Part shown: in pieces, positions 1-64,000 of the stretch
Position numbering within the stretch: position 1 is the first letter of the stretch
Layout: the number at the start of each line of letters is the position of its first letter
DNA from: Methylophilaceae bacterium
Lineage (GTDB): Bacteria > Pseudomonadota > Gammaproteobacteria > Burkholderiales > Methylophilaceae
Reading direction: 5' to 3'
Assembly (NCBI GenBank): GCA_049662045.1
Contig: JBATAW010000017.1
Span: forward strand, 30,431-94,430
Length of the DNA: 64,000 nucleotides
Notes under the pieces: generated by a model
Told to the model about the DNA's origin: nothing
Databases searched by the model: none
Seen by the model: the letters and a program-made list of their open reading frames with translations, nothing else
Position numbers and translations under genes: made by a program

Positions 1-521
1 TTGACCAAGCGGTCATGCAACGCCATGGTCAAACTGGCGGAATGGGCCTGATCCTAGCTGCGCTGCCTGAGCATCACCACCTGTTCCGCTCGGTCAGCAA
101 AAACCCGTTGCTACTGAAAGAGACCTTGGACGTGAATCCCGATGCTATCTCGCTCGACGTATTACGTGAGCGCGCTTGGCAACTGATTCAGCCGTATTTC
201 TTAGATCGCTTGGCGGGTTTGGTCGACGCCTACGGCGCCGCTACTGGCAAAGCTCTGGGGTCGGATACACTGGGCGACATTGCCAAAGCCGCATGGGAGG
301 GACGCGTGGCGACTTTATTGATTGAAGCTGACAGAATTATTCCAGGTCATATCAACACCGTCACAGGCAAAGTGACCACTGGTCAGCTAGACGACCCAGA
401 GATGGATGATCTGCTCGATGATGTAGGCGAGCTGGTGCTAAGGGCGGGTGGTGATGTAGTCATGGTTCCTACCGAGCGCATGCCTACCACCACGGGTGTG
501 GCGGCAGTCTATCGATTTTGA
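1..521 (+). CDS. baeRF3-like (bacterial archaeo-eukaryotic release-factor-like) protein, C-terminal part; 5' end lies outside the window
   Basis: The frame is open from nt 3 with no stop before the listed Met at 15, so the gene starts upstream of the window. The tail DDLLDDVGELVLRAGGDVVMVPTERMPTTTGVAAVYRF matches the conserved C-terminus of baeRF3-family proteins as I recall it. Hand-counted GC of the first 60 nt is about 57%, above the rest of the window. Confidence 0.5.
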   Translation, partial: DQAVMQRHGQTGGMGLILAALPEHHHLFRSVSKNPLLLKETLDVNPDAISLDVLRERAWQLIQPYFLDRLAGLVDAYGAATGKALGSDTLGDIAKAAWEGRVATLLIEADRIIPGHINTVTGKVTTGQLDDPEMDDLLDDVGELVLRAGGDVVMVPTERMPTTTGVAAVYRF

Positions 522-728
522 ATACTATCTAACGGCAGGTAGCCTGGTGATTTTTAAATCAACGTGGAGGATGAAGCCAATGAGGTTAGCTGCACTAGCT
601 CAGATCTCATTGATGCTTATTCTTGCATCAGATTTATCTTAACATTTTTAGCTTTTAATTGAAGCCGCACCTAAATAGCATTTGCCTTTATAATTTAAGC
701 TCTTAATTTCCAATCATTTTAGAAAGTC

Positions 729-1106
729 ATGACCATGAAAGTGATTCAAACTCCCAACGCCCCAGCAGCCATTGGCCCTTATGCGCAAGGGATTGCAATT
801 GGCAATTTTTTATTTACTTCTGGACAAATTCCACTTCGGCCAGATGGCACGCTTAATGACGGCGATATTACCGTGCAAACAACGCAGGTATTATCTAACT
901 TAAAAGGCGTGGTTGAAGCGGCAGGTGCCAGTTTAGATAAAGTGGTTAAAACCACGGTTTATTTGAAGAGTTTAGATGATTTTGTGTCCATGAATAAAGT
1001 CTATGGTGAGACTTTTGGCAGCCACACCCCCGCACGCTCAACGGTGCAAGTGGCTAAATTGCCACGCGATGTGTTGGTTGAAATTGAAGCGATAGTCGCT
1101 TTGTGA
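729..1106 (+). CDS. ridA: RidA/YjgF-family reactive enamine/imine deaminase
   Basis: 125 aa. Typical RidA N-terminus APAAIGPYAQGI...FTSGQIP and C-terminal ARSTVQVAKLPRDVLVEIEAIV. Confidence 0.9.
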   Translation: MTMKVIQTPNAPAAIGPYAQGIAIGNFLFTSGQIPLRPDGTLNDGDITVQTTQVLSNLKGVVEAAGASLDKVVKTTVYLKSLDDFVSMNKVYGETFGSHTPARSTVQVAKLPRDVLVEIEAIVAL

Positions 1107-1131
1107 TTGTAGCTTTGTAGTATATTGCTTT

Positions 1132-1148
1132 GCAATATCAAGCTTAAT
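1132..1148. terminator. Weak AT-rich hairpin between convergent ridA and the aminotransferase gene
   Basis: ATATTGC-ttt-GCAATAT, a 7-bp stem in the 53-nt convergent spacer. There is no clear U-tract on either side. Confidence 0.25.
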
Positions 1149-1159
1149 AGCTTAAGCCG

Positions 1160-2518
1160 CTAATCTTGTACGGTGAGTTCTTTTAGGCAGTCAGTAAAAT
1201 TTGTCACCAGTTTGGTGACATCCGCCCGTGTGGTGGATGGGCAGATCAACATCATGTTGTGAAAAGGCGTGAGCAATACACCGCGATTAAGCAAATATAA
1301 GTGAATGGCGTTTTCTAAAGTTTCATTTTGCGCAGCGCGCGCTTGAGCGGCGTTTTTGGGCGCTGTTTCGCAAAATTGCAGCTCAAGTCTTGCGCCCATG
1401 CGTGAAATTTGCCACGGTAACGTAAATGCGTTAATGGCGTTAAATAATGCATCTTCTAAATGCTTTGCTAGCGCTAGCATGTGTTCATAGGCGGCTTTTG
1501 TTGCTACTTCGGTTAAAGTAGCGTGTATGGCGGCAAGCGTCATCATGTTGCCCGATAATGTGGTGCCAATGCCAGAGTGCCCAGCAGGCGCGGCATCTTT
1601 AGCGGTTTGCATGCGCGCTGCCATGGCCGCGCTAAAACCATAAGCGGCAGCGGGTAGGCCACCCGCAATCGGTTTGCCCACCACGATAAAGTCTGGCGTA
1701 ATATTGTTCGCTTTTGCCCAGCCACCATGCGCGGTTGAAATGGTATGTGTTTCATCTAATATCAATAAGGTGTCGTATTTTGTGCAAAGCTTGCGTAAGT
1801 TTTCAATAAAGCCAGCTTTGGGTAATACCATACCGCAATTGGTTAACGCAGGCTCTGTGAGAAGGGCTGCAAACTCGCCACTTGCTAAGGCTTGCTCTAC
1901 AACGTTTAAGTCATTAAATGGTAGGGCAACGGTGTGTAAGCCTAAGTCGTACACTTGGCCGAGCAAGCTCGCACGGTTTTCAGTTTTGTCGCCCACAACA
2001 TCCACCATGGTGTCATCTACCGTACCATGATAACAGCCATCAAATACCAATAATTTTTGACGGTTAGTCACCGCACGCGCCCACCTTAAAACAAAACGAT
2101 TTGCATCTGTTGCGGTGGTGGCAAGTTGCCAAAAGGCTAAGCCAAAAAAATTTTCTAACGCTTTGCCCACCGCAGGGGCTAATGTCGATGGCAACATAGT
2201 GGTAAAGCCTTGATTGGCTTGTGCTGTAATGGCCTGCGCCACAGCGTGCGGACTATGCCCAAACATTGCGCCTGTATCGCCTAAGCAAAAGTCGGTGTAG
2301 TCTATATCATCTGCACACCAAAAATGCGCCCCTTGTGCATGGCTAACAAACAGGGGAGTAGGTGATCCCCAATCGTTCATCCAGTGCATAGGCACACCAT
2401 ATAAAAAATGCTGGCTTGTGCCTTTAGCTAGTTTTGCTGAGTTTGGATGTAACGTTAAAAAACGCGCACGTTCATTAGTTAAAATACGTGCTGCATTACT
2501 ATTAATAAGCGGATTCAT
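1160..2518 (-). CDS. Class-III PLP-dependent aminotransferase (glutamate-1-semialdehyde aminomutase-like)
   Basis: 452 aa. Fold-type-I class III signatures LILDETHT and VVGKPIAGGLP (PLP-lysine context). Substrate cannot be assigned by eye. Confidence 0.8.
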   Translation of the reverse strand: MNPLINSNAARILTNERARFLTLHPNSAKLAKGTSQHFLYGVPMHWMNDWGSPTPLFVSHAQGAHFWCADDIDYTDFCLGDTGAMFGHSPHAVAQAITAQANQGFTTMLPSTLAPAVGKALENFFGLAFWQLATTATDANRFVLRWARAVTNRQKLLVFDGCYHGTVDDTMVDVVGDKTENRASLLGQVYDLGLHTVALPFNDLNVVEQALASGEFAALLTEPALTNCGMVLPKAGFIENLRKLCTKYDTLLILDETHTISTAHGGWAKANNITPDFIVVGKPIAGGLPAAAYGFSAAMAARMQTAKDAAPAGHSGIGTTLSGNMMTLAAIHATLTEVATKAAYEHMLALAKHLEDALFNAINAFTLPWQISRMGARLELQFCETAPKNAAQARAAQNETLENAIHLYLLNRGVLLTPFHNMMLICPSTTRADVTKLVTNFTDCLKELTVQD

Positions 2519-2830
2519 CGGTTATATAAAGCTCACTAGTGGTTTAAGATTTTGTATCATTAAATATTACTTTAAGCCCAACATTGCTACAATATTTTAC
2601 CTATAATGCGCATTAAACACATAACAATTATGAGGCACTTTTAAAGAATCATGCATTTGCTTATTTATCGACGAGTGGTTTTTTAATCGTACCCACCATC
2701 TTTTTTTTGATATATGGATGTTACATATTTGCGTTATCATTGAAATCAGCAAAACTTTTATTAAAAAAACAGGAAAAATAACATGCGTAATAAAGCACCA
2801 ACTAATTCGGAATACAAACAAAGCAATATC

Positions 2831-3322
2831 ATGACCAAGATTTTATTTGGCAGCCGTTGGTTGCAACTACCACTTTATTTGGGTTTAATTGTTGCCCAAG
2901 CCGTTTATGTGTTCTTTTTTGGTGTTGAGTTAACACACTTAGTTGCCACGGCTAATAAAATTACTGAAGCAGACATTATGCTTATTGTATTAGGGCTAAT
3001 TGACGTGGTGATGATTTCAAATTTACTGATTATGGTGATTGTAGGCGGTTATGAAACCTTTGTTTCGCGTCTTTACCTTGAAGGGCATCCTGATGAGCCA
3101 GGCTGGCTATCGCATGTGAATGCTAATTTGCTCAAAGTAAAATTAGCGACTGCAATTATTGGCATTTCATCCATTCACCTATTAAAAACCTTTATCAATG
3201 CGCAAAACCTAAGCGATAAAGTGCTGATTTCGCAAACGGTGATTCACATGACGTTCGTATTTTCAGCTGTAGCCATCGCCTATATTGATAAATTGATGGC
3301 GCCCTCACAGGTGCATCATTAA
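2831..3322 (+). CDS. yqhA: UPF0114 family inner-membrane protein YqhA
   Basis: Colinear with E. coli YqhA from SRWLQLPLYLGL through GGYETFVS and SSIHLLKTF. I chose the start at MTKILFG (2831) rather than the track Met at 2783. Confidence 0.8.
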   Translation: MTKILFGSRWLQLPLYLGLIVAQAVYVFFFGVELTHLVATANKITEADIMLIVLGLIDVVMISNLLIMVIVGGYETFVSRLYLEGHPDEPGWLSHVNANLLKVKLATAIIGISSIHLLKTFINAQNLSDKVLISQTVIHMTFVFSAVAIAYIDKLMAPSQVHH

Positions 3323-3331
3323 AGCTTTCAC

Positions 3332-4648
3332 ATGCTTGCCAACGATTTAAAACTCACGCAAAACTCTTATTACGCCGCGAGTGCAAATCTACAGGCAAGT
3401 TATCCCACCTTACAGGGCGATATTGAAGCGGATGTTTGTGTGGTGGGTGGCGGCTTTGCGGGGCTATCTGCGGCAATAGCGTTAGCGGATCGCGGTTACA
3501 AAGTGGTGGTGTTAGAGGCGCATCATATTGGCTTTGGCGCGAGTGGGCGCAATGGCGGGCAGCTCATTGCTGGGTTGGCGTGTGAACAAGATGTGATTGA
3601 AAACGCCATTGGGTTGCAAGCCGCTAAACAAGTGTGGGATATGTCTCTTGAAGCCTTAAAATTGGTGCATGAACGCGTCAAGCGGTTTGATATTCAGTGT
3701 GATTTAACCGCTGGCTTTATGGGGGTAGCGGTCAATGCTAAAAAAACCACTCAGCTAAACCAATGGCTAGACGGCATGGCGCAGCGTTATGGCTATGATG
3801 TAGAACGCATTACGCCCAACGATGTTAGCCAATGGATAGGCAGCCCGCGTTATCACAGTGGTTATTATGATAAAAGTGGTGGGCACCTGCACCCACTCAA
3901 TTATTGCCTAGGTTTGGCAAAAGGCGCAGCCAGCTTAGGCGTGCAGACTTTTACACAATCAGCCGTTACCAGCTTACGGCAAGGTGAAACAGCGCAATTA
4001 ACCACGGCAAATGGGCTGGTTAAAGCTAAATTTGTCGTGTTGGCGGGTAATATGTATTTGCCAGAAATATCGCCAACATTAGCGCCTAGCTTAAACAAAC
4101 GCATTATGCCAGTCGGCACCTATATTATTGCCACTGAGCCAATAGATGCGCACTTAGCCGCAACTTTAATCCCTAGTAACGCCGCGATATGCGACACAAA
4201 TTTTATATTAGATTATTTTAGATTTTCGGCTAATAACGCAAAAAACAAGCCTCGTTTGATTTATGGCGGGCGTGTGAGCTATAGCGCCATGACGCCCTAT
4301 AAGCTCACGGGCAAAATGCAAGCGCGCATGGCTGAAACCTTTCCACAACTTAAAAATACTAAAGTGGAATACACTTGGGGTGGCTTTGTGGACATCACCA
4401 TGAACCGCGCACCAGACTTTGGGCGTGTTGCCAACAACGTTTATTATTTGCAAGGCTTTTCTGGCCACGGCGTTGCGCTAACCGGCTTGGCAGGGCAGTT
4501 GGTCGCCGAAGCCATTGCTGGGCAATCGCAGCGCTTAGATGTGTTTGCGAAAATTAAACACCATGATTTTCAAGGTGGAAAATGGCTACGCACACCAGCG
4601 CTTGTGCTGGGCATGGCATGGTATCAATTACGCGATGTGCTGGGTTGA
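3332..4648 (+). CDS. puuB: FAD-dependent gamma-glutamylputrescine oxidoreductase (PuuB-like)
   Basis: 438 aa. N-terminal dinucleotide fold DVCVVGGGFAGLSAA, DAO-family length, and location inside the puu/pot/gab cluster. Confidence 0.8.
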   Translation: MLANDLKLTQNSYYAASANLQASYPTLQGDIEADVCVVGGGFAGLSAAIALADRGYKVVVLEAHHIGFGASGRNGGQLIAGLACEQDVIENAIGLQAAKQVWDMSLEALKLVHERVKRFDIQCDLTAGFMGVAVNAKKTTQLNQWLDGMAQRYGYDVERITPNDVSQWIGSPRYHSGYYDKSGGHLHPLNYCLGLAKGAASLGVQTFTQSAVTSLRQGETAQLTTANGLVKAKFVVLAGNMYLPEISPTLAPSLNKRIMPVGTYIIATEPIDAHLAATLIPSNAAICDTNFILDYFRFSANNAKNKPRLIYGGRVSYSAMTPYKLTGKMQARMAETFPQLKNTKVEYTWGGFVDITMNRAPDFGRVANNVYYLQGFSGHGVALTGLAGQLVAEAIAGQSQRLDVFAKIKHHDFQGGKWLRTPALVLGMAWYQLRDVLG

Positions 4649-4700
4649 ATTTGCCATTAAACAAAACTAAAATTAGCGCATAAGTAGCCAATAAAATACA

Positions 4701-4764
4701 CGAGAAAATTTTATGCCTCTGCGAGCCGCACTGCAGGCGGCTCACAGGGCATCGAAATAAGATG
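4701..4764 (+). repeat. REP/MITE-like element, short class, copy 1
   Basis: CGAGAAAATTTTATGCC...GAGCCGC-actgcag-GCGGCTC...GGCATCGAAATAAGATG. It shares both arms with the copy at 15879-15942 and sits 52 nt after the puuB stop. Confidence 0.85.
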
Positions 4765-4908
4765 AAGGTATTTTTAGGCTAAAATGGGTATTTTTAAGTA
4801 GGTAAAATACGTGATAGGTATACCCAATATTTTTATCTTTGATGAGACGCTAACCTCGATTATCACATATCATCAGGTAGGAGTTGATGACAAAGATAAA
4901 ATGCAAAT

Positions 4909-5049
4909 ATGCTTGAAAATAAGTTAAATGACGATATGAACAATCAAAAAACAAAACAAGAGCATGATGAAATAGTCAGAGGTAGTCAATTAGTTGAGAC
5001 TGAACCCGTTGATTTTTGTCAAACCTCCCCTAATGAATTAGCAACATGA
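4909..5049 (+). CDS. Possible 46-aa leader ORF translationally coupled to the Sel1-repeat ORF
   Basis: Read by hand: MLENKLNDDMNNQKTKQEHDEIVRGSQLVETEPVDFCQTSPNELAT. Its TGA overlaps the ATG at 5046 (ATGA). No homology recognised. It is too short for the supplied ORF track. Confidence 0.25.
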   Translation: MLENKLNDDMNNQKTKQEHDEIVRGSQLVETEPVDFCQTSPNELAT

Positions 5050-5870
5050 AATATCTACAGTTGATTGAGGGCTACGGCCCAAAAAAACTTAGTGAGGACG
5101 GCTGGCCGTTTGATCGTCTATGCACTGCGTATGACTACTTCGGTAGAAATCGAATTGAAAGCAAGAGCATAAAGAAACTGATGATTCATTTTGTTGAGTC
5201 GAAAGGCAATAATGCGCCTAATCCGTTACTTGGCGTCTTGAGTAAGTTTGAAACAGTTAGCGAACCTCGTACATTAGTACAGATCGAGCGCGCACAGGAT
5301 AAATTCAGGTTTTGCTTTCCCTACTTACAGACTGCGATGCAGCAGTTTGCTGCAGACTACTGCGGTACGCCCGCTGCGGTTGATCAATTAAATGACGAAA
5401 TTTTGTCTACTAACTTTATTTTTGGAGGCTGTGTAACCAAGAGTAAAAATAAGAACGCTATAGTCAGTCTCAATTGGTCGCTTGAGCGCGAGCTTCGATA
5501 CGCGGTCGAAATTCAGACTGGGGGTGACAAGATTCACATACCAGTTGCACAGCTTCAGGTGCGCGTGATTAATCACAAGAAAATATTCTCAAAAATTCAG
5601 TACATTGATGAGAGCATCAGGATTGATCGTCCTGGAACTAAAGATTATTGGCTAATCGACTTGAAGACAGGTGGCGTCGATTTTCATTTAGACAGGGCGG
5701 CACAAGGCAACGCACACGGCCAATATGATTTGGCTCAAATATATTGGACTGGCGTACTAGTTCCGAAAGATGTTGAAAAGGCTATTTATTGGCTTGAACT
5801 CGCTGCGCTACAAAAGTTTCAACGAGCACAGGCACTGATTGAAAAAATCTTGTCCGAAACAGGCACTTAA
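5046..5870 (+). CDS. Orphan protein with an unknown N-terminal domain and one C-terminal Sel1-like (SLR) repeat
   Basis: 274 aa. The segment GNAHGQYDLAQIYWTGVLVPKDVEKAIYWLELAA fits the Sel1 repeat consensus. The first ~220 aa match nothing I recognise. The gene lies in an insert that splits puuB from puuD. Confidence 0.6.
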   Translation: MKYLQLIEGYGPKKLSEDGWPFDRLCTAYDYFGRNRIESKSIKKLMIHFVESKGNNAPNPLLGVLSKFETVSEPRTLVQIERAQDKFRFCFPYLQTAMQQFAADYCGTPAAVDQLNDEILSTNFIFGGCVTKSKNKNAIVSLNWSLERELRYAVEIQTGGDKIHIPVAQLQVRVINHKKIFSKIQYIDESIRIDRPGTKDYWLIDLKTGGVDFHLDRAAQGNAHGQYDLAQIYWTGVLVPKDVEKAIYWLELAALQKFQRAQALIEKILSETGT

Positions 5871-5989
5871 TTTGACACTGGGCGGGTTCAAGACCTAAAT
5901 TCGTAAGCAGCCAACACCGCCCCAAGCTAGCGTAGCGTGGGCAGTTAGGTTAGTGATGAATTTGTGAAGCCCAACCTTTATAACTTAGT

Positions 5990-6025
5990 ATGGCGTGGTA
6001 TCAATTGCGCGATGCGCTAGGTTAA
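5990..6025 (+). pseudogene. Relic second copy of the last 11 codons plus stop of puuB
   Basis: ATGGCGTGGTATCAATTGCGCGATGCGCTAGGTTAA versus puuB 4613-4648 ATGGCATGGTATCAATTACGCGATGTGCTGGGTTGA. That is 31/36 identical and in frame (MAWYQLRDALG* versus MAWYQLRDVLG*). No similarity is visible upstream of 5990. Confidence 0.8.
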
Positions 6026-6044
6026 TTAGTGCCGATAGAATGTC

Positions 6045-6166
6045 CGAGAAAATTTTATGCCGCTTTACCCGCAAGGGGCATCACCATTCTCGCTAAATGC
6101 TAGCGCATTAAGTCGAATGTGATAAGCCAGTATCTAAGCGGCTTGCAGGACATCGAAATAATGTGG
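6045..6166 (+). repeat. REP/MITE-like element, long class, copy A
   Basis: Same terminal arms as the short class (CGAGAAAATTTTATGCC ... CATCGAAATAATG) with a ~60-nt internal insert. It is homologous along its full length to 51258-51380. Confidence 0.85.
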
Positions 6167-6376
6167 GCTAAAAATTAATCTTTTTATAATCTCTTTTGTC
6201 AATGTAACTTCGCTGTATATTTTATAGTTTTTGTGCGTTAAATCGCTTGCTTGAGTAGTGCTTACAAGGGTAGTATGTGCTTGAGCGTGTGGAAATAATT
6301 TCTGCCCAATTAAATAAAATAAAGAGACTTGAAGTAAATAGTAACGGTGTGATTGTTACTAACCAGTAGCCTAGCT

Positions 6377-7150
6377 ATGAAAACCAAGCATAAAAAACCC
6401 GTTGTTTTATTGCCAGCAGATGTGAAACAGCTAGGCGATTACCCCTTTCACGCAGTGGGGCAGAAATATATTTTAGCCGTCGCTGATGCCGCTGAAGCCA
6501 CTCCACTATTAATCCCCGCGATTGCCGATGCTTTAGACATTGATGATCTCATCGCGTTAGCGGATGGCATTGTGCTTACGGGTTCAGTCTCTAATTTACA
6601 TCCCTCACATTTTGGTCAAACAGTGCTTGACCCAGCCTTACCGCTTGACCCTGCGCGGGATGCCTTAACTTTAAAGCTGATTCATGCGGCGATAGAAAAT
6701 AGCGTGCCTTTATTAGCGATTTGTCGTGGATTTCAAGAGCTAAACGTGGCGTATGGGGGTAGTTTGCACCAAGCGGTTCATACGGTAACTGGCTTGAATG
6801 ACCATCGTGAAGATAAAGATGCCATTATGGAAGCGCAATATGCAACAGCGCATGCGGTGCATTTAACGCAAGACGGCAAATTGGCCTATATTGTTAAGTC
6901 AGACAAAATGCTGGTGAACTCTTTACATGGGCAAGGGATTGATAAGTTAGGCCTAGATTTAACCATTGAAGCCACCTCGCCTGATGGCTTAATTGAGGCA
7001 ATTTCTGTTAACCATGCGCAAACATTTGCTTTGGGTGTGCAGTGGCATCCTGAGTGGCTGGTCATGGATAATCCGCAATATTTAGCTATTTTTAGAGCGT
7101 TTGGTGCGGCTTGCAAATTAAGAATGCGACGTCACGAACCACCTGATTAA
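6377..7150 (+). CDS. puuD: Gamma-glutamyl-gamma-aminobutyrate hydrolase (peptidase C26, class-I amidotransferase-like)
   Basis: Nucleophile elbow LAICRGFQELNV and the His motif GVQWHPE. I chose the ATG at 6377 (MKTKHKK) over the TTG at 6353. Confidence 0.9.
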   Translation: MKTKHKKPVVLLPADVKQLGDYPFHAVGQKYILAVADAAEATPLLIPAIADALDIDDLIALADGIVLTGSVSNLHPSHFGQTVLDPALPLDPARDALTLKLIHAAIENSVPLLAICRGFQELNVAYGGSLHQAVHTVTGLNDHREDKDAIMEAQYATAHAVHLTQDGKLAYIVKSDKMLVNSLHGQGIDKLGLDLTIEATSPDGLIEAISVNHAQTFALGVQWHPEWLVMDNPQYLAIFRAFGAACKLRMRRHEPPD

Positions 7151-7210
7151 TCGGTTGATGGCTTGTATAGGCAATAAATCAACATTAATTTAGGTGTTTT
7201 GGAGTAAAAA

Positions 7211-8596
7211 ATGACGCAAAAGAATTCGACGCATGCAACAACGGCAAATCATATCGACATGGATAAATGGTTAACCGATAACAATATTACTGAAGTGGAA
7301 TGTTTAGTACCAGACTTAACAGGTGTGGCACGTGGCAAAATTTTACCGCGTGAGAAATTTTCAACAGAGCGAGCAATGCGCTTACCAGAAGCAGTGTTTG
7401 GCATGACGGTGACAGGGGAATCGCCAGAAAATCACGAAGGTTATGACCGTGTATTTGGCTTTACAGATAAAGACATGGTGCTAGTGCCAGACCCAACCAC
7501 TTTACGGGTAGTGCCGTGGGCGCAAGACCCAACTGCGCAAGTGATTATGGATTGCTTTGACCATCAGGGTAAACCGATTGATTTTTCCCCCAGACATGTG
7601 TTGCGTCGTGTAACGCAGTTATACAAAGACTTAGGCTGGACGCCGATTGTTGCGCCAGAGTTAGAGTTTTATTTGCTAGAACGTAATACCAACCCAGATA
7701 TGGCATTAAGCCCACCAGTAGGGCGTAGTGGGCGTAAAGAAACTAGTCGGCAGTTATATAGTATTGATGCGGTGAATGAGTTTGACCCGCTTTTTGAAGA
7801 TATTTATGATTACTGTGACCTAATGGGCTTGGAGTTAGATACCTTGATTCACGAGTTTGGCGCGGGTCAAATGGAAATCAACTTTTTGCATGACGAGCCC
7901 ATGTTGCTGGCCGATAAAACCTTTTTCTTTAAACGTACCTTGCGAGAAGTAGCCATGCGCCATGGCATGTATGCCACTTTTATGGCAAAACCGATGCAAC
8001 ATGAACCAGGCTCTGCCATGCATATCCATCAAAGTGTGGTTGATACTAGTACTGGCCTTAATATTTTTAGCAAGCCAGATGGTGAGGCTTCCCCACTTTT
8101 CTTTAACTATATTGCCGGCTTACAAAAATACCTGCCATCTGCTATGGCTATTCTAGCCCCGTATGTGAATTCATATCGCCGAATTGTCAGAAATGGCGCG
8201 GCACCCATTAATATTGAGTGGGGCTATGATAACCGTACGGTGGGTATTCGCGTGCCTATTTCTGAGCCTGATGCCAGAAGAATAGAAAATCGTGTGGTGG
8301 GTGCGGATGCTAACCCATACCTTGCAATGGCCGTGACGTTGGCATGTGGTTATCTTGGCATAAAAGAAAAACTACAACCGACAGAAGTGACCACAGGCAG
8401 TGCGTATGCCTCAGACTACCAATTACCACGCGGCTTATCTGAGTCTATAAGAGCCTTAGAGGATGCAACGGCACTGCATGAAGTATTAGGTAAAAACTTT
8501 GTTGACGTTTATTTGGCGGTGAAAGATGCTGAGCATGATGAGTTTATGCGCGTGATTAGCCCATGGGAACGCGAACATCTTCTAATGCACGTTTAA
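7211..8596 (+). CDS. puuA: Gamma-glutamylputrescine synthetase (glutamine synthetase type III-like family)
   Basis: 461 aa. GS catalytic-domain motifs (EFGAGQMEIN, SAMHIHQS, NRTVGIRVP). Flanked by puuD and spuC. Confidence 0.9.
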   Translation: MTQKNSTHATTANHIDMDKWLTDNNITEVECLVPDLTGVARGKILPREKFSTERAMRLPEAVFGMTVTGESPENHEGYDRVFGFTDKDMVLVPDPTTLRVVPWAQDPTAQVIMDCFDHQGKPIDFSPRHVLRRVTQLYKDLGWTPIVAPELEFYLLERNTNPDMALSPPVGRSGRKETSRQLYSIDAVNEFDPLFEDIYDYCDLMGLELDTLIHEFGAGQMEINFLHDEPMLLADKTFFFKRTLREVAMRHGMYATFMAKPMQHEPGSAMHIHQSVVDTSTGLNIFSKPDGEASPLFFNYIAGLQKYLPSAMAILAPYVNSYRRIVRNGAAPINIEWGYDNRTVGIRVPISEPDARRIENRVVGADANPYLAMAVTLACGYLGIKEKLQPTEVTTGSAYASDYQLPRGLSESIRALEDATALHEVLGKNFVDVYLAVKDAEHDEFMRVISPWEREHLLMHV

Positions 8597-8615
8597 CCGA
8601 TTGATAGAGATAATT

Positions 8616-9983
8616 ATGATTAATACTAAAGAAATTCAAGCATTAGATATAGCGCATTATATGCACCCATTTACGGATCATAAAGGGCTATCAACTAAGG
8701 GCTCTCGCGTTATTACCAAAGCAGAAAATGTTTATATTTATGATTCTGACGGACATAAAATATTTGATGCGATGTCTGGTCTTTGGTGTGTGAATGTGGG
8801 CTATGGTCGCAAAGAGCTGGTCGATGCTGCAGCCAAACAAATGACTGAGCTGCCATTTTATAATAGTTTTTTTCAAACCACCAATGTGCCTGCGGTCAAG
8901 CTCGCCGAAAAAATTATTCAGCTCGCCGGGGATAATTACAGCCATGTTTTTTTTGGCAGCTCAGGCTCTGAATCAAACGATACCAATGTGCGTATGGTTC
9001 GCCACTATTGGGCAACCTTAGGTCAGCCTGAACGAACAGTTATTATAAGCCGCAATAATGCTTATCATGGCTCAACCATGGTGGGCTCTACCCTTGGTGG
9101 GATGAGCGGTATGCATGCGCAGGGCGGTATGATTCCAGATGTGGTACATATTGAGCAACCTTATCAATACGAATTAGCCCCCAATGAAGACCGCGATGCC
9201 TTTGGCATAAGGGCTGCTGGTTGGCTTGAGGATAAAATTTTAGAGGTGGGCGTTGGCAGAGTGGCGGCCTTCATTGGTGAACCTGTGCAAGGGGCAGGTG
9301 GTGTGATTATTCCACCTAAAACTTATTGGCCAGAGATACAGCGTATTTGTGATAAATATAATATTTTATTAATTTGTGATGAGGTGATTTGTGGGTTTGG
9401 GCGTTTAGGTGCTTGGTTTGGGTCTCAATTATTAGGGGCTAAACCAGATTTAATGACTTTTGCTAAAGGCATTACCTCGGGCTATATTCCACTGGGCGGT
9501 GTGATCGTCGGCAAACGCGTCGCTAAAGTGATCATTGAGCAAGGCGGCGAGTTTAATCATGGTTATACTTATTCTGGACACCCCACCGCATGCGCAGTGG
9601 CATTAGCTAACCTTGAAATTATAGAAAAAGAGGGATTGGTTAATCAAGTGAGGGATGAGACTGGCCCATATTTAGCTAAAAAATATGCTGAGTTAAGCAA
9701 ACATCCCTTAGTCGATAACCCTGAAACTTGCGGATTTGTTGCTGGGTTTGTACTCATAAAAGATAAAGTAAACCATGTGCATTTTGATGAATCTGTGGGT
9801 GTTGGCATGATTTGTCGAGGGCATTGTTTTGCAAATGGTTTAATTATGCGCGCTGTGGGAGATAGAATGATTATTGCCCCACCATTGATAACGACTAAAG
9901 CGCAAATTGACGAAATGATGGGCTTAATTCATGTGTGCTTAGACGCAACATTAGCGGATTTAAAAAAACTTGGTGAGATGTAG
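8616..9983 (+). CDS. spuC: Putrescine--pyruvate aminotransferase (class-III aminotransferase)
   Basis: Near-colinear with Pseudomonas SpuC as I recall it: GLWCVNVGYGR, FFGSSGSESNDT, ICDEVICGFGRLG, FAKGITSGYIPLGG, NGLIMRAVGD. I chose the ATG at 8616. Confidence 0.85.
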   Translation: MINTKEIQALDIAHYMHPFTDHKGLSTKGSRVITKAENVYIYDSDGHKIFDAMSGLWCVNVGYGRKELVDAAAKQMTELPFYNSFFQTTNVPAVKLAEKIIQLAGDNYSHVFFGSSGSESNDTNVRMVRHYWATLGQPERTVIISRNNAYHGSTMVGSTLGGMSGMHAQGGMIPDVVHIEQPYQYELAPNEDRDAFGIRAAGWLEDKILEVGVGRVAAFIGEPVQGAGGVIIPPKTYWPEIQRICDKYNILLICDEVICGFGRLGAWFGSQLLGAKPDLMTFAKGITSGYIPLGGVIVGKRVAKVIIEQGGEFNHGYTYSGHPTACAVALANLEIIEKEGLVNQVRDETGPYLAKKYAELSKHPLVDNPETCGFVAGFVLIKDKVNHVHFDESVGVGMICRGHCFANGLIMRAVGDRMIIAPPLITTKAQIDEMMGLIHVCLDATLADLKKLGEM

Positions 9984-10137
9984 TATTTAAGTATTATTTA
10001 TAGGTATTATTCAAATTAAATATTGGTTAAGCATGAATACATATTGTAAGATTACTCGGCGAGACCGACTTCGAAGAAGCGGATTTTTTGGTTATCAGCG
10101 GTTACCTCATTTTTATTTATTTTAAGGACACATCATC

Positions 10138-11316
10138 ATGAACTACGCTTTTAGTAAAACAGTTTTGGCATTAATGACAGTAGGATTGGTCACTGTATCT
10201 TGTGGTAAGTCGGAAAATAAAGAAGCTGGAACAACTACAGAAGTGCCAGCTGCGACCACTACAACAGCTGCAAACGGAAATGCAGAAGAAAAAATTCTCA
10301 ATATTTACAATTGGTCTGACTATATCGCGCCAGATACTATTTCAAACTTTGAAAAAGAAACAGGCATTAAAGTGCGTTACGATGTGTTTGATAGTAACGA
10401 AATTTTGCATGCAAAATTGATTGCAAAAAATACAGGGTATGACATCGTTGTACCATCATCTGAATGGGCAAAACAGCAAATAGAAGGCGGTTTATTTCAG
10501 AAGCTAGATAAAACCAAATTAACCAATTGGAAAAACTTAGATGAAGGCATTTTGAAAAAAATGGAGGGGGTAGACCCAGGTAACCAGTATTTGGTGGACT
10601 GGATGTGGAGCTATAACACCGTTGGTATTAACGAAGATAAAGTTAAAGCAGCTTTAGGTAGTACGCCAATGCCAGATAATGCTTGGGATTTAATATTTAA
10701 CCCAACTTACACCAGTAAATTAAAATCTTGCGGCATTACCTTTTTAGATACACCCACCGATGTGTTTCATGCGGCGTTACACTATTTAAATAAACCTATT
10801 TACACAGCTTCAAATGAAGATTATCAAGCTGCATATGATATGTTGATGAAAGTGCGTCCAGATATTAAAAGATTCAACTCTGGTGGGCAAATTGATGATT
10901 TAGCTGGGGGCAATATTTGTGTGGCTTACGGTTGGGCGGGGGACTTCAACTTGGCGCGTAAACGCTCTATTGAAAATAAAGCCGAGCAAAAAATTGTAGC
11001 CTTAGTGCCAAAAAATGGCGGCATTACGTTTATGGACACCATGGCGATTCCTGCAGATGCGAAACACCCTAATAATGCGCATCTTTGGATGAACTACATC
11101 ATGCAGCCAAAAGTGACTGCGGCCATTACTAACACAGTGACTTATGCTAACCCGAATAAAGCCGCGACTGAGTTTGTTGACCCAGAAATTAGAAACAACA
11201 AATCAATTTACTTATCAGATGAAGATATTGCTAAATTAGTGCCACCAGGTGTTGAAGCACCAGCTGCTAAACGAACTATCACGCGTTTGTACACCAAATT
11301 TAAATCTGGCGTATAA
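10138..11316 (+). CDS. potF: Putrescine/polyamine ABC transporter substrate-binding protein, predicted lipoprotein
   Basis: 392 aa PotF/PotD-family protein (LNIYNWSDYIAPDT, YDIVVPSS). The signal peptide ends in the lipobox-like TVSC. Confidence 0.85.
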   Translation: MNYAFSKTVLALMTVGLVTVSCGKSENKEAGTTTEVPAATTTTAANGNAEEKILNIYNWSDYIAPDTISNFEKETGIKVRYDVFDSNEILHAKLIAKNTGYDIVVPSSEWAKQQIEGGLFQKLDKTKLTNWKNLDEGILKKMEGVDPGNQYLVDWMWSYNTVGINEDKVKAALGSTPMPDNAWDLIFNPTYTSKLKSCGITFLDTPTDVFHAALHYLNKPIYTASNEDYQAAYDMLMKVRPDIKRFNSGGQIDDLAGGNICVAYGWAGDFNLARKRSIENKAEQKIVALVPKNGGITFMDTMAIPADAKHPNNAHLWMNYIMQPKVTAAITNTVTYANPNKAATEFVDPEIRNNKSIYLSDEDIAKLVPPGVEAPAAKRTITRLYTKFKSGV

Positions 11317-11399
11317 ACTGTTTGACAACAGGAGCGCATTGACTTGTGTTCCTGTAGATAGATGTAATATTTCAAACAGCATCATTAGAGGAGTTTTTT

Positions 11400-12521
11400 A
11401 TGGCAATAGCACATAAAGAAACAAGTTTGCCTGCGCAAGAAGAGCTACTGCGTGTAGAAAACGTTACCAAAATATATGATGGCACGATTAAAGCGGTCGA
11501 TGATGTTTCTCTCACTGTGATGAAAGGTGAGATTTTTGCACTTTTAGGCGGCTCAGGCTGTGGTAAATCAACCTTATTACGGATGATGGCTGGTTTTGAA
11601 AAGCCAACCAAAGGTAAGATTCATTTAGCAGGTCAAGATATTACAGATTTGCCACCATATCAACGCCCCATCAATATGATGTTTCAGTCTTACGCTTTAT
11701 TTCCACATTTAAGTGTTTGGGAAAATATCGCTTTTGGCTTAAAGCGCGATGGCATGCCTAAAGATAAAATTGCCGAACGTGTTGAAAAAATGCTAAACCT
11801 TGCACAGCTGAACAAATATGCACAGCGCAAACCGCATCAGCTTTCAGGCGGTCAACAACAACGCGTCGCCTTAGCGAGAAGCTTAGCGAAGCGCCCGAAA
11901 TTGCTACTGTTAGATGAGCCGCTAGGGGCACTAGATAAAAAATTACGTGAAACAACACAGCTAGAGCTGGTGAATATTATTGAAGAAGTAGGCGTTACTT
12001 GCGTGCTAGTGACGCATGATCAAGAAGAAGCGATGACCATGGCGAGCCGTATTGCAGTGATGTCAGAAGGATATTTTTTACAAGTGGGTGCACCAGATGC
12101 TGTATATGAAGTACCCAATAGCCGCAAGGTTGCTGACTTTATTGGCAATGTCAACTTATTTGAAGGGGTCATTGAAGAGGACGAAGCTGACCATGTGACT
12201 ATACGTTGCCCAGAATGTGTTCATTATGTCGGGCATGGTGTTAGTGGCCATACTGGCATGGCAGTCAGTGTAGCTTTGCGCCCCGAAAAAATTATGCTAA
12301 CGGATAAAAAACCGACGGGCGAGTATAACTGGTGCGAAGGTGAAGTGATGGAAATTGTCTATTTTGGTGCTCACACCACTTATCATCTTAAGTTGGATAG
12401 TGGCAAGATTATAAAAGCGCAAGAGCTCAATAATACGCGTGATTTTAGCTGTGGGCTCACGTGGGGTGACCGCGCGTATGCGCATTGGAATGATTTAGCC
12501 ATGGTAGTGTTAACTCAATAA
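11400..12521 (+). CDS. potG: Polyamine ABC transporter ATP-binding protein
   Basis: Walker A GGSGCGKST, signature LSGGQQQRVALARSL, Walker B LLLLDEP. Confidence 0.9.
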   Translation: MAIAHKETSLPAQEELLRVENVTKIYDGTIKAVDDVSLTVMKGEIFALLGGSGCGKSTLLRMMAGFEKPTKGKIHLAGQDITDLPPYQRPINMMFQSYALFPHLSVWENIAFGLKRDGMPKDKIAERVEKMLNLAQLNKYAQRKPHQLSGGQQQRVALARSLAKRPKLLLLDEPLGALDKKLRETTQLELVNIIEEVGVTCVLVTHDQEEAMTMASRIAVMSEGYFLQVGAPDAVYEVPNSRKVADFIGNVNLFEGVIEEDEADHVTIRCPECVHYVGHGVSGHTGMAVSVALRPEKIMLTDKKPTGEYNWCEGEVMEIVYFGAHTTYHLKLDSGKIIKAQELNNTRDFSCGLTWGDRAYAHWNDLAMVVLTQ

Positions 12522-12536
12522 ATTAAGGGGCGATAA

Positions 12537-13439
12537 ATGGCGACAGCTCAAGGTTTTTTTTCGCGAGTATTTGACGGAAAACATACCGTTATCGGTATTC
12601 CTTATCTATGGTTTTTGTTACTCGCAGCCATTCCAATTCTCATTATCTTAAAAATTAGCCTGTCTGAAATGGAGGGGACTTCTGTTTCTAACATGATTAA
12701 TTGGCAAGATGGCTGGCCAAAATTGACGCTGAATTTTGCGAGTTATCAATTTATTTTTACCGATTCTTTATACCTTAAAACTTACCTGTCATCCATTGAA
12801 TACGCCTTATTAACCACCATTCTTTGTTTAATCATCGGTTATCCATTTGCCTATTTTATGGCGCGTTCACCCAAACATTTGCAACCCACGTTGCTAATGT
12901 TGATTATGTTGCCATTTTGGACATCTTTTTTATTGCGTATTTATGCATGGAAAACCATCTTGGAAAATAATGGCCTGTTGAATAAAGCGCTGATGGGCAT
13001 GGGTCTGATTGATACGCCAATAGCCATGATGAACACATCATTTTCACTCATGGTGGGCATGGTGTATTCCTATTTACCTTTTATGATATTACCGCTATAC
13101 GCCAATTTATCTAAGATGGATATGCGTTATTTAGAAGCGGCGTCTGATCTCGGCGCTAGTCCATTTAAAGCATTTTGGTTGATTACTGTACCGCTTTCTA
13201 AAGCGGGCATTATTGCGGGGTCAATGCTGGTTTTTATTCCAACTATTGGTGAGTATGTGATTCCAGAATTACTGGGAGGTTCTAGCACACTGATGATAGG
13301 CCGCGTCTTATGGAATGAGTTTTTTAGCAACAATGATTGGCCAATGGCATCTGCCGTGGCCGTTGTGATGATTTTACTCATATTAGTGCCCATGGCGTTT
13401 TATAACAAATCACAAGCAGAACAGTTAGGAGCAAAATAA
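12537..13439 (+). CDS. potH: Polyamine ABC transporter permease
   Basis: 300 aa multi-TM protein with an EAA-loop-like EAASDLGASPFKAFWLITVP. Confidence 0.9.
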   Translation: MATAQGFFSRVFDGKHTVIGIPYLWFLLLAAIPILIILKISLSEMEGTSVSNMINWQDGWPKLTLNFASYQFIFTDSLYLKTYLSSIEYALLTTILCLIIGYPFAYFMARSPKHLQPTLLMLIMLPFWTSFLLRIYAWKTILENNGLLNKALMGMGLIDTPIAMMNTSFSLMVGMVYSYLPFMILPLYANLSKMDMRYLEAASDLGASPFKAFWLITVPLSKAGIIAGSMLVFIPTIGEYVIPELLGGSSTLMIGRVLWNEFFSNNDWPMASAVAVVMILLILVPMAFYNKSQAEQLGAK

Positions 13440-14287
13440 TGAGTGCGGCTTCTAATAACAAAATATTTGCTAATGGTTGGATGATTGCTGTTTATTTGTT
13501 CCTATATTTACCTATTATCACTTTGGTTGTCTATTCATTTAATGATTCAAGATTAGTCACCACTTGGTCGCACGCTAGTTTGCGCTGGTACGAGGCGCTC
13601 ATTGAGGATGATGATTTAATTTCAGCCGTTTTTCTATCACTTAAAATTGCGGGTATTTCAGCGCTCATGTCCGTTGTTTTTGGTACGTTTACGGCCTACG
13701 CATTAAATCGCTACAGTCTTTTTAAAGGCCGTACCTTGTTATCTTCAATGGCAAGCATGCCGCTGGTGATGCCTGATGTGATTGTTGGCTTGTCATTATT
13801 ATTAATGGTGATTTCAGTGCAACACTGGCTAGGCTTTCCAGAGAAAGGATTATTTACAATTTTGCTAGGGCATGCTTTGCTCGGGACAGCTTACGCAACG
13901 GTTGTCGTCACCTCCAGGCTAAAAGAGATGGATAGCAAATTAGATGAAGCGGCCATGGATTTAGGCTGTAAACCTTGGCAGGTATTTACGCTGGTGACTT
14001 TTCCATTGTTAATTCCAGCATTAATTTCAGCTTTTCTTTTGACATTTACCTTGTCTTTTGATGATGTAGTGCTGTCTTCATTTTTATCTGGCCCAGGCTA
14101 TTCAACCATGCCGATGGTGATTTTTTCACGCGCAAGGTTAGGCCTAAACCCGACGATTAACGCCGTAGCGACGGTCACTATTACTGTGGTGACGATTGCT
14201 GTGATTGCGTCAAGTTTCTACACCTCACATCAAGAACGCAAACGCAAACGTGAAGAGGCGCAGGCCTATAGTGATATTAATAAATAG
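13439..14287 (+). CDS. potI: Polyamine ABC transporter permease
   Basis: 282 aa with the EAA loop EAAMDLGCKPWQVFTLVTFP. Its start overlaps the potH stop (ATAATG). Confidence 0.9.
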   Translation: MSAASNNKIFANGWMIAVYLFLYLPIITLVVYSFNDSRLVTTWSHASLRWYEALIEDDDLISAVFLSLKIAGISALMSVVFGTFTAYALNRYSLFKGRTLLSSMASMPLVMPDVIVGLSLLLMVISVQHWLGFPEKGLFTILLGHALLGTAYATVVVTSRLKEMDSKLDEAAMDLGCKPWQVFTLVTFPLLIPALISAFLLTFTLSFDDVVLSSFLSGPGYSTMPMVIFSRARLGLNPTINAVATVTITVVTIAVIASSFYTSHQERKRKREEAQAYSDINK

Positions 14288-14302
14288 TTAAAATAAGCTA
14301 AC

Positions 14303-14331
14303 AAAGCGCCACTTTGAGCGCTTTTGCGCTC
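14303..14331 (+). terminator. Hairpin region after potI (two alternative stems)
   Basis: AAAGCGC-cactttga-GCGCTTT overlaps GAGCGC-tttt-GCGCTC. Only a short T run follows, so termination is uncertain. Confidence 0.35.
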
Positions 14332-14351
14332 AATCAAATTAAGCAGGCATT

Positions 14352-15812
14352 ATGGCAATAAAATTAAAATACCCAGCACTCCTTAAAAATAACCAAACTT
14401 TGCTAGCAGGGCAGTGGGTAGGGGCAGACTCAAGTGAAACGATCACAGTCACCAACCCAGCCACTAATGAAGTGATCGCAAGTGTGCCAAAAATGGGCAA
14501 AGCTGAAACGACGCGGGCGATTGCTGCTAGCCAAGTGGCCCAAAAACAATGGAAAAACCTAACGGCTAAGGCGCGCGCAGTTATTTTAAAACGTTGGTTT
14601 GATTTGCTGATATTGCACCAAGAAGATTTAGCGCAAATTCTCACGGCTGAGCAAGGTAAACCTTTAGCAGAGTCACGTGGTGAAATGCTATATGGCGCCA
14701 GCTTTGTAGAGTGGTTTGCTGAAGAAGCTAAACGAATTTATGGCGAAACGATTCCTGCACCGATGGCAGATAGAAAACTAATCGTCATTAAACAGCCCAT
14801 TGGCGTGACCGCAGCTATTACCCCGTGGAATTTCCCCGTCGCCATGATTACCCGCAAGGCCGCACCAGCTTTGGCCGCAGGCTGCAGCATGATCATTAAA
14901 CCTGCCGAGCAAACGCCATTATCGGCTATTGCATTAGCTGTGTTAGCAGAAGAAGCGGGCGTACCCGCTGGCGTGTTACAGGTGATTACGGGGAAAGCAC
15001 GTGAAATTGGCGCAGTGCTATGTGAAAGCCCCGTGGTGACTAAATTATCATTTACGGGTTCAACAGAAGTGGGGCGAATTTTAATGCGCCAATGTGCGGA
15101 TACCATTAAGAAATTATCGCTAGAGTTAGGTGGCAATGCGCCATTTATTGTGTTTGATGATGCGGATTTAGATGCGGCCGTTGAAGGCGCAATGATAAGC
15201 AAGTTTCGTAATGCTGGTCAAACGTGCGTCTGTGCAAATCGCTTATTTGTGCAAGATGGTATATTTGACGCTTTTGCTAAAAAGCTGGCAGAAAAAGTAG
15301 CTACGCTTAAAGTAGGTGAGGGCACGGCAGATGGTGTTACACAAGGGCCTTTAATTGACCAAGCTGCCATTGATAAAGTTGAAAGTCATGTTGCTGACGC
15401 CTTAAGTAAAGGCGCTACTTTGTTGCAGGGCGGTAAACGGCATGCACAAGGCGGTACTTTTTATGAGCCCACCGTGCTAGCAGGTGTTAGTGCGGATGCG
15501 ATGATTTTTAAAGAAGAAACGTTTGGCCCCGTTGCGCCATTATTCCGCTTTAAAACAGATGATGAAGTAATTGCCCTAGCCAATAACACTGAATTTGGCT
15601 TAGCTTCTTATTTTTACAGCCGCGATATTGGCCGAATTTGGCGCGTTGCTGAGGCCTTAGAGTACGGTATGGTGGGCATCAACACTGGCATGATTTCAAA
15701 CGAAGTGGCGCCATTTGGCGGTGTTAAACAATCTGGTTTAGGGCGCGAAGGCTCACACCACGGCATTGATGAATATTTAGAAATTAAATATATTGCGATG
15801 GCTGGTTTGTAA
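14352..15812 (+). CDS. gabD: Succinate-semialdehyde dehydrogenase
   Basis: Highly colinear with E. coli GabD: VTNPATNEVIASVPKMG, ITPWNFPVAMITRK, ELGGNAPFIVFDDADLD, GQTCVCANR, EYLEIKY. Confidence 0.92.
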   Translation: MAIKLKYPALLKNNQTLLAGQWVGADSSETITVTNPATNEVIASVPKMGKAETTRAIAASQVAQKQWKNLTAKARAVILKRWFDLLILHQEDLAQILTAEQGKPLAESRGEMLYGASFVEWFAEEAKRIYGETIPAPMADRKLIVIKQPIGVTAAITPWNFPVAMITRKAAPALAAGCSMIIKPAEQTPLSAIALAVLAEEAGVPAGVLQVITGKAREIGAVLCESPVVTKLSFTGSTEVGRILMRQCADTIKKLSLELGGNAPFIVFDDADLDAAVEGAMISKFRNAGQTCVCANRLFVQDGIFDAFAKKLAEKVATLKVGEGTADGVTQGPLIDQAAIDKVESHVADALSKGATLLQGGKRHAQGGTFYEPTVLAGVSADAMIFKEETFGPVAPLFRFKTDDEVIALANNTEFGLASYFYSRDIGRIWRVAEALEYGMVGINTGMISNEVAPFGGVKQSGLGREGSHHGIDEYLEIKYIAMAGL

Positions 15813-15878
15813 AAAGACAGGATTACAAATAGGCTAGATGGATAAAAAAAACCTGACTAAAAAGTAGCAAAAAACCCT

Positions 15879-15942
15879 CGAGAAAAATTTATGCCTCTGG
15901 AAGCCGCCTAGAATGCGGCTTCCAGAGCATCGAAATAAGATG
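15879..15942 (+). repeat. REP/MITE-like element, short class, copy 2 (archetype)
   Basis: CGAGAAAAATTTATGCCTCTGGAAGCCGC-ctagaat-GCGGCTTCCAGAGCATCGAAATAAGATG. It forms a 16-17-bp hairpin with one bulge in the gabD-puuC spacer. Confidence 0.85.
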
Positions 15943-15981
15943 ATGTTGAGTTTAGCAAAATTAAAAGGTTGATAACTAAAA

Positions 15982-17475
15982 ATGGCAGACAATAAAATAG
16001 ATTGGCACGCACGCGCAAAAACCTTGAAAATAGATGGGCGTGCGGTTATTGGCGGTGTGCGTATGCCTGCCGCGGGTGGTCAAACGTTTGAATGTTTTTC
16101 GCCAATTGATAACCGCAAGCTTGCTGATGTGGCCAGTTGCCAAGAAGTCGATGTCAATTTAGCCGTGGCTTGTGCCCGCACCGCCTTTAATGATAAGCGT
16201 TGGGCTGGCTTAAGCCCGCGCGAACGCAAACAAATCATGATTCGCTTTGCAGATTTACTCATCGCTAACAAAGATGAATTAGCCTTGTTAGAAACGCTTG
16301 ATATGGGCAAGCCCATTAGCGCGAGCTTGAGTGTGGATGTAAACTCTGCCGCCAATAGTTTGCGCTGGTTTGGCGAGGCCATTGACAAAGTTTATGATGA
16401 AATTGCGCCAACGGCTGACAACACAATCGCCATGATTACGCGCGAGCCAATAGGTGTGGTGGCTGCCATTGTGCCGTGGAATTACCCGATTTTAATGGCC
16501 TGCTGGAAAATTGCCCCTGCCTTGGCCACAGGCAATAGCGTGGTTTTAAAGCCCTCTGAAAAATCACCGCTTACTGCACTAAGGCTGGGAGATTTAGCAC
16601 TTGAAGCTGGCGTGCCCGCTGGGGTGTTAAATGTCGTGCCAGGGTTTGGCGAGCAAGCAGGCACGCCGCTTGCCATGCACATGGATGTTGACTGCATTGC
16701 ATTTACGGGCTCTACAGGCGTGGGCAAAAAAATTCAAATCATGGCAGGACAGAGCAACTTAAAACGTGCTTGGTGTGAATTAGGCGGTAAATCGCCCAAT
16801 ATTGTTTTTGCCGATTGTAAAGATTTAGACCTAGCGGCCGCAGCCAGTGCAGGCTCAATTTTTTATAACCAAGGTGAAAGTTGCAATGCGCCTTCTAGGT
16901 TGTTGGTTGAACGCTCAATTAAAGATGCATTCGTTAAAAAATTGCTTGCAGAGCTTAAAAATTATCAACCTGCCGACCCACTAGACCCAGCAACCAGCAT
17001 GGGCGCGTTGGTAGATGATAGCCAAATGCAAAATGTTCTTAAATACATTGCCAGTGGTAAAGCACAAGGTGCAACTTTGCTGGCAGGAGGCGAGCAAGTA
17101 CGCACTGAAACAGGCGGCTTTTATGTTGGCCCAACCGTGTTTTCTGAAGTGCGTAATGACATGGCCATCGCGAGTGAAGAGATTTTTGGTCCAGTATTAT
17201 CCATTATTACGTTTGATACAGAAGAAGAAGCGATTCGCATTGCTAACGATACGCCTTATGGTCTAGCCGCAGCCGTTTGGACGCAAGATATTTCACGTGC
17301 ACATTTAGTGGCAAAACGTTTGCGAGCAGGCACCGTGCATGTAAATTGCTATGATGAAGATGACATTACCGTGCCATTTGGCGGCTTTAAGCAAAGCGGT
17401 AATGGTCGCGATAAATCATTGCACGCACTAGAAAAATATACCGAACTGAAAACTACTTGGATTAAGCTGGCCTAG
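15982..17475 (+). CDS. puuC: NAD-dependent aldehyde dehydrogenase, gamma-glutamyl-gamma-aminobutyraldehyde dehydrogenase-like
   Basis: 497 aa ALDH (VPWNYP, ELGGKSP, catalytic Cys context GESCNAPSR). The specific substrate is inferred from cluster context. Confidence 0.75.
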   Translation: MADNKIDWHARAKTLKIDGRAVIGGVRMPAAGGQTFECFSPIDNRKLADVASCQEVDVNLAVACARTAFNDKRWAGLSPRERKQIMIRFADLLIANKDELALLETLDMGKPISASLSVDVNSAANSLRWFGEAIDKVYDEIAPTADNTIAMITREPIGVVAAIVPWNYPILMACWKIAPALATGNSVVLKPSEKSPLTALRLGDLALEAGVPAGVLNVVPGFGEQAGTPLAMHMDVDCIAFTGSTGVGKKIQIMAGQSNLKRAWCELGGKSPNIVFADCKDLDLAAAASAGSIFYNQGESCNAPSRLLVERSIKDAFVKKLLAELKNYQPADPLDPATSMGALVDDSQMQNVLKYIASGKAQGATLLAGGEQVRTETGGFYVGPTVFSEVRNDMAIASEEIFGPVLSIITFDTEEEAIRIANDTPYGLAAAVWTQDISRAHLVAKRLRAGTVHVNCYDEDDITVPFGGFKQSGNGRDKSLHALEKYTELKTTWIKLA

Positions 17476-17523
17476 CTAAATAACGAGATTAAATAACACT
17501 GGTAAAAATAAAGAGACATCACC

Positions 17524-18795
17524 ATGAAAACCAATCAAAGCTTACACAATCGCCGACTAGCCGCCACGCCACGTGGCATTGGCGTGATGGCAAACTTTTT
17601 TATTGAGCGCGCACTGAATGCCGAAGTTTGGGATGTAGAAGGAAAACGCTATATAGACTTTGCGGGTGGCATAGCGGTGCTGAATACGGGGCATCGGCAT
17701 CCAAAAGTGGTGGCGGCTATCGAGGCGCAATTAAAGCAATTTACCCATACTTGCTACCAAGTGTTACCTTATGAAAGTTATGTGACGTTGGCCGAGCGTA
17801 TTAACCAGCTAACACCTGGTCAATTTGCCAAAAAAACTTGTTTTTTCTCTAGCGGGGCAGAGGCGGTTGAAAACGCCATTAAAATAGCCCGCGCTAGCAC
17901 GGGCCGTCCAGGGGTTATTGCATTTTCTGGCGCGTTTCACGGCCGCACCATGATGGGCTGTGCGCTAACAGGTAAAGTTTCGCCTTATAAAATCGGCTTT
18001 GGGCCTTTTCCTGCCGAAGTTTATCACGCGCCTTTTCCGGTGGATTTGCATGGCGTAAGTGTAGATGATGCAATCAATGCCATTCATACCATGTTTAAAT
18101 CAGATATCGACCCCAAACGAATAGCCGCCATTATTATTGAGCCAGTGCAAGGCGAGGGCGGTTTTTATGTAACGCCACCTGCGCTGATGCGCGCACTACG
18201 TGCTTTGTGTGACGAGCATGGTATCTTGCTAATTTTTGATGAAATACAAACTGGTTTTGGGCGCACTGGCAAAATGTTTGCTGCTGAGCATTACGATGTT
18301 TTGCCAGACATCATCACCATGGCAAAAAGCATGGCAGGCGGCACCACGCTATCTGCCGTGTGCGGTAAAGCAGAAGTGATGGATGGCCCAGCCCCTGGCG
18401 GCTTGGGTGGCACTTATGCAGGTAACCCATTAGCCATTGCGGCTTCTCACGCGGTAATAGACGTGATAGAACAAGAGCAACTTATTGCTCGTGCAAACCA
18501 ATTAGGTGAAAAATTAACCCAACATTTAACAGCGCTACAAGCAAAAGTGCCCGCATTAAAAGATGTCCGTGGGCTAGGCTCTATGATAGCGGCCGAATTT
18601 TATGACCCTAAATCAGGCGAGCCATCCGCCAGCATTGCCAAACAAGTGCAACAATTTGCCTTAGAAAAAGGCTTAATACTGCTGACCTGCGGAATCTATA
18701 CTAATGCCTTAAGGTTTTTATACCCACTGACCATAGAAGATAGCGTATTTGATGAAGCCATTGCAATCATAGATAAAGCTATTTTATCAATCTGA
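17524..18795 (+). CDS. gabT: 4-aminobutyrate--2-oxoglutarate transaminase
   Basis: 423 aa, GabT-like throughout: [44 protein letters not shown]. Confidence 0.92.
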
Positions 18796-18862
18796 TGTAT
18801 TGAGAGCACTTAGATAATTAGAAATTATTTACTTGTAGTAATTAATTTGCGATAGTAAATTG

Positions 18863-19030
18863 TCAATATAAATGCCCAGTATTCTCGATAGTGATGACTC
18901 TCGTATCACCCAACTCTTTTGCGGTACGTTGCCTTTCTTGCAAAGTTGACCAGTCATGGTCTCCATAGGTAATCCCCCTAACGACCAAGATAACCAGTCG
19001 GCTTGAGGGTAAGAAATTTTGTTCGGTCAT
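18863..19030 (-). pseudogene. Possible relic of an alpha/beta-hydrolase C-terminus
   Basis: Hand-translated 55-aa ORF MTEQNFLPSSRLVILVVRGITYGDHDWSTLQERQRTAKELGDTRVITIENTGHLY. It resembles the final strand / His-loop region (..GxxDW....I.N.GH..) of alpha/beta hydrolases, and no N-terminal part is present. Confidence 0.25.
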
Positions 19031-19149
19031 TTTCAATCCATTTCTGAAAGTAGCAGTTTCTTGTAAAATGACGATTTATACAAAATTTATTACATCCCCT
19101 AAGCTGATTTATTTGTCAGCTTTTCAATGGATACTTGTTTGCCTATTAC

Positions 19150-21783
19150 TTATTGTTCAAGCACTAACCAGTAAGTTTGCAATTTCTTATCTAAGTTAAT
19201 AACGTAATAGCCATCTTTATAGGTAACTTTTACTTCTTTTCCATCTAGGTCGTTCCCTTTTTTGGTTAGCTTATGGCCTTCAATGGCTTTTATTTTTATT
19301 TCACCTTCCACTGGCTCTGATAAAAAAGGTAATTTATCATCTTTTCTTGGGACAGATCTTGCTGCAAGGCTTATATAAATCTTTTTAGATTGCTTGATTG
19401 GTGTGTCATCTAGGCTCTGTACTACGATGGTTGCGTTACGCGTGGTGGAACTAATTTCCACGTCATTTAACTTTAATTGTTCTCCACCAATCCAGCCCAT
19501 CGCTGCTTGGGTGCGAGGGGTGTCAATGGTGCTATAGCCTTTATCCCAATTACGTTTTATGGCCGTATTTCCTGCTTTATTTTCATATGTAACCTCTTGG
19601 GCATCAGCAGGTAATAAAGATTTGTTGGGGTCTGAAAACACTTTTGCATTGTTTGGTATTTGGCTTTCTTGAAGCCAAGGTAGTGCTTTGGTGCTGGGCA
19701 TGGCAATTTGTAACTTACCTAATTCCGAAGCTGTTCGTATAAATACGGAGTTACTAGGTGAAATGTTTTGATCAAATAATAATTTCTCAGGCTTTAATAC
19801 ATACAATGTATTAGCTTCGGGTATGTCTTGCCGACGATACATTAGCGCTGCCGCTGGCATAGTAGCCAGTAAGGCAGGGTCATTATAGGCATGCCAATTT
19901 GATGGGCGACCTTGCCATTGCGAAGGTGCGGTTAGAGGCTCTTGTGAGTATGCGTACTGCATCATCGCATCCCACCCTTGCATACTGGCATGGCTTGCAA
20001 TATACATCGGCAGGCTATGTCTGTCTGGCAGAGGGAAGGGCTCCGCATTCCATTCTGTGACACTCATTGGTTTTCCAACGACTTGGGCAGCAGATAACCA
20101 GTGTGTAATGTTAGCCGCATAAATAGGGTTGTTTTCTAGTGCGCCATAGGGTTGGTAGGCATGCGCATCTATCATGTCACCTTCACTTAATGCTGGTAAT
20201 GCACTGAGTGGATTATTACCCCAAGCGCTAGTAGTGACAATGGGCACTTTGACACCTAACTCACGTAGTTGCTTAATCATGCTGCTATTGAATTGGTGTT
20301 CTAGATTATTTAAAAATAATTTTGATGGGCCATGTTCCCAAGAGTGCCATATGCTCTCAGCAGGTAAGTTATTCGCTTTTGCAAATTTTTCAGCTGCCTC
20401 CATGTAGCGTTTGTTATGTTCAGGGACATTTTTATCCGCTAATAAATTATTGCCAAAATGGTTTGTTACATCATTTTCATTGGTGATAAGCATCGCTGCC
20501 ACCGCAGGTTCATCTGTTAAACGGGTGCCAGTGTAAGGATTAACATGCCCAACATAAGCCGCATTAAAGTCTTGCATCGCCTTTTGAATAGACGGGTTTA
20601 CATAGTTATAACCCTTTAAATCTGCGCTGATTTTATCTTTGCTAATTTCACTAAAATTGCTAATGCCATCTTCAGATTTTAAATGGCGCTCAACATGCAA
20701 GTCTAACCAGACGTAAATCCCTTCGTCTTTTAAACATTTAATCCACCAGTCAATTTTATCCATCGCTTCAGCACTGATTTTTTGTGTGCTATCGTTGGGC
20801 GTTCCAAAAATGTTTGGGTTAACCCATAGAGAGTCAAAATGGTGAACTCGGACGAGATTGAATCCTAACTCTGATAGTCGTTTGGCTTGCAGCTTCACAT
20901 TATCTTTTGGGGTGCCAAAAATGGCAAAAGCGCTGATGTTTGTGCCCCAAAATTTAGCAACAGTGCCATCTTCAAAAACTAATTGTTCACCTTTTGCTTT
21001 AACAAAGCCACGTTTACCCGCTGGGCGTTCTGGCGCATTTAAAAACGACAAATCGACTGGGGAAGTTTTCCAGTCAATGATGTTAGGAATCCAGTCGCTC
21101 TGGTCGGTGGTACCAAAACGCTCTGACAATGTAGGTGCAATAGAAATAGCATCCGCTAGGGTTAAAGTGGCTTTGTAATGACGTACGCCTTTAGGAATTT
21201 TATCTTGATAAAGGTAAACGCGTATTTCATTTTTATTGTTTTTTTCATAAAATATGTTTTCTGGTTTTGGTTCAAAACGCATTTCTATGCGTTGATTGCC
21301 TCTACCCCACGCCCAGCCGCTTTTATCAGCCAATATTTCAGGCTCACCCAATGATTGACCAAAGTTATCAAGATCAAATTTATATGAAATGCCACCACCG
21401 ACAGTTTCATATCTACCTGCTTTAGCGTCTAACTCAAAATCCCATGTCAGCTTGTGGTTGGTGACTTTGCTAATATCCGCATTTAAGGTGAAACCAAGCG
21501 TTGAATTGTGACTGCTAAGTTGGTATTGGCTAGGGCTATTTATTTTAAATTTGCTTTCTTGATAAGCCCAAACATAGTTTTTATCAAAGAAAACAAATGA
21601 AGAGTTTAACGCTTCCCCACCTCCCTTAACAAGTTTAGGTAAGCCGCTAACATCATCTAAACTGACTTGCCAATTTGATGCTGCAATTGCTGGAATAGAA
21701 AAGATCAGCAGCAACATTAATGACAACTGAAATTTATTTAAAAACCTAGATAAAATCTTCATTTCTACATCTTTTTCATTCAA
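19150..21783 (-). CDS. Secreted multidomain glycoside hydrolase, clan GH-A (GH5-like) TIM barrel with N- and C-terminal accessory domains
   Basis: 877 aa. Signal peptide LMLLLIFSIPAIAAS (alternative start at 21762). Clan GH-A landmarks occur in order: FWGTN, NLVRVHH, VWLDLH, acid/base ITNEND, AHAY, and nucleophile SVTEWN. Confidence 0.7.
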   Translation of the reverse strand: MNEKDVEMKILSRFLNKFQLSLMLLLIFSIPAIAASNWQVSLDDVSGLPKLVKGGGEALNSSFVFFDKNYVWAYQESKFKINSPSQYQLSSHNSTLGFTLNADISKVTNHKLTWDFELDAKAGRYETVGGGISYKFDLDNFGQSLGEPEILADKSGWAWGRGNQRIEMRFEPKPENIFYEKNNKNEIRVYLYQDKIPKGVRHYKATLTLADAISIAPTLSERFGTTDQSDWIPNIIDWKTSPVDLSFLNAPERPAGKRGFVKAKGEQLVFEDGTVAKFWGTNISAFAIFGTPKDNVKLQAKRLSELGFNLVRVHHFDSLWVNPNIFGTPNDSTQKISAEAMDKIDWWIKCLKDEGIYVWLDLHVERHLKSEDGISNFSEISKDKISADLKGYNYVNPSIQKAMQDFNAAYVGHVNPYTGTRLTDEPAVAAMLITNENDVTNHFGNNLLADKNVPEHNKRYMEAAEKFAKANNLPAESIWHSWEHGPSKLFLNNLEHQFNSSMIKQLRELGVKVPIVTTSAWGNNPLSALPALSEGDMIDAHAYQPYGALENNPIYAANITHWLSAAQVVGKPMSVTEWNAEPFPLPDRHSLPMYIASHASMQGWDAMMQYAYSQEPLTAPSQWQGRPSNWHAYNDPALLATMPAAALMYRRQDIPEANTLYVLKPEKLLFDQNISPSNSVFIRTASELGKLQIAMPSTKALPWLQESQIPNNAKVFSDPNKSLLPADAQEVTYENKAGNTAIKRNWDKGYSTIDTPRTQAAMGWIGGEQLKLNDVEISSTTRNATIVVQSLDDTPIKQSKKIYISLAARSVPRKDDKLPFLSEPVEGEIKIKAIEGHKLTKKGNDLDGKEVKVTYKDGYYVINLDKKLQTYWLVLEQ

Positions 21784-21825
21784 AAAGTAAAAAAACGTTT
21801 ACGTATTAATGTCATTAAAACGCAC

Positions 21826-23361
21826 TTATATATTATTGGATAATCGTATTGTTGGAAGTTCATGGACATTTGGTCTCAATGCAACAAAACCGATTGCTAT
21901 TCTTTCGTAGGATAAGCTTAACCCAGCAATTGCCCAATAAACAACTGGAATGACCAAAATACTACTAACAGAGGTAATAGTCACTAAAATAGCCACTTGA
22001 GTCACAAACAATACACGACCCAACAAATGCATATCACTTTGTTTGTCATCTAATTTCTTATAATTTTGAATGATGGTAAATACCACAATGGTGAAGAAGC
22101 TTAGGTATAGCATAAAACCTATGATGCCATACTCTAAAACTACATCAAGATAGGTATTCACTACATCGACAATACCTTCACCTTGTACCATACCTAGGCC
22201 TGCTAGATCTTCACGATATTTTACCGAGCCCAATAGGGGGTAGCGGTTAAATACGGTATAAGCTGCATCAAGCAGCCGTACACGATAATCTACATTTTCA
22301 GTATCTGTTTTACCAATAAAAGGAAGCATATCCATCACCTTTTTACCAGCAGGCATGCTAGTCATTATTGGAAGCGCGACTGCAACCGCAACGGCTAGCA
22401 TTGCCAGTCGTTTAATGGCTTTGGGGCTTATTATAATGTATAAAATAATTAATAACATTGCGCCTATCCACGGTCCACGCGATAGTGGGACATATAAACC
22501 ACCGAGTAAAAAAGTAAGTGCTATTAATTTGATATATTTATTTTTAGTAAAGTGAGATAAAAACAAGTAAAAACCCAAAGCAATGGCCATCACAAAGCCT
22601 AAAGCGATGGGTTGCCCTAATGTAGCTAGTGCTCTAAGGCTATCACCCCGATCTAGATAAGCGCCCATATCCCACTTGACACCCAAAAAGTCTTTTAAAT
22701 TACCATATAGTAACCAAAATAGACTATATTCAATGATTGCAATAGCGCCAGCCAACATGGCTGCAATTGTAAAGCCAGCAAGAACCTCTTTAAATTGTTG
22801 CAAACTTTTAATACCACGGCTTGCTACATAATAGGGTAAAAATATAGTGGCATAAGTAGATACCACTTTTCGCATGGCATCAGTAACAGTAGTATCGCGT
22901 AAAAGCAATACTACACCTAGAAACATATAAACTAATAATATTCTATCTACCCAATAGCTAAGAAAAGGCCGCGTTTCTCTTTCACTTCGTAGCGATAGAT
23001 ACGCTGGGAAAAGAACTGTTAACGATAAAATCGTGACGTAATCTATTGGGAACAAAAAATTCACAAGACCAAAACCAGGAATGTTTTCACTAATTCTAGG
23101 AAGTGCCAGCAACAATACAAAAAATAAAGCGAAATGATTTTTCTCTTGCTTACCTACAAACCATAAGATCAGGGCGGTTAGTCCTGCAAATATCCAAAAA
23201 TTGCCTGCTAAAAATGCAATAATGTTAACGGCAAACCACGTATTACGCCATCTATTAAATTGCTTTTCTTCCACAATGGAAGCAGTAATTTTTTTGGCAA
23301 AATAGAATGTGACGATTGCTATTAGAAGGATATAGGTAAGAGTTCTAACATTTAGCGGCAT
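21826..23361 (-). CDS. Wzy_C / O-antigen-ligase-like polytopic membrane protein (short paralog)
   Basis: 511 aa with about 12 TM segments. Wzy_C-type loop PLSRGPWIGAM and the distal motif VNTYLDVVLEYGIIGF. About 60% identical by eye to the N-terminal 480 aa of the upstream gene. Confidence 0.7.
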   Translation of the reverse strand: MPLNVRTLTYILLIAIVTFYFAKKITASIVEEKQFNRWRNTWFAVNIIAFLAGNFWIFAGLTALILWFVGKQEKNHFALFFVLLLALPRISENIPGFGLVNFLFPIDYVTILSLTVLFPAYLSLRSERETRPFLSYWVDRILLVYMFLGVVLLLRDTTVTDAMRKVVSTYATIFLPYYVASRGIKSLQQFKEVLAGFTIAAMLAGAIAIIEYSLFWLLYGNLKDFLGVKWDMGAYLDRGDSLRALATLGQPIALGFVMAIALGFYLFLSHFTKNKYIKLIALTFLLGGLYVPLSRGPWIGAMLLIILYIIISPKAIKRLAMLAVAVAVALPIMTSMPAGKKVMDMLPFIGKTDTENVDYRVRLLDAAYTVFNRYPLLGSVKYREDLAGLGMVQGEGIVDVVNTYLDVVLEYGIIGFMLYLSFFTIVVFTIIQNYKKLDDKQSDMHLLGRVLFVTQVAILVTITSVSSILVIPVVYWAIAGLSLSYERIAIGFVALRPNVHELPTIRLSNNI

Positions 23362-23545
23362 AATTATGGATGTTTAAAGATTAAGAGGTTGACAATTTAA
23401 ATTAGCCAGTATTAAGCTGTTTTAAAAGTGAACCATTGTAAAAATTGGCATCGTTTTATTGTATCAACTTTATAGGTAATCATGAAGTGAGTCATTGGGT
23501 CAGTTCAAAATAAAACATCATTATCTATTAAGGGTATACGATTCA

Positions 23546-25669
23546 TTAATTTACCTCACAGTCACTTAAAAATTCCATTTTTACGCCCAGCACTTCAATA
23601 ACATCTTGATTATTCAAAAGGTGAGCACGCGCGCCAATTGATACATTGTTTACAATCGGGTATAAGTCACCTTCTAAATGCATAATAAAATGGCCATTTT
23701 CTCTCTTAGCAATGACAGCAACTTGCACATTAGATTTACCCAGTTTACTGAGTACTTTTGATAGCATCAGGACTTTGCCAGAATTGGATCCATTTAATAT
23801 GACTAATTTACCTACTTTAACAGGTGCGTCAAATTCCGCTGGTAACGCTTTAGGCGGATGGATGGTTTTAATTGGTAGTTGTTGGGTTTTTTCAAAGTAG
23901 CTAGCGTGTTCAATCGGTCTGTTTTTCCTAGCCTGATAATACAGGCTACCAAGTTCTGGTTTTACAGTTTTCATCGTTGACAGCGCTTTAGGTAAAGTTG
24001 ATAGTTTAGGTGCAAAATTAGTTTGTTCGGCAAGCTTTTTTGATGCCAAGACAATACGTGGTATTGGCATGGTATCTACCACCACCTGATGCTTATTTAG
24101 CGCACTAAAAGCAACTCTGCTCGCGGGTAAAGCAGGCATCACATCGAAAGCAAGTCGATAAGTTTGTAATTCAACGGCTTGTTTGACTGTGTTTAATTGC
24201 TCTATCATGCGTGCGTAAGCTATGCAAATTCCACCAAATGCCCAATAAATCACTGGTAGCACAAGTATGCTGCTAACAGTAGTGATCGTCACCATGGTTG
24301 CCAAAATACTGGCTAACAAAGCGCGACCTAGAAGATGCATATCACTTGATTTATCTGGAATTTCTTTTACAGAACTCACCAACTTTTGTGTGATGATGAT
24401 AAAAAACCCGACAAAAAGTAATAAGCCTGACAAGCCATGATTAAGCACTTCAAATAAATATGAGTTGACAACATCTACGATGCCTTCACCTTGTGTCATC
24501 CCTAATGCGGCTAGTTCATCATAAAATTTTGTTGAGCCTAAAAGTGGATAGCGATTAAAAACGATCATCGCACTATCAATTAGTCGAACCCGATAATCAA
24601 CATTTTCTGTATCAGAGTGGCCTATGAAAGGCAGTAAATCAATAAATTTTTGTCCGCTAGGTACTGACGAGATGGCTGTAATGAGTATTGCAGCGGCAAG
24701 TGACAGTTTCACCATATTTTTAAATGCATTAGGGCTTATTGCAATAAAAATCACTATCAGTGCGATAGCGCCCACCCAAGGGCCACGAGAAATTGGCGCG
24801 TACAAACCTCCTAATATAATCCCCCAGCCAAGCCAGCGTAATAACTTCGATTTAATTTTTTTTGATATAAATAGATAACAGCCCATCGCCATCACCATTA
24901 AATAGCCAAGCAAGATGGGCTGCCCTAATGTCACTAATGCTCTTAAACTATCGCCACGCCCAAGGTAGCCGCCCATATCCCAAGCAACACCTAAGCTGTT
25001 TTTGAGATTGGCATACAATAGCCAAGAGCGGACAAATTCAAACATTGCCGCTGTTGCCGTGACCATGGTGGCTATTACAAACGCTGCAATCACCTCTTTA
25101 AATTGTTGTAAATTTTTTAGGCTTCTACTGGCAACATAATAGGGTAAAAACATGTCGGCAAAGCTTGTGACCCCAGCGCGCAGCGCATCAGTCACCGTTG
25201 TATCACGCGTTAATAACAACATATTGAGCAGTATGTAGGCAAGTATTATCTTATCTAAAAAGTAGCCTAAAAATGGGACGGTTTCTCTATTTTTGCGCAG
25301 TGATAAGTAAGCAGGTAGCAATACCATCAGTGATAGTATCGTCACGTAATCAATTGCAAAAAGAAAGTTGACGATGCCTAAGCCAGGTATTTCGCTACTG
25401 ATTCTAGGAATAACGAATAATAATACTAAAAATAAGGCAAAGGGATTTTGCTCTTTTTTTCCAACATAAAATAATAGTACTGCACTTAACATTGCAAAAA
25501 CCCAAAAATTGCCTGCTAAAAATGCAATAAGTGTTATCGCCAGCCATGAATTGCGCCAGCGATTAAATTGTTGCTCAGAAACGATAGATGCGGTTACCTT
25601 CTTTGCAATAAAGAAAGTGATGAGTGCTAGTGCAATAATGAAGATCAGCGATCTAAGATGTTCTGACAT
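23546..25669 (-). CDS. Wzy_C / O-antigen-ligase-like membrane protein fused to a ~220-aa cytoplasmic tail ending in an FHA-like domain
   Basis: 707 aa. The membrane core is paralogous to 21826-23361 (PISRGPWVGAI, VNSYLFEVLNHGLSGL). The last ~92 aa (KLVILNGSNSGKVLML...LGKSNVQVAVIAKRENGHFIMHLEGDLYPIVNNVSIG...LLNNQDVIEVLGVKMEF) have the strand pattern of an FHA domain. This is a by-eye call only. Confidence 0.6.
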   Translation of the reverse strand: MSEHLRSLIFIIALALITFFIAKKVTASIVSEQQFNRWRNSWLAITLIAFLAGNFWVFAMLSAVLLFYVGKKEQNPFALFLVLLFVIPRISSEIPGLGIVNFLFAIDYVTILSLMVLLPAYLSLRKNRETVPFLGYFLDKIILAYILLNMLLLTRDTTVTDALRAGVTSFADMFLPYYVASRSLKNLQQFKEVIAAFVIATMVTATAAMFEFVRSWLLYANLKNSLGVAWDMGGYLGRGDSLRALVTLGQPILLGYLMVMAMGCYLFISKKIKSKLLRWLGWGIILGGLYAPISRGPWVGAIALIVIFIAISPNAFKNMVKLSLAAAILITAISSVPSGQKFIDLLPFIGHSDTENVDYRVRLIDSAMIVFNRYPLLGSTKFYDELAALGMTQGEGIVDVVNSYLFEVLNHGLSGLLLFVGFFIIITQKLVSSVKEIPDKSSDMHLLGRALLASILATMVTITTVSSILVLPVIYWAFGGICIAYARMIEQLNTVKQAVELQTYRLAFDVMPALPASRVAFSALNKHQVVVDTMPIPRIVLASKKLAEQTNFAPKLSTLPKALSTMKTVKPELGSLYYQARKNRPIEHASYFEKTQQLPIKTIHPPKALPAEFDAPVKVGKLVILNGSNSGKVLMLSKVLSKLGKSNVQVAVIAKRENGHFIMHLEGDLYPIVNNVSIGARAHLLNNQDVIEVLGVKMEFLSDCEVN

Positions 25670-25916
25670 GGTGGTGATTTATAGAGATACGGTGCGTATG
25701 ATAGTGTTATATGCGTTTAATTAAAAGTACCCATTTAGGTCGTATTGCATGATACTTGCCATAGATCCATTAGTCTTGCGGAGTAGTGAAGCGCTTATTT
25801 TTTGCACCTAAAGTTCAATCTTAATTGTCATACTAGTAGCGCAAAAAAAAATGTAAGAAAATTGTTATATCAGCGACTAAGCTACTTGTTAATGACAAAA
25901 GACTATAAAGATCATC

Positions 25917-26438
25917 ATGTTGATTAAAATTACTTCCGTAGGAAAAGGCGCATACGAAAATTCTATCAATACTCTTAATTACTTTTCCGATAGCCTTCCA
26001 CAGCTGTTTTTGCGACTAATACTTGCATGGGAGTTTGGCGAGGCTGGATTTGAAAAATTACATGGCATAAACTGGTTTGCCGATGTAGTATTTCCTTTTC
26101 CATTCAATATACTACCGCCTAATATTAGCTGGGGTATTGCTACTTTTTTTGAAATTGCAGGTGCATTTGCCATCGCATTTGGCTTTGCAACAAGATTTTT
26201 TACAGTTTCACTGATTATATTAATCATTGTGGCCATAACTTCTGTACATTGGCCAGAGCATTGGTCAACGCTGTCTGAGCTAGGCAAAGGATACCGTATA
26301 TTAGATGAAAATGAAGATGGCTTTGGTAATTACAAATTGCCACTTATGTATATAGTCATGTTTTTACCATTACTATTTGGTGGTGCAGGCAAATTAAGTG
26401 TGGATTACTGGATTGAAAAATATTTTAATCCAAAATAA
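25917..26438 (+). CDS. DoxX-family small membrane protein
   Basis: 173 aa with 4 predicted TM segments. The N-terminal LRLILAWEFGEAGFEKL is typical of DoxX-like proteins. The exact start is uncertain. Confidence 0.5.
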   Translation: MLIKITSVGKGAYENSINTLNYFSDSLPQLFLRLILAWEFGEAGFEKLHGINWFADVVFPFPFNILPPNISWGIATFFEIAGAFAIAFGFATRFFTVSLIILIIVAITSVHWPEHWSTLSELGKGYRILDENEDGFGNYKLPLMYIVMFLPLLFGGAGKLSVDYWIEKYFNPK

Positions 26439-26450
26439 TACTACATTTAC

Positions 26451-27050
26451 TTAAATAGATTGACGCCCGAGTAAGGCCATGGAAAGTGTACCGCTATCCA
26501 CATACTCAATCTCCCCCCCCATCGGCAGGCCGCGTGCAATGCGGCTAACGGAGATGCCGCGAGATTTAAGCAACTCACTAATGTAGTGTGCAGTGGCTTC
26601 GCCTTCGCTAGTGTAATTGGTGGCTAAAATAACTTCACTCACCGCACCTACTTGAGCGCGCTTAATGAGTTTGTCGAGGTTGATTTCTTTCGGCCCAATA
26701 CCATCTAAAGGGGAGAGTCTGCCCATCAGCACAAAATACATGCCATTGTAACTATGCGTGAGTTCCATCATCATTAAATCCGTTGGCATTTCTACCACGC
26801 AAAGCAAGTTTTTATCACGTTGATCAGAGGCGCACAAAGGGCAGGTATGTGACTCGGAAAATGTATTGCAGTGTTCGCAGTGTCCAATACGTTGCAAAGC
26901 ATTTTCTAGCGCACCAGCTAGCTTTTGTGCGCCTTTGCGGTCACGCTGCAATAAGTGATAAGCCATGCGCAAAGCAGACTTCGGCCCAATGCCTGGCAAG
27001 CATCGTAGTGCTTCTACTAATTGATCTAATGTATACGGGCTTTGCAACAT
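26451..27050 (-). CDS. recR: Recombination protein RecR
   Basis: Hh[18 protein letters not shown], a C4 zinc finger [16 protein letters not shown], a Toprim domain, and the C-terminal [12 protein letters not shown]. Confidence 0.95.
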
Positions 27051-27055
27051 ATCGG

Positions 27056-27367
27056 CTAAAAGGGCATTTTAAAGCCAGCTGGCATCACACCTGCCATGCG
27101 CTGTTGTGAAGTGGCTTCAACTTTATTTTTAGCATCCGTTAGCGCAAGTAATACGAGATCTTCTAACGTTTCACGGTCATCCATCGCGGCCTCGTTAATG
27201 GAAACACGTTTAACCGTGTTGTTACAAGTCATGGTGATTTTCACCATGCCGTTGCTCGCAACGCCTTCAATCTCAGTGTTAGCAAGCTCATCTTGCGCTT
27301 TTTGCATATTTGTTTGCATCATTTGAGCTTGTTTCATCATATTTCCCATACCGCCTTTCGCCATCAT
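27056..27367 (-). CDS. ybaB: Nucleoid-associated protein YbaB/EbfC
   Basis: 103 aa beginning [11 protein letters not shown], in the conserved dnaX-ybaB-recR arrangement. Confidence 0.9.
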
Positions 27368-27376
27368 TTTTCTCCT

Positions 27377-29008
27377 TTAACTTTTGATTGGTTTAATTGA
27401 ATTAGGGATAATTGTTGCGTCAAAATCTTTAATCAACGCTTGCACAAAATCATCAGCTTCAATTGCATTTTCTGCATTACTTTGAGCATGGGCTTTTTCT
27501 TGCGCCACTTGTTTGGCGGGGGTATTAACGCTACCCTCTACTGTAAAGTCTAGCTTAATTTTTCGTCCAAAATATTGTTGTAATGCCTGTGCCAATTTAT
27601 CTTGGTACATGGGGCTTAGTAAGTTTTTATCTTTATCTTGAATGGCAAAGCGCATATTATGCTCATCATGGCTGATAAGCGCACTATTGAGCGCTAAGTT
27701 ACGCGCAAGCCCAAGCTTGAGTTTATCTAAAAGGCCGCGCCAATCGCCATTAAATGTGCTTGGCTCAATATGTTCATCTGCTTGTTCGTTGGGTTTTTCT
27801 ACAGTAGACTTTACGCTAACTTCTTGCACAGCTGCTTGGTTGGTAGCTTGGTTGATTTCTTGTGTCACTTTTGGGGCGACAGTTTGCTCGGGCTTTGCCG
27901 TTGCGCGATTCGTGTTACTCACCGCATTGGGCGTAAAAGCTAACATGCGCAACAAGCTCATTGTAAAGCCAGCGAACTGATCAGGGGCAAGGCCAATATC
28001 GCGACGACCTAATAGCGAAATTTGGTAATATAGTTGTAAATTTTCTGCTGGAATTTTTTGTGCCAATGCCAGTAACTCAGTACGCTCAGGAAAATCCTCA
28101 GCTACTGTGTCAGGGACAGTTTGAGCCATGCTAATTTGGTGTAATAGTTGGGCTAAGTCATTAAGAGCAGCTTCAAATGAAATACTGCGTTCCTCCATCA
28201 TTTTAGCTTGAGCAATTAATGCTGGCCCATCGTTAGCAAGCAGGGCGTTAATCAGCTGATATAAATAACTTTGGTCAATGGCACCCAACATGGCGCGCAC
28301 CTCAGCTTCATTTACGGTTTGACCACCATAAGCAATCGCTTGATCGGTCAGTGATAAGGCATCACGCATACTGCCATTGGCGGCACGCGCTATTAAATTT
28401 AGGGCTGACTGCTCAAACGGAATGTTTTCCTGGGTAAGAATACTCTGCAAATGCCCATTAATCGAAGTGCCAGCCATTTGACGCAAATTAAACTGTAAGC
28501 AACGTGAAAGCACTGTAACAGGTACTTTTTGCGGATCAGTAGTCGCCAAGATGAATTTAACGTGTCCAGGCGGCTCTTCTAGCGTTTTAAGCATAGCATT
28601 AAAGGCACTTTTTGAGAGCATGTGCACTTCGTCGATAATGTACACTTTAAATCGACCACTGGTCGGTGCATATTGTGCGTTATCTAACAGGTCACGCATT
28701 GCATCCACTTGTGTGTTTGATGCCGCGTCCACTTCGATTAAATCAACATAACGCCCGCGGTCAATTTCCGTACACGCATCACACACACCACATGGCATGG
28801 CAGTAATACCTGCTTCGCAATTGAAAGACTTAGCTAAAATGCGGGCGAGGGTGGTTTTCCCCACGCCACGCGTGCCAGTAAATAAATAGGCATGGTGCAA
28901 ACGCTGTTGCTCAAGTGCATTGGTTAATGCACGCACCACGTGGTCTTGTCCGACCAGTGTTTGAAAGGATTTTGGGCGATATTTTCGCGCTAAGACTTGG
29001 TAACTCAT
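27377..29008 (-). CDS. dnaX: DNA polymerase III subunit gamma/tau
   Basis: Walker A GTRGVGKTT, a zinc module CGVCDACTEI, and the SRC motif LSRCLQF. At 543 aa it is short for a tau subunit. Confidence 0.95.
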   Translation of the reverse strand: MSYQVLARKYRPKSFQTLVGQDHVVRALTNALEQQRLHHAYLFTGTRGVGKTTLARILAKSFNCEAGITAMPCGVCDACTEIDRGRYVDLIEVDAASNTQVDAMRDLLDNAQYAPTSGRFKVYIIDEVHMLSKSAFNAMLKTLEEPPGHVKFILATTDPQKVPVTVLSRCLQFNLRQMAGTSINGHLQSILTQENIPFEQSALNLIARAANGSMRDALSLTDQAIAYGGQTVNEAEVRAMLGAIDQSYLYQLINALLANDGPALIAQAKMMEERSISFEAALNDLAQLLHQISMAQTVPDTVAEDFPERTELLALAQKIPAENLQLYYQISLLGRRDIGLAPDQFAGFTMSLLRMLAFTPNAVSNTNRATAKPEQTVAPKVTQEINQATNQAAVQEVSVKSTVEKPNEQADEHIEPSTFNGDWRGLLDKLKLGLARNLALNSALISHDEHNMRFAIQDKDKNLLSPMYQDKLAQALQQYFGRKIKLDFTVEGSVNTPAKQVAQEKAHAQSNAENAIEADDFVQALIKDFDATIIPNSIKPIKS

Positions 29009-29090
29009 GGGGTGATACTTTAGCGCAAAATGATAGTTTCGTCTAAGCTTAAATGTTGCGTATTGCTTGCGCGCTCAATGTTAAAGCTTG

Positions 29091-29121
29091 CAAAAAGATA
29101 CTAAGTCAAAAAGATACTAAG
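29091..29121. repeat. Tandem direct repeat in the ffs-dnaX spacer
   Basis: AAAAAGATACTAAGT occurs at 29091-29105 and again at 29107-29121, separated by a single C. Confidence 0.8.
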
Positions 29122-29147
29122 TAAAGATGTAGCGAAAAAGTAGAAGA

Positions 29148-29241
29148 GGCGAGCCTTGCCCTCGGCACTTGCTTAATAGTTGTGGCTGCTTGCTTCCGCA
29201 CCTGACCAAGTTGGCTACTTCACAATGCGAGGAGACCCGCC
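29148..29241 (-). ncRNA. ffs: Signal recognition particle RNA (small/4.5S type)
   Basis: The minus strand reads GGTCAGGTGCGGAAGCAAGCAGCC, matching the universal domain IV motif (E. coli GGUCAGGUCCGGAAGGAAGCAGCC). The 5' GGCGGGUCUCCUCG pairs with the 3' CGAGG..AGGCUCGCC. It lies directly upstream of dnaX, as in many bacteria. Confidence 0.85.
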
Positions 29242-29299
29242 AAGCGCTATTCTACAACAAATAGCCGCATTACCCAAAAATTTATAGGGCAGTTGTTAA

Positions 29300-29683
29300 T
29301 TAATAACCTACGCGTTGAACAGGTGGAAGTGAGGTTAACTCTTCGTCACTATACAAGCGTGCGCGGGTAATAAATGCAAAACCAGTACCGCAATCTAAAG
29401 AGAACGAGCCACTGGAGCCTGGCATAGCATCTAAAATCGTATGCATATTTTCTGCAAAAGTAAAATGACTATCACCCATATAAAAGGTTGCATTTTGGTG
29501 CGTTCCAAGTACACCAAGTACTACATCTGCCGCGCTACCATTAAACTCTTTGACAGGCATGCACATAGGTCCGCTACCTTCACAGCAACCACCAGATTGC
29601 AAAAAAGCAATTGGGCCATGTTCTGCTGTTAATGTGTCAATCAATGCAATTGCGGCTGGAGTGGCCGATACGCGCTCAGTCAT
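29300..29683 (-). CDS. DUF779 domain protein
   Basis: 127 aa with ATPAAIALIDTLTAEHGPIAFLQSGGCCEGSGPMC, characteristic of DUF779. It is in the usual position downstream of an aldehyde dehydrogenase. Confidence 0.8.
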   Translation of the reverse strand: MTERVSATPAAIALIDTLTAEHGPIAFLQSGGCCEGSGPMCMPVKEFNGSAADVVLGVLGTHQNATFYMGDSHFTFAENMHTILDAMPGSSGSFSLDCGTGFAFITRARLYSDEELTSLPPVQRVGY

Positions 29684-29769
29684 TTTAATCTTCCTAAAGC
29701 ATAAGAGGCGATTTTACTCGCCCCTTTGCTAAATTAAAAACCATCTAAATATTGCTATTAACCAACCAC

Positions 29770-31290
29770 TTAGAAAAAACCTAGTTTGTTTGGGTTGTAG
29801 CTCACTAATAAGTTTTTGGTTTGTTGGTAGTGGTCTAACATCATTTTGTGATTTTCACGACCAAAGCCAGACTCTTTGTAGCCACCAAATGCAGCATGCG
29901 CAGGGTAGGCGTGATAACAGTTTGTCCACACACGTCCAGCTTTAATGCCACGACCCATTCTATAAGCAGTTGTACCGTTTCGAGACCATACGCCAGCACC
30001 TAAACCAAAAATGGTGTCGTTAGCAATGGCTAATGCATCCGCTTCATCTTTAAAGGTAGTCACCGCTAACACTGGGCCAAAAATTTCTTCTTGGAACACG
30101 CGCATTTTATTATGACCTTTAAATAGCGTTGGTTGCACATAGTAGCCTTCTGCAAGGTCACCCGTTAATATATTGCGATTTCCACCAACCAGCACTTCAG
30201 CACCCTCTTGCTTGCCAATATCAATATAGTTCATGATTTTGTTCATTTGGTCTAGCGAAGCCTGTGCGCCTAGCATAGTGCTTGAATCTAGTGGGTTGCC
30301 TTGTTTAATCGCTTTTACGCGACCAATGACGCGTTCCATAAATTTGTCGTAGATAGACTCTTGAATAATGGCGCGTGAAGGACAAGTACAAACTTCACCT
30401 TGGTTAAACGCAAATAATACCAAGCCTTCAATGGCTTTATCAAAGAATGCATCATCTTCGTCCATAATGTCTGCAAAAAACACATTCGGTGATTTCCCAC
30501 CTAGCTCTAATGTCGCTGGAATCAAGTTGCTGGCTGCAGCAGTGGCAATAGCGCGCCCTGTTGCAGTTGAACCTGTAAAACCAATTTTGGCAATACGTTT
30601 ACTGTTAGCAAGGGGAGCGCCAACTTCACGGCCATAACCATTCAGGATATTAATCACACCTGGTGGGACTAAATCTGCAATGGTTTCCATTAAAATTAAT
30701 ATTGAAATAGGCGTAAATTCAGCTGGTTTTAATACTACACAGTTGCCTGCTGCAAGGGCAGGAGCTAGTTTCCACGCAGCCATTAGAATTGGAAAGTTCC
30801 AAGGAATAATCTGGCCAACCACGCCTAGTGGTTCATGAAAGTGGTAGGCGACAGTATCGTTGTCAATCTGACTAATACCGCCTTCTTGTGCGCGAATAGC
30901 ACCAGCAAAATAACGGAAGTGATCGACAGTGAGTGGAATATCCGCATTCACGGTTTCACGAATTGGCTTACCATTATCAACGGTATCAGCCGTTGCAATG
31001 AGTTGTAAATTAGCTTCAATACGGTCGGCAATTTTAAGTAAGATGTTTGAACGTTCTGTTGTAGATGTCTTGCCCCAAGCATCAGCGGCTTTGTGTGCAG
31101 CATCCAAGGCAAGTTCAACATCTTCCGCGCTAGACCGTGCCGCTTTTGTGTAGTTTTTGCCAGTAATTGGAGAAATAACATCAAAATACTCACCTTTTAC
31201 AGGCGCAACCCACTTGCCCCCAATAAAATTATCATATTTTGCTTTGTAAGGTATTTTTACACCAAGACCTTTTAATAGTTCTAAACTCAT
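29770..31290 (-). CDS. NAD(P)-dependent aldehyde dehydrogenase (AldB/ExaC-like)
   Basis: 506 aa with IPWNFP, ELGGKSP, catalytic Cys GEVCTCPSR and the C-terminal [11 protein letters not shown]. Confidence 0.9.
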
Positions 31291-31662
31291 ACTGACTCCT
31301 TTAGTTTTTCTATCATTAATATAGTTAATCTAACCGTTCAACCGCATTTATCTGTAAACTTTTTATTCTGTAAAATCTAAGCTTAAAAATTAGTAAGTCC
31401 TCGTATTAAAAGGACTTTGCAAGCCAACTACAAGCCAAATCGAAATTAAACAATAAACCTTATAAGCATGTAAATCAAGCGATAATTTATAAAAATGTAA
31501 CTGAATGTTAGCTATCCTTTTGAAGATGCTCAATCATTTTTCTTCTCTTTAAAGGCTAACTATTGAGCAAACAAGTAATTGATTTACATAAAAATGTATT
31601 AAATTTTTGCATCCTTTGAAGATAAATGTTTAAATTGCGCTTGATATCAATCTACTATAGCA

Positions 31663-32952
31663 ATGTATTTAAACCAAATTACCAGAAAACTTTGCAAAAT
31701 GTCAGAAAATTTAATTTCACATTCAATTTTTACCAGAGACTTTTGGAGTAGGTTCTCCAACCCGTCATCTGCAGTATTAAGTAAATCGATTTTAACCTTT
31801 CTTGTGATAGCAGAAAGCTTAGTTTCTTTCTTTTGGATATACACTTTATCAGGCTTAGGTGAGGGCTATGCTTTTATTGCGGCTGTTCCTTATGCGTATT
31901 TAGTGGTGTCATATGTCAGTTTGTTTTTGTTTTATCGTTTCAAGCGTTTTGAATATTTCACCTTTACACAATTGGTCATGTTACTGGTCATGCCTTTTTT
32001 TATGCAATGGGCTATTGGCGGCTTTGCAGCGTCTAGTGGTGTAGCTATTTGGGCTATTTTATGTCCTGTGGGCGCCTTAATGATTTTAGGCACACATCAA
32101 TCAACCGCTTGGTTTTTGCTATTTTTCTTTTTAGCAATTATTTCGTGGGTATTAAATAATCGCTTTGCCAGCAATGCGCTGCCAATTCCAACCAATGTAA
32201 AAGATGCCTTTTTCTTAATGAATATTACGGGTACTGCCTCAATTTTATATGGTGTATTACGTTATTTTCAGGCACAAAAAGAACGTATATTGCAGTCACT
32301 TGAGCTTGAACAAGCGCGCTCTGAAAAATTGTTACTCAATATTTTGCCAGCACCCATTGCCGCACGTCTAAAAGCCAATGACATGCGCATTGCTGATCAT
32401 TATGATTCAGTCACTGTTATGTTTGCCGATTTAATTAATTTCACACAGCTATCTGAAAAAATGTCACCAACTCAGCTCATTGAGCTTTTATCACAAGTAT
32501 TTGTTCGATTTGATGAGTTGGCTGAAAAATATCAAGTCGAAAAAATTAAAACCATAGGTGATGCTTATATGGTTATTTCTGGCGCACCCGTGATATGCCA
32601 TGATCATGCTGAAAAAATAGCTAAAATGGCTCTAGAAATGCACATCGCGTTGCAGGAGGTTTCTCAAACAAATGGCATAGACCTTAACATGCGAATTGGC
32701 ATTAACACAGGGCCAGTGGTTGCTGGCGTCATAGGCAGTGCTAAGTTTAGCTATGACTTATGGGGTGATACCGTCAATATGGCGAGCCGCATGGAGAGTA
32801 CGGGTATTATGGGTGAAATTCAAGTTTCAGAATCCACACAGTTAGCCTTAAAAAACATCTATGATTTTTCTCTGCGAAAAAATGTAGAAATAAAAGGCAA
32901 AGGAAAATTAGACACATTTATTTTACAAAGCCAAAAGAAAATTATCAATTAA
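31663..32952 (+). CDS. Membrane-anchored class III adenylate cyclase
   Basis: About 6 N-terminal TM helices followed by a CHD domain with metal Asp in VMFADLINF, IKTIGDAYMV, and YDLWGDTVNMASRMES. The Lys/Asp specificity pair points to ATP. An alternative start is at MSENL (31699). Confidence 0.85.
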   Translation: MYLNQITRKLCKMSENLISHSIFTRDFWSRFSNPSSAVLSKSILTFLVIAESLVSFFWIYTLSGLGEGYAFIAAVPYAYLVVSYVSLFLFYRFKRFEYFTFTQLVMLLVMPFFMQWAIGGFAASSGVAIWAILCPVGALMILGTHQSTAWFLLFFFLAIISWVLNNRFASNALPIPTNVKDAFFLMNITGTASILYGVLRYFQAQKERILQSLELEQARSEKLLLNILPAPIAARLKANDMRIADHYDSVTVMFADLINFTQLSEKMSPTQLIELLSQVFVRFDELAEKYQVEKIKTIGDAYMVISGAPVICHDHAEKIAKMALEMHIALQEVSQTNGIDLNMRIGINTGPVVAGVIGSAKFSYDLWGDTVNMASRMESTGIMGEIQVSESTQLALKNIYDFSLRKNVEIKGKGKLDTFILQSQKKIIN

Positions 32953-32988
32953 AATCATTGAAGCCAATTTAAAACAAAGGTTATCAGC

Positions 32989-32994
32989 TATAAT
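32989..32994 (+). promoter_or_regulatory. Candidate -10 box (TATAAT) with a GC-rich discriminator for tRNA-Ser
   Basis: TATAAT is followed by GCCTCGCC about 30 nt upstream of the mature tRNA 5' end. The same GCCTCGC heptamer follows the -10 of the tRNA-Ala/Glu promoter at 61274. The -35 is weak. Confidence 0.35.
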
Positions 32995-33024
32995 GCCTCG
33001 CCTTTTAGGGTAAAAAATTAATTC

Positions 33025-33115
33025 GGAAGGGTGGATGAGCGGTTTAAGTCGCACGCCTGGAAAGCGTGTTTAGGTGAATAACCTAACGCGGGTTCGAATC
33101 CCGCCTCTTCCGCCA
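33025..33115 (+). tRNA. tRNA-Ser (anticodon GGA)
   Basis: Hand-folded. Acceptor GGAAGGG/CCTCTTC, anticodon stem CACGC/GCGTG with loop CTGGAAA, a long variable arm TAGGT..ACCTA, T-arm GCGGG-TTCGAAT-CCCGC, and an encoded CCA. Confidence 0.95.
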
Positions 33116-33435
33116 TTTGCTTTTGTCATGACGTATCATCAACCATCAAAGACCCTAGTAAATATTAGCCTCACCACCAATTTGAGTTGCATTCAATAGC
33201 CAATCTATTGATTCAGCATTACAATAACAGGCAAGTTTTGGGTGTCAACTTGACTCAGCCAAGCCTATCTGCTTTTATCGCGCGAAATGTAAAGTTAGAT
33301 GTAGATAGAAAGTTATAAAACTGCGCGGAGATACAATCTATCTTCAATATAGGAATTACTAGGATAGGTTAAAAACCTCACCAATAACGGTTGGAAAGAT
33401 ATGTCAGGTAAAGTTATCAAAAACGCAAACTGAAG

Positions 33436-34485
33436 ATGCAAAAAATCATTAAATTTAAATATTTACTCATCATATTGGCATTATTTCAAGTAGTTGGTTG
33501 CAATTATCCTGATTCATGGGGTTATTCAAACAGTACTCAACTAAGCAGTAAAACCTTATATGTTGGGTTTAATGGATTAGGTGAATATAGCAAAAGACAA
33601 TTTTATGAAGATAAAAAATCTCTCAAGAATTCATGGCTAAAAGTTGCACTGACGCCTAGTCAAATGACGCAATTAATTGACCAAGTGGATTTTGAAAAAC
33701 AGTTCGTTTTGGTCTATACTCTTGGTAAAAGAGCCAATATCACTGGAAAAATTACCATGGCGAGCATCAGATACACCTCAGATATTCAATCTAAAACTTC
33801 TAGCGTTGATACGATGACAAATATTGGTATTGCAGACTATAAAGATTGTAATATTCGCGTCGATATAACTTCCTTTCCATTTACCGTAGAGCTAGTCGAG
33901 CGACCTAAAGACCGATTTAAATTAATGGCTGCAAGCGATGCACAATATAACTTTGAAGATGACTGTAAAAAACCTGTGGCTGGCGAAGCAACCCTAGATG
34001 GCACTTACCTAGAGAGTAAAACCTTGCATATTGGGTTTAATGGATTAAGTAAGCATCGTGACTCTGAGGATTTTTATGAAGATAAAAAATCTCTTGAAAA
34101 TTCATGGCTTAAAGTAGCACTAACACCTATTGAAATGACGAAATTGATAGCCCAAGTGGACTTTGAAAAACAATTCGTTTTGGTCTATGTGGTTGGCGAA
34201 AGAGCTAATATCACGGGAAAAATGTCGATGGATCGCATCAGGTACACCTCAGATATTCAATCTAAAACTTCAACCATTGAAGCAACCACCAATATCGGTT
34301 ACGTTATTAAAGATGACTGCAATATTAGCGACGATGTTAGATCTTTTCCATTTATTTTGCAGTTAGTTGAACGTCCTGAAAACGGATTTAAAATAGTTAA
34401 GCCACATTATGGTCAATATGACTTTAGAGAAAGTTGTGCAATAAAAACTATGTCAGGCCAAGCAACCCAACCGCCGCAGTTTTAA
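33436..34485 (+). CDS. Lipoprotein of unknown function built from two tandem ~156-aa repeats
   Basis: Signal peptide with the lipobox VVGC. Repeat 1 spans aa 38-186 and repeat 2 spans aa 194-343; both run SKTL[YH][VI]GFNGL...FYEDKKSL[KE]NSWLKVALTP...VDFEKQFVLVY...ANITGK...IRYTSDIQSKTS, and each has two Cys. Confidence 0.7.
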   Translation: MQKIIKFKYLLIILALFQVVGCNYPDSWGYSNSTQLSSKTLYVGFNGLGEYSKRQFYEDKKSLKNSWLKVALTPSQMTQLIDQVDFEKQFVLVYTLGKRANITGKITMASIRYTSDIQSKTSSVDTMTNIGIADYKDCNIRVDITSFPFTVELVERPKDRFKLMAASDAQYNFEDDCKKPVAGEATLDGTYLESKTLHIGFNGLSKHRDSEDFYEDKKSLENSWLKVALTPIEMTKLIAQVDFEKQFVLVYVVGERANITGKMSMDRIRYTSDIQSKTSTIEATTNIGYVIKDDCNISDDVRSFPFILQLVERPENGFKIVKPHYGQYDFRESCAIKTMSGQATQPPQF

Positions 34486-34684
34486 TAGCACTTTAGGTAG
34501 TAAAAAAATACCGCAAAAATTTAAGCAAATGAAAAACATTGGTTAGGAGGATGCTACTTCCGCTATTTAAATCTCATTTCAGTGGTGTTCACTTCTAGCC
34601 GTATCATTCAGTAGCAAAAACCCTAATAACTACAAGCCTTAACACTAATTTTAAATGGTATTGAATTGCCAATAGATTGTCACG

Positions 34685-35902
34685 TTAGCCCCAAGCACCA
34701 TCGACTCTAGGTTTTACTAAGATAGGCGCATAAATGAGGGTGAAAATAGAAAAGCTTAGTATCCATAAAATAGACGAAACCATGACCCAATTTATATAAT
34801 GCTGACTTGTGAGCATGGGCACAAAAGAGCGAAATATGACGCTAATAATAATGCCTGCAAAAATAATGCTCAACCAAGCGGAGGGTTTTCTGATTTCGCG
34901 CCCAGTGTGGCCTAAAGCAACGCGTGACATCATGCCCAGTGTTATTAACCCTATGCCGCCAATGGTAAAAATATGTATGGTTAAAATGGCTAAGTGCGGA
35001 ATCATCGTCTGTATTCCATAAAATAAAAAACCAATGTTGATTAGCCATGCAGATGTGTATAGACTCCACAGCAAGGGCACGCGCCATAAGCCATAGATAT
35101 GCCAATTAAACAGCCGATAACCATTTAATATAAAAATTGCCCAAGAAAATAACGCGGTGATGATGGCGTTATGTATCAATATTACATTGATAAATAACGC
35201 CATAAATAAGACCATTATGCTGATATCCAGCCATTTATACTGCGTTAACTGAACAACTTTATCTGTGCCTCTTTCTATAAAAAAGGGTAAAACACGTCGG
35301 CTAATCATTAATATGAGGCCAACAAATAAGAGCACAGCACCGTAGATGGCATATTGCATACCAGTAGTGACTATTCCAAAGCAAGCAAGATAAAAGTAGA
35401 GGTTGCCAACCGTTAACAAAACGACTTTACTCACCACGCCAATCTGCTTCCACTGTCTTGATTTAACGATGGGGATGCTGATGGCAATAATGAGCAATAG
35501 ATCAAAAAGCAAGTCAGCCAATGCGACCCAAAGTAAAAATTGCGTGCCAAATAAAAACAATATTCTTGCGCTAGCCCAAAGCGCCAGCAGCAGCATCAAG
35601 GGCTTGCCATTTGTAGTCTGAATACCTGTCCAGTTTTTTACGGCCGTTAACAAAAAACCAGCAACAACGGCCATACTGTAACCATAGAGCATCTCGTGGG
35701 CATGCCATTGGCTTGGTGAGATATTAGTCAGTTGCAAATGAATATTGGTGTTATAAACAAGCATCCATAGCGTGATTGAAATAACGGCAAAAATGCCCGC
35801 TCCTAAAAAAAATGGCCTAAACCCGAGGTTAAATAAAGCGAATTTATTTTTAAGCTGCTGTGGCGCTTTTTTAAGCGGAGGTATTTGAATTTGAACTAAC
35901 AT
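34685..35902 (-). CDS. nnrS: NnrS family membrane protein (NO-stress associated heme/copper protein)
   Basis: 405 aa with about 12 TM segments. Contains FALFNLGFRPFFLGAG, WHAHEMLYGY and AGFLLTAVKNWTG, all typical of NnrS. Confidence 0.85.
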   Translation of the reverse strand: MLVQIQIPPLKKAPQQLKNKFALFNLGFRPFFLGAGIFAVISITLWMLVYNTNIHLQLTNISPSQWHAHEMLYGYSMAVVAGFLLTAVKNWTGIQTTNGKPLMLLLALWASARILFLFGTQFLLWVALADLLFDLLLIIAISIPIVKSRQWKQIGVVSKVVLLTVGNLYFYLACFGIVTTGMQYAIYGAVLLFVGLILMISRRVLPFFIERGTDKVVQLTQYKWLDISIMVLFMALFINVILIHNAIITALFSWAIFILNGYRLFNWHIYGLWRVPLLWSLYTSAWLINIGFLFYGIQTMIPHLAILTIHIFTIGGIGLITLGMMSRVALGHTGREIRKPSAWLSIIFAGIIISVIFRSFVPMLTSQHYINWVMVSSILWILSFSIFTLIYAPILVKPRVDGAWG

Positions 35903-36140
35903 ACTTTGTGCCTACCTAGATATTTATTGAGTGCTGGTGATATTGTCGATTTTATTGCCAGTTAATCAGCTAGCCTTTGATATAAAGCAAAGAACGGTGA
36001 CTGGTGCAATTTTTAATTAACTTTTAGGTGCTTGAGACTTATCAAACACGTGCACTTACCTAATATCACTGTGACTCTGCGTATCAAAAAATATTCAATA
36101 TTAACGCAAAAATAATCACACATTATTTGACCACCTTTGT

Positions 36141-36176
36141 AAGCCGCCTAGAATGCGGCTTCCAGAGCATCGAAAA
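36141..36176 (+). repeat. REP/MITE-like element, truncated short-class copy
   Basis: AAGCCGCCTAGAATGCGGCTTCCAGAGCATCGAAA is identical to the right two-thirds of the 15879-15942 copy. The left arm (CGAGAAAA..ATGCCTCTGG) is missing. Confidence 0.8.
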
Positions 36177-36202
36177 TCTCTCGTCGCTTATTTGTGCAGT
36201 AA

Positions 36203-36424
36203 TTAAAACATTTTTTGTACCCGTTGCACTTTGGTATAGGCAGCTAATAGCTGCTGGTGCATCTGGCTGGCTTGCATATTTTCACCTAGATTTTCTAAGC
36301 CAAGATATTGCGTTTGTGCTTTGACTAAGCTTTTGGCTTCTTGCAAAGTTTTCTCGCCGTACATCAGTTGTAAATTATCTTCAAATAGTGTGATATCCGA
36401 CGCTAGCGTGTCTTTAATTTGCAC
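36203..36424 (-). CDS. 73-aa ORF, probably the displaced C-terminal tail of ycaO
   Basis: GTG start, overlapping the ycaO stop by 11 nt in another frame. The tail ...MYGEKT...YLGLENL...QMHQQLLAAYTKVQRVQKMF resembles my recollection of the E. coli YcaO C-terminus (..MYG....YGL....HQSLLKAYEKLQRAK..). Confidence 0.4.
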   Translation of the reverse strand: MQIKDTLASDITLFEDNLQLMYGEKTLQEAKSLVKAQTQYLGLENLGENMQASQMHQQLLAAYTKVQRVQKMF

Positions 36425-37649
36425 TAGCTGACTGATCTACAGGGTAAATTTCGCTCATACCAGGCACAAAAATGCGGCACGCATACACCCCTAAATGGGT
36501 AAAGTCGGCAATGTATAGGTCATGCCCACTATTGTGAATGGTATTCACGCACCAATGGTAATCTTCTTCTGTTGCCGCTTTTGTTAATGCTAAGCCTCCA
36601 AAGTTCCAATCCACAAAGTCAAAGTCTGGTGTGCTGCGTAAAAAGTTCCAGCTAATCACACCGCTAGAATCCACAAAGTGAATTTCTAAGTTTTGTGCGT
36701 CTGCAATTTCCTCCATATCAAAGCCTGGTGCTACAAAACCTTTTAAGCTATCGAGCGCGCGGCCTTGTAATAGCTCAGTCAACGCACGTTCTAACGCCAC
36801 TTCAAAGCGCGGATGTGCGCCAAAGCTCGCAAAACAGCCTTGATCTTCTGGGTGGAGGAGGGTGACGTTCATCACGGGATATTGACCGCCAAGTGAGGCA
36901 TCTTTCACTAAAATACCATAACCAGCATCGCGCAAACCTTGAATGCCCGCGGCAATGCGCGGATAACGGTTAATCACGGCTTGCGGCACATCTGGCAAGC
37001 AAATACCTTCACGAATAATTTTATATTTAATATCGCGTTCAAAAATTTCGGCCATAGCCTGCGTGCGGGCTTCCATCATGGTGTTGCCCGCAGACATGCC
37101 GTTGCTGACGTATAAATTACCGATTAAGTTAACGGGAAAATAGGCCACAACATTGTCGCGTAAACGAGTATAAGGGATTGCACAAATACCACGTTTCGTA
37201 TTGCCTGAATTAAAATCAATTAACTGGCTTGCTAACACCATGCCTTCAGGGTTGTAAAAAGCTTGTAACTCTGGGGTGAGTAAATCTTTTGGCCATTGAT
37301 TACCTTTTACTGGAAACCATTTTTCATTAGGATAATGCACAAAATCATAATTTGCCACGGATTCACCTAGGTAAAAATGCGTCCAAAAATAATTAGTGCT
37401 GAGACGCTCAAAATACTCACCCAAAGCGCTGGCGCGCGCTGCTAATTGGCTTGCACCTTTGCCATTGGTAAACAGTCTTGTGCAGTCTTTATCAATTACA
37501 TGTACCGACCAAATTCCTTCAATTTCATTCAGCCAGGATTTTTCTTCAATATAAATGCCAAGAGCAAGTAGTTTGCCTTGCAGTGTTGCAATAGAAGATT
37601 CTAGCGAGGCATCCTTACTAGGAATAAAAGTTTCAGTTTGTTTGTTCAT
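36414..37649 (-). CDS. ycaO: YcaO-domain protein (RimO/S12 methylthiolation accessory factor type), C-terminally truncated relative to E. coli
   Basis: Colinear with E. coli YcaO from TFIPSKDASLESSIA through NGKGAS, ALGEYFERLSTNYFW, GNLYVSNGMSAGNT, FASFGAHP and GVYACRIFVPGMSEIYP. It stops at 411 aa, versus 586 aa in E. coli. Confidence 0.85.
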   Translation of the reverse strand: MNKQTETFIPSKDASLESSIATLQGKLLALGIYIEEKSWLNEIEGIWSVHVIDKDCTRLFTNGKGASQLAARASALGEYFERLSTNYFWTHFYLGESVANYDFVHYPNEKWFPVKGNQWPKDLLTPELQAFYNPEGMVLASQLIDFNSGNTKRGICAIPYTRLRDNVVAYFPVNLIGNLYVSNGMSAGNTMMEARTQAMAEIFERDIKYKIIREGICLPDVPQAVINRYPRIAAGIQGLRDAGYGILVKDASLGGQYPVMNVTLLHPEDQGCFASFGAHPRFEVALERALTELLQGRALDSLKGFVAPGFDMEEIADAQNLEIHFVDSSGVISWNFLRSTPDFDFVDWNFGGLALTKAATEEDYHWCVNTIHNSGHDLYIADFTHLGVYACRIFVPGMSEIYPVDQSASAN

Positions 37650-37956
37650 AAGGTGGCTTTGGCTGATAAAACTAAAAGTTTAGCATGTTGAGGTGGATAT
37701 CTTATCGCTGTGACTTAAGACTTAATGATAAATCATGAAGTTGCTCATGTGTTTTTACCAGTTTGCATGTAAATTACTCATTCATTTCATAGATTCTGCA
37801 TGTTTTGGTACTTTCTGTAAAATAAGATGTAACTTCGTATAATGTATATTATGTTAAATTGTAGCCTCATAAAAAATTTTAGGTGGTTTACGATTTATAC
37901 CATGACGTAGTAGTTTATGGTTTTGTGGCTAAAATAAATAAACTTACCACCTACGT

Positions 37957-38193
37957 TCAAGCCTTTGGTAAAGCCTCGTTATCAGCCTTGTACATATTTA
38001 CCTTTTCATCTTTGCCAAAAACACCAAGCGATTGAAGTAAAGCAAAAGCAATCATAAACCTAGCCCCGTGTGACAAAAAATCATCATCACTGTATAGCCA
38101 CAGCAAAATTTTGTCACATAAACCATCAAAGCAAAACAAAAAAACCACCGCAATCATTACATTAACTATTATTTTCACGTACCAACCTTTCAA
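37957..38193 (-). CDS. Hypothetical small membrane protein
   Basis: 78 aa with two hydrophobic segments and no recognisable homology. It occupies the slot downstream of lpxB where rnhB often sits. Confidence 0.3.
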   Translation of the reverse strand: MKGWYVKIIVNVMIAVVFLFCFDGLCDKILLWLYSDDDFLSHGARFMIAFALLQSLGVFGKDEKVNMYKADNEALPKA

Positions 38194-38252
38194 TAAAAAA
38201 GCACTAGTTATAGTGTTTTATATCTAGCAAATAATATGCCAAATTATTGAGC

Positions 38253-39425
38253 TTACATACTATTTAAATAACTTAAAATTACCTCTGCCGCTTTTTCATT
38301 GGTGTTTTGACGCAATAGCTGATGAATTTTTAAAAATTCAGATTTAATATCATCTAGTTGGTTTTTATTATTTAAAATCTGTATACATGTTTGCGCTATG
38401 TTTTCTGCTGTAGCATCGTCTTGTAATAACTCAGGGACAACAAAGCGATTAGCCAGTATATTTGGCAAACCAACATATGGTTGCAAGCGCATTCTCTTAA
38501 GTATCTGCCAGCTTAAATTAGACATATGGTAAGTAATAACCATAGGTTTTTTAAGTAAAGCAGCTTCTAAAGTGGCAGTACCTGAAGCAACGATAACAAA
38601 GTCTGCCGCTTCCATCGCATCATGCGCATGTCCAAACATCACGGTTATTGCTGGAATAGCCTGCGTCTCATCTAGCGTTAATAAAAACTCATTGAACGCT
38701 TTATCAAATATAACGCGTGTTTCTCGTGTAATTAAAGGGACTAAAAATACCACCTCTTTATTTTCTTCTTTTGATAATGATTCTAGAATGAGTGATGCTG
38801 CACTAATAAATAATTTAGCATGCTGCTTCACCTCACCTTGTCGACTTCCAGGTAGCATGGTGATGACTATTTGATTTTGTTTTAGCTTAAGAAAGTTTCT
38901 AGCCTCAGCTGTGTTTGGTTCTAACGGAAGCATGTCAGCTAGCGGATGGCCAACATAAGTGACTGGTATGCTAGCTTGCTCATAGAAAGCAGGCTCAAAT
39001 GGGAATAATGCCAATATATGAGAAACCGCTTTTTTAATATTGGCAATGCGCCCTTTACGCCAAGCCCAAATTGAAGGGCTCACATAGTGAATAGCAGTGA
39101 TGCCTTTATTTTTAATCTTTTTTTCTAGCCAAAAATTAAAATCGGGAGCGTCTATACCAATAAATAAATCTATTTTTTCGATTAATAACCGTTTTAAAAG
39201 TGCTTTGCGCAAGCTTAATAGGCTTGGTAAATGCTTTAAAACATCTATATAGCCGCTGACGGACAATTGCTCAATGGCGTATAGCGTTTTAGCGCCCTCG
39301 CCTATCATTTTAGGCCCAGCTATACCGATAAATTCTACATGAGGTAATCGTTTTTTTAAGGTGGCTATTAACTGACTGCCAAGTAAATCCCCTGAGGCTT
39401 CACCTGCAACGATTCCAATTTTCAT
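38253..39425 (-). CDS. lpxB: Lipid-A-disaccharide synthase
   Basis: 390 aa beginning MKIGIVAGEASGDLLG, with YVSPSIWAWR. Located in the lpxD-fabZ-lpxA-lpxB context. Confidence 0.95.
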   Translation of the reverse strand: MKIGIVAGEASGDLLGSQLIATLKKRLPHVEFIGIAGPKMIGEGAKTLYAIEQLSVSGYIDVLKHLPSLLSLRKALLKRLLIEKIDLFIGIDAPDFNFWLEKKIKNKGITAIHYVSPSIWAWRKGRIANIKKAVSHILALFPFEPAFYEQASIPVTYVGHPLADMLPLEPNTAEARNFLKLKQNQIVITMLPGSRQGEVKQHAKLFISAASLILESLSKEENKEVVFLVPLITRETRVIFDKAFNEFLLTLDETQAIPAITVMFGHAHDAMEAADFVIVASGTATLEAALLKKPMVITYHMSNLSWQILKRMRLQPYVGLPNILANRFVVPELLQDDATAENIAQTCIQILNNKNQLDDIKSEFLKIHQLLRQNTNEKAAEVILSYLNSM

Positions 39426-39436
39426 ACGGATGCTTT

Positions 39437-40216
39437 TTAACGGACAATGCCGCGTGTCGAGGTGTTTAAAAAATCAAGCAGCAACTTGATTTCATGATGG
39501 TTTAGTGCTTTTTTGGACAGCTCTTCTTTAGCTTCTTCAAATGTTAACTTATTGCGATAGAGTGTTTTATAGGCGCGTTTAACTTCAAGTATCGCTTCTG
39601 GCGTAAAACCGCGTCTTTTCAAGCCTTCCGAGTTAATGCCATGTGGTTTTGCATCATATCCAGCCGCTGTTACATAAGGTGGAATATCTTTAAAAACGAC
39701 AGAACCTACAGCAGTAATGACATGGGCGCCAATTTTACAAAATTGGTGAATTAACGTAAAACCACCTAATATAGCGTAATCTTGCACTTCTACATGCCCA
39801 GCAATGGAGGCGTTATTGGCAAAAATAGTATGGTTTCCAATCATGCAATCATGTGCCAAATGCACATAAGCCATGATCCAATTATCATCACCTATTTTTG
39901 TAGTACCTTTATCTTGAACGGTGCCTCGATTAAACGTACAAAATTCGCGAATAGTATTATTATCGCCAATTTCGAGCAATGTCGGTTCACCGTTATACTT
40001 TTTATCTTGTGGAGCTTCACCGAGTGATGAATACTGAAATATCTGATTATTTTTTCCGATAATAGTATGGTCACTAATGATAACATGGCTCGCTATATGT
40101 GTACCTGCATCAATTTTTACATTGGGACCAATAATAGAATAGGCGCCTACTTTCACGCTTGAGTCTAACTCCGCTTTTGCATCGATAATAGCTGTTGGGT
40201 GTATATTGACTGACAT
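39437..40216 (-). CDS. lpxA: Acyl-ACP--UDP-GlcNAc O-acyltransferase
   Basis: 259 aa with a left-handed beta-helix of hexapeptide repeats, beginning IHPTAIID, and a C-terminal helical domain. Confidence 0.95.
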
Positions 40217-40271
40217 TCAGATAGCTTTAAATAAATTACATGAAGTATATTGACTAATTATTTGATATATA

Positions 40272-40736
40272 TCATTTTTCTATCGCTTTTAATATGCACA
40301 TCATTTGAGCCTCTGCAACGACAACACCATCGACCGTTGCTACGCCTATATACTTCCAAATTCCTTTTAATATTCGATCAATCTTTACATTGAGTATGAT
40401 TTGATCACCTGGTGAAACGGGTTTTTTAAAGCGCGCATTGTCTATTCCAGCAAAGTAATAAACTGACTCATCATTCGGCTTTACATCCATCGTTTTAAAT
40501 GACAACACAGCCGCCGCTTGTGCCATTGCTTCAATAACTAGCACACCAGGCATAACAGGGTGATAAGGGAAATGCCCTGGGAAAAATGGTTCATTAATTG
40601 TCACATTTTTAATGGCAGTAATTTCTTTGCCCAACTCCAACGAAATCACTTTATCGATTAACACAAATGGGTAACGATGTGGCAAATGCTCTAATATTTC
40701 ATGAATATTCATAGCATTATCAGTAGGGTTGGTCAT
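40272..40736 (-). CDS. fabZ: 3-hydroxyacyl-ACP dehydratase
   Basis: [13 protein letters not shown] and [16 protein letters not shown], the hot-dog fold catalytic motif. Confidence 0.95.
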
Positions 40737-40762
40737 TCAATTCTCGATTCTATTATTACCAT

Positions 40763-41803
40763 TTAGATTGGGTTCAATTTTAACAGAGCAAGCGCTTTTT
40801 CTAACGATTTAATTTTATTTGCCATGTCATCTAGGTTTCTGAGTTTTACAGCGGTCGTTAACCATTCCTTATGCGTTTGAAATGGCATTATTGCGGTATA
40901 GGTATCGGCCACATTTAGAGAGCGCGTAATCATGCTGCCAGGAGAAATTGTGACATTATCACAAATTTCTAAATGACCTAAAATCATTGCAGCGCCACCA
41001 ATTTTACAATGTTTACCAATGATGGCACTTCCCGCAATACCAACACAACCAGCAATAACGGTGTGAGCACCAATCACACAGTTATGACCAATTTGAATTA
41101 AATTATCTAGCTTACAGCCCTCTTCTATAACCGTATCATCAAGTGCCCCCCGATCAACGGTCGTATTTGCTCCAATATCCACATCATTTTTGATGATGAC
41201 TTTACCCACTTGTGGAATTTTTAGCCAAATTCCCGTCTCCTCTGCATAGCCAAATCCATCTGATCCAATCACCACCCCAGAAAATATATGGCAGTTTTTG
41301 CCAATTTCGCAATGATGTTTAACTGTGACATTAGGTTCTAAACGTGTATGGCTCGCAATGTTAACGTTGTTTTCAATGACGCATCCAGCACCAACGATAA
41401 CATGCTCACCAAGCACGACATTTTCGCCAATAAAAGTCAAAGCTGATATGCTACAAGAAGTCGGTATCTGTGCAGTTTTGGCCACTACTGCACTTGATGC
41501 AATGCCCACACTAGCAGTAGGTGGTGGGTTAAGTAAAGCGGAAATCTTTGCAAAATATGCGTATGGATTATCAACCACGATTTTAGGTTTGTCAGTGAAG
41601 TCAGCAATGTCAGCTCTTAACACAAAGGCACTTGCACGACAGTCAAGCATACTTTTTTGATATTTAGCATCTGTAATAAAACAGATATCACCTTCTATGG
41701 CACTGTTTAGAGAAGCTACTTGTAAAATGGGCGTATTTCCATTACCAATTATCTCACCCCCAAAGAGGGCTACTAAGGTGCTGAGCGTGTAATTTTGATC
41801 CAT
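40763..41803 (-). CDS. lpxD: UDP-3-O-acylglucosamine N-acyltransferase
   Basis: 346 aa with hexapeptide repeats, the HNCVIGAHTVIAG region, and the expected synteny. Confidence 0.95.
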   Translation of the reverse strand: MDQNYTLSTLVALFGGEIIGNGNTPILQVASLNSAIEGDICFITDAKYQKSMLDCRASAFVLRADIADFTDKPKIVVDNPYAYFAKISALLNPPPTASVGIASSAVVAKTAQIPTSCSISALTFIGENVVLGEHVIVGAGCVIENNVNIASHTRLEPNVTVKHHCEIGKNCHIFSGVVIGSDGFGYAEETGIWLKIPQVGKVIIKNDVDIGANTTVDRGALDDTVIEEGCKLDNLIQIGHNCVIGAHTVIAGCVGIAGSAIIGKHCKIGGAAMILGHLEICDNVTISPGSMITRSLNVADTYTAIMPFQTHKEWLTTAVKLRNLDDMANKIKSLEKALALLKLNPI

Positions 41804-41834
41804 TAGATAATCTTAATGATGGACTTAACGCTAA

Positions 41835-42368
41835 TTATTTTTTACCTAACAGTTTTAAGACTTTATCTGTGATGTCGATTTTATCTACCGCATAAGCTAC
41901 ACCGCTATATATCACTAAATCATAGTTCTCTGACTTAGCAACAGATTGCACAGCTTTATTAATACGATCTTGTAAGCTCGCTAACTCTTCATTTTTACGT
42001 AAATTAATGTCTTCACGTAGCTCACGTTGTTTACGTTGAAACTCAACCTTAATATTCTGGGCATCACGCTCTTTACCTCGACGACTGACATCTGTGCTTG
42101 CAGACCCATCCTTATCTAGTGCGGCTTCTAACTCCTTTATCTGCTTAGCCATTTTATCAAGCTCAAGTGATCGAGGGCTAAATTCACGCTCTAATTTTTT
42201 ACCACTTTCAGCAGTTTGAGGAGCCTCTTGTAATATTTTTTCAACCTGTACATAGCCTACTTTCAATTCAGCAGCTTGTAAGCTAATTGAACAAAGACTT
42301 AGCAAAGACAATAAACCTATCATTGCTTTTGTTTTAATGTGATTAACTAATTTGTAATTCAATTTCAA
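41835..42368 (-). CDS. skp: Periplasmic chaperone Skp (OmpH family)
   Basis: 177 aa with a signal peptide and a long charged coiled region. It lies between bamA and lpxD. Confidence 0.85.
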   Translation of the reverse strand: MKLNYKLVNHIKTKAMIGLLSLLSLCSISLQAAELKVGYVQVEKILQEAPQTAESGKKLEREFSPRSLELDKMAKQIKELEAALDKDGSASTDVSRRGKERDAQNIKVEFQRKQRELREDINLRKNEELASLQDRINKAVQSVAKSENYDLVIYSGVAYAVDKIDITDKVLKLLGKK

Positions 42369-42408
42369 CCTCCTACCCTAAAAAAAGGATTATTCAATAC
42401 AAACCATC

Positions 42409-44733
42409 TTAGAACATTGTTCCAAGCTGGAACTGTACGGATTGTGTCAGGTCTCCAGTTTGGCTGTTGAGCGGTTTAGCATAAATCAATTTTAGCGGAC
42501 CAAAAGGGGATATCCAACTAATTCCCACCCCTGCGGAGTACCTTAAATCCCCCAAACTATAAGACTGATCAGTGCCATACACATTACCCGCATCTATAAA
42601 TGCACTTAATCTAAATTGTTTAGAGTCTTTTAAGCCTGGAATTGGTGTAAATAACTCAGCGTTTCCAAGTAAGCGTTTAGTACCACCCACTGCATAACTA
42701 ACGCCAGTGAGTGGGTCAATGGATCTAGGGCCTAATGAGCTAGTATCAAACCCGCGCACTGAATTTACGCCACCTGCAAAATAATTTTTAAAGAACGGGT
42801 ATTCTTTGCTTCCATAAGAGTCTGCATAGCCAATTTCACCATTCAGCATTAAAGTAAAATCTTTGTAAAAGTTATTATACCAAGCATGTTTATAGTCTAA
42901 TTTATAATAATTTAAATCTAAAACTGGCAATGAAACTTCTAAGTTTAGCCTTTGTAATACCCCATTATTTGGGAACAAGATGCTGTCGCGTGAATCATGC
43001 GACCAGCCTGCGGTAGCAACAACTGAGTTACTACTGCAGCCTGTCGTATTTCCACAAAAATTCTGATATTGGATTGGGCTTGCAGTGTTTAAATCTACTT
43101 TTGTAAAGTCAGCGGCTAAGCCAAAGTTAAAGCCATCTCGTTCGTTCAACGGAATACCAAAACGTACACCAGCACCATAAGAAGATGTACTGTAGCTAGA
43201 CACGTTAAGTGAACCTGTATTCACATCCCGACGATAAATATCAAAACCACGGCTAACACCATCAGGCGTGAAGTATGGGTCGGTAAATGACAGAGAGTAT
43301 GTTGTATTCACTTTACCAGTATTTACGTTTGCAGATACGCGATTGCCTGTTCCTAAGAAGTTATCTTGGTTCACTGTAATACCGAAAGTTACCCCTTCGT
43401 TACTGGATAAACCTGCGCCAAATTGAATGCTACCAGTAGATTTTTCAGTCACACTTAAGTTTAAATCGACTTGGTCAGCCGTACCTGGTACAGCTGGCGT
43501 TTCTACGTTAACATCTGAAAAGAAGTCAGTACGCACAACACGCTCTTTTGATCGGTTTATCTTTTCCGCATTATACCAAGCTGATTCTAGCTGACGCACT
43601 TCTCGACGAATAACTTCATCTCGTGTTCTGGTATTGCCGACAATATTAATTCGACGAACATAAACACGTTTGCCAGGGTCTACAAAAAATGTAAAGGCAG
43701 CGGTATGTTCATTTTTATTGATTTCTGGCACAGGATTAACATTAGAGAATGCATAGCCATCATTACTTAAACGATCGCTAATCGCTTTGCTAGATTGTGT
43801 AATTTTCTCACGGTTAAAAGTATCGCCTTTTTTAATTTGAATTAAATGTTCTAATTCTGAGTCAGCAATGATTGTATCGCCTGCCAGTTTGATATCTGAA
43901 ATGGTATATTTTTCACCTTCAGTGATATTAACCGTAATGTAAATATCTTTTTTATCAGGTGAAATTGATACCTGTGTGGAGTCAATATTAAACTCCAAAT
44001 AGCCTTTGTTCATGTAAAACGAACGCAAAGCTTCTAAGTCAGCATTTAGCTTTTGTTTTGAATATTGGTCGTCTTTATTCCACCAACTCATCCAGTTTGG
44101 CGTGGTAAGCAAAAACTCGGCACGTAAATCGTCCATGGTAAAGGCTTGATTACCAACAATATTAATGCTTTTAATTTTTGAAACAGCGCCTTCTTCAATA
44201 TTAAAGCTAACCGCCACACGATTACGCTCAAGCGGCGAAACCACGGCTTTCACGGATGCACCATATTTACCCTGAGATAAATACTGGCGCTTAATTTCTT
44301 GCTCAGCTCGATCTAATTGAGACTTATCAAAAATCTGACCTTCAGCGATACCAATTTGCTTTAGTCCTTCTTTCATTTTATCTGAAGGGAACGACTTATT
44401 ACCACTGAGATCAATCTTAGCAATTGATGAGCGCTCCTGAACAGTGACAACCAAAACGTCACCCTCAGCTTCAATACGGACATCTTTAAAAAAGCCCGTG
44501 CCATAAAGTGATTTAATCGCCTCAGATGCAAGTTCATCATTCATGGTTTCGCCGACTTTAACGGGAAGATAAGTAAATACCGTGCCAGCCTCTGTACGTT
44601 GAATACCTTCTACACGAATGTCTTTAACGACAAACGGCTCTAGAGCAAATGCTGAGTTAGCATATAGCCCAGATACAATCAGTAGAATAGATTTAATTTT
44701 TAAAGTATTAAGCATTTTTTTTGATTGCGTCAT
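42409..44733 (-). CDS. bamA: Outer membrane protein assembly factor BamA
   Basis: 774 aa with five POTRA-like segments ([14 protein letters not shown]...), an Omp85 barrel, and the terminal FQLGTMF. Confidence 0.95.
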
Positions 44734-44766
44734 AGTTTTTTTGTGTCAGTTTTAATTGTATATTGG

Positions 44767-46140
44767 TCATGTAACCAACCTGATGATTAATCTATTAATA
44801 TCGTTATAAAACGCAATAATCATCAGTAAGCCCAGCATGAAAAAACCTATTTTTTGACCTATCATGAGCGCTGAGTCAGGCACAGGTTTTCTAGTTAGTA
44901 ATTCAACGACATAATACATGAAATGGCCGCCATCTAATACAGGTATAGGTAAGAGATTCATCACACCGATGCTAATACTTATGAACGCTAGAAAGCCGAT
45001 AAACTGCTTCAGCCCTCTATCTGCGCTTTCTCCAGCTGCGTTGGCAATGGTCAAAGAGCCACTCATATTTTTTAATGACAATTGCCCAGTCACCAATTTC
45101 TCCATCAATTTTAAGCTGACAATTGAAGTATCCCAAGTGGTTGCAGTGGCTTTTACAAAAGCGCGTAAGGGTGAATAGTTAATCATACTGACACGGCTAT
45201 CTAGCGCAGCCACACCTATCATTCCAATAGTTTTACCCTCAACTATTTTTGCTTCTGGCAGTATTATTATGGTTAACTCTTCACCATTGCGTTGAACTAA
45301 CAGTTCCACCTTTTTGCTGGCACTTTCTTTAATGACACTTGTGAAATCTTGCCAGTGTTTGATAGTTTGCTGATTCGCTTTTAGAATTAAATCGTTGACT
45401 TTCAGGCCCGCCTTAGCCGCTGGCCCATCTGAATTCAACCCGCCAATTTGTGCTTTAATGTCAGGCTGAATAAAAGCAAACCCTAATACAGCTAATGCAT
45501 CTTGATCAGGGTTATCTAGGTTAATAGCCGCTAGGTTTAATTTGTGTAACTTTGTTTTTCCATTGTTATCTAGTACATTAACAGTCGCATTTGTATTTTT
45601 AAGTGACGCATTTAAAAAAGCAAAGCTCGCTTCTTGCCAAGTATCTACTTGATTACCATTGATTTTCTGAATGACTTCATTTTCTTTGAACCCTGCCACT
45701 GCTGCTGGGCTATTCTCTAGCACTTTGCCTAAAATAGGCTTAATGCCTAACACTCCTGTCATCAATATTGCCCAGTATAATAAAATAGCTAGTAATAAAT
45801 TAGCAAAAGGCCCGGCTAACACTACTGCCATACGTTTTAATACAGGCTGGCGGTTAAATGCGCGCTGCAAATCAGCTTCGGAATAGCTGGCTTGCGTTAC
45901 GTTATCTACTTCAACAAATTCGCGCTCATCAAGAAATTTGACGTAACCACCTAATGGAATGCTTGCAATGATAAATTCTGTATTGTCTTTACCAAAAGTT
46001 TTTGACCACAATGGTTTGCCAAAACCTATTGAAAATTTCAGTATTCTTACGCCACACCATTTAGCCACTTGGTAATGGCCATACTCATGCACCGTAACTA
46101 GAATACCAATGGTAACTAAAAATGCTATGAGTGTTAGCAT
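44767..46140 (-). CDS. rseP: RIP zinc metalloprotease RseP
   Basis: HEYGHY zincin motif, two PDZ segments, and the C-terminal [12 protein letters not shown]. Confidence 0.95.
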
Positions 46141-47336
46141 AGGGTTTTTACTTGTATCGTTGCAGCAGCTCTCGCCATTTCATCAACTGCAACAAGTTGT
46201 GCTATTGATGTCACTGGTTCTATGTTAGATGCTGACAACACCGTTTCTATCATGTTTGGAATATCCATAAAGCCAATTTTTTCAGCTAAAAAAGCCTCTA
46301 CCGCAACCTCATTAGCCGCATTTAATATGGCAGGCGCCGTACCACCAGCGTTGATCGCTTCATAGGCAATGCGCAAACAAGGAAAACGCAAAAAGTCTGG
46401 CGCGCAAAAATCTAATCTTGCCTTCATGATTAAGTCTAAACTGCTCACGCCACTAATTAAACGTTCAGGGTAACCAAGCCCATAGGCAATGGGTGTGCGC
46501 ATGTCGGGGTTGCCTAATTGCGCCAGCACACTGCCATCAATGTATTCCACCATCGAATGAATCACGCTTTGCGGATGTACAACGACATCAATTTGTGAAG
46601 GTAGCGCATTAAATAACCAGTGCGCTTCAATCACTTCCAAGCCTTTGTTCATCATGGTGGCAGAATCTATCGTGATTTTTGGCCCCATGATCCAATTAGG
46701 ATGATTTAAGGCTTGGGCACGCGTGACAGATTCAAGTTCTTGCAAACTGGCATTTCTAAATGGTCCGCCTGAGGCGGTTAATAAAACCCGTTTAACCCCC
46801 ATGCTTGTTAAAGTGGGGTGCTTAGTCTGTGGCATAACCTGAAAAATTGCATTATGTTCACTATCAATCGGTAATAATGTCGCGCCACCCTGCTCGACTG
46901 CTTGCATAAATAAATTGCCCGCCATGACGAGCGTTTCTTTATTGGCTAACAGCACGCGTTTTCCCGCTTTTGCAGCCGCCATCGCAGAATGCAAGCCAGC
47001 GGCACCTACAATAGCCGCCATTACAATATCAACTTGATCATGCGCTGACACTTCACATAACGCCGCTTCACCGTGAAGCACTTGCGTAGTTGAACCCTCG
47101 GCCTTTAACAATTCACTTAACGTTTGAGCAGCTGATTGTTGCAGCATCACCGCATATTGTGGTGCGTATTTTTGACACAACACTAACATTTCGTCCGTTT
47201 TACTATTCGCAGTTAATGCAAAAATTTTAAAACGTTCTGGATGCTGTGAAATGACATCTAAGGTATTAGAACCTATCGTACCTGTTGCACCTAATATCGT
47301 CACATATTGGCTTTTTAAAGAGGTGCTATCGTGCAT
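46134..47336 (-). CDS. dxr: 1-deoxy-D-xylulose-5-phosphate reductoisomerase
   Basis: [31 protein letters not shown] and NHPNW. I chose the start at MHDSTS (47336); the track Met at 47354 is also possible. Confidence 0.95.
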
Positions 47337-48153
47337 GAAGTTGTAGGTCCGCAAAAAGAGGAAAATAAATATAGAACAACACTAGTGGTAAGGTTGGGAT
47401 AAGCCCATCAATACGATCTAACACGCCACCATGGCCAGGTAATAAATGGCTACTATCTTTTACCCCTGCTTGGCGCTTTAGTAGAGACTCAAATAAATCG
47501 CCCATGACACTAAGTACAACAATGAGCCACAAACCCACAATCAGCCAGCGGCTAATGTGCAGGTATTGGCAAAGCACTATGCCATACACGGTAGCCCCTA
47601 ACAGCGCACCAGCAACACCTTCCCAGGTTTTACCAGGGCTAATTTCTGGAGCAAGTTTATGCTTACCAAATGCCTTGCCAGCAAAATACGCGGCAATATC
47701 CGCTAGCCAAACGGTAGCCAGCACGGCCAGTAGCAACCAAGGGCTGATGCGATGCAAACCTACTAGCGCCAGCCAAGTAGCCAGTAGTAAAGTTAGCCCT
47801 ACTATAGCCATCAGCACTTTTTGCTGTAGATATTTTCTACTAAGCAACCAAATAGGCGCAAAACACAACCAAAATAGTGCTGACAAACATAGAAAACCAA
47901 ATACCACTTTATCAACATAAAACCCATAAGATAAATTAGGTGAAAGGCAGATGAGCAGGCCAACACTGAGTGCGATGGCCAAGTAAATTAAAGTGACCTG
48001 CTTACTAAGCTTAATTAACTTAGCCCACTCCCAAACGCCTATGAGTGTGGCTGCCAAGGTCACCAACGCCCAAACCAGCCCAGAGGTGCTAAACAAAACC
48101 GTCAAAAAGCCAATGGCAAGCACAATAGCAGTTAAGACTCTAGTTTTAAGCAT
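47326..48153 (-). CDS. cdsA: Phosphatidate cytidylyltransferase
   Basis: Multi-TM protein with the CDS signature [28 protein letters not shown] chose the start at MLKTRV (48153), which removes the overlap with uppS. Confidence 0.9.
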
Positions 48154-48160
48154 AATGTGA

Positions 48161-48919
48161 TTAAGCTTTTGGCTCTGAAAGTTGCTCGCTGGTACGGCCA
48201 AAACGGCGCTCGCGATGTTGATAAGAGGCGATGGCCAATTTAAACGCCTCTTCATCAAAATCTGGCCATAAAGTATCGGTAAAATATAGCTCAGCATAAG
48301 CTAATTGCCATAATAAAAAATTACTGATGCGCTTTTCACCACCCGTGCGGATAAACAAATCAGGCTCTGGCGCATAATTCATGGCCAAATAAGGGGTAAG
48401 ATGATCTTCGCGATAAAAACCTGCCAGTTGCGGAATTTCTGCTTGCATTTTGTTCACTGCTTGCAAAATATCCCAACGTCCGCCATAGTTAGCCGCTATC
48501 GTTAATGTGAGCGCCGTGTTATTCGCCGTTAACGCCTCTGCAGATTCTATTTGGGCGATCAATGGCACATCAAATCGACTGCGATCGCCAATCATAATGA
48601 GCTTGATATTATTTTTATGTAGCTTATCAACTTCACGTCTTAATGCTTGCATAAATAAGCCCATTAAAAACGTGACTTCTTCAGCTGGCCTGCGCCAATT
48701 CTCGCTACTAAAGGCAAATAGGGTTAAATGCTCAACTTTTAAATTCAGGCAATATTTCACCACATCTCGCACGGTTTCTACGCCGCGTTTATGCCCAGCA
48801 ATACGTGGCAAAAAACGCTTACGCGCCCAACGACCATTGCCATCCATAATAATCGCAATATGCTTAGGCGTTTGTGCAACCTCGGGTACGACTTGTGTTG
48901 CGCTACTAAAAAAGGCCAC
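48161..48919 (-). CDS. uppS: Ditrans,polycis-undecaprenyl-diphosphate synthase
   Basis: [24 protein letters not shown], and [23 protein letters not shown]. Confidence 0.95.
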
Positions 48920-48958
48920 AAATGCTCCAGTCCAGTTGATTTGGCAAGTTAACGGGCA

Positions 48959-49516
48959 TTAAACCGCCATCAATTCAACTTCTTTAACTTGTAAAAGCTT
49001 GTCAACCTCTATTACCGCTTTATCTGTAGATTTTTGAACGTCATCTTGCGCACGACGCTCATCATCTTCAGAAATTTCTTTGTCTTTAAGCAGTTTTTTA
49101 AGTGCATCATTGGCATCGCGGCGTACGTTACGAATTGAAATCTTTGCACCCTCTGCCTCAGAGCGCACTATTTTAGTCATATCTCGGCGACGCTCTTCAG
49201 TCAACATTGGCATCGGCACCCGAATTAAATCGCCATTAGTAGCAGGGTTTAAGCCTAAATCACAATCTCGAATGGCTTTCTCAACCTTGGAAATCATATT
49301 TTTTTCAAACGGCTGCACGTTAATGGTTCGTGCATCCCCTAAGTTGACATTGGCCACTTGGTTAACCGCTATCATAGAACCATAATATTCAACCATCACA
49401 TGATCTAACAAACCAACATGCGCGCGGCCAGTGCGTACTTTAGCCAAATCGGTTTTGAGCACCTCTAACGATTTTAGCATTTTTTGTTCTGCTGTTTTTT
49501 TTACTTCATTTAACAT
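48959..49516 (-). CDS. frr: Ribosome recycling factor
   Basis: Colinear with E. coli Frr ([30 protein letters not shown]). The start at MLNEVKK (49516) is preceded by GGAG at SD distance. Confidence 0.95.
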
Positions 49517-49549
49517 ATTTTTCTCCAACTAAATCTTTTATCGCCACGT

Positions 49550-50263
49550 TTAAATGACGACGCGCGTACCTTCATTTTCGCCCATCACCATGCGTTTTAA
49601 CGCACCTTGTTTAAAAATACTAAATACAGAAATTGGCATTTTTTGATCGCGGCACAAGGTCAGTGCTGTCGCATCCATCACTTTTAAATCTTTGGCAATT
49701 GCCTCGTCAAATGTCACCGTTTCATAGCGCGTAGCACTTGGGTCTTTTTTCGGGTCAGCGGTATAAATACCATCCACTTTAGTCGCTTTAAGTACAATAT
49801 CAGCATTCATTTCCATGCCACGTAAGGCAGCTGCTGTGTCTGTGGTAAAAAATGGGTTGCCTGTACCTGCACCAAAAATCACCACCACACCTTCTTCTAA
49901 ATAACGAATAGCTTTGGCACGAATGTAGGGTTCTACCACTTCAACATTAAGTGCACTTTGTACACGGGCGTTTAAGCCACCATGCTTCATCGCATCTTGT
50001 AATGCCATGGCATTCATGACCGTAGCAAGCATGCCCATGTAATCAGCGGTAGCCCTATCCATGCCAGCAGCAGCGGGTGCAACACCACGGAAAATATTAC
50101 CCCCACCAATCACTACGGCAACCTCTACGCCCAAATCAACAATTTCTTTCACTTGCTCAACGATATTGGTAATCGTGGCACGGTTGATACCATAAGCATC
50201 ATCACCCATTAGCGCCTCGCCAGAAAGTTTAAGAAGGATGCGCTTAAAGGCTGCTTTTGCCAT
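49550..50263 (-). CDS. pyrH: UMP kinase
   Basis: [23 protein letters not shown], and [14 protein letters not shown]. Confidence 0.95.
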
Positions 50264-50298
50264 AATTTTCCTGTTAATAATAAGTCAAATTTGAGTTT

Positions 50299-50330
50299 GC
50301 ATATTTAAGCATAAAATTGCTTAAATATGC
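50299..50330. promoter_or_regulatory. Perfect 12-bp inverted repeat upstream of pyrH
   Basis: GCATATTTAAGC-ataaaatt-GCTTAAATATGC lies 36-67 nt upstream of the pyrH start codon. No U-tract is present on either strand, so an operator or leader hairpin is more likely than a terminator. Confidence 0.4.
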
Positions 50331-50566
50331 ACAAAAACCGTGTGTGAATGGTGAATAAAATTGTAATTATATGTTTGATGTACAGCATTTTCACTTTTAG
50401 CATATAGTAAATTAGGGATTTTAAATGCTGTTATAGGCTATCGTACTTAAGAGCAATATTTAGTCATAATTACAATGAAAACAGCTTCAGGACGCCACAG
50501 TTTTACTGGTGCATATTGTTTTAAAGACAAATTGATTGTGAATTCTAACTGCTTTTAAGCGTAATT

Positions 50567-51202
50567 CTAGATGAGTTTTGGCTTAATGACTTTAGTTTTA
50601 ATATATTTAAAATAAATTCTTGTCCCTAATAACAGCGCCAAAACCACTGCATAAAATAATGGCTCTCGAATATCTTTTTTGACAAGCCACCAAAAATGCA
50701 CTACCGCCAATATTGCAATGACATAAACCATTTGGTGCAAGGTTTTCCAGCCACTTTTTAAGCGCTTAATCATAGCATTATTCGAGGTGATTGCTAACGG
50801 TATGGTCAGTACAAATGCCACAAAACCAAACAAAATACGGGGGTGTTTAGCAACGTCTTTGGTGATAGCTACCCAATCAAAAGAAAAGTCTAGCCACACA
50901 TAAGTGATGACATGCAAACTGGCATAAAAAAACATGAACAACCCCAGCATGCGGCGTAATTGCACTTGCCAAACTCGACCAGTCCATAACCTGATGGGGG
51001 TCAGTGTTAAGGTTGCGAGCAAAATAAATAACGCCCAAAAGCCTGTTGAGTGCTCAATAAACTCAATCGGATTCGCGCCAAGATGGCTTTGTATACCCAG
51101 CCAAACCAAATGAAATAATGGAATTAGACATATCACAAATACTAAAATTTTGATGTTGGCGACTTGCGCTTTACTAGGTATTTTTTTGATAAAAATGAAC
51201 AT
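50567..51202 (-). CDS. msrQ: Protein-methionine-sulfoxide reductase heme-binding subunit MsrQ
   Basis: 211 aa ferric-reductase-like TM protein with conserved His residues (YASLHVITY, AVVHFWW). It is paired with msrP. Confidence 0.9.
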   Translation of the reverse strand: MFIFIKKIPSKAQVANIKILVFVICLIPLFHLVWLGIQSHLGANPIEFIEHSTGFWALFILLATLTLTPIRLWTGRVWQVQLRRMLGLFMFFYASLHVITYVWLDFSFDWVAITKDVAKHPRILFGFVAFVLTIPLAITSNNAMIKRLKSGWKTLHQMVYVIAILAVVHFWWLVKKDIREPLFYAVVLALLLGTRIYFKYIKTKVIKPKLI

Positions 51203-51257
51203 CTGATGGTGACCTTAAATGTGGCTGATTTTTCGAAAATTTTTATATAAAAAAGCA

Positions 51258-51380
51258 CGAGAAAAAATAGATGCTCCGTTCCCGTAAAGGGAATCTCCAT
51301 TCTCACTAAGTGCTAAAGCACTAAGTCGAGTGTGATAAGCCTCATTTTAGGCCGTTTAGCGAGGCATCAAATAAAGTGTG
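51258..51380 (+). repeat. REP/MITE-like element, long class, copy B (inside the msrP-msrQ spacer)
   Basis: Homologous along its whole length to 6045-6166: CGAGAAAAAATAGATGC...CCATTCTCACTAAGTGCTAAAGCACTAAGTCGAGTGTGATAAGCC...GGCATCAAATAAAGTG. Confidence 0.85.
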
Positions 51381-51406
51381 CTGTTTTTATGATTATTTAA
51401 ATGGCA

Positions 51407-52450
51407 TTAAAAGTATTTTCGCAAATCCATTCCAGCATACATATGCCCAACTTGTTCGTTATAACCATTAAACATTTGCGTCTTAATACGCCCTGCAAAT
51501 AAGCCAGCACCAATACGTTTTTCTGTCGATTGAGACCAGCGTGGATGTTCTACATTAGGGTTTACATTTGCAAAAAATCCATACTCACTTGGGCCAGCTT
51601 TCATCCAACTTGAAACGGGCATTTTTTCTGTAAAGCGAATTTTAACAATTGATTTTGCCCCTTTAAAACCGTATTTCCAAGGCGTAATTAAGCGCATCGG
51701 AGCACCGTTTTGGTTTGGTAGCTGCTCTCCATATAAGCCTACTGCCATGATTGCAAGCGGATTCATCGCTTCATCCATACGCAATCCTTCGGTATATGGC
51801 CAATCTAATACAGGTAAGCTTTGACCAGGCATTTGCTGCTTATCAGACAAAGTAATAAACTCAACGTATTTAGCGTTGGTGGTAGGTTCAGCCCACTTAA
51901 TCAACTTTGCTAAAGGTAGCCCAATCCAAGGAATTACCATAGACCAGCCCTCGACACAACGCATACGATAAATACGCTCTTCTAGTGGAGCTAACTTATA
52001 AATATCCTCAATGCTGATGATTTTATTTTTTTTAACTTCGCCTTCAATACTTACCGTCCATGGATGCGCTTTAAATAGTTTGGCGTTATTAGCAGGTTCA
52101 CCTTTATCGGTACCAAACTCATAAAAATTGTTATATGTGGTGACATCATCATATTTGGTCAGTTTTTCTTCTTGACCAAATGCTGTTTTTTGGTAATTGG
52201 TAATTTTTTGACGAGGCCCAAACGTGATTGGTTTGACAGTAACAGGAGCGTTTGCACGGCCAACTAATCGTCCATCACCTTGCGTAACGCCACTAGCGAC
52301 TGTGCCAGCATTGACGGGCGGGCCAAGCAATGCAATTGATCCCGCAACCAAGCCAAAACCTGCATTTTGTAAAAAAACTCTGCGGTCATCAAAAACGGCT
52401 TTGGGAGTAATTTCTGAAGGGACAATATCTGATTTTGGTAAAATAATCAT
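51407..52450 (-). CDS. msrP: Protein-methionine-sulfoxide reductase catalytic (molybdopterin) subunit MsrP
   Basis: Tat signal [11 protein letters not shown] and a sulfite-oxidase-family Moco domain ([26 protein letters not shown]). Confidence 0.9.
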
Positions 52451-52553
52451 CGGGAGATCACTTAAACTTAAAGTTAAAAGAATTAATACTGAAAGTTAGT
52501 CGCTAATGATTGCTAAACCTTACAACGAATTTCAGTTCCGAGTGTTTGGTTTG

Positions 52554-53453
52554 TTACATTCCAGCGATCTCTGAAGCTATTTCTTCAGCAAGTGCATTGT
52601 CATGCGTGTCTTTTGCAATCAATTTGGCGCGTGCCACTAAAACATTAGCGGCTTCTTTATCGCCCTCTGCAAACTTCACGCGCGCCAAAACACAACTAGC
52701 TATCGCCTCGTAATAAGCGCCGCCTTGATCACTGGCGAATTTAATCATTATATTCAGTATATTTTCTGCACTTGTGTAATTTTTAACCAGCCCATAATAG
52801 CGGCCAAGCGCAATACCCGCATGCACACGTTGGTCTAACGTGCCGACTTTATCTTGCATCAAGTAACCTTTTACTTGGTATTCTAGTGCTGCATCATGCT
52901 GATTCATGTTGTGATAGGCCAACGCAACTTTCTCAAAGCTTTCACCCCGCTCATTGTCATTTTCATCCAGTTTATTGGCCAATTGAAACTGAGCTAATGC
53001 CTGATGATATTGCTGTTTGTCACTATATAACTGACCAAGCGCAATATAGCTTGCGCGCTCATAAACCATATTTTTGCTGGCTTTGGCTTGGGTTGATGCC
53101 GCGTTATAGCTGTCAATGGCAGGCGTATATTGTTTTAATGCGGCATAAGCATTGCCAATCAACATCGCGCTGACGGCTTTATCTACCGCATCCCCCACTT
53201 GTGCATCCGCTTGTTTAAATGCGGTTAATGCACCATTTAAATCATCCTTCGCGACTAATGCTCGGCCTAGGCAAATAAGTGCATCTCGATCATTTTTATT
53301 GCTGTCTAACGCTTTGCTTGCTTGCACTAATGCGTCTGCAACATCACCTTTTTCTAAAGCTGATTTACATGCCAGAGTTTCAGGTGTTTCAGCATAAACA
53401 TTATTTAAAAACAATATGATAAACAGTGGACTTAATGTAATTTGTAATTTCAT
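52554..53453 (-). CDS. Secreted tetratricopeptide-repeat protein
   Basis: 299 aa with the signal peptide LFIILFLNNVYA and recurring 34-aa A/L/Y-rich TPR-like units (e.g. AMLIGNAYAALKQYTPAIDSYNAA). Confidence 0.6.
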   Translation of the reverse strand: MKLQITLSPLFIILFLNNVYAETPETLACKSALEKGDVADALVQASKALDSNKNDRDALICLGRALVAKDDLNGALTAFKQADAQVGDAVDKAVSAMLIGNAYAALKQYTPAIDSYNAASTQAKASKNMVYERASYIALGQLYSDKQQYHQALAQFQLANKLDENDNERGESFEKVALAYHNMNQHDAALEYQVKGYLMQDKVGTLDQRVHAGIALGRYYGLVKNYTSAENILNIMIKFASDQGGAYYEAIASCVLARVKFAEGDKEAANVLVARAKLIAKDTHDNALAEEIASEIAGM

Positions 53454-53532
53454 GTTACCTTCCGAAATTATTTTTGTATGATGAACCAGTGATAGCTCAC
53501 CAGCATTGACTCCTTAGTTTAAGGGTAAGTTC

Positions 53533-55548
<2,016 letters not shown>

Positions 55549-55554
55549 TTAAAA

Positions 55555-57051
55555 TTATGAGAATAAACGCATCGCGCTATCAGAGCCAGGGACAATGCCA
55601 CGCTCTAACATTGTGCTTTGAATGACTGTTAGTTGTTGACGTATTTTATCAAGCTGGTCATCGCCTAAAAGTTTATTGCTTTCATCTACCAGCGCAGCGT
55701 TTAAGGCAATATTCATTTGCTTTGCCGCTTGAATCATTTGGTTAAAAGCCTGTGTAGACTTGCTTACATGTGGAATATCTAGCTGGAAGGTAATGCCTTT
55801 GACAACAGAGTTTCTGAGCATTTCTTGGTTAAAACGGAAATTTTCACGGTTAAACATGATAAATAAGACTTGTCCACGTTCATCATAATACTTAAATGAC
55901 CCATCAGTACTGAGTCTAAACCCTTGCGCTTCAGCTAGACCTTTTAGCTTAGTTCCAGTAAATGCCCCTTGCTCGCCATGAACCAGGTGAAAACCTACAG
56001 TTTTATCGACTTCAATACAAAATGCATCTAAAGCATTCGCTTTTGCAACAATATCACCAGTGTCTTGCCAATCAAGTGTTGCATTTAGCTGCTCGTTAAT
56101 ACCATCAACCACTTGTTGAAAGCGACTGAGCAAGTTACGAGAAATTGCCCCAGAACGGTCTGCAAGCTGAATGCTACAAGCAACCTTTATAATTTTTTGA
56201 TGCGGCGATACTTCTTTAAGTATTGTCCACAATTGACGCATATCTTGGCTTAACTCTAGTGCATTTGAAGTTAAAGTATGAATAAAAACTGGCTTATCAT
56301 AGCCTTCAAATTGGCCAATTAAGGTGCTGACAATCGTGCTGGCTGGCATTTCCCTCGTTAAATGCAATACTGCTGTGTAATCCATTTGCGCTTGTAACAT
56401 CGCTGGCAGCAGCAATATCACTTCTTCACGATGCACATCGTTGTCCGCTGTGTTTATTGCATTATCATCCGCCTCTGAAGCAGGTGGTTGCTCTGGTGTT
56501 GGCGGTTGATTATCGGGCGCCATTACTTGCTCAGATGCTTTGTCATCGTCCAAATGGGCAGGTATTGGTTCTACTTTATTTTTATACCCAAAGGTATTGT
56601 CAAAAATGGCTTTTATATCGTCTAAATGTGCAGATTTTGTCGCTTGCGTATTTAAATTGGTTTGAGATGCCACTCTTGCTTGCGTTAATTGTGCATATGC
56701 TTCGTTGATAGAAACGTTATCGGGCAAGAATTCATCTTCAATTGCTGCTTCTGCAGAGGGTTCTGTTGATGCTATTACTTCAGCACTTGCTAGCGCGATG
56801 TTGTTTGTTGGTGCTTGAGGGCTTGTTTTGGTATTTTTGAGAGATGACTCATCAATGATGGTGTCTTCAAAATCATTTTTTGTGGTGTCAATGTTAAATG
56901 TCGGTTCATCTAGTAGTGCATCACTTTTTAAAGGTGAGAAGCTTTTCTCAGCTTGTTGATAATATTTACGCTCTTGCCACCAGTTATAAACAAATACTGC
57001 CGCAATGATGAGGATGCCAATTAGAATTAATACTACATACAAATTAGTCAT
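55555..57051 (-). CDS. zipA: Cell division protein ZipA-like
   Basis: N-terminal TM LYVVLILIGILIIAAVFVY, a charged region, a P/Q/A/E-rich linker (PDNQPPTPEQPPASE) and a globular C-terminal domain. It is in the conserved smc-zipA-ligA position. Confidence 0.75.
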   Translation of the reverse strand: MTNLYVVLILIGILIIAAVFVYNWWQERKYYQQAEKSFSPLKSDALLDEPTFNIDTTKNDFEDTIIDESSLKNTKTSPQAPTNNIALASAEVIASTEPSAEAAIEDEFLPDNVSINEAYAQLTQARVASQTNLNTQATKSAHLDDIKAIFDNTFGYKNKVEPIPAHLDDDKASEQVMAPDNQPPTPEQPPASEADDNAINTADNDVHREEVILLLPAMLQAQMDYTAVLHLTREMPASTIVSTLIGQFEGYDKPVFIHTLTSNALELSQDMRQLWTILKEVSPHQKIIKVACSIQLADRSGAISRNLLSRFQQVVDGINEQLNATLDWQDTGDIVAKANALDAFCIEVDKTVGFHLVHGEQGAFTGTKLKGLAEAQGFRLSTDGSFKYYDERGQVLFIMFNRENFRFNQEMLRNSVVKGITFQLDIPHVSKSTQAFNQMIQAAKQMNIALNAALVDESNKLLGDDQLDKIRQQLTVIQSTMLERGIVPGSDSAMRLFS

Positions 57052-57150
57052 AGATACGAGCTTTCAATCTATTAATAAAATTACCCATTTAAAACTTAAT
57101 TCAATTAAAATTAAACCATTTTAAATCTATTTAATCTAAATTATTACAAC

Positions 57151-60100
57151 TTAAACAACGGCCACTTCAGTCATTTTCACGGCAGCTTCCATATCCACAT
57201 CCACAATACGTGAAACGCCAGATTCTTGCATAGTAACACCAATCAATTGCTGCGCCATTTCCATTGTTATTTTATTATGACTCACATATAAAAACTGTGT
57301 TTTTTCTGACATTTTTTTAACCATAGCACAAAAACGCTCAGTGTTACTATCGTCTAATGGCGCATCAACCTCGTCCATTAGGCAAAAAGGTGCTGGGTTG
57401 AGCCTAAATAAAGCAAATACCAATGCTAAAGCAGTTAACGCTTTTTCTCCGCCTGAGAGCATGTGAATGGTATTATTTTTTTTACCTGGCGGTTGCGCAA
57501 AAACTAGCATCCCTGCATCTAAAATCTCCTCGCCTAGCAGCTCTAAACGCGCTAAGCCACCGCCAAACAAGGTTGCAAAAAGTTCAGCAAAGTGGCGGTT
57601 CGCCTCATCAAATGTGGACTGTAAGCGCCCTCTCGTTTCTACATCAATTTTTCGAATCGCACTTTCTAAGGTATCAGTTGCGTCTAATAAATCTTTGCAT
57701 TGGCTATTTAAATAGGTTTTGCGTATTTGCTCAGTTTCTAACTCTTGTATTGCTGCTAAATTCACTGCACCTAAAGCCTCAATTTCTAGGTTAAGTTGGT
57801 TAAGTTTTTTTTCAACATCCAAGACTTTAAGCGTATTTTCGCCGTCATTTTCCAGCAAACCTAGTTGTAAATTGAGTTCATTTTCACTCATATTAAATGC
57901 GTTAAGCGCAGTTTTGCATTGCTCAAAATTTATTCTTGCTTCTTGTTCACTTAAACGGCTTGCTTCTAATTTGTCACGCAATGGGTGTAATAACTGCTCA
58001 GTTTGCATTCTAGCTCGCTCATGTTGTAATAACATTTGTTCGCATTCGCTCAACGCATTACGCGCTTTTGCTAAAACAGCTTCGCAAGTTTGTTTACAAT
58101 TTAATGCCAAGACTAAATTTTCATTAAGCGCTTCCATTTTAGTTGCGGCGAGTAAGGTTACCGCCTCTTCATGACGTAATTTTAAACTGGCTTTTTCTTC
58201 AAGTAAATTATTAATTTTAATATTCAACTCATTAATACTATTATTTTTTAATTTTAAATTAAAGTGGCACTCTTGAAAAGTGCGCTCCATATTTTGCAAT
58301 TGTGTATTGGCATTGTGTAAGACAGATTCTGTTTTTTGTTTTTCAGCGCTTAATATTTTTTTATCTTGATGCATTTGCGCTACGCTTGAACTGATTTCGC
58401 TCATTTGCAATTGCTTTTCTTCAATCTCAGTATTTAGTGTTAACAATTTACTTTCAACTGTTGCACAATCATTTTGTATAGATTTTTGTCTCTGCAATGC
58501 GTTTTGTTGCGCTTGCTGTATTTGCTGAAGCGCTAAATTAAGCTGATGTTGCTGCTGGGTAACAGTTTTAAGCTGCAAACTTTTTGCTTGCTGTTCAGCC
58601 CTTAAGTTTTGTAAGTTTTGTTCCGCTAATATTAGCTGCGCTTGAGTTTTTGTCACTAACTCACTCGCGTCAGGCAATTGTTGCTCCAGCATGATGAGTT
58701 GACTTTGCCTTTCCAAGACACCATACAATAGTGATTGCGCACTAAAATAAGTAATACTATGCACTGAATAAATATCCCCCTGCTGGTTAACCAAATATTC
58801 ACCACTTGCTAGTGCTTTACGGGCAGTTTCAGCATCTTCATCCGCTTCTAGCAAATAAGCACCTGTCAGCCAATCCATCATCACTGATTGCAAGTTAGCA
58901 TCTTTAGTCTCAATCAAGTCTAACAATGTAGTCTTTTGATGCTTCATAATGTGGCAATTTGGACTAGTGGATGTCAGTGCGATTGTTAAGGCACTTGGTG
59001 GTCGTGTTTGCGCAATTGATAAATCAGCTGAGGTGACTGCGTTTAATTTCGACCCTAACACGGCCTCTAATGCTGTTTCCCAGCCTTTTTTAATGGTAAC
59101 TAATTGCCAAAGTCTCGTCTGATTATCCAGCCCAGCGCTTTTCAACCATAAATTCAGCGCAGTTTCATTATTGCCGCTTTTCATACTTTGTTGAATTTTG
59201 ACCATTGAACTCATTTCAGCTTCTAATAAGTTTAACTTGCGCTGCTCATTGGTAAATTTCTCTCGCTGAGTATTCACTTCTAGCATCAGTGACCGCTCTT
59301 GTTGTGCATCTGCAAGCGTTAATTTTTCTAATTGTTGAGCTTGAACTTCAATGGCTTTAAGTTGGGTTTGCTTTTCCGCAATATCCTGATCAGGCGTCAC
59401 CAATATATGGCTAAGATTTTGCTGTAAACATTGTAAGTGTTCATTTGCTTCACGCTGTGTACGAGCAAGATGCCCAGCATTAGTCTGTTCTATGCGTAAT
59501 TTCTGCTCGGCGCTCATCAAAACCGTAAGATGGCTACTCAATGCCGCCGCAGCCGTTTTAAATTGCTGTGATAATGCGGGTAAAGCCTGTTTGGCTGTTT
59601 GAATAGCCGACTCCACTTGCATAAAGTCTTTATTCACCGTTGCCAGTTCAGCATTCGCAGTGGTTACGTTACCTTCAAGCAACGTATTTTGATGAGTATT
59701 CTTATCCAGCTGCACCTTCAATTGTTGCAGTTGCTGCTGCAGCCGTTCCTTGGCATCTGCGGTATTTTTTACTTGGTTTTCTAGGTTAGAAACCTCAGCA
59801 TTAATTTCATAATAGCGAGTTTGCGTAACATTTACCGCCTCTGTTGCTGTATAGTTTTGCTGCCTAGCCGTTTCTAAAGCGGCTTCGTTAGTACGTAAGC
59901 TGGCGATTTGCGCTTCAAGTTCATTGACCAGCACCTCTACATTGCGCCGAGCTTTTTCCCACCGTGTGCTGGCACTTCGTTTTTTTAGCAACCACACTTG
60001 TGCTTTAGCCATATTTAATGCGGTTTGAAGCCGATAGTATTGCTCAGCAACAACGGCTTGTGATTGCAAACGGCTAATGAGCATATCTAACTCACGTAAA

Positions 60101-60690
60101 ATATCTTCAACACGGGTCAAGTTCTCGCGTGTGTCTCGTAATCGCAATTCAGTTTCTTTGCGGCGCTCTTTGTATTTACTAATACCTGCAGCTTCTTCTA
60201 AAAAAACACGCAACTCTTCAGGCTTAGCCTCCACAATACGGTTAATCGTATTTTGCCCAATAATGGCATAGGCGCGCCCACCTAAACCTGTGCCTAAAAA
60301 TAAATCCGCCACATCACGACGACGTACGACAGTATTATTAATATAATAAGTAGAGCCTTTATCACGTTCAATCACTCGCTTAACAGAGATTTCAGCATAT
60401 TGAGACCACTCACCAGCTGCACCAGCTAGGCAATTATCAAATACAAGCTCTACAGAAGCACGTGAAATGGGCTTGCGATTACCTGAGCCATTAAAAATTA
60501 CAGCATCCATGCCATCCGCGCGCATCTCTTTGGCTGATGATTCACCTAACACCCAGCGTACAGACTCCATTACATTTGATTTTCCGCAACCATTTGGACC
60601 GACCACGCCTACACGTTGCCCGTGTATATGCAGTGTCGTTGGGTCAACAAACGATTTGAAACCAGCGAGTTTTAAGTGAGTTAGACGCAA
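57151..60690 (-). CDS. smc: Chromosome segregation protein SMC
   Basis: 1179 aa with Walker A GPNGCGKSN, long coiled coils around a hinge, the signature LSGGEKALTALAL and Walker B CLMDEVDAPLD. TTG start. Confidence 0.97.
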   Translation of the reverse strand: MRLTHLKLAGFKSFVDPTTLHIHGQRVGVVGPNGCGKSNVMESVRWVLGESSAKEMRADGMDAVIFNGSGNRKPISRASVELVFDNCLAGAAGEWSQYAEISVKRVIERDKGSTYYINNTVVRRRDVADLFLGTGLGGRAYAIIGQNTINRIVEAKPEELRVFLEEAAGISKYKERRKETELRLRDTRENLTRVEDILRELDMLISRLQSQAVVAEQYYRLQTALNMAKAQVWLLKKRSASTRWEKARRNVEVLVNELEAQIASLRTNEAALETARQQNYTATEAVNVTQTRYYEINAEVSNLENQVKNTADAKERLQQQLQQLKVQLDKNTHQNTLLEGNVTTANAELATVNKDFMQVESAIQTAKQALPALSQQFKTAAAALSSHLTVLMSAEQKLRIEQTNAGHLARTQREANEHLQCLQQNLSHILVTPDQDIAEKQTQLKAIEVQAQQLEKLTLADAQQERSLMLEVNTQREKFTNEQRKLNLLEAEMSSMVKIQQSMKSGNNETALNLWLKSAGLDNQTRLWQLVTIKKGWETALEAVLGSKLNAVTSADLSIAQTRPPSALTIALTSTSPNCHIMKHQKTTLLDLIETKDANLQSVMMDWLTGAYLLEADEDAETARKALASGEYLVNQQGDIYSVHSITYFSAQSLLYGVLERQSQLIMLEQQLPDASELVTKTQAQLILAEQNLQNLRAEQQAKSLQLKTVTQQQHQLNLALQQIQQAQQNALQRQKSIQNDCATVESKLLTLNTEIEEKQLQMSEISSSVAQMHQDKKILSAEKQKTESVLHNANTQLQNMERTFQECHFNLKLKNNSINELNIKINNLLEEKASLKLRHEEAVTLLAATKMEALNENLVLALNCKQTCEAVLAKARNALSECEQMLLQHERARMQTEQLLHPLRDKLEASRLSEQEARINFEQCKTALNAFNMSENELNLQLGLLENDGENTLKVLDVEKKLNQLNLEIEALGAVNLAAIQELETEQIRKTYLNSQCKDLLDATDTLESAIRKIDVETRGRLQSTFDEANRHFAELFATLFGGGLARLELLGEEILDAGMLVFAQPPGKKNNTIHMLSGGEKALTALALVFALFRLNPAPFCLMDEVDAPLDDSNTERFCAMVKKMSEKTQFLYVSHNKITMEMAQQLIGVTMQESGVSRIVDVDMEAAVKMTEVAVV

Positions 60691-60721
60691 ATTCGATTTT
60701 TATTATGATGTGTTTTGATAG

Positions 60722-60738
60722 AACGTTATAATAACGTT
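60722..60738. promoter_or_regulatory. Palindrome centred on a TATAAT hexamer in the smc/queF divergent spacer
   Basis: AACGTTAT-A-ATAACGTT has 8-bp arms, with TATAAT at 60727-60732, 26 nt upstream of the queF ATG. Confidence 0.35.
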
Positions 60739-60757
60739 TTTTGAGAAAATTTGCCTG

Positions 60758-61204
60758 ATGACAACGACAAGTTTAGGTGAAAAACCTACCGCACAACCAA
60801 CTAAAACCTTAGAAACGTTTGAAAACCCTAAGCAGTCACGAGACTTTCATATTCATATGGAAATTCCTGAGTTTACTTGCCTATGCCCAAAAACTGGCCA
60901 ACCCGACTTTGCTTTGATTTACCTAGACTATATTCCAGATGCTTTATGTGTAGAGCTTAAAAGCCTTAAGCTTTATATTTGGTCATTTCGAGATAAAGGC
61001 TGCTTTCATGAAGCGGTAACCAATCAAATTTTAGATGACTTGGTTGCCGAAACGCGGCCTAAATTTATGCGTGTCACCGCAAAATTTTATGTACGTGGTG
61101 GCGTTTTTACCAATGTTATCGCTGAACATCGAAAAAAGGATTGGCAACCATTACCGCGTGTAGAACTCACCCAATTTGATAGCCAATCAAATACGCGCGG
61201 TTGA
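60758..61204 (+). CDS. queF: NADPH-dependent 7-cyano-7-deazaguanine (preQ0) reductase, unimodular type
   Basis: 148 aa with the catalytic Cys context [15 protein letters not shown] and the QueF motif [12 protein letters not shown]. Confidence 0.9.
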
Positions 61205-61250
61205 TTCTGTCATTAATATTAATCAATTTAATAAAAACGAGCAAAAAACA

Positions 61251-61279
61251 TTGACAAGCCCCCTACTCATCTTTATTAT
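61251..61279 (+). promoter_or_regulatory. Sigma-70 promoter for the tRNA-Ala/tRNA-Glu operon
   Basis: TTGACA (61251-56), a 17-nt spacer and TATTAT (61274-79), followed by the GC-rich discriminator TGCGCCTCGC typical of stringently controlled stable-RNA promoters. Confidence 0.55.
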
Positions 61280-61326
61280 TGCGCCTCGCTGGTAGACAGA
61301 GTTTGAAAGCGAATGATGTAGGTTTG

Positions 61327-61402
<76 letters not shown>

Positions 61403-61476
61403 TAAAGTAGTAAATTCATGCAAAAAAGCGTGTAATGTAGTAAAATACGGGTATTGCAAACTGCAATATTTCTTAG

Positions 61477-61552
61477 GTCCCCATCGTCTAGAGGCCTAGG
61501 ACACCTCCCTTTCACGGAGGCGACCGGGGTTCGAATCCCCGTGGGGACGCCA
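61477..61552 (+). tRNA. tRNA-Glu (anticodon TTC)
   Basis: GTCCCCATCGTCTAGAGGCCTAGGACA, anticodon stem CCTCC/GGAGG with loop CTTTCAC, T-arm GGGGTTCGAATCCCC, and an encoded CCA. Near-identical in architecture to E. coli tRNA-Glu. Confidence 0.95.
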
Positions 61553-63017
61553 TTAATTCCCCGCTAGATATTTTGTAAGTAATCTTACAGGTCATAGCGG
61601 GTGTGGCATTTAGTTCAATTTTATCAACCAGTGCGTTGATGAAGTCTTTAGCTGATGCTCTATCTGTCATATCAAGATTCTCAGATAATGTTTTGAGCAT
61701 TTTAGCAACATCTCTCTCTGAAATGGCCAAAAGTAACTTGTTGGCATTGTAGTCATTTTCTGCTTTATCGATTTCATCTAATAAATTGGTGCGTTGCTTT
61801 TCCAGTGTTTCTATTCTTGCCAATAAAGCTCTAGGATTTTCTATTTCTTCTAGTAAACATGTAAGCTTTTCAATTTTTAAGCTGATTTCGCTGACTTGTT
61901 TCTTGTAGGCCTTAATTTCAGTGTCCGGCACGGGTTGTGCGGCCTGGCGTGCGCATTTGGTGACGTCTTTGATAAAGTCTTCTGACTCTAAATCAGAGAT
62001 GACTTTGTTAAATATTGCATTTTCAATCTCTTCTTTTGAGTAACGCTTACCTTTTGCCACGCGATAGTAAACACCATCACAGCCATGCCATGCGTCACCT
62101 TCGGCATTGACCATGATGCCGCTGAGTAGAAAGTCCGATGCTGTTTTGTAGGGTTTGTGTGCGGTGTTTTCTAGCGTTTGCAGTATTGTCTCCGCTTCAT
62201 CAGTGTTGATAAGTGCTGAATGCGTGTCATGCTGAATCAACCATTCGTGACGAGGCCTGCGTTTAACACCACCTTTGTAGCCGCCACTGGATAGGCGTTC
62301 ATTTTGGACATTCCATACCGTGTGGCCAGCATAAGTCAGTGCATTCCATTCCATGCCAATCAGTGTGGATTGTGCTAGGTCAACCAAGCCACTTTCTTTG
62401 GCTGATTTAGATCGTGCGATGCCATTGGTTCTCAGTTTGAAGTAATGCGCCACTTTTTTAGCGTCTTCTGATAAGATGAGTTTTGATTTGGTGACAGGTT
62501 CACCGTCGCGTATGGCACCTGTCTCGTGATATTCAAGTTGATATCCAAGGGGTGCGCGACCCCCTGCCCGGAAACCTTGTTTAACATTCTCAGCCATGCC
62601 TGCTAGCCCCTTTTCTTTACTCATTAAACTGTGCAGTTGATCAAAAGCTTGCATGACGGAGCGTATCACTACGTCAACCACACTGCCCGTTTCGGGCATT
62701 TTAGAATATAAAATTTTAATGTTACGTTTGTCGCACTCAAAATGAACCGCGTGCGCCAGATATTGATTGCGCGCAATACGTGATGTATCCATGACGAGTA
62801 GATATTGCCAGCCACGGTCTTTATTCTTGAATTGTGTAAGCAGTGCCTGAAAGGCTGGGCGATTGTCATCTTTGCCAGACTCCACCGCATCAGCATATTC
62901 ACCAACTACGGTAAATGATTTTGCTTTTGCCATGGCTTGCAACTCACGTCGCTGCACGTCAATGGAGACGTCAGATCGATCTTTTGAGGATCTTAGATAT
63001 AACACAGCATTATTCAT
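61512..63017 (-). CDS. Large serine recombinase (resolvase/invertase N-domain, recombinase domain, coiled coil)
   Basis: N-terminal catalytic motif AVLYLRSSKDRSD...VQRREL, DTSRIARN, a central recombinase domain, and a coiled-coil-rich C-terminus. The last ~13 codons and the stop codon are encoded by the complement of the 3' half of tRNA-Glu. Confidence 0.85.
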   Translation of the reverse strand: MNNAVLYLRSSKDRSDVSIDVQRRELQAMAKAKSFTVVGEYADAVESGKDDNRPAFQALLTQFKNKDRGWQYLLVMDTSRIARNQYLAHAVHFECDKRNIKILYSKMPETGSVVDVVIRSVMQAFDQLHSLMSKEKGLAGMAENVKQGFRAGGRAPLGYQLEYHETGAIRDGEPVTKSKLILSEDAKKVAHYFKLRTNGIARSKSAKESGLVDLAQSTLIGMEWNALTYAGHTVWNVQNERLSSGGYKGGVKRRPRHEWLIQHDTHSALINTDEAETILQTLENTAHKPYKTASDFLLSGIMVNAEGDAWHGCDGVYYRVAKGKRYSKEEIENAIFNKVISDLESEDFIKDVTKCARQAAQPVPDTEIKAYKKQVSEISLKIEKLTCLLEEIENPRALLARIETLEKQRTNLLDEIDKAENDYNANKLLLAISERDVAKMLKTLSENLDMTDRASAKDFINALVDKIELNATPAMTCKITYKISSGELMASPRGFEPRSPP

Positions 63018-63120
63018 GGTGTTTATTATAATCCCATAAAAACCAAGTAAGTAGTAGTGATTTAATGAGTATCTGGGTTATTGCAGACTAAAAAGTCAAG
63101 TACTATGGCTTGATATGGCA

Positions 63121-63450
63121 TTACTCAAACAAATCAGCGTGCGTACCTGTACGAACAAAGATGAGTTGTTCTATTTTACTGCTACTATCTAACCTGTAGG
63201 CTAATAAGAAATCTCCGCCCACATGGCATTCACGATGCCCATCCCAATCACCACCTAAGGGATGGTCTAACCATTCTGGGCCAAGCGGCGCCTCATTAGC
63301 GATTAGAAGCAGCATCACTTCTTTCAGGCGCTTCATATCATAGCGCCCAGAATGTAACAGCCGATCCCAGTCTTTTAAAAAGGATTTTGTGTAATCTGAT
63401 CCGCGTGGCAGCCTAGCACGTTTACTTGCTGCTGTTTTTTTCGAGGTCAT
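63121..63450 (-). CDS. yafQ: Type II toxin, YafQ/RelE family mRNA interferase
   Basis: YTKSFLKDWDRL..., LDHPLGGDWDGHRECHVGGDFLLAYRL and IFVRTGTHADLF match the YafQ family consensus. The start is uncertain (63450 or 63462) and overlaps the antitoxin 3' end. Confidence 0.75.
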   Translation of the reverse strand: MTSKKTAASKRARLPRGSDYTKSFLKDWDRLLHSGRYDMKRLKEVMLLLIANEAPLGPEWLDHPLGGDWDGHRECHVGGDFLLAYRLDSSSKIEQLIFVRTGTHADLFE

Positions 63451-63700
63451 TGAATAGTTCATCAGCCGTTGCAAATCGTACTTTACGTGCGCTAGCAATT
63501 GCATCAGCTTCTATCATAGCTGCATGTGTTTCAGGGTTGGGTACTTTGAGTGCAAAAGGCAATTGTTTTTCCACAACCACTCTCGTTAGAAAAACGCGCA
63601 CAGCGTCAGATACGGAGAGTCCCATAGAAGCCAAAGTCTCGGTTGCTTCCAACTTGATTTTATCGTCCACTCTAACATGAACCATGCTTGACGTTGCCAT
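63422..63700 (-). CDS. dinJ: Type II antitoxin, RelB/DinJ family (ribbon-helix-helix)
   Basis: MATSSMVHVRVDDKIKLEATETLASMGLSVSDAVRVFLTRVV is the typical DinJ N-terminus. The ATG at 63700 is preceded by AGGAGG. Confidence 0.8.
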   Translation of the reverse strand: MATSSMVHVRVDDKIKLEATETLASMGLSVSDAVRVFLTRVVVEKQLPFALKVPNPETHAAMIEADAIASARKVRFATADELFNDLEKNSSK

Positions 63701-63964
63701 AAATGCACCTCCTTTATTTGAGTTACATTGTATCTCATGTATCAGAAAAAACAAGAATTAATTATGAAGAAGATGTAACTGATTTAAATGGCTCTTTTTG
63801 AGGTTGTGGAAATAACTGGCATTTTTGGAACAGAAATTAAGTGGTCTTTTTAATAAAAATACGCGTACTTACGTGAGTATCGGCAGTCCACCCATTATTT
63901 TATCCTGTGGTTATTTGTAGCATTTATTGTAGCCTCATTGTGGTCACACGTAAAATTGAAATCT

Positions 63965-63992
63965 TAATAATTTAGTACGTACTAAATTATTA
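63965..63992. promoter_or_regulatory. Perfect 28-bp palindrome at the window edge
   Basis: TAATAATTTAGTAC|GTACTAAATTATTA is an exact reverse complement with no spacer. It lies in the non-coding stretch upstream of dinJ inside the integrated element. Confidence 0.5.
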
Positions 63993-64000
63993 ACCTAGTG

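Follow-up and report, generated by a model that had tools for sequence, protein, structure and literature searches.

A probable detached block of a Pea-type exopolysaccharide pathway, with a degenerate FHA-like tail on one Wzy_C protein, in a Methylophilaceae genome

The 64-kb stretch of Methylophilaceae DNA analysed here (the window) contains three co-oriented minus-strand genes, which lie between gabT (17524-18795) on one side and a DoxX gene (25917-26438) on the other, with recR beyond DoxX (Table 1). Open reading frame calls bear out this arrangement as the first-pass annotation had described it, and all three reading frames are intact and full length. With a TTG start the gene nearest gabT encodes a protein of 877 residues; the NCBI call begins at an ATG at 21762 and gives 870 residues. 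As the identical arrangement is found in an independent Logan assembly (L006), it is not the result of mis-assembly. Scans for promoters and terminators returned sites no more often than in shuffled sequence. A 55-aa open reading frame at 18863-19030 was considered as the remnant of an α/β-hydrolase gene and set aside, there being no Pfam support for it.

Table 1. The three genes of the block and the features assigned to them, in window coordinates.
Feature	Position	Strand	Basis
877-aa secreted GH5 / clan GH-A gene	19150..21783	-	Pfam; catalytic residues; AF2; Foldseek
511-aa untailed Wzy_C paralog gene	21826..23361	-	Pfam; grouping; invariant columns
707-aa tailed Wzy_C gene	23546..25669	-	ORF; Pfam; hydrophobic segments; paralog grouping
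Degenerate FHA-fold domain, tail C-terminus (aa ~620-702)	23564..23812	-	AF2 + Foldseek
Juxtamembrane tail segment (aa ~500-545)	24035..24172	-	Conserved in 12/12 tailed homologs
Intergenic region between the divergent 707-aa gene and DoxX; presumed triad promoter region	25670..25916	.	Position only

As judged from its sequence and its predicted structure, the 877-residue protein is a putative secreted glycosidase of family GH5 and clan GH-A, as had been proposed from its signal peptide and its NE and TEW motifs. It matches the Pfam GH5 model (PF00150) at 40.4 bits, where the gathering cutoff is 23.5 bits, and carries the two motifs at N435-E436 and T576-E577-W578. Residues R312, H315, N435-E436, H541, Y543, E577-W578 and W604 are invariant across 30 GH5 homologs, and the clan GH-A catalytic set (Arg, His, Asn-Glu as acid/base, His-x-Tyr, Glu as nucleophile, and Trp) is complete. 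In alignment, the NE falls on the ANE of the GH5 mannanase 8gf3, and every one of the 156 family-invariant columns is retained (156/156). The AF2 model (pLDDT 87, pTM 0.86) and the sequence together give a signal peptide, an N-terminal β-sandwich (~aa 38-215), a (β/α)8 barrel (~aa 255-660) and a C-terminal β-domain (~aa 660-877); Foldseek places mostly GH5 mannanases and glucanases at the top, with probability 1.00 and a TM on target of ~0.6. In being a secreted enzyme that is encoded in a biosynthetic locus and presumably cleaves the pathway's own polymer, the GH5 protein resembles BcsZ, PslG, PelA and AlgL, but it differs from them in its divergence, being 13-17% identical to the solved GH5 mannanases and glucanases that head the Foldseek matches, and in its extra N- and C-terminal β-domains.

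The other two genes encode membrane proteins that both score above the Pfam Wzy_C (PF04932) gathering threshold of 31.7 bits, the 707-residue protein at 33.7 bits and the 511-residue protein at 50.0 bits, and that are 57-58% identical across the membrane domain; both the family assignment and the paralogy claimed earlier are thereby upheld. In the longer protein a polytopic membrane domain of ~12 hydrophobic segments (aa 1 to ~485) is followed by a cytoplasmic tail of ~220 aa. It retains 119 of the 122 columns that are invariant among 14 homologs, and the shorter protein retains 114 of these 122. In a neighbour-joining tree the 707-residue protein clusters with tailed copies from other genomes and the 511-residue protein with untailed copies from lineages that also have a tailed one, L007 and L008 among them (67-73% identity across the membrane domain), each paralog grouping with its counterpart in genomes that bear a full locus. 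From its sequence, the 511-residue protein is assigned as the ortholog of the single Wzy_C gene found in Pea-type loci (see below), and we propose that the 707-residue protein is an old duplicate of the polymerase.

Two parts can be distinguished in the tail. The juxtamembrane segment has the consensus ELxxYRLAFDxxPxLPAxRLAFSxLTxHRVVVDxKPIPRI; it is modelled by AF2 with low pLDDT and is missing from stand-alone double-FHA proteins. The C-terminal domain is modelled with pLDDT 80-91, and its top Foldseek matches are the FHA domains of GarA, OdhI, DgcB and Ki67 (probability 1.00, rmsd 1.8-3.3 Å), with TM on target of 0.64-0.77, and of 0.28-0.29 against full-length DgcB chains. The FHA-like fold that had been suspected for the tail is in this way confirmed at the level of structure prediction. 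The Pfam FHA model (PF00498) does not match the 707-aa tail and is matched weakly by 5 of 12 homologous tails (best E = 0.0037), and a tail profile run against PDB sequences gave chance matches only. The FHA relationship emerged solely from the fold comparison and by way of the stand-alone FHA family.

The tail domain is most closely related to the C-terminal domain of a group of stand-alone double-FHA proteins whose genes lie beside PP2C phosphatase genes in a PP2C-FHA-GAF/HD operon; identity to the C-terminal domain of one such protein (P0243) is 52%. Unlike these proteins, the tail is fused to Wzy_C, lacks the canonical N-terminal FHA domain and has no PP2C or kinase gene nearby. Alignment of the tail domain with canonical FHA domains from its own protein family shows GK in place of GR, loss of the Asn of NG, a deletion of 12 aa ahead of the SxxH (SGEH) position, where Ser and His are both replaced, and GxxxP where the others have STNGT. 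The phosphothreonine-binding residues (the Arg of GR, the Ser and His of SxxH, and the Asn of NG) are all absent from the alignment of the tail domain, and no triad locus contains a kinase or phosphatase gene. The earlier suggestion that the tail places the protein under phosphothreonine control is thus supported indirectly, by the PP2C-linked relatives of the domain; the loss of the binding residues and the lack of kinase and phosphatase genes in triad loci count against the control itself. The domain would most likely be a protein-protein docking or regulatory module rather than a phosphothreonine reader, and in having the FHA fold without the phosphothreonine-binding residues it is like other non-canonical FHA domains such as the cytoplasmic ones of YscD/PscD. 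The fusion of Wzy_C to an FHA-like tail appears to be undescribed so far.

The remark that no other polysaccharide machinery lies nearby proves to hold across the whole window, in which Pfam searches and a tblastn census found no flippase, glycosyltransferase, chain-length regulator or export gene. The composition of the triad is another matter. It had been called AT-rich in contrast to the flanking regions, and a horizontal origin had been suggested; neither is sustained by the computed values. The GC content of the triad region is 38.9% against 41.3% for the window, a difference within chance, as 22.6% of 6.5-kb windows have GC as low or lower. Gene by gene, the z-scores for GC and GC3 are just -0.5 to -1.3, the codon-usage distance is typical, and the housekeeping genes lpxA/B/D, fabZ, skp and bamA, at 36-40% GC, are equal to the triad. 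The puu genes and recR, from which the original contrast was drawn, form the GC-richer part of the window. The borders of the triad, where the flanking genes are gabT and DoxX, have no bounding repeats, no tRNA (the nearest is 7 kb off) and no integrase, transposase or other mobility gene. Because its composition is ordinary and its borders are without such features, horizontal acquisition of the triad is without support. An empty gabT-DoxX-recR site was sought with recR as the anchor. Synteny downstream of recR is not kept, and in the closest relative (L092, RecR 85%) an MsrQ-like gene lies beyond DoxX; insertion of the triad at gabT-DoxX is therefore neither proved nor excluded.

What the block belongs to becomes apparent from its relatives. 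A census of 79 GTDB species-representative loci, 65 of which are flanked on each side by 8 kb or more of sequence, was scored for six partner families: flippase, GMC oxidoreductase, tyrosine-kinase-like ATPase, chain-length protein, outer-membrane protein and Wza. All six are present in 51 of the 65 well-flanked loci and five in another 7; in none of the 65 are they all missing. In 65 of the 79 loci the GH5 gene directly follows that for Wzy_C. The hosts of this pair are mostly Pseudomonas, with some Betaproteobacteria, and GH5 homologs of ~55% identity occur even in metagenome-assembled genomes (MAGs) labelled as other phyla. For five tailed relatives the contig is long enough to judge (L001/L002, L007, L008, L009 and L010), and in each of them a full exopolysaccharide (EPS) locus surrounds the triad, with the flippase on one side of the block and the GMC oxidoreductase, tyrosine-kinase-like ATPase, chain-length protein, outer-membrane protein and Wza on the other; the Pseudomonas loci have a Wzy_C and GH5 pair instead of the triad. 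The first-pass annotation knew of no described system of such composition, but homologs of the triad are regularly found within ordinary Wzx/Wzy EPS loci, and the copy in the window is therefore a fragment detached from a locus of known type. Among about 85 loci examined, only that in the window has the triad without any partner gene nearby. Lesser dispersal has precedents in L008, which is without adjacent glycosyltransferases, and in the Pseudomonas loci L025, L030, L065 and L075, which are without adjacent export genes.

The Pea EPS contributes to the stability of Pseudomonas putida biofilms. In P. putida KT2440, Pea (putida exopolysaccharide A) corresponds to PP_3132-3142 with the adjacent PP_3126-3131. 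The annotated order is a transporter (PP_3132), an oxidoreductase (PP_3133) and then glycosyltransferase, acetyltransferase and VirK genes (PMC4287175, PMC7937890, PMC7716237), and PP_3130 has been described as 'glycoside hydrolase family (EPS turnover?)' (PMC7937890). In L004, L018, L079 and other Pseudomonas loci of our census, Wzy_C and GH5 stand beside a flippase, a GMC oxidoreductase, acetyltransferases and GT2/GT4 glycosyltransferases, and these loci also carry a VirK/DUF535 protein, a PCP, a BY-kinase-like ATPase and Wza, in an order that fits the published annotation. The Pseudomonas version thus matches the Pea cluster, by gene order and annotation and not by direct sequence comparison with KT2440. 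The 511- and 877-residue proteins are ~43-47% and 50-55% identical, respectively, to their counterparts in Pea-like Pseudomonas loci. Unlike Pea, the window has the Wzy_C/GH5 polymerase-hydrolase block alone and not the full gene set, together with a tailed paralog that is absent from Pseudomonas.

More broadly, the relatives' loci, with their MOP flippase, Wzy_C, PCP, separate BY-kinase-like ATPase and Poly_export protein, resemble the group 1 capsule Wzx/Wzy type (Wzx, Wzy, Wzc/PCP-2a, Wza). They differ from it in having a large GH5 fixed directly downstream of the polymerase and a core that includes a GMC oxidoreductase with a ~60-aa partner open reading frame and, in Methylophilaceae, in the duplication of the polymerase, one copy of which has the FHA-like tail. 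There is also some likeness to XrtA/PEP-CTERM EPS loci, of which the Methylobacillus methanolan-type eps cluster is an example: the best NCBIfam matches of the L007 neighbours are TIGR03007 (chain-length determinant), TIGR03018 (tyrosine autokinase) and TIGR03015 (ATPase). All three scores fall below the respective cutoffs (204 vs 279, 166 vs 231 and 297 vs 325), for which reason we rejected a classification of the relatives' loci as XrtA/PEP-CTERM systems; nor was an exosortase gene apparent in the loci examined.

We consider it likely that the three genes form the conserved centre of an EPS pathway of Pea type, dependent on Wzx and Wzy, and that this central block, detached here, probably serves partners elsewhere in the genome. 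The 511-residue protein would be a Wzy-type polymerase that joins undecaprenyl-pyrophosphate-linked repeat units at the periplasmic face of the inner membrane, and the 707-residue protein a duplicated polymerase fused to a cytoplasmic tail with a docking or regulatory FHA-fold domain. By analogy with BcsZ, PslG, PelA and AlgL and their polymers, the GH5 enzyme may trim or release the nascent chain. In this Methylophilaceae genome the block would have become separated from all of its partners and now lies between gabT and DoxX-recR; the gene search covered the 64-kb window, and the partners are probably encoded elsewhere in the same genome. We infer by elimination, rather than from diagnostic residues, that the two Wzy_C proteins are polymerases and not ligases. 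Pfam Wzy_C covers ligases, O-oligosaccharyltransferases and polymerases alike, and databases label these proteins 'O-antigen ligase family protein', so they could in principle be WaaL- or PglL-like enzymes, with lipid A-core or proteins as the acceptors of the glycan. We regard this as highly improbable. A Wzx/Wzy-type pathway with a flippase, a chain-length protein and Wza requires a Wzy, and in the relatives the Wzy_C orthologs are the sole polymerase candidates beside the MOP flippase, PCP, BY-kinase-like ATPase and Wza, genes that the window itself lacks throughout its 64 kb. In an NCBIfam search no model matched the 707-residue protein at E <= 1 and none gave a significant score for the 511-residue protein; neither was matched by TIGR03097, the exosortase-associated O-glycosylation-ligase model, or by any other curated ligase or O-oligosaccharyltransferase model, a weak negative in so divergent a family. 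Nor did phmmer and profile searches of the PDB find a match to solved Wzy or WaaL structures, which for the same reason is a weak negative. The tight pairing with a secreted glycosidase, moreover, suits the processing of a polymer.

Detachment might also mean that this genome has lost the remainder of the EPS locus and that the triad is a recently stranded, functionless remnant that has not yet decayed. Its solitude among the loci examined would fit such a history, as would the rearrangement of the region downstream of recR even in comparison with the closest relative, but we think it unlikely: the reading frames are full length, the few departures from the invariant residues (none in the GH5 protein, three and eight in the longer and shorter Wzy_C proteins) are conservative, and 61-76% identity to the nearest relatives implies ample time for decay. 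Both ancestral flanks are missing, moreover, which fits relocation better than deletion around the block. Very unlikely, in our judgement, is the model put forward in the first-pass annotation, a self-contained, horizontally acquired module for envelope-glycan remodelling or transfer that is under phosphothreonine control and draws its substrate from unrelated machinery. The local isolation of the triad, the FHA fold of the tail and the PP2C phosphatases encoded beside homologs of its domain are all in keeping with that model; against it are the ordinary composition and codon usage, the lack of mobility signatures, the missing phosphothreonine-binding residues and kinase or phosphatase genes, and the finding that in every other genome examined the block belongs to a complete, dedicated pathway.

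A more speculative extension of the detached-block reading, which we put forward tentatively, treats the tailed protein as a 'Rosetta-stone' fusion. Its degenerate FHA-fold domain would be equivalent to the C-terminal module of the stand-alone double-FHA proteins, the tail would physically couple EPS polymerisation at the membrane to the PP2C-linked Ser/Thr-phosphorylation module, and the detached triad would be a regulated polymerase-hydrolase unit serving machinery elsewhere. The coupling might be achieved by docking of the stand-alone regulator or of its partner, and nucleotide second-messenger signalling could possibly be coupled as well. If it is true, this would be a previously undescribed mode of Wzy polymerase regulation.

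Most of what is found at this locus is ordinary, a piece of a widespread Pea-type Wzx/Wzy EPS pathway, and the sole unusual feature of the triad is the degenerate FHA-like tail fused to one of its membrane proteins. The adjacency of the polymerase and this large, strongly conserved GH5 in most census loci marks a putative functional pair. That an intact block can lie away from the rest of its pathway calls for caution when EPS capacity is predicted from loci in MAGs. One clade of Methylophilaceae has two copies of the polymerase, one of which has acquired a degenerate FHA-fold domain otherwise known from PP2C-linked signalling proteins; this leads to a testable hypothesis, that EPS polymerisation in these bacteria may be under post-translational control.

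The decisive result for reading the triad of tailed Wzy_C, untailed Wzy_C and GH5 genes is its genomic context in relatives. In all tailed relatives with enough contig (Methylotenera loci L001/L002, L007, L008, L009 and L010; 53-63% identity), the same triad lies inside a conserved core in which a MOP flippase gene precedes it and genes for a GMC oxidoreductase, a ~60-aa ORF, a BY-kinase-like ATPase, a PCP (Wzz/GNVR), a ~384-aa putative outer-membrane protein and Poly_export follow, usually with GT2, GT4, WecG-type and hexapeptide acetyltransferase genes upstream of that core. Pseudomonas has one Wzy_C gene, with the GH5 gene directly after it, in the same kind of locus. Across a census of the best 79 of 290 relatives' loci, drawn from GTDB species representatives, a GH5 gene is present in 67/79 and is immediately downstream of Wzy_C in 65/79. 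Partner families (flippase, GMC oxidoreductase, tyrosine-kinase-like ATPase, chain-length protein, outer-membrane protein and Wza) were counted in those loci, 65 in number, whose flanks reach at least 8 kb on each side: six were found in 51 loci, five in 7, two in 6, one in 1 and zero in 0. The window, which extends 19 kb upstream and 38 kb downstream from the triad, contains none of the six.

The core neighbours have as their best NCBIfam matches the chain-length, tyrosine-kinase and ATPase models associated with XrtA/PEP-CTERM systems, but all score below the cutoffs. By gene order and annotation, not by sequence, the Pseudomonas locus matches the Pea cluster of P. putida KT2440, which is defined as PP_3132-3142 (PMC7716237) and annotated in the order PP_3132 transporter, PP_3133 oxidoreductase, glycosyltransferase, serine acetyltransferase, GT2 and VirK genes (PMC4287175); PP_3130 is listed as 'glycoside hydrolase family (EPS turnover?)' (PMC7937890). 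The ~60-aa ORF, which has no family assignment, immediately precedes the GMC oxidoreductase gene in all Pea-type loci inspected (L004:8234-8428, L007:17119-17304, L008:12666-12848, L009:18167-18346) and may encode a small subunit of the enzyme. Pseudomonas-type Pea loci also occur on 2.86-Mb contigs of two assemblies labelled as actinobacteria (L031, titled Gordonia sp. IEGM753, and P0060, Rhodococcus sp. IEGM1300); their proteins are ~70-80% identical to those of Pseudomonas, and the labels probably reflect mislabelled or contaminated assemblies.

The three minus-strand ORFs that the first-pass annotation placed between gabT and a DoxX gene of this Methylophilaceae MAG are real; the NCBI start of the GH5 gene is an ATG 7 codons downstream (870 aa). 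An identical arrangement appears in L006, a Logan assembly made independently from sequencing run SRR28060500, so the layout is not an assembly artefact. That assembly also calls the 55-aa ORF between the GH5 gene and gabT, whose end (...ENTGHLY) looked like a hydrolase C-terminal remnant, a reading that gained no Pfam match. No other Hvf-type gene adjoins the DoxX gene, which sits beside recR, likewise in the closest relative, L092. Far from the triad, the 5' end of a serine recombinase gene overlaps tRNA-Glu, and the recombinase and tRNA pair may mark the edge of an integrated element. The YcaO and NnrS genes, neighboured by an ORF without family, have an adenylate/guanylate cyclase gene on one side and the lpx cluster on the other.

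Coordinates of the triad genes and other features in the window
Feature	Position	Strand	Evidence or remark
Tailed Wzy_C gene, 707 aa	23546-25669	-	ORF; Pfam Wzy_C 33.7 bits
Untailed Wzy_C gene, 511 aa	21826-23361	-	ORF; Pfam Wzy_C 50.0 bits
GH5 gene, 877 aa	19150-21783	-	ORF; Pfam GH5 40.4 bits
55-aa ORF	18863-19030	-	
gabT	17524-18795		neighbour of triad
DoxX-family gene	25917-26438	+	other neighbour, then recR-ybaB-dnaX; NCBIfam 'HvfX family Cu-binding RiPP maturation protein', 126 bits (cutoff 80)
Partial ORF at window edge	15-521	+	baeRF_family3 (bacterial archaeo-eukaryotic release-factor-like family)
349-aa ORF	33436-34485		
NnrS protein	34685-35902	-	
YcaO-family protein, stand-alone	36414-37649	-	
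tRNA-Ala, tRNA-Glu	61327-61552		
Serine recombinase, 501 aa	61512-63017	-	Resolvase domain

Two findings that the annotation had itself named as telling against its proposal contradict the idea of an undescribed, self-contained module gained by horizontal transfer: homologs routinely sit inside ordinary Wzx/Wzy exopolysaccharide (EPS) loci with flippase, PCP and Wza-type genes, and the computed composition is not distinct from the rest of the window. The claimed AT-richness fails, with 38.9% GC against 41.3% for the entire window, 22.6% of 6.5-kb windows equalling or exceeding the region in AT-richness, gene-level GC and GC3 z-scores of -0.5 to -1.3, and codon-usage distances to the pooled other genes (0.61, 0.62 and 0.84) that are typical (range 0.46-1.44); the housekeeping genes lpxB, lpxA, fabZ, lpxD, skp and bamA (38-45 kb) have the same 36-40% GC. 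The triad borders show no direct or inverted repeats, no adjacent tRNA and no flanking mobility gene.

Decay is argued against by the columns invariant in all other homologs, of which the GH5 protein keeps 156/156, the 707-aa protein 119/122, the 511-aa protein 114/122 and the tail 36/40, the changes being conservative. Both ancestral flanks are missing, so relocation of the block fits better than deletion around it. No 'empty site' was found, and the relatives do not share one gene order downstream of recR: in L092 (RecR 85%) DoxX is followed by an MsrQ-like gene, unlike the window, where msrQ/msrP lie at 50.5-52.4 kb. Dispersal has precedents in L008, without adjacent glycosyltransferases, and in several Pseudomonas loci without adjacent export genes. 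An NJ tree built from the membrane domains places the 707-aa copy among tailed and the 511-aa copy among untailed copies, and all their companions come from genomes with a complete locus; duplication and fusion thus predate the block's separation from it. Taken as a whole, the tailed copies do not form a single clade (0/100 bootstraps), since another tailed group, of the L001/L009 type, falls together with an untailed copy, possibly through gene conversion between tandem paralogs.

The domain-level observations of the first-pass annotation were correct. Both membrane proteins pass the Pfam Wzy_C gathering score (31.7 bits); they are 57-58% identical over ~490 residues with ~12 hydrophobic segments, and neither sequence nor profile searches detected a solved structure. 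For the 877-aa protein, the Pfam score (gathering score 23.5 bits), residues, model and Foldseek agree on GH5 (clan GH-A). Its landmarks R312, H315, N435-E436 (acid/base), H541-x-Y543, E577-W578 (nucleophile) and W604 are invariant in an alignment of 30 homologs, including Pseudomonas and MAGs labelled Bacteroidetes, Desulfobulbaceae and Hydrogenophilales, and its NE aligns with the ANE of a solved GH5 mannanase. The confident AlphaFold model (pLDDT 87, pTM 0.86) comprises a signal peptide, an N-terminal β-sandwich, a (β/α)8 barrel and a C-terminal β-domain; its best Foldseek matches are GH5 β-mannanases and β-glucanases (probability 1.00, TM ~0.6 on target) at only 13-17% identity, which places it in a divergent GH5 lineage.

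Conserved among 12 tailed homologs are a ~40-aa juxtamembrane segment, a short LGSLYxxARxxRP helix and a ~90-aa C-terminal domain. Pfam FHA gives weak hits to 5/12 tails (best E = 0.0037), the tail in the window not being among them, yet the domain model is confident (pLDDT 80-91) and its top Foldseek matches are exclusively FHA (GarA, OdhI, DgcB, Ki67; probability 1.00; TM on target 0.64-0.77, or 0.28-0.29 against full-length DgcB chains; rmsd 1.8-3.3 Å), so the FHA call is right at the fold level; the non-phospho-binding YscD/PscD type is also among the matches. The suggested control by phosphothreonine fares less well: aligned with canonical FHA, the tail type has GK where the arginine of GR belongs, it has lost strand β4 and the loop preceding SxxH through a deletion of 12 residues, other residues occupy the Ser and His positions of SxxH, and G-x-x-x-P stands at the place of the S-T-N-G-T asparagine loop. 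The phosphothreonine-binding residues are thus absent. An exhaustive tail-domain profile search of 1.84 billion representative proteins gave 790 clusters at E <= 1e-10, nearly all of them short stand-alone proteins in which a low-complexity linker joins a canonical N-terminal FHA to a C-terminal homolog of the tail domain (52% identity over 101 aa, E = 1e-27, between one of them and the window's tail domain). This double-FHA (canonical plus degenerate) family is large and has no curated whole-protein name. In two Methylophilaceae genomes its gene lies in a conserved operon, ribH-nusB-PP2C phosphatase-double FHA-GAF/HD protein (L090:9120-12503 and L091:9165-12481, outside the window; last gene GAF/HD_5), which makes this a signalling operon rather than an EPS locus. 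As no triad locus examined has a kinase or phosphatase gene, the tie to Ser/Thr phospho-signalling, through these relatives, is indirect.

A Wzx/Wzy-dependent locus with flippase, PCP/BY-kinase and Wza requires a Wzy polymerase, and since the Wzy_C protein is the sole candidate in relatives' loci, polymerizing the repeat units is most likely the task of the 511-aa protein. The tailed paralog is most likely a second polymerase subunit or isoform, whose degenerate FHA domain, on the cytoplasmic side, would serve to dock a regulatory partner. As for the 877-aa protein, it most likely serves the pathway as its secreted glycosidase and would trim or release polymer, by analogy with BcsZ, PslG, PelA and AlgL in other systems. 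In this genome the triad presumably works with partner genes encoded elsewhere. A literature search found no description of the Wzy-FHA-like fusion, and it is this undescribed fusion, kin to a PP2C-linked signalling protein, together with the strikingly conserved Wzy_C-GH5 pairing and the unusual survival of the block apart from its pathway, that makes the triad of interest.

Follow-up and report, generated by a model that had tools for sequence, protein, structure and literature searches.

A large serine integrase gene that ends inside tRNA-Glu at the probable left end of a genomic island in a Methylophilaceae bacterium

Results

The window analysed here is a stretch of 64,000 nucleotides from a Methylophilaceae bacterium. 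Near its right end, two adjoining host tRNA genes are found on the forward strand, tRNA-Ala(GGC) at 61327-61402 (ARAGORN call; Rfam tRNA, 62.9 bits) and tRNA-Glu(UUC), anticodon ttc, at 61477-61552 (ARAGORN call; Rfam tRNA, 59.2 bits), preceded in host DNA of the same strand by a promoter-like site, TTGACA-17-TATTAT (11/12), at 61251-61279. No terminator-like site was predicted on the forward strand past tRNA-Glu, and the Ala-Glu pair is kept at nearly all sites occupied by relatives of the element described below. On the reverse strand, a 501-aa recombinase ORF (61512-63017) shares 41 nt, 61512-61552, with tRNA-Glu, an overlap already reported in a preliminary description of this DNA and obtained again from the ARAGORN call and the ORF list. 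The TGA stop of the recombinase complements tca at 61512-61514 (U35-C36-A37) and covers two bases of the anticodon TTC, located at 61511-61513. In the ORF list the protein ends ...ELMASPRGFEPRSPP, in which GFEP corresponds to the T-loop (GGTTCGAATCC) and ASP to the acceptor 3' strand, both read in reverse; the claims that the last residues are a reverse reading of the T-arm and acceptor, and that the stop derives from TCA in the anticodon loop, thus agree with the letters of the sequence.

The N-terminus of the recombinase contains YLRSS and DTSRIARN, previously pointed out as serine-recombinase catalytic motifs, together with a Resolvase N-terminal domain (Pfam PF00239, residues 4-148, E 3.1e-19), and the residues Y6-L-R8-S-S10 and D76-T-S-R79..R82 are kept across an alignment of 30 family members. 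By sequence, the catalytic domains of TnpX and TP901-1 were matched in the PDB. The Pfam Recombinase domain (PF07508) is sub-threshold in this protein (E 0.059; 14.1 bits against a cutoff of 21.1) and most of the family likewise fails at threshold, the domain being detected in 30/30 members at E<=1 (best 1.1e-07); an NCBIfam XisF alignment spans residues 45-469 with a score far under its cutoff. In the AlphaFold model (pLDDT 79.5), a catalytic domain and a recombinase domain can be recognised, along with a long alpha-E helix, beta hairpins and a long coiled coil, and the hairpins at ~301-320 and 463-480 flank long helices (327-446) as in solved enzymes. The best full-length Foldseek matches of this model are the Bxb1, SPbeta-type and PhiC31 integrases (E 1e-16 to 1e-14), which, with PF07508 in the relatives, places a recombinase domain after the alpha-E helix. 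Within the zinc-ribbon-like region no conserved Cys4 set was found in the family alignment, and Pfam Zn_ribbon_recom gave no match in the integrase. According to the modelled structure, the window recombinase is a large serine integrase with the large-serine-recombinase fold, and the ORF list, Pfam, AlphaFold and Foldseek together describe the 501-aa product as its prophage (attL) isoform.

Homologues of the integrase numbered 1,524 at E<=1e-5, and their C-termini belong to two classes, short (...ASPRGFEPxxPP) and long (...ASPR followed by ~20 aa). In genome contigs of beta- and gammaproteobacteria, 63 of the 79 complete homologous ORFs end in an opposite-strand tRNA-Glu, and since the overlap is exactly 41 nt in 62 of them, the arrangement is not due to chance. 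Among the carriers are the isolates Nitrosovibrio tenuis Nv1, Nitrosospira multiformis Nl18 and Ampullimonas aquatilis LMG 28208. At loci with tandem tRNA-Glu genes the ORF overlaps one copy only, and the prophage tail varies with the host anticodon stem. A long form or another non-tRNA tail was found in 49 of 72 viral contigs, and phage-like contigs of 35-45 kb carry an integrase with a different ~20-aa tail and no tRNA nearby; one such contig with a long-form integrase also encodes CHAP, Minor_tail_Z, a primase and the reverse transcriptase of a diversity-generating retroelement. The long tails (median length 21 aa after ASP) mostly end in -LAA, -RAA or -KAA, with 57 of the 99 distinct tails (58%) ending in -AA and 79 (80%) in A; the terminal Ala-Ala draws on every GCN codon and is followed by any of the three stop codons. 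In a subgroup (P0076, P0114) the integrase ends earlier, with neither ASP nor tail. AlphaFold predicts both the free and the prophage tail to be disordered (pLDDT <50) and docks neither onto the integrase body, which gives no support for the tail as a docked structure. Among 50,697 GenBank phage records there was no close relative of the integrase (best match 27% identity), an exact-sequence look-up of the window integrase found no record, and literature searches returned no description of a serine integrase targeting tRNA-Glu or with attP in its own gene; this tRNA-Glu-targeting family is widespread and apparently undescribed. A family remnant was also seen, a 300-nt 3' fragment of a recombinase gene with an attP-like junction (L064). 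At another locus (L016), tRNA-Glu is used by an unrelated element.

In the free form, the 3' end of the integrase gene is the attP site, an imperfect inverted repeat with the same best dyad-centre dinucleotide in 42 of the 46 unique sites. Its arms match at 13.6 of 22 positions at the shared centre, compared with 5.8 +/- 2.0 at other offsets. The suggested overlap of attP with the end of the recombinase gene (3') is borne out by these sites, which were seen in phage-like contigs and rebuilt from complete islands. The first base of a GGGG[AT] motif is at -20 in both attP arms (P and P') and at -15 in the arm formed by the tRNA (69 of 78 B arms), so that the motif sits 5 bp further out in attP than in the tRNA half-site. 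In serine integrases, the motif for the zinc-ribbon domain is shifted by 5 bp between attP and attB half-sites (PMC3783163), and the sites of this family display the corresponding set of features: short (40-50 bp) dyad attP and attB, a predicted 2-bp crossover and the 5-bp motif shift. The identity block shared by attL and attR is ~14-19 bp, at offsets 0-13 only, and the junction falls inside the 3' end of the integrase gene in ~100 loci. A few sites have the palindrome TA as their central dinucleotide and would leave orientation unfixed.

In the window, the B half-site of attL (61515-61540, forward strand, host) spans the T-arm, with GGGGTT at 61526-61531 occupying positions -15 to -10. The P half-site (61543-61568, reverse strand, element) reads TAGCGGGGAATTAATGGCGTCCCC, with GGGGA at -20 to -16 (61558-61562); it agrees with the family consensus and also codes for ...SGELMASP. 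Between them lies the predicted central dinucleotide, GT on the forward and AC on the recombinase strand, at 61541-61542 (tRNA positions 65-66), a crossover deduced from the symmetry and the identity blocks rather than mapped. With strand exchange at this point, only GGGGACGCCA (~10-11 nt) would be element DNA, and the left end of the element is predicted at 61542 and not at 61512, leaving the T-arm, the variable region and the anticodon-stem bases as host DNA. Regeneration of the whole tRNA 3' half by the element, as proposed in the preliminary description, does not fit this crossover. The tRNA-Glu gene would be a forward-strand chimera of a host part, positions 1-65/66 (61477-61541/2), and an element part comprising the 3' acceptor strand, the discriminator base and CCA (~61542-61552). 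Likewise, integrase residues 1-492 would be encoded by the element, and the last nine residues, R493-P501 (RGFEPRSPP), and the TGA stop by the antisense of the host tRNA-Glu.

The visible part of the integrated element covers 61542-64000 and runs off the window. Upstream of the integrase gene, also on the reverse strand, it encodes a YafQ/ParE-type toxin (63121-63474; YafQ_toxin, E 5e-26, a gene call in Logan contig L177) and a RelB/DinJ-type antitoxin (63422-63700; RelB, E 2.4e-17). As anticipated, the element goes on past the window: L177 extends it by 3,738 nt, adding 3.7 kb of cargo that encodes a type II methyltransferase, a PtuB-like HNH protein and a toxin-antitoxin pair of the FitA-like/PIN kind. 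The element is present in sequencing run SRR28060500. Over window positions 61520-64000 the identity between L177 and the window is 100%, but the tRNA-Glu body of L177 is a different one, which results in an A2.A71 mismatch; the sole difference between the two integrases is residue 500, in the host-encoded tail. This disagreement could be an assembly chimera across tRNA repeats instead of two insertion contexts. In the closest relative, a Methylotenera metagenome-assembled genome, the same site is occupied by an integrase of 94% identity and by other cargo, the similarity ending 45 nt upstream of int; between window and relative, Int is 93.8% and SMC 68% identical at the amino acid level.

Complete islands of 4.9-8.5 kb, with a displaced tRNA end and orphan tail codons at the far end, were found in four relatives (L030, L048, L067 and L168). 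Their attR consists of a host flank with terminator, TGGCGTCCCCA(C/A)GG and then the tail codons, and all four display the Islander signature of an intact tRNA at one end, a displaced fragment at the other and an integrase inside. The 7.1-kb island of L168 encodes ParE, two HTH proteins and a gpA-like replication protein, and no other recombinase. A repeat of the tRNA 3' segment had been expected to the right of the integrase gene; it is present in these four relatives and absent from the element's own sequence up to 6.2 kb. In fact, the only copy of the tRNA 3' end in the window is the tRNA itself (up to 2 mismatches), no second copy occurs upstream within 10 kb in contigs L001/L002, and the attR of the window element is absent from the window, L001 and L177. 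A scan of viral and metagenome sequences for TGGCGTCCCCAC N11-13 AATTCCCC retrieved attP and attR of relatives (including L168), not the far end of the window element. No empty site was found in a close relative, an exact look-up with QueF giving one short contig. The far end of the window element is predicted to consist of host flank, TGGCGTCCCCACGG and an in-frame tail, which by P-arm symmetry would include about GAATTCCCC ~12 nt past the centre.

Discussion

We consider it probable, at about 0.8, that the window holds attL, the left junction of a genomic island that its own large serine integrase inserted into tRNA-Glu(UUC). This reading is drawn from computation, in which the chimeric ORF, the two C-terminal states, the attP/attB architecture, the orphan-tail attR and the fold were observed; that an element integrated into tRNA-Glu, as first proposed, now agrees with the two states, the attR of relatives and the differing cargo at the same site. 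When the element is free and circular, attP would be a dyad-symmetric site of ~50 bp within the last int codons, its left arm ending TGGCGTCCCC, the complement of the tRNA acceptor 3' strand, discriminator and CCA, which reads ..(M/V/L)-A-S-P. The attB would be TCCCC-NN-GGGGA, a palindrome that the 3' strands of the T-stem and the acceptor create naturally. Upon integration, GGGGACGCCA of the element would complete the tRNA at attL, and the int frame would continue for 9 codons into the host tRNA antisense up to the in-frame TGA from the anticodon loop. The original tail of ~20 codons would be orphaned at attR, beside the displaced tRNA 3' end and the tRNA terminator. With the attachment site inside the end of int, integration is expected to swap the last ~20 aa for 9 read from the tRNA antisense, and this exchange at the moment of recombination would yield two integrase isoforms that report the integration state.

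As to the role of the exchange, we hypothesize that the -LAA/-RAA/-KAA free tail may be a degron of the ClpXP/ssrA-like kind, by which the integrase would be kept short-lived for as long as integration has not removed the tail. In the prophage state, unterminated transcription of the tRNA probably proceeds antisense into int. The prophage tail ends in Pro-Pro-UGA, and Hayes, Bose and Sauer reportedly found in 2002 that such an end can provoke stalling and SsrA tagging. This end may itself bring SsrA tagging, so that the direction of any change in stability is uncertain. A broader proposal, tentative and one that we hold as possible rather than probable, is that of a large unrecognised clade of serine integrases dedicated to tRNA-Glu in which the enzyme's own reading frame serves as an integration sensor. 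The free ~20-aa tail, ssrA-like and ending in -LAA, would shorten the lifetime of the enzyme or render it, like MuA, a substrate of ClpX; upon strand exchange the tail would give way to the nine residues and the stop from the tRNA antisense, and the recombination event would reset the stability, and possibly the directionality, of the integrase.

The tail swap may equally have no function, attP having been compacted into the gene 3' end and both tails being dispensable and disordered, and we hold this neutral overlap to be just as conceivable as the sensor. The pLDDT values below 50 are consistent with it, as are the first ~8 tail codons, which are explained by P' arm DNA (the IP/FP/NP motif being the GGGG[AT] complement), the tail lengths, which resemble random termination at a median of 21 aa after ASP, and the P0076/P0114 subgroup. 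It accounts less well for the very different sequences in which 58% of the distinct long tails end in Ala-Ala and 80% in Ala; the use of all GCN codons and all three stops indicates that the amino acids themselves are under selection, at a distance to which the attP arm does not extend. A directionality switch, in which integration (attP x attB) depends on the free tail or is permitted by it and the tRNA-encoded tail biases the prophage isoform to excision (attL x attR), an inbuilt device that would replace a recombination directionality factor or act alongside one, appears unlikely to us. The isoforms do correlate perfectly with the substrates, and the tail begins right after the final strands of the coiled-coil-bearing zinc-ribbon-like domain; in known serine integrases that coiled coil controls directionality (PMC3783163). 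AlphaFold, however, docks neither tail on the protein, and the prophage tail is dictated wholly by the tRNA, varies with the host anticodon stem and hence cannot be tuned by the element.

The same evidence bears on whether the element moves at all. Dozens of beta- and gammaproteobacteria share the overlap, and such sharing had been put forward as a mark of a fixed, domesticated and immobile arrangement in which recombinase and tRNA-Glu are ancestral neighbours; the free attP forms in phage-like contigs, the bounded 4.9-8.5 kb islands with attR, the differing cargo right beside a 94%-identical int, and an Int more conserved than the flanking housekeeping genes led us to reject fixed synteny, which has next to no probability also in view of the tandem tRNA-Glu loci where one copy only is overlapped. 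The shared overlap is instead the signature of a site-specific family. Equally hard to credit is that the serine recombinase is a passenger, a resolvase or invertase, and that another integrase, for instance a tyrosine integrase deeper in the element, made the insertion. Tyrosine integrases classically target tRNA 3' ends (PMC4383910), most of the window element lies outside the visible sequence, and the unrelated element of L016 also uses tRNA-Glu. A tyrosine integrase as the inserter was nevertheless rejected on the junction inside the gene 3' end in ~100 loci, the serine-typical dyad with its 5-bp motif shift, an identity block of merely ~14-19 bp and the complete L168 island, which has no other recombinase. 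That the window element is itself an immobile remnant of a mobile family, with its far end lost or decayed, seems doubtful, if less so than the directionality switch. No attR occurs within 6.2 kb, remnants such as the L064 fragment exist, and the visible cargo comprises toxin-antitoxin and defence genes, not phage genes; against this, Int is intact with all catalytic motifs, its P arm fits the family consensus, and a second contig with a different tRNA body contains the element part at 100% identity.

Integration by a serine enzyme into tRNA-Glu revises the working rule by which tRNA-gene integration is held as the province of tyrosine integrases, and to which Islander-type tools accordingly limit themselves (PMC4383910). 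Pfam PF07508 serves other tools as the definition of a serine integrase (PMC12884075, PMC13626063), and the TIGER resource marks such 'Serine Core' islands as possible false positives (PMC12424338). Integrase-mining pipelines have probably missed the clade because most members have no gathering-threshold match to Pfam Recombinase. An attP inside int is a new layout for serine integrases; since it entails a free and a prophage isoform, it offers a testable form of recombination-coupled control that parallels integration-dependent immunity, acting on the integrase itself. From a practical point of view, the family could provide enzyme/attP pairs with a natural attB of ~40 bp in a highly conserved tRNA that integration regenerates. 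Many Beta- and Gammaproteobacteria have this attB, among them methylotrophs, nitrifiers and sulfur oxidisers in which genetic engineering is difficult.

Comparison with known systems

The integrase shares with those of PhiC31, Bxb1, A118/LI, SPbeta and TP901-1 a resolvase-type catalytic domain with a Ser nucleophile, a long alpha-E, a recombinase domain and beta-hairpin domains with an inserted long coiled coil, within ~500 aa, as well as an attP of ~50 bp with an imperfect dyad around a central dinucleotide and a distal half-site motif 5 bp nearer the centre in attB than in attP. In contrast to these phage enzymes, its target is a tRNA gene, which is regenerated, even though serine integrases have been described as not targeting tRNA genes (PMC4383910); its attP lies within its own coding sequence, Pfam Recombinase is mostly sub-threshold in the family, and zinc-binding cysteines are not conserved. 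As a class, large serine recombinases carry out attP x attB unaided by host factors and require a recombination directionality factor to excise. The nearest precedents are phiRSM, the SSV integrases and BPs-type immunity. The serine-family Int of PhiRSM, a filamentous phage of Ralstonia, uses a 13-nt core, TGGCGGAGAGGGT, that corresponds to the tRNA-Ser 3' end in reverse orientation and adjoins int (PMC3816273). That enzyme is resolvase/invertase-like, with ~200 aa, lacks the recombinase, zinc-ribbon and coiled-coil domains, has an intergenic attP (ORF14 to ORF15) and targets a different tRNA (PMC3816273); the 501-aa integrase, with recombinase and coiled-coil domains and an intragenic attP, is not of this type. 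In the archaeal SSV-type ('suicidal') integrases, as outlined in PMC7253208, attP likewise lies within the integrase ORF and tRNA genes are the targets, but these are tyrosine recombinases and int is split into two fragments. Here, a serine recombinase exchanges only its last 9-20 residues and retains intact catalytic and DNA-binding domains, which sets it apart from the SSV type.

A further parallel is the integration-dependent immunity of BPs, Brujita and Charlie (Broussard et al. 2013, reviewed in PMC9262239), in which attP is located in the 3' end of a phage gene. According to the review's account, attB there overlaps a tRNA 3' end that is regenerated, integration replaces the C-terminus of the protein, a stop codon is made at the junction and the viral forms carry ssrA-like -LAA tags (PMC9262239). 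In this family, the 57 of 99 long tails ending in -AA and the loss of the tail at attL resemble this at the level of sequence. As portrayed in that review, the split gene of the BPs type encodes the repressor, the integrase is a tyrosine recombinase and the common core is 35 bp (PMC9262239), whereas here the gene of the serine integrase itself is affected, the core is ~14 bp, and the new tail and stop are provided by the tRNA antisense. Degron function is described as demonstrated in the BPs type, and in the serine integrase family it is suggested by the sequence of the tails. The family works like BPs-type immunity and is not a member of that group, its attP residing in the integrase gene and not in the repressor gene.

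Results

Both tRNA genes at the integration site were identified with ARAGORN, tRNA-Ala(ggc) at 61327-61402 (+; Rfam 62.9 bits) and tRNA-Glu(ttc) at 61477-61552 (+; Rfam 59.2 bits), and the 501-aa serine recombinase ORF (61512..63017, -; C-terminus ELMASPRGFEPRSPP) shares 41 nt with the latter. Its TGA stop codon is the complement of 61512-61514 (U35, C36 and A37), and its last residues are the tRNA read in reverse, the T-loop yielding GFEP and the acceptor 3' strand ASP. Pfam Resolvase covers the N-terminal 148 residues (E 3.1e-19), and a RelB/YafQ toxin-antitoxin pair, also identified by Pfam, lies upstream of the integrase gene on the same strand. ARAGORN, Rfam, the ORF table, Pfam and the sequence itself agree with the preliminary description of this overlap in all its elements. 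The small bacterial SRP RNA (66.7 bits; 29145-29241, -) and tRNA-Ser(GGA) (33025-33115, +) are ordinary host genes unconnected with the element.

An AlphaFold model of the integrase, computed from a 30-sequence alignment (pLDDT 79.5), comprises a catalytic domain, a long alpha-E helix (111-145), a recombinase domain (158-285), beta hairpins and a coiled coil of about 120 residues, the final 17 residues being disordered. The best Foldseek matches were the full-length Bxb1 (9iu2), SPbeta-type (9y66, 9dxh) and PhiC31 (9rah) integrases, with E 1e-16 to 1e-14. Pfam Recombinase is below threshold in this protein, yet detectable in 30 of 30 aligned members, and PHROG 95 'integrase' matches with E 2e-46. 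No conserved cysteine set was found in the zinc-ribbon-like region of the family alignment, NCBIfam holds no model for the clade (best match XisF, 64 bits against a cutoff of 375), and no close relatives were found among GenBank phages. Enzyme and sites behave as those of a large serine recombinase, and the protein is classed as such.

The 1,524 homologues found by protein search (E<=1e-5) fall into two classes by their C-termini, a short form of about 498-501 aa ending in (M/V/L)ASP-RGFEPRSPP, -RGFEPLLPP, -TRFELVLPP or alike, and a long form of about 509-522 aa in which ASPR is followed by some 20 other residues. In a genome-contig set of 80 loci (Methylotenera, Rhodocyclaceae, Burkholderiales, Nitrosospira/Nitrosovibrio, Thiobacillus, Gallionellaceae, Lysobacter, Thermomonas, Methylophaga and others), the ORF ends within a tRNA-Glu on the opposite strand in 63 of the 79 complete ORFs, with an overlap of 41 nt in 62, and four further ORFs have this tRNA-type tail where their contig ends; the overlap is characteristic of the family. 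At two occupied sites the anticodon is CTC rather than TTC, and the in-frame TGA persists because C36-A37 and base 35 supply it. One family ORF enters the neighbouring tRNA-Ala(GGC) instead (L073:1706-1781, tail ...EVSGIEPLTSCMPCKRSPS, in the Betaproteobacteria metagenome-assembled genome JAGVUA010000038), possibly a target switch inside the same tRNA pair.

In the IMG/VR viral contigs, which are often 35-42 kb long, 49 of the 72 complete ORFs are long-form or carry some other non-tRNA tail, and the short forms are located at provirus ends. The gene of the long-form integrase P0010 is internal to a phage-like contig of 42.8 kb that also encodes a CHAP lysin, Minor_tail_Z and a primase and holds a diversity-generating retroelement; no tRNA occurs at the end of the integrase gene. 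In the phage-like contig L003, which carries the free-form integrase, the diversity-generating retroelement (5941-8529), with an RVT_1 reverse transcriptase, bAvd and two Lcl_C-domain proteins, stands directly downstream of attP and is convergent to the integrase gene. Two aligned homologues of about 489-491 aa (P0076 and P0114 in alignment A1) end in YGVPTNF, without ASP motif or tail; in this subgroup attP presumably lies outside the gene, or another target is used.

By its architecture, the long-form gene carries an attP at its 3' end, and the overlap of attP with the integrase 3' end proposed earlier is thereby borne out. In L003, GTGGGGTTAGTGTGGCGT-CCCC-AA-GGTT-ACGCGACACTAACCCCAC forms an imperfect palindrome of 46 bp. 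One common dinucleotide, composed of the final base of TGGCGTCCCCA and the base after it, is the best dyad centre in 42 of 46 distinct long-form sites, and over the 46 sites the arms match at 13.6 of 22 positions at this centre versus 5.8 +/- 2.0 at other offsets; the dinucleotide is AC in 26 sites, AA in 13, AG in 3, TA in 3 and CG in 1. Within the left arm, the 10 nt nearest the centre (TGGCGTCCCC) do not vary and are the complement of GGGGAC-G-CCA, that is, of the tRNA-Glu acceptor 3' strand, discriminator base and CCA, a constraint on the DNA that accounts for the invariant protein motif (M/V/L)-A-S-P. The T-stem and acceptor 3' strands supply a natural palindromic core, TCCCC-NN-GGGGA, in the tRNA. 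GGGG[AT] starts at -20 in both P-type arms versus -15 in the tRNA-derived B arm, where it is the GGGGTTC of T-stem and T-loop. Rutherford et al. (PMC3783163) reported that the distal zinc-ribbon-domain motif of serine integrases lies 5 bp nearer the centre in attB, and the shift in the tRNA-Glu family is exactly the same.

Mapped by register onto the window, the central dinucleotide (tRNA positions 65-66) is 61541-61542, GT on the plus strand, flanked by the P arm at 61543-61568 (GGGGA at 61558-61562 on the minus strand) and the B arm at 61515-61540 (GGGGTT at 61526-61531). Element DNA would therefore start at about 61542 and contribute GGGGACGCCA only, so that integrase residues 1-492 would derive from the element and R493-P501 with the stop codon from host DNA. 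The earlier interpretation of integration into tRNA-Glu is supported, but the element would not regenerate the whole 3' half of the tRNA as had been proposed, the junction being shifted to 61541/61542.

Complete small islands are present in L030 (8.5 kb), L048 (7.2 kb), L067 (4.9 kb) and L168 (7.1 kb), and at the far end of each the host flank is followed by TGGCGTCCCCA(C/A)GG and then by an in-frame tail, for instance ...RRAEQFPTGQSPAIRVIRSLKLAA* in L168 and ...RNRRAA* in L030. Identity between attL, at the integrase side, and attR, at the far side, is limited to offsets 0 to 13-18 from the CCA end, which places the crossover inside that block. The far-end host flank of L168 (380-425) holds a hairpin and T-run, a would-be tRNA terminator. 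Besides the serine recombinase, the island of L168 codes for ParE, two HTH proteins and a P2 gpA-like replication initiator, with no second recombinase among its genes.

Two further loci bear on reuse of the site. The integrase of a 9.9-kb element in L064 finishes in tRNA-Glu; at the far end of this element (1200-1580), a recombinase-gene 3' fragment of about 300 nt with an in-frame stop precedes an attP-like junction (P arm and tail ...GLVAIPTILARTLAKVA*); it looks like the remnant of a tandem or earlier insertion, which implies that occupied sites are reusable. In L016 the integrase is followed by the 3' part only of tRNA-Glu (6162-6215, about 49 nt) and 9.7 kb of unrelated DNA, and a second copy of the same stretch lies at the contig end (15922-15976). 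Apparently an unrelated second element has entered the same tRNA-Glu gene at a more 5' position, so that this tRNA would be a hot spot shared by both.

The element runs past the window, as anticipated: the Logan contig L177 (6,352 nt), located through the RelB protein, is 100% identical to 61520-64000 and adds further cargo. Beyond 64000 it carries (L177:1-3640) a FitA-like/PIN (VapBC-type) pair, a 531-aa Eco57I-like type II methyltransferase (PADLOC E 1e-139), a 191-aa PtuB-like HNH protein and an ORF of 241 aa that leaves the contig and has no family match, possibly a restriction-modification or Septu-like defence module. The cargo visible in window and contig therefore resembles a defence/toxin-antitoxin island rather than a prophage. 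In the closest relative, a Methylotenera metagenome-assembled genome, the integrase occupies the same SMC-QueF-tRNA-Ala-tRNA-Glu site, nucleotide similarity stops 45 nt upstream of the integrase gene, and the cargo differs (methyltransferases, ParE/PaaA2, PLD-helicase). Amino acid identity to the window is 93.8% (94%) for the integrase, 89% for QueF and 68% for SMC, a gradient that fits horizontal movement.

Discussion

On the host side, L177 differs from the window at 7 positions within 61477-61519, and its 36-nt Ala-Glu spacer is unrelated. Its tRNA-Glu has two acceptor 5'-strand differences without compensation in the 3' strand, resulting in an A2.A71 mismatch and an Rfam score down to 47.8 bits, and the sole difference between the integrases is residue 500, in the host-encoded tail. 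This pattern would be expected if the 3' acceptor strand moves with the element into another tRNA-Glu gene. Nevertheless, the window's own spacer is missing from the one public run in which the window occurs, with no contig for 61403-61476; contigs of that run match the host flank up to 61356 and the element from 61520 onwards without a difference, and between these points have another tRNA-Ala 3' part, spacer and tRNA-Glu body (L177, L176). Since, in addition, the host contig of that run ends inside tRNA-Ala, one assembly is possibly chimeric across the tRNA repeats. Two insertion contexts would account for the disagreement, as would an assembly chimera at these repeats.

Integration exchanges the tail of the enzyme. 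Ala-Ala is the terminus of 57 of the 99 distinct long tails (LAA 29, RAA 14, KAA 10), and Ala that of 79. All four GCN codons are used for the terminal pair, all three stop codons follow it, and these codons lie outside the 24-26-bp P' arm, which argues for selection at the protein level. Structure prediction gives a disordered long-form tail with a weak terminal helix. Our best guess from these termini is that the free-form integrase is a putative ClpXP-type substrate and that integration would take away the putative degradation signal. Two features may affect how the prophage form is expressed. Its tail terminates in Pro-Pro-UGA, a context prone to termination stalling. A strong promoter-like site lies at 61251-61279, and no terminator-like site was predicted after tRNA-Glu in 61553-63500 (+), so transcription of the tRNA operon may enter the integrase gene antisense; the original tRNA terminator would be expected to be displaced to attR, as in L168:380-425.

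This family is of interest chiefly for its tail swap, which is family-wide, and for its conserved attB in a tRNA. Current pipelines demand a Pfam Recombinase match (PMC12884075, PMC13626063) and 'Serine Core' islands have been flagged as doubtful (PMC12424338), which may explain why the clade is undescribed. Within the searchable literature the layout is new in two respects, the dedicated tRNA target and an attP in the integrase's own reading frame. According to the Islander paper, serine integrases targeting tRNA genes were not known (PMC4383910). A precedent for tRNA targeting is phiRSM, but with a small serine recombinase and an intergenic attP (PMC3816273). Likewise, the SSV integrases (PMC7253208) are an analogue for an attP inside the integrase reading frame, but in a tyrosine system, and in BPs the attP also lies inside a gene, but that of the repressor and again in a tyrosine system (PMC9262239).
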